A DNA stretch of 11,157 nucleotides from Fibrobacteria bacterium (lineage in GTDB: Bacteria > Fibrobacterota > Fibrobacteria > UBA11236): NCBI GenBank assembly GCA_043732185.1, contig JAYTHY010000078.1, positions 1-11,157 on the forward strand. Direction: 5' to 3'. The notes beneath the pieces were generated by a model. It saw nothing but the letters and a program-made list of their open reading frames with translations. It made no database searches and was not told where the DNA came from. This document shows positions 1 to 11,157 of this stretch, in pieces. The stretch's first letter is position 1. Each line of letters begins with the position of its first letter. The translations under genes and the position numbers were made by a program.

Positions 1-2
1 TT

Positions 3-617
3 CTACGGAACGTGCTGCCGGGCCGTAAACAGGCTCCAACGCCCACGGAAATCCTAAAGGTTTTAAAAGATCAGCCCATGATTTTCTTCTGGATGGACAT
101 GCGCATTTGGTTTGATTCGGTTTTTGCGCCGCCCCCTTCCTTGGCCAATATGGATGCAAAACTTGGTGAAGCGCAATTGGAAACAAACTCCCGCGAACGG
201 TTCAAAAAATGGGAAAAGAAACTGCGCAGTTTGGGAGAAGTAACGCTATTAACCAAGAGCGAAGAGACTATGGAGGCAGTTCAGAAAAGGTCTCCCAGCA
301 GCCAAACTTCCGGTATTCGTGAGCATGAGTTTGGAATGCCCACGAAGGGAATATCGGCTCAGAGCAAAATATCCCCAGAAGAACTGCTGCAATTAAAGCC
401 CGAATTGGATGCCTATTTCACAGAACTGTGGCTTAAGGAAAAAATTCCCGCTTTGGGAAACTGCACACCTGGTGAAGCGGCGAAAAGTCCAGAGGGAAGA
501 AAACAGTTAAAGGATTTGCTCGACTATATTGAAAACCAGGATGCCCGCCTGCCGGCCGGTGGAATCGGTGGCTTCAATGTGGATAAAATGCGGGAGCGAT
601 TCGGCATCAAAAGCTGA
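3..617 (+). CDS. 5'-partial protein with C-terminal Xre/MbcA/ParS toxin-binding-like (DUF2384-type) domain, probably the end of a larger SEC-C-type protein
   Basis: Frame is open from the window edge (cta cgg aac gtg...), so the GTG at 12 is probably not the true start. C-terminus WLKEKIPALGNCTPGEAAKSPEGRKQLKDLLDYIE fits the W-L-x3-(I/N)-P-A-L-G-x2-T-P pattern of this domain. LETNSRER and the terminal MRERFGI resemble the large SEC-C-associated members as I recall them. Stop TGA at 615-617. Confidence 0.65.
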   Translation, partial: LRNVLPGRKQAPTPTEILKVLKDQPMIFFWMDMRIWFDSVFAPPPSLANMDAKLGEAQLETNSRERFKKWEKKLRSLGEVTLLTKSEETMEAVQKRSPSSQTSGIREHEFGMPTKGISAQSKISPEELLQLKPELDAYFTELWLKEKIPALGNCTPGEAAKSPEGRKQLKDLLDYIENQDARLPAGGIGGFNVDKMRERFGIKS

Positions 618-620
618 CGC

Positions 621-2426
621 CTAAGTCTTGTCCATGGACAGCACAGCCAGGAACGCTTCCTGCGGAATCTCAACATTGCCCACGGCCTTCATGCGCTTCT
701 TGCCTTCCTTCTGCTTGTCGAGCAGTTTGCGCTTGCGGCTGATGTCGCCGCCGTAGCATTTGGCTGTAACGTTTTTGCGCAAGGCTTTGATGGTGGAGCG
801 GGAAATGATGCGACTGCCGACAGCGGCTTGGATGATGACTTCAAACATTTGTTGAGGGATGAGCTCTTTCAGTTTTTCGCATAGGGAATTGCCCCAGTTG
901 TAGGCCTTGTCTTTATGGATGATGACGGAAAAGGCGTCAACGGGATCGCCATTGAGAAGGATGTCGAGCTTGACGAGCGCGCCGGGGCGATAGCCGATCA
1001 GTTCGTAGTCGAAGGACGCGTAGCCTTTGGAGACGGATTTTAATTTGTCGAAGAAGTCGAACATGATTTCGCCCATCGGGAATTCGTATTTGAGGTCTAC
1101 TTTTTCCGGGGTCAGGTATTCCATGGTTTGATAGATGCCGCGTTTTTCGCCGGCCAGTTTCATTACGCTACCCACGTATTCTTTGGGCAGGATGATTTGG
1201 GATTTGACATAGGGTTCGTCGATGCCCTCATACTTGCCGGCATCCGGGAGTTTGCTGGGATTTTCAACTACGAATTCCGAGCCGTCTGTCATTTGTACAT
1301 GGTATTCCACATTGGGTACCGTGGAGATGACGGTCATGTTGAACTCGCGGTCGAGCCGCTCGCGCACCACTTCCATATGGAGTAGGCCCAGAAAGCCAAC
1401 GCGGTATCCGAAGCCCAGGGCGAGGGAGGTTTCCGGCTGCCAGGACAGGGCTGAATCGTTCAGGGCCAATTTTTCCAAGGCCTCGCGCAGGTCCTCGAAG
1501 TCATCGGTGTCCATGGGATAGATGCCCGCGAACACCATGGGCACAATATCCTTGTAGCCTTTGAGGGCTTCCGGGGCCGGGTTGCGGCGGTCGATAATGG
1601 TGTCGCCGATTTTTGTGTCTTTGACATTCTTAATGTTGGCGATGACATAGCCCACTTCACCGGCCGCGAGCGAGTCGGTTGCGTCCCGGACCATGGACAG
1701 GGTTCCGATTTCGTTGATCTCGAATTCTTTGTCATTGGCCATGAGGCGGATGGGCGCTTTGAGTTGGAGAACGCCGTCAAAAACCCGGACAAAGGCGATG
1801 GCACCGCGATAGGCATCGAATTTGGAATCGAATATCAAGGCGCGTGGTGGGGCGTTGCGATTGTCTTTGGGGGGAGGGATTTCTTCGATGACGCGGTCTA
1901 AAAGTTCGCGTACGCCGATGCCCTCTTTCGCGGACACTCTTAAAATACGGTTGGGTTCATACCCGAGCAAATCCCCGACGCCTTCTGCAATGTCGTCCGG
2001 ATGGGCGGAAGGCAAATCGATCTTATTTAAAATGGGCACTAGCGTGAGGTTGGCATCCAAGGCCAAGTACAGATTGCTCAGGGTTTGCGCTTCCATGCCT
2101 TGCGTCGCATCCACCACCAAAATAGCGCCTTCGCAGGCGGCTAGCGAACGGCTGACTTCATAGGTAAAATCCACATGTCCGGGCGTATCGATTAGGTTTA
2201 AAAAGTATTCTTCGCCTTTATAGATATAGAGCATGCGGATGGCATGGGACTTAATGGTGATGCCGCGTTCGCGCTCCAAGTCCATATCGTCCAGAACCTG
2301 GGCCTGCATGGCCTGTTTATTCACCGTTTTGGTGATTTCGAGCATACGGTCGGCCAAGGTCGACTTTCCATGGTCGATGTGGGCAATAATGCAAAAATTC
2401 CGTATCCGGGAGGGGTCGGGGCGCAT
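621..2426 (-). CDS. lepA: Translation elongation factor 4 (LepA) GTPase
   Basis: 601 aa. [20 protein letters not shown] (G1), [11 protein letters not shown] (G2), [10 protein letters not shown] (G3), NKIDLP (G4), GFLGLLHME, and the LepA-specific C-terminus [31 protein letters not shown]. Confidence 0.99.
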
Positions 2427-2453
2427 GTGATCCGATGGTGAAGAGAGGAGATA

Positions 2454-2506
2454 AAGGTACGAATACCCCTGCCCGGTTGTCTACGGGCACCATTTCTTAT
2501 TAAATT
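2454..2506. promoter_or_regulatory. Putative back-to-back sigma70-like promoters for lepA (-) and the cyclophilin gene run (+)
   Basis: This is the only divergent intergenic gap (2427-2535). + strand: TTGTCT (2477-2482), 18 nt, TAAATT (2501-2506). - strand: TAGACA (2483-2478), 18 nt, TACCTT (2459-2454). Consensus resemblance only. Confidence 0.35.
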
Positions 2507-2535
2507 CTTGCCGTTAAAGTTTATTCAATCAGGAA

Positions 2536-3090
2536 ATGAAAACCATGCGATACGCCTATTATGCTAAGTGGATTCTTGTTGCGACCTTGGGACTTTTGGG
2601 ATTGCCTCAGGCAGCCGGGCCGCTCGGTCGTGAATTCAATCGAGATTTCAGCAAGACTAAACAGGTCTTTGTAGAAATCAAAACCCATGAAGGGACGATG
2701 AAGCTGGAACTTTTCCCTCAGAAAGCCCCCAACACGGTGGCCAACTTTATGCATTTGGTGGATTCGGGCTTCTATAAAGGGCTGGTATTTCACCGGATCA
2801 TCGAAGGCTTCATGGCGCAAGCTGGGGATCCTAATGGCGATGGAACGGGTGGACCAGGGTATACCATCGACGATGAACGCAATGATTTGAAGCATGAGGC
2901 GGGCACGCTGTCTATGGCCAATGCCGGGCCGAATACGGGTGGATCGCAGTTTTTCATTTGTCACATGCCACAAGCCCATCTGGACGGCAGGCATACGGCA
3001 TTTGGAAAGCTCGTCACCGGCTTCGATGTGCTCACCCGCCTAGAACGCGGTGACCCGATATTGGACATGAAAGTAACCGAGATCAAGTAG
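2536..3090 (+). CDS. Cyclophilin-type peptidyl-prolyl cis-trans isomerase with N-terminal signal peptide
   Basis: APNTVANF, FHRIIEGFMAQAGDP-GDGTGGPGY, LSMANAGPNTGGSQFFI and HLDGRHTAFG are cyclophilin motifs. The hydrophobic N-terminus KWILVATLGLLGLPQAA suggests export. The true start may be the ATG at 2545, which has AGGA (2531-2534) 10 nt upstream. Confidence 0.96.
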   Translation: MKTMRYAYYAKWILVATLGLLGLPQAAGPLGREFNRDFSKTKQVFVEIKTHEGTMKLELFPQKAPNTVANFMHLVDSGFYKGLVFHRIIEGFMAQAGDPNGDGTGGPGYTIDDERNDLKHEAGTLSMANAGPNTGGSQFFICHMPQAHLDGRHTAFGKLVTGFDVLTRLERGDPILDMKVTEIK

Positions 3091-3130
3091 CCTTACTACT
3101 TTTTCCGATTCATAGGAAGCGGGCAGTCAA

Positions 3131-4270
3131 ATGGCTCCGGTAAAAAAAAACGCGAAACCCAGTAAACCTGCGCCCAAGCTCGTTAAGAAGAACAGTGCGC
3201 CTGCTTCCAAAGCGGCGAAGAAAGATAAAGTGACTGCAAAGCCAAAAGCAAAAGTGAAGCAAATATCCGCTAAGGCAGCGAAAGTAGCCCCGCAAAAAGC
3301 GGCCAAAGCCACTGCCCCAGTAAAAGGATCCTCGAAAGCCAAAGATGCTAAGGAGGTTAAATCTCATGCGAAGAAAGCTCCCGTCAAGCCGGTAGTGCCC
3401 CCCTCCAAGAAAAACGTTGTTCCGGCTAAAAAGCCCATAGCTGCCCCGCATGTTGTTAAAAAAGAAGTACCTGTGGCCAAGGCTCCGGTGCTCAAAAAGA
3501 GTAGTCCAGCCAAAGTTGCCCCGGTTGTCGAAAATGTGAAGGGCGTTGCTGCGGTCAAGGCGGTCAAAGTGGAACCGGTGCCCAAACCAGAAAAGGCCCC
3601 CAAGCCTCCCAAGGTTCCACGCGCCAAATCGACAAAACTACCTGCCCCCAAAGGGCCAATGGAAAAAGCCCAGCGCAGTCTAGCAGCTACGGCAGCTAGA
3701 GCTGCGGCTAAGGACAAGGTGCCGCCATCTAAGGCTATGGCTGCCGTAAAAGCGGCTGCCACCAAGGCTCCCACTATTGCCGACGTCAAACCGGTAGTCA
3801 AGAAAAACCCTAAAGCCTTTTTCCATGAAATTGCCGTTGGCGGAGAACGCATCATCAAGCGTGGGGATAAGACCACGGTTTCACCTGCGCCTGTCGATTT
3901 GCAAAATCGTCGTCGTGGTGGCGGGCCGGAAGAAAGTCCGGAAGAGTTGGTGGAACGCATTGAGCGAGAGCTTGAGCATCAACATATTTTCAAGCGCAAC
4001 ATGCTGCGTCCCCAGCTTTGCACAAAATGTGGTCTCAACTCGGTTTCCGAACGTTTTACCATCGACAAAGAGCTCGGCTATTGCGATGATTGCGCAGAGA
4101 TTCTTCATTTGGGTGAAACTAAGGAAGCGCGTAAAACAGATTTCCACGCCGCCACCTTGAAAAAGGAGGGCGATGGTGCCGTGGGTGGTAAAGGCGATGA
4201 GGAGGATGAGGAGGATGAGGACGACGATGAGGATGCTCCTCCCAAAGGAATTCCTGATATCGACGTATAA
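3131..4270 (+). CDS. Lys/Ala/Pro-rich (histone H1-like) protein with C-terminal C4 zinc finger of DksA/TraR spacing and an acidic tail
   Basis: 379 aa. 30 Lys in the first 100 residues, low complexity to about aa 230. CTKC-x17-CDDC at nt 4019-4093. Tail DEEDEEDEDDDED. It fills the space between flanking genes on the same strand. The CDS is solid; the functional label is inference. Confidence 0.75.
   Translation: MAPVKKNAKPSKPAPKLVKKNSAPASKAAKKDKVTAKPKAKVKQISAKAAKVAPQKAAKATAPVKGSSKAKDAKEVKSHAKKAPVKPVVPPSKKNVVPAKKPIAAPHVVKKEVPVAKAPVLKKSSPAKVAPVVENVKGVAAVKAVKVEPVPKPEKAPKPPKVPRAKSTKLPAPKGPMEKAQRSLAATAARAAAKDKVPPSKAMAAVKAAATKAPTIADVKPVVKKNPKAFFHEIAVGGERIIKRGDKTTVSPAPVDLQNRRRGGGPEESPEELVERIERELEHQHIFKRNMLRPQLCTKCGLNSVSERFTIDKELGYCDDCAEILHLGETKEARKTDFHAATLKKEGDGAVGGKGDEEDEEDEDDDEDAPPKGIPDIDV
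4196..4234 (+). repeat. Imperfect 9-bp tandem repeat (GATGAGGAG)n encoding the acidic tail
   Basis: gatgaggag gatgaggag gatgaggac gacgatgag gat read directly from the sequence. Confidence 0.8.
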
Positions 4271-6245
4271 TTTTTGGTTATGGCGGGCCTTAATATTAGG
4301 CCTCGCTCTTGTCTTCCCCTCCCCCATTTCCGCCGGCTATTTGGATGAGAAGCAGTATCCGATCGTCACCGACACTACTTTCACCGCCGATGCATTCATT
4401 CTGGACCAAGCCAAATTCTGGTGCGCTATTTATTTGGATGTAGGCGAAGAAGAAGGTTTGATCCACGATCCGTTTTACCCGGACATGGTATTCAAGAAAA
4501 TCGCAGCTCCAGGAACCGGCCGAAATGCGCTTAAAGCCGTAGAGGTGCAAGTTGAGGCACAGCGGCAGGAAATCCGAGCCATGCTGGCTAAAGACTCGTC
4601 GCTTTGGACGCCTGAAGAACATGTTTTAAAATCCCGCTTCCCGTACTTTTGGGACAGTACCGCCATTACCTTGTCGCTGGGACGGCTGAGGTTTCAGCGC
4701 GGTCTTAAAGCCAAGTTTCGCGCAGGCTTGGAACGCTCGTATCGCTACCTGCCGCTGATCGAGTCTACGCTTACAGCGGAGGGTGTTCCAGCTCGGCTCA
4801 AGTATCTACCGCATGTGGAATCGTCCTTTTACCCTTATGCTTATTCCAAAGTAGGAGCTGCGGGGATGTGGCAGTTTATGAAATCCTCGGCCAGGCGGTA
4901 TTCCGTGAGTGTCGGATACTTGGTGGATGACAGGCGGGATCCGTTTGTGTCTTCACGCGCGGCCGCACGCATGTTGGCCCAAAATTTCGCTCGCCTGAAA
5001 AGCTGGCCATTGGCCATTGTAGCATACAATCACGGCCCAGGTGGATTGGCTAGTGCTGTGCGTGGAACCGGTACACGGGATCTCGGCACCATTATTAAAA
5101 GTTATTACTCCAACTCCTTCGGTTTCGCCTCCAAAAATTTCTATGCGGAATTCCTGGCCGCCTCCAGCATTGCCTTGCATGCCGATTCCCTCTTTCCGGA
5201 CTTGAAAAAAATGGAGCCATTGCGTTTTCAAAGTTTGGTATTGACCAAGCCCTGTGACGTCAAACAATTGGGAGCCATGACGGGACTTTCGCCCGATGAG
5301 TTGGAGGAATACAATCTTGGCCTAAGGCCGACTACGTTTAGGGGCAACACCCAATTGCCGAAAGATTTTGTGTTGCGTCTTCCGGTTGGCATAGAACCCG
5401 TTGCCTTGGCGAATAAACTCAGTGGTGGTCGAGCAATCAAAGATAAAACTGGGAATGTGGATGCAGATGCCAAGCCAACTGTCATTCAACCTATTAAATC
5501 CGGACGCAAACCTAAGGTCGCGAAAATTTCTGAAAGCGACATTGCCTCCATCCGTCCCGCTGACGAAACACCCGAAATCAAAAAACCTGTTCCTGTACCT
5601 AGCCCAGTTGTTCCTGATGTGGTGCATATCGTCGACACAAATTTGGCGTTACAAGCATCCGATTTGGATAAGCTGTCCCATCCAATGGATAAATTTCATT
5701 CCGACAATTACAATCTGCAATCCACTTACGCGGATGGTTTTCTAACGATTCGCGTAGGCACTGAAGAAACACTGTCCCACTATGCGGAATGGGCAGCCGT
5801 ATCCGAACCACGCTTGCGCCAAGCCAATCACATGCAGACCTCGAAGGATTTACGAATAGGACGTTCGATTCGGATTCCTTTAGGAGTAGGAGGAGCAGGA
5901 GGAGCGGGAAAAGCAGAGGACTTTTTGAAGCGAAGGGAAGACTATTACCGAGCCATTGAGGAAGACTTTTATAGCAACTATTACGTGTCGATTAGCGAAC
6001 CGGTGGTGGTGGAAAAAGGCATGAATCTTTGGACTTGGGCCATGGAAAAAGAAATACCGTTTTGGTTACTGCAAAAGCACAATGCAGGCAAATCCCTCAA
6101 TACAATCCATCCTGGGGATACCTTGAATATGCCCGTCATTGAAACCGGGATTCGAAAATGGGGTTTTACCCGCTATGCAAATACAAAAGAGTATCTAGAG
6201 GGTATCGCCCGCTTCCTGAATACAGGAAAACCCGAAGCCTATTGA
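4215..6245 (+). CDS. MltD-like lytic transglycosylase (SLT domain plus degenerate LysM domains), exported
   Basis: Catalytic motif PHVESSF, then SKVGAAGMWQFM, VDDRRDP, SWPLAIVAYNHG and NFYAEFLAA. LysM-like segments ETLSHYAEW...LRQANHM...LRIGRSIRIP and VEKGMNLW...IHPGDTLNMP. Signal peptide WRALILGLALVFPSPISA. Start uncertain: in-frame ATGs at 4173, 4197, 4206, 4215, 4227 and 4233; 4215 has AGGAGG 9 nt upstream. Confidence 0.9.
   Translation: MRTTMRMLLPKEFLISTYNFWLWRALILGLALVFPSPISAGYLDEKQYPIVTDTTFTADAFILDQAKFWCAIYLDVGEEEGLIHDPFYPDMVFKKIAAPGTGRNALKAVEVQVEAQRQEIRAMLAKDSSLWTPEEHVLKSRFPYFWDSTAITLSLGRLRFQRGLKAKFRAGLERSYRYLPLIESTLTAEGVPARLKYLPHVESSFYPYAYSKVGAAGMWQFMKSSARRYSVSVGYLVDDRRDPFVSSRAAARMLAQNFARLKSWPLAIVAYNHGPGGLASAVRGTGTRDLGTIIKSYYSNSFGFASKNFYAEFLAASSIALHADSLFPDLKKMEPLRFQSLVLTKPCDVKQLGAMTGLSPDELEEYNLGLRPTTFRGNTQLPKDFVLRLPVGIEPVALANKLSGGRAIKDKTGNVDADAKPTVIQPIKSGRKPKVAKISESDIASIRPADETPEIKKPVPVPSPVVPDVVHIVDTNLALQASDLDKLSHPMDKFHSDNYNLQSTYADGFLTIRVGTEETLSHYAEWAAVSEPRLRQANHMQTSKDLRIGRSIRIPLGVGGAGGAGKAEDFLKRREDYYRAIEEDFYSNYYVSISEPVVVEKGMNLWTWAMEKEIPFWLLQKHNAGKSLNTIHPGDTLNMPVIETGIRKWGFTRYANTKEYLEGIARFLNTGKPEAY
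5888..5905 (+). repeat. Perfect 9-bp tandem duplication AGGAGGAGC x2 within a Gly/Ala linker
   Basis: aggaggagc at 5888-5896 and 5897-5905, encoding part of LGVGGAGGAGK directly after a LysM-like segment. Confidence 0.7.
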
Positions 6246-6267
6246 GATAAATGCTACTTTCAAGGCT

Positions 6268-7356
6268 ATGGTGCCTATGGAGCAAAAGCCAGAGCTTGGA
6301 TCCGAAACGCGCCGACCACGCGATTTGGCTATGGATGGGTTGCGAACAGTAGCTGTGCTCCTTATGATAGCCAGCCACACTTCCCGACTTATTGTTTGGG
6401 ATGCGCGTCCGGCTTGGTGCCGTTTTGCACTTTTGATCGAACCACTTACAGCTTCACTGTTTCTTATTTTAGTTGGAGCCTCTTTGGTGCATTCTTGGCA
6501 TGCTGTTGGCCTGGTTCAACGGATGCTCTGGTACCGTAAACAGGCCTTGCGGGCTCTGGCGCTTTGGTGCATCTCATGTTTATTCTATACGTTGGAAGAA
6601 GGCTTTCATTGGCCCGACGCGCTCTTGGCCAGCGGGATTCTTGCCACCATTGCCTATTCCATCCTGTTGGGTATGCTTTTGGTTAGCCAACGACGTTCCG
6701 TGCTGCTTTTGCTTCTGCTTTCCGCTGCTTTGGCCGGATTGGAATTTCGGCTTGATGCTCTACATGCCCAATGGTTTTTGATCAATGCTGGCAATAGCCC
6801 GCTGCTTCCGCTCTTTCAATTTGTCTGTTTGGGTGCGCTGGGAGTGTTGGCAGTAAGGAGCCCTCATCGATGGGTGCGCGCCGCCGTAGTAACCTGTGCG
6901 GTACTGGTACTGGCATTAATTCTGTCTCGTCACACTTTTACCGATGTTTTTTCCAAACCATTGGGGCGGTATGAAACCGCGCGCACGGTGGTAACCGGCA
7001 CGGGTCCGGCCCGTATTGAGAAGTCGATACCTTACTATAACTTGCGCCCAATTCTAGTGCCAGTCATCGCATCTCTGATCACCTTGTTGTATGCCATTCT
7101 CGCCGCTTTCAGTCCACTTTTAAAACGCTTCGGGTACTTTGTTTTTCCAATGGGGCGGCATAGTCTGGACGTCTATATTCTGCATTTGGCATTGTTGGCC
7201 ATCCTGGTTCTAAAGGGCGGGATGCGGCCGCTGCCTACTGCGCACTGGGGCAATCTGGCGCTCCTAACTGTGATAGGCATTAGCTATGCCTGGGCGCTCG
7301 GACGCGATGCTTTCCGGCATCAGCAAAGTACATCCACAGTCCAAACATCATCGTAA
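6268..7356 (+). CDS. Polytopic membrane protein, DUF1624 / heparan-alpha-glucosaminide N-acetyltransferase-like (transmembrane acyltransferase superfamily)
   Basis: N-terminal [20 protein letters not shown] (R-x4-D-x2-R...LM...H), [10 protein letters not shown] and C-terminal [12 protein letters not shown] are signature motifs. Roughly 10 hydrophobic segments. Alternative start at 6277. Confidence 0.75.
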
Positions 7357-7364
7357 GAGGATCT

Positions 7365-9674
7365 ATGACTGCAAACATTCCTGAGTCCGACACAGGTCCT
7401 GTACAGGCGACAGTTCTTGTACCTGCTGCACGGAGTAAGGGCAAGGCCAGCTTTGGCGTAGAAGGCATGACATGCGCCAACTGTGTGGGCCGGGTGGAAC
7501 GATCGCTGCGCAAGGTGCCAGGCGTGAGCGAAGTCAGCGTGAACTTGGCTACCTCAAGAGCGGACGTTCGATTTGATCCGACTAAGGTCACAACTCAAAT
7601 ACTTTTTCAGCAGGTCAAAGACGCGGGTTATGTACCCGTGGTTCTCAAAACGGGCCAAGTGGAGCCAAGCGGTGAAATTGCCATACTTAAAAACGATTTG
7701 ATTCTGGCAACGGTTTTTGGAATTCCCTTGGTACTGCTCGCTATGGTACCCATGCTCCTTCCCGTCGCCATGGCTTTTCAGATGCGCCTCAATCCCTCGG
7801 AAGGCTTTTGGAATCTTATCCTGATGCTTTTGGCCACACCTGTAATGGTGGGTCCAGGTCGCCGATTCTTTAAGCGGGGTTGGAGTGCGCTCAAGGATTT
7901 GAGTCCTGATATGAACACGCTGGTGATGATCGGCACTGGCTCCGCCTACTTTTATAGTGCACTCGTCACTTTGGCGCCGGGATTATTTCCCGTCGGATCC
8001 CGACACGTTTATTTCGAAGCCTCGGCTGTGGTCATCGCACTGGTTCTACTGGGAAAATTTCTGGAAGCCAGAGCCAAAGGGAAAAGCGGCGAGGCGATCG
8101 GCAAACTTCTGAAACTGCGCCCTTCCACCGTAAAGGTCCTGCGGAAGGGTAAAGAGATTGAAATGGATGTGGGGGCATTGCTGGCCGGTGATGAAATAGC
8201 CGTGCGACCCGGTGAACGCATTCCCGCCGATGGAAGAGTGCATTCAGGGGAAAGTCGCGTCGATGAAAGCATGCTGACGGGCGAACCGGGCGCCAAGACC
8301 AAGCGGGTGGGTTATGCGGTGGTGGGAGGCACTTTGAATGTGGATGGGTTCTTTACTTTCCGCGCCGAAAAAGTAGGCGGGGATACGGTGCTGTCGCAAA
8401 TCATCCGTTTGGTTGAGGAAGCACAAAGCTCCAAGCCCCCGATACAGGATTTGGCCGACAAAGTCGTCTTGGTTTTCACGCCTATTGTTTTGCTTATTGC
8501 CACCATCACTTTTATCAGCTGGATGGTGCTGGGGCCAGCTCCGGCTTTATCTTCCGCCCTGATCCATGCTGTGGCGGTTTTGGTTGTGGCCTGTCCTTGT
8601 GCCATGGGTCTTGCCACGCCTACAGCCATCTTGGCGGGTACCGGCAAAGCCGCTGAACTGGGCATCTTTGTACGCCGGGGTTCAGCCTTGCAAATGTTGG
8701 CGGAAACGAAAATCATGGCCTTGGATAAAACCGGTACCTTGACGGAGGGACACCCCCAGGTTACCTCCTTCCAAGTGATGACGGGACAAGAACCAGAACA
8801 GGTTTTGCGATGGGCGGCGGCAATTGAGGCGCGCAGTGAGCATCCTTTGGCCAAGTCTTTGGTGGCGTATGCGAAATTGGGTGAAGCAAGAAGTACACCT
8901 GAAACTATGGTGGTTTCGGTGACGGCTTTTTTGGCTGAGCCCGGCATGGGCGTTTCGGGTGAAGTGAGTGGTCATAAAATCCGGGTCGGTTCACAGCGGT
9001 TTTTGGAGCCATTGGGACCGATGCCGCGTGAACTCGAAACGGAAGCGGCGCGCTTGTCCTCGATAGGGGCAGGCATGATTTGTATTGCCGTGGATGGGAT
9101 CTGGGCGGGATTGGCAGGCGTATCAGATCCGGTTAGACCAACGGCTGTGGAAGCCATTGGAGCGTTGCATAACATGGGCGTGGAAACGGTTCTGATCACA
9201 GGCGACCAGGAAGCCCCAGCGCGTGAGGTGGCCAAGGTTTTGGGTATTGCTGCGATAAGATCTGGAGTGCTGCCCCAAAATAAAGCGACAGCAGTGCAAG
9301 AACTCGGTGCCGATGCTTTTGTCGGAGACGGCATCAATGATGCACCTGCTTTGGCGGCGGCCAAGGTAGGGCTGGCCATGGGAAGTGGTGCCGATGTGGC
9401 CGTTGAAGCCGGCGATATCATCATCATTTCCGGAGACTTGCGGGTATTGCCGCGCGCGGTGCGTTTGGCCCGTCAGGTGATGCGTACCATCCGACTCAAT
9501 TTATTCTGGGCGTTTGGGTATAACGCGGTGCTGATTCCGGTGGCCGCGGGAATCTTGGAGCCTACTTTAGGCTTGAGTTTAAACCCCGTACTAGCAGGTG
9601 GGGCCATGGGCCTTTCCAGCGTATTCGTGATGGGAAACAGTCTTAGATTGAAACGATTTAGAGCCCGAAACTAA
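7365..9674 (+). CDS. copA: Copper(I)/silver-translocating P1B-1 type ATPase
   Basis: One N-terminal metal-binding domain GMTCANC, plus DMNTLV, YFEAS, TGEP, transmembrane CPC, phosphorylation site [15 protein letters not shown] and [10 protein letters not shown]. The P1B-1 signatures YN (AFGYN) and MxxSS (MGLSS) are present. SD GAGGA lies just upstream. Confidence 0.96.
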
Positions 9675-10459
9675 TCGGGTACGCGTCCGATTGCCGCGTT
9701 CGCGCGCGCAGCATAGGTGATGTGTCCCGCAGCATCTGCTGGAAGGCGAGCACGCACGCGCTCTTTGAGAAGGGCTATCTGCTCGGGCTGCATGGCTGCC
9801 AGCTTGGCGGCTACACTCGGTCCCCCAAGAATCGTTTTCCAGTATTCGTCGAAATCCGTGAACGTGCGCTGCACCTTGATTTCCCGAGTTTCAACCGAAA
9901 TTAAACCTGCGCCCGCCCACAAACTTTGCAACACTTCGATGCGTGAGGCGTCTGGGCTTGGTGGCATCAGCACTATAACCCCCATCTCCCGCATTTCTTC
10001 CTGCAAGACAACGTAAGGGAATCCGCCACCAGGCAAATCCCAAGAATATGCAGCGACCCATCCACCCGGCCCAACCACCCGCGCCATTTCGGCAACTCCC
10101 TTGGGGGGTTCAGGTACAAAGAAAATCACCAGCGGCATGACAGCGACATCAAAGGCGTTGTCCTCGAAGGGTAGTGCCATGGCATCGCCCTGTCGAAAAT
10201 CTACGGCACGCAGCGCCGGTCGGGTGCGGGCAAAGGTTAGCTGTTCGGCAGAGGGATCTATCCCTGCGACTTGGCTGGGCGCACACCGGGCGACGAGCGT
10301 TTCGGTAAATGCACCGTTGCCGCATCCGACATCGAGCCAACGCAATCCTGACTTGGGATTCAGCCATTTTAGAAAGGCTTCACCCACCAGCTGGCTCCAT
10401 TTCCCCATGAATTGTTCGTATGCAGCGCCGTCGGTAAATTGGATTTGATTTTGTGTCAT
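9671..10459 (-). CDS. Class I SAM-dependent methyltransferase (Methyltransf_11/UbiE-like)
   Basis: Motif [17 protein letters not shown], motif [16 protein letters not shown], and [16 protein letters not shown] 4 nt before the ATG. Confidence 0.92.
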
Positions 10460-10482
10460 AGTACTCCAATGTACAAAGGATT

Positions 10483-11157
10483 TTATCGGCCTTTGGGGTT
10501 TTTAATTCCGCGACCTCGCCACAAAAAGTACAATACAGGGTATACGGCCAGCTCCATTAGCACTGACGTAAACACCCCGCCCACCATGGGTGCCGCGATG
10601 CGCTTCATCACATCCGATCCGGTGCCGTGGCTCCATAAAATCGGAATCAGACCCGCCAAAATCACTGCGGCTGTCATAATCTTGGGGCGCACCCGCTGCA
10701 CGGCTCCGTGGTCGATGGCATTTTTAAGATCCTGCAAAGTGTTCATCAGTCCCTTGGATTTGGCGATTTCAAAAGCGCGGTCGAGATAGAGCAGCATCAC
10801 CACGCCCGTTTCTGCATCGAGTCCGGCCAAAGCGATAAGGCCCACCCACACGGCCACGCTCATATTATAACCGAGCAGATACAAGAGCCAAATGGCCCCG
10901 ACCAATGAGAAGGGGACGGCCAAGAGTACCATGGCGGTTTTGACCAAGGACTTGGTATTCAAAAACAGCAAGATGAAGATGAGGCATAAGGTGAGCGGGA
11001 TAACCACCCACATGCGTTTTTGTACGCGTTGCATGAATTCGAATTCCCCGCTCCATACCAGATTGTACCCGGCCGGCAGGATGAGATTGTCCCCGATGAT
11101 TTTTTGGGCGTCTTCGATGTAGGTGCCGATGTCGATGCCTCGGATGTCTACGAACAC
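10483..11157 (-). CDS. cusA: CusA/SilA-type heavy-metal efflux RND permease, C-terminal part (5'-truncated by window)
   Basis: WSGEFEFM, LLAVPFSLVGAIW, GLIALAGLDAETGVVMLLYL, GAVQRVRPKIMT and GTGSDVMKRIAAPMVGG match the last transmembrane helices of CusA, including the Glu and Lys positions of the proton relay. The periplasmic Met triad lies outside the window, so metal specificity is inferred. Confidence 0.9.
   Translation of the reverse strand: MFVDIRGIDIGTYIEDAQKIIGDNLILPAGYNLVWSGEFEFMQRVQKRMWVVIPLTLCLIFILLFLNTKSLVKTAMVLLAVPFSLVGAIWLLYLLGYNMSVAVWVGLIALAGLDAETGVVMLLYLDRAFEIAKSKGLMNTLQDLKNAIDHGAVQRVRPKIMTAAVILAGLIPILWSHGTGSDVMKRIAAPMVGGVFTSVLMELAVYPVLYFLWRGRGIKNPKGR

Follow-up and report, generated by a model that had tools for sequence, protein, structure and literature searches.

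The question raised by this locus is what kind of protein carries a four-cysteine finger behind an acidic helix in a Fibrobacteria genome. The window, which is the whole stretch of DNA analysed (11,157 nt), was read from its letters alone as encoding a divergent TraR/DksA-like module, a small free-standing protein with a single helix ahead of the finger. The features of the locus are collected in Table 1. Residues were numbered from the translation of 3131-4267 and checked against the DNA, and the orthology with FSU_0076 of Fibrobacter succinogenes was established by exact look-up. The module in question is a conserved domain at the C-terminal end of a cytoplasmic protein, one that is specific to the class Fibrobacteria. 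The free-standing, TraR-shaped arrangement was therefore not borne out, as the module is part of a 379-aa ORF with 265 residues ahead of it.

Table 1 Features of the zinc-finger gene and its neighbours in the window.
Feature	Position (nt)	Strand	Basis or remark
lepA (EF4), divergent	621..2426	-	Pfam GTP_EFTU and LepA_C
Cyclophilin-type PPIase, signal-peptide-like N-terminus	2536..3090	+	Directly upstream; Pfam Pro_isomerase 7e-47
Whole gene, 379-aa protein (P0001), orthologue of F. succinogenes FSU_0076	3131..4270	+	ORF list and translation
Polycationic Lys/Ala/Pro-rich N-tail, aa 1-227	3131..3811	+	Low complexity, histone-H1-like composition, weakly conserved sequence
Conserved pre-helix motifs (FFxE..., ER..K(R/K)..., basic RRR/RRK patch, Gly/Pro break)	3812..3928	+	Alignments A1, A2 and A4; AlphaFold
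Acidic amphipathic helix EESPEELVERIERELEHQHIFKRNML, aa 267-292	3929..4006	+	AlphaFold helix and invariant residues in A4
C4 zinc finger CTKC-x17-CDDC (C297, C300, C318, C321)	4019..4093	+	Translation and DNA; Cys conservation
Post-finger conserved segment AEILHLGETKEARK...	4094..4168	+	Short helix, then conserved disordered LGxTKEAR motif
Polyanionic C-terminal tail, ending ...IPDIDV	4169..4267	+	Charge counts
SLT-LysM lytic transglycosylase	4173..6245	+	Pfam SLT and LysM; ORF overlaps the 3' end of the zinc-finger gene

The protein is a block polyampholyte, in which a basic N-tail, a zinc-finger domain of about 120 aa and an acidic C-tail follow one another, and this architecture is conserved. 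The 227-aa N-tail of the window protein has a K+A+P fraction of 0.62, with K at 0.25, and a net charge of +49. The corresponding family-wide medians are 186 aa, 0.58 and +38 (over the 50 of 61 members whose tail reaches 60 aa). No conserved columns were seen in the N-tail region of the alignments, and no signal peptide or hydrophobic segment was seen in the translated 379-aa protein. The C-tail has a net charge of -13 here; its family median is -11.5, and the charge is negative in 56 of the 58 members with a tail of at least 8 aa. Genome-wide, such tails were found in six frames, which include this protein, the ribosomal protein bS16, the DksA gene and an H1-like acidic/basic protein.

Three side observations concern the tails. 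The N-tail is net-negative in two family members. Long spurious ORFs are present on the strand opposite the K/A/P-rich region. The 265 residues ahead of the module, 227 of which form the K/A/P-rich tail, and the acidic C-tail were both overlooked by the sequence-only reading.

The finger itself is exactly as first described. C297-T-K-C300 and C318-D-D-C321 are separated by 17 residues (GLNSVSERFTIDKELGY), and translation and DNA agree on the position of the motif. All four Cys are invariant in the 61 sequences of alignment A2, with a spacing between the pairs of 17 residues in 59 and of 14 in the other 2. The acidic segment ESPEELVERIERELEHQH starts at E268, 29 residues ahead of the first Cys and after a GGGP break; across the family the acidic motif, EE(S/T)xEEL, starts 30 residues before the first Cys in 54/61 sequences. 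In the 22-genome alignment A4, helix residues E41, E45, L46, R49 and L54 are invariant. Non-conservation of the ExxE-type acidic residues among homologues had been named as an outcome that would speak against the proposed module; this objection falls away because these residues are conserved. The Gly at loop position 1 and the E-R-F at loop positions 7-9, which had been taken as signature residues of the finger, are present in the window protein and are not features of the family: the residue after the second Cys is Gly in 27/61, Cys in 21 and Asn in 12, and at the ER-hydrophobic site Arg occurs in just 12/59, an aromatic residue being the sole constant.

AlphaFold was used to predict the structure of the domain. 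A helix of 23 residues is predicted ahead of the finger (domain residues 43-65, pLDDT 81-86), with no hairpin, and the finger has a pLDDT of 89-95. Behind the finger, A95, L98, L100, G101, E105 and A106 are invariant in A4, and the predicted helix is limited to domain residues 92-98. The acidic helix before the finger and the short helix after it, both proposed from the letters, are thus conserved in the alignments and recovered in the model. The pre-helix segment is predicted to be mostly disordered (pLDDT 55-72); its one short helix spans domain residues 28-34. Modelling domain residues 1-118 as a pair gave a complex score of 0.00, which speaks neither for nor against a homodimer.

The Cys pattern lies beyond chance because it is conserved, and not because of its spacing. 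Of the 29,433 stop-to-stop frames in the whole genome that reach 60 aa, 7 contain CxxC-x17-CxxC, and a spacing of 17 is no more frequent in these frames than other spacings. A single one of the seven frames is a Pfam DksA. This indicates that the spacing alone is not diagnostic.

The family has a restricted distribution. The searches returned 78 homologues at E<=0.001, and there are 73 representatives. The gene is present in 202 of the 296 phylum genomes, the single-protein search and the profile search agreeing. By taxonomic family, it was found in 201 of the 208 genomes of nine families (f1-f9), while none of the 87 genomes in the remaining ones (f10-f21) yielded it, and these genome counts take in one unpublished genome (G254). 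The seven f1-f9 genomes in which it was not found are 69-92% complete. Identity ranges from 36 to 87% across the 202 genomes, and many columns besides the Cys are invariant. The gene is a near-universal, mostly single-copy core gene of the class Fibrobacteria. No published literature was found for the identifiers of the family. The suggestion that it is undescribed and lineage-specific held up well.

Three candidates at the edges of the family were rejected. The lone tblastn match outside Fibrobacterota, a Myxococcales locus (L020; 25% identity, E 5e-4), is spurious, since it falls on an HNH-type gene in GC-rich frames that are out of register. P0041, which couples the domain to a methyltransferase on a contig of 1.6 kb, looks like an assembly chimera rather than a true fusion. 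A 1057-aa open frame in another genome (G217) is antisense read-through of lepA.

The gene neighbourhood is conserved in part. The PPIase lies immediately upstream in 16/17 close loci and 14/24 distant loci, with a gap of 3 nt to the gene at the F. succinogenes-type locus. lepA adjoins the gene in 15/17 close and 17/24 distant loci, in several families. The SLT-LysM neighbour was found in 16/17 close loci and, among the 24 distant loci, only in three (L048-L050), all from the window's own family. Scans for promoters and terminators around the gene gave nothing above shuffled expectation on the + strand, and no Rfam match was found within the window.

The expression and proteome data for F. succinogenes come from three published sources (PMC6204037, PMC4668043, PMC6851124). 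The S85 orthologue, FSU_0076 / D9S4E6, is present in a published proteome supplement, and pSortb places it in the cytoplasm. The FSU_0076 locus corresponds to Fisuc_2820, annotated as 'histone protein', together with Fisuc_2821, as matched via the gene order (lepA 2818, PPIase 2819, lexA 2822). This locus was transcribed in 14/14 chemostat conditions, with mean rld values of 9.41 and 9.36, and a second study gave 575 and 490 RPKM. The transcript is about 6-fold under that of the main HU gene (rld 9.4 vs 12.04) and also under that of DksA (10.47). The locus is included in the list of growth-rate-affected genes with a coefficient of -3.27 (padj 4.9e-5). For bS16, rld rises at higher dilution rates on glucose, from 9.71 to 10.88, and the main HU gene has a positive coefficient (+2.98, Table S3). 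The gene is real and expressed.

The domain was compared with described families and structures. The full protein matched 0 Pfam families at E<=1 and 0 NCBIfam families at E<=10, and no plasmid or phage match to the domain was found. The structure matches listed were about 50 of 57 for PDB and 50 of 201 for BFVD (both at E<=10), 50 for VIA-wide and 10 for pdb_via. The best values were E 0.83 for Foldseek against PDB, E 0.56 for BFVD, Z 3.7 for VIA-wide and Z 2.4 for pdb_via. None of these matches allowed a fold to be assigned. In the ESM Atlas, unnamed clusters scored best, at 0.86, recognition fell short of the customary threshold, and no lead emerged. Among the Foldseek matches listed, the nearest folds were RING, MYND, LIM and ZZ-type fingers, all at E>=0.8 and Z<=2.4. 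As far as these searches reach, the zinc-finger domain lies outside every described family.

Two partial likenesses deserve mention. Treble-clef fingers resemble the domain in that the coiled-coil-MYND structures 5mq4 and 5hda come near the finger and that 7/61 members give a weak Pfam RING match. RING, MYND and LIM domains have two zinc sites each, whereas a single zinc site is predicted here, and the likeness reaches to the fold class only. The long polycationic low-complexity region, similarly, recalls the histone-H1-like K/A/P-rich proteins of bacteria, of which chlamydial Hc1 is an example, and automatic annotation gives the F. succinogenes locus its histone name. At E<=1, however, Pfam links the window protein to none of these families, and histone-H1-like proteins of bacteria are not known to carry a conserved zinc finger together with an acidic tail.

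Taken as a whole, the candidate function that we favor is that of a zinc-finger adaptor, tethered to nucleic acid, that serves the nucleoid or the transcription apparatus, to which we give a probability of roughly 0.4. Through electrostatic contacts, the basic N-tail would hold the protein on nucleic acid, most likely on the chromosomal DNA. The finger domain would probably dock onto a conserved component of transcription or of the nucleoid; since half of the domain consists of conserved but disordered motifs, this surface may fold upon contact with its partner. The acidic C-tail and nucleic acid may compete for the basic tail, which would tune the binding. The occurrence of the same tail type on nucleic-acid proteins of this genome argues for the tether. 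Several points count against a nucleoid adaptor. The transcript level is modest for a bulk nucleoid protein, the sole conserved neighbours are lepA and the probably periplasmic cyclophilin, neither of which is nucleoid-linked, and Lys-rich tails bind RNA as readily as DNA. The borderline match to 2kq9 described below and the two net-negative N-tails are counted on the same side, as are the four HU/IHF-type genes that the genome already has. On account of these four genes, a replacement of HU was rejected.

If the tail were bound to rRNA or mRNA, the protein would be an RNA- or ribosome-associated factor, with its finger domain acting in translation or ribosome assembly and with a link to lepA. 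The divergent lepA is the most widely conserved context of the gene, bS16 in this genome bears the same kind of tail, and faint signals in Pfam and Foldseek lead to Rpr2 (6/61 members, best E 0.022) and to zinc ribbons of the ribosome. There is, however, no significant match to a ribosomal-protein family, adjacency on opposite strands is weak evidence for a shared function, and the lepA neighbour is missing at 3/3 loci examined in one family (f8). Expression in F. succinogenes drops slightly with growth rate while the bS16 transcript rises. The bS16 and HU trends run opposite to the negative coefficient of the locus, which argues against a role in ribosome synthesis. We consider this assignment unlikely.

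In a second alternative, the protein would be a general transcription factor that contacts DNA with its tail and binds, away from the secondary channel, either RNA polymerase or the housekeeping sigma factor. In this lineage it would be the counterpart of factors such as CarD, RbpA or chlamydial GrgA. A single-copy core gene across the whole class is consistent with this, as are the conserved disordered motifs, which are typical of extended docking surfaces, and the constitutive, moderate expression, near that of DksA. A weak PDB profile match to CT398 (4ilo, E 0.011, profile positions 23-96) points in the same direction. CT398 is a sigma-54-binding protein with a coiled coil and a zinc ribbon, and proteins of the CT398/HP0958 type share with this family a long helix followed by a C4 finger. 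The score is, however, at noise level, as a LIM domain in that search differs from it by no more than 0.2 bits. In the AlphaFold model this family lacks the long coiled-coil hairpin of that type, and the 25 Pfam families listed, of 45 matched by the 61 members, do not include that of CT398/HP0958. This rather improbable alternative overlaps with the nucleoid or transcription adaptor, from which it differs solely in the partner that it names.

The reading that first drew attention to the locus is that of a TraR/DksA-type secondary-channel factor. Such a factor could be extremely diverged or convergent, and would have its helix in the channel, its finger on the beta-prime rim and its tail on DNA. 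The likeness in layout is real. Both have the x2-x17-x2 Cys spacing, an acidic helix at a similar distance ahead of the finger, with acidic residues that are invariant in this family, and a short helix behind the finger. In the TraR chain 6n57_M, the DksA profile sets the finger from about residue 34 of 72, at a comparable distance from the chain start. The true DksA gene of the window's taxonomic family has a basic K/A/P/S/T-rich N-extension as well. The clean domain profile gave a borderline PDB match to 2kq9, a structure of the DksA family (E 0.0017, 21.9 bits), in which helix and finger were both aligned.

These likenesses were not sustained by the comparisons made for kinship. Pfam zf-dskA_traR (PF01258, gathering 24.9 bits) gave no match to the whole protein or its C-terminal 146 aa at E<=1. 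In a six-frame scan of the genome with the same profile at E<=1, only a site on contig C94 and one weak site on contig C74 were found, and the window ORF was absent. The site on C94, at 55.7 bits, is a separate canonical DksA, as the suggested check for one revealed, so that the window protein coexists with a canonical DksA in the same genome. For the 61 members (E<=1), zf-dskA_traR is absent among the 25 of 45 Pfam families listed. Against the genome's own DksA family, hhalign gave probabilities of 13.3% and 5.2% over just 34-36 finger columns, with the four Cys in register. Within the genome, the family HMM misses DksA at E<=50, and vice versa. The test set of seven bona fide DksA/TraR proteins was taken from genes in plasmid matches and includes two close relatives of the 2kq9 type. 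On these seven, the family HMM reached at most 5.6 bits, compared with 25-230 bits for the DksA profile, and the 2kq9 match was not reproduced. The 2kq9 score is that of a generic zinc finger, since a LIM domain and CT398 lie within 2.6 bits of it. The true DksA, used as a positive control, passed the Pfam, PDB-profile, HMM, tblastn and Foldseek comparisons.

Sequence motifs and predicted structure likewise set the two groups apart. The family finger consensus is C-T-K-C-x-x-N-P-V-x-P-x-F-x-V-D-K-D-L-G-Y-C-x-E-C, and that of DksA, derived from the genome's DksA family and from PDB DksA/TraR alignments, is C-x-x-C-x-x-x-I-P-x-x-R-L-E-A-V-P-T-A-x-x-C; Cys aside, zero positions are shared. The inner motif N-P-V...F-x-V-D-K-D-L-G-Y has nothing in common with I-P-x-x-R-L-E-A-x-P of DksA. 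This family also lacks DxxDxA and the coiled-coil hairpin, and its helix is internal: because 265 residues precede it, its tip, unlike that of TraR, does not form a free N-terminus. The model did yield the proposed helix; in Foldseek, BFVD, VIA-wide and pdb_via, no DksA or TraR chain was among the matches listed. In Foldseek, the control model of the true DksA had DksA chains as its top 7 and did not list TraR. At the level of the amino acid sequence, kinship with DksA/TraR lies below detection, with no reproducible support, and a channel-binding factor of this type is very unlikely. The related idea of a DNA-tethered RNA polymerase regulator, diverged beyond recognition or convergent, which would place a TraR-like acidic helix and C4 finger in the secondary channel, bear a histone-H1-like tail and work with or against the canonical DksA in all Fibrobacteria, has equally little chance of being correct.

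The least probable reading, a non-functional Cys pattern arisen by chance in a low-complexity ORF, can be dismissed: CxxC-x17-CxxC also occurs in probably non-coding frames and spurious long ORFs do lie opposite the K/A/P-rich region, but the Cys and other columns remain invariant at 36-87% identity over 202 genomes, the finger is confidently modelled and the F. succinogenes protein has been detected, so that conservation and the proteome listing refute it.

Fibrobacteria are major cellulose degraders of the rumen and of sediments, and their basic cell biology has been little studied. The present locus teaches that CxxC-x17-CxxC behind a helix is insufficient to call a protein DksA/TraR. Among the genomes sampled, about 97% of those in the class have the gene, and none of those from the remaining phylum does. 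Its near-universality, its expression, the three-block charge architecture and the undescribed finger domain make it a candidate for a lineage-defining component of the nucleoid or the transcription apparatus. This proposal is directly testable, since F. succinogenes S85 can be cultivated and its orthologue, FSU_0076, is known.

The finger module occupies the C-terminal third of a larger protein, a setting overlooked when the sequence alone was read as a divergent TraR/DksA-like module. The protein combines a basic tail, the zinc-finger domain, and an acidic tail.

Features of the zinc-finger protein and its gene in the window
Feature	Position	Strand	Basis or composition
Zinc-finger protein ORF, 379 aa	3131-4270	+	ORF list, translation
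C4 finger C297-T-K-C300 ... C318-D-D-C321, 17 residues between pairs	nt 4019-4093	+	translation read against DNA
Lys/Ala/Pro-rich low-complexity N-tail	residues 1-227	+	K+A+P 0.62, net charge +49
Acidic C-tail ending IPDIDV	residues 347-379	+	net charge -13

All four finger cysteines were invariant when the domain was aligned with 60 representatives, and 17 residues separate the pairs in 59 of the 61 family sequences (14 in two). In the window protein, a GGGP break is followed by ESPEELVERIERELEHQH, which starts 29 residues ahead of the first Cys, and AEILHLGETKEARK lies C-terminal of the finger. The acidic motif begins 30 residues ahead of the first Cys in 54/61 sequences. Within a clean domain alignment from 22 genomes (C-domain numbering), the helix residues E41, E45, L46, R49, and L54 are invariant, as are D85, A95, L98, L100, G101, E105, and A106. 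Judged from these alignments, the helix-plus-finger pattern is under selection. The sequence-only reading had placed the finger exactly, in position and spacing, and its acidic helix is borne out. The Gly at finger position 1 and the E-R-hydrophobic triplet that it listed are present in the window protein but are not family features: Gly follows the second Cys in 27/61 sequences, and the Arg is found in 12/59. When 29,433 stop-to-stop frames (60 aa or longer) of the genome studied were scanned, 7 had CxxC-x17-CxxC, only one of them a Pfam DksA, and spacing 17 is not commoner there than other spacings. The x17 spacing by itself is no marker.

The tails were compared across the same family. Fifty of the 61 sequences have an N-tail of 60 aa or more, and the medians over these are 186 aa, K+A+P 0.58, and net charge +38; the 11 excluded sequences resemble fragments or products of alternative starts. 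The N-tail is net negative in two family members. The C-tail reaches at least 8 aa in 58 sequences, and 56 of these tails have a negative net charge. The basic-tail, zinc-finger, acidic-tail design is conserved in the family, and no signal peptide or membrane segment was found in the translation. A comparable basic tail is carried by only six frames of the genome, the zinc-finger protein included; the others include bS16, the DksA gene, an H1-like acidic/basic ORF, and a DUF4912 protein. The tail of bS16 (contig C104, 153 aa) is C-terminal and Lys/Ala-rich; that of the DUF4912 protein (contig C92, 399 aa) is N-terminal and Lys/Ala/Pro-rich. Another candidate histone-H1-like protein of this genome is a 200-aa frame (contig C85, + strand, from offset 19491), which matches nothing in Pfam and has an acidic N-half followed by a C-half very rich in Lys/Ala/Pro. 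Opposite the Lys/Ala/Pro-rich coding region, a 198-aa Gly/Ala/Leu/Phe/Thr-rich ORF (window 3364-3960, - strand) was rejected as an artefact of composition; in relatives (loci L033, L035, L044), this effect also gives rise to long false ORFs on the strand facing the zinc-finger gene and lepA.

The gene is restricted to one class and is nearly universal there. A word-indexed search found 78 homologues, and exhaustive phmmer found only 73 among 1.84 billion representatives; the named matches are all Fibrobacteria or Fibrobacterota MAGs, or Fibrobacter. Single-protein and profile searches agree on 202 positives among 296 phylum genomes, a tally that counts the unpublished genome G254. The nine families of class Fibrobacteria (f1-f9) account for 201 positives in 208 genomes, the seven negatives being 69-92% complete, and both searches gave 0/87 in the remaining sampled families (f10-f21). 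Most genomes hold one copy. No domain match was obtained in 72,556 plasmid and 50,697 phage records (tblastn, E<=10). In one family sequence, P0041 (465 aa, encoded on a metagenome contig of 1641 nt), a cyclopropane-fatty-acid-synthase-like methyltransferase runs directly into the zinc-finger domain, and the basic tail is missing; an assembly chimera is the most likely origin, rather than a natural fusion.

Close relatives show, at 17 loci, the gene order lepA (opposite strand), cyclophilin PPIase, zinc-finger gene, SLT-LysM transglycosylase, acyltransferase, and copA. LepA is found in 15/17, PPIase in 16/17, and SLT in 16/17, and the missing cases are contig ends. Among 24 loci of more distant genomes, lepA is a divergent immediate neighbor in 17, absent from that place in five, including all three f8 loci, and precluded from calling by a contig end in two. 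In 14/24 the gene immediately upstream, in the same orientation, is PPIase, with a gap of 3 nt in the F. succinogenes-type locus; because the PPIase N-terminus is signal-peptide-like, the pairing tells little about function. The downstream SLT gene is kept only in the window's own family. In a different frame, its ORF shares window 4173-4270 with the 3' end of the zinc-finger gene, and its signal-peptide-like segment (WLWRALILGLALVFPSPISAG) starts just past the zinc-finger stop codon. Translation of SLT therefore probably begins at an in-frame ATG within the overlap, which suggests translational coupling of the two genes. Promoter and terminator scans around the zinc-finger gene gave no signal above shuffles, and Rfam had no match in the window. 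At the window's start, a 201-aa ORF (12-617, + strand) weakly matches the C-terminal toxin-binding domain of Xre/MbcA/ParS antitoxins (E 1.1e-4, 22.6 bits, under the 24.5-bit cut-off) and recurs in two relatives' loci.

The proposed DksA/TraR kinship was examined at the sequence level. The genome does have a canonical DksA (contig C94, 55.7 bits to Pfam zf-dskA_traR), a point that the sequence-only reading had wanted checked. The same Pfam model misses the zinc-finger ORF at E<=1, as protein and in a six-frame genome scan, and is absent among the matches listed (25 of 45 families) for all 61 members. NCBIfam gave no match to the protein at E<=10. The zinc-finger family HMM retrieved nothing but its own ORF from 41,256 genome frames, and the DksA HMM missed that ORF at E<=50. 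Compared by hhalign with 17 aligned sequences of the genome's DksA family, the zinc-finger family reached a probability of 13.3% (broad alignment) or 5.2% (clean), with pairing confined to 34-36 finger columns, Cys in register. The DksA finger interior reads I-P-x-x-R-L-E-A-x-P, whereas the zinc-finger family consensus has only the Cys in common with it. Searched against the PDB at E<=10, the broad-alignment profile matched neither DksA nor TraR chains; a control DksA profile found 6ptg, 1tjl, 4ijj, 2kq9, YbiI, and TraR 6n57_M. The one supporting result is the clean domain profile, which ranked the DksA-like 2kq9 first (E 0.0017, 21.9 bits, helix and finger aligned). This match is not taken as homology, because a LIM domain and CT398 lie within 2.6 bits (at 19.5 and 19.3 bits) and because the clean-domain HMM gives <=5.6 bits to each of seven bona fide DksA/TraR proteins, two of which are 2kq9-type proteins from Rhizobium. 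The DksA profile gives those seven 25-230 bits.

The AlphaFold2 model of the C-domain (61 sequences, mean pLDDT 71.6) has the acidic helix at domain residues 43-65 (pLDDT 81-86), the finger (89-95), and a short helix at residues 92-98; it shows no coiled-coil hairpin, and its remaining residues form coil of low confidence. A Foldseek search of the PDB gave 57 matches (best E 0.83), led by MYND, RING, ZZ, LIM, and ribosomal fingers, with no DksA or TraR among those listed. In the control, the DksA of this genome, modelled at a lower pLDDT (64.1), had DksA chains as its seven best matches (5vsw_M at 2.7e-5), and TraR was not listed; the control thus bears on the DksA fold and not on a TraR-sized one. 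BFVD, VIA-wide, and pdb_via gave no clear structural match among those listed. By the profile comparisons, the protein is not a DksA/TraR member. The C-domain belongs to no described family.

The C94 DksA gene itself is a 244-aa ORF (locus L001, 1474-2208, - strand; relatives L072-L075) with a 113-aa Lys/Ala/Pro/Ser/Thr-rich in-frame N-extension. The DksA open frame is 164-344 aa in all f1 genomes with a full-length match, and only 127-148 aa in four of the five matching f2 genomes, the fifth having 130 aa. Close relatives are publicly annotated from the internal Met onward, which gives 130 aa. The DksA N-tail may be a real family-specific addition.

The Fibrobacter succinogenes S85 orthologue is FSU_0076 (ADL24672.1, WP_014544936.1, D9S4E6), annotated as 'hypothetical protein'. 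One annotation has a single 349-aa gene (L033:7603-8652); another has two genes between PPIase and lexA. From the gene order in PMC6204037, supplement file 1 (lepA Fisuc_2818, PPIase 2819, lexA 2822), we infer that Fisuc_2820 'histone protein' and Fisuc_2821 'hypothetical protein' together represent this locus. Their expression values are near-identical (mean rld 9.41 and 9.36 over 14 chemostat conditions, CV near 2.5%; PMC6204037), and they are probably a split annotation of one gene. For comparison, PPIase is at 10.63, LepA 8.61, the main HU gene 12.04, DksA 10.47, and bS16 10.07 (PMC6204037); in that supplement the zinc-finger gene is listed as affected by growth rate with a negative coefficient (-3.27, padj 4.9e-5), the HU gene carries a positive one, and the bS16 rld climbs with dilution rate on glucose (Table S2). 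Fisuc_2820 is listed at 575 RPKM on cellulose and 490 on glucose (PMC4668043, file 1). D9S4E6/FSU_0076 appears among the identified and the regulated proteins of PMC6851124, file 3, with a fold change of 1.26 and a cytoplasmic pSortb call. As far as these supplements go, this is a real gene that is expressed in F. succinogenes and whose product is predicted to be cytoplasmic. No paper naming FSU_0076, Fisuc_2820, Fisuc_2821, D9S4E6, or WP_014544936 was found in the full-text literature, and matches listed for Fibrobacter 'histone-like' and Fibrobacteres 'conserved signature proteins' held nothing relevant.

The protein is tentatively read as a DNA-tethered adaptor of the nucleoid or the transcription apparatus, with a probability of about 0.4. 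The basic tail would bind nucleic acid electrostatically, and could be occupied by the acidic tail in competition with that nucleic acid. About half of the conserved C-domain positions (FFxE, the basic patch, LGxTKEAR) fall in predicted disordered segments, as expected of a surface folding on a large partner. The adaptor reading is favored because of these features and the other tailed nucleic-acid proteins. Against it, the F. succinogenes transcript is about 6-fold below HU in the supplementary values, four HU/IHF genes are already present in the genome, and, of the conserved neighbors, only a translation factor has a known role in the cytoplasm. A role linked to RNA or the ribosome is unlikely, and a transcription factor binding RNA polymerase or sigma outside the channel is a little more doubtful. 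The RNA polymerase secondary-channel factor first proposed, for which the clean profile match to 2kq9 counts, is highly improbable. With its new zinc-finger domain, the protein is best placed among the H1-like basic proteins of bacteria. The adaptor mechanism stays a proposal; the protein is a lineage-defining unknown of an ecologically important class, in which F. succinogenes S85 allows testing.
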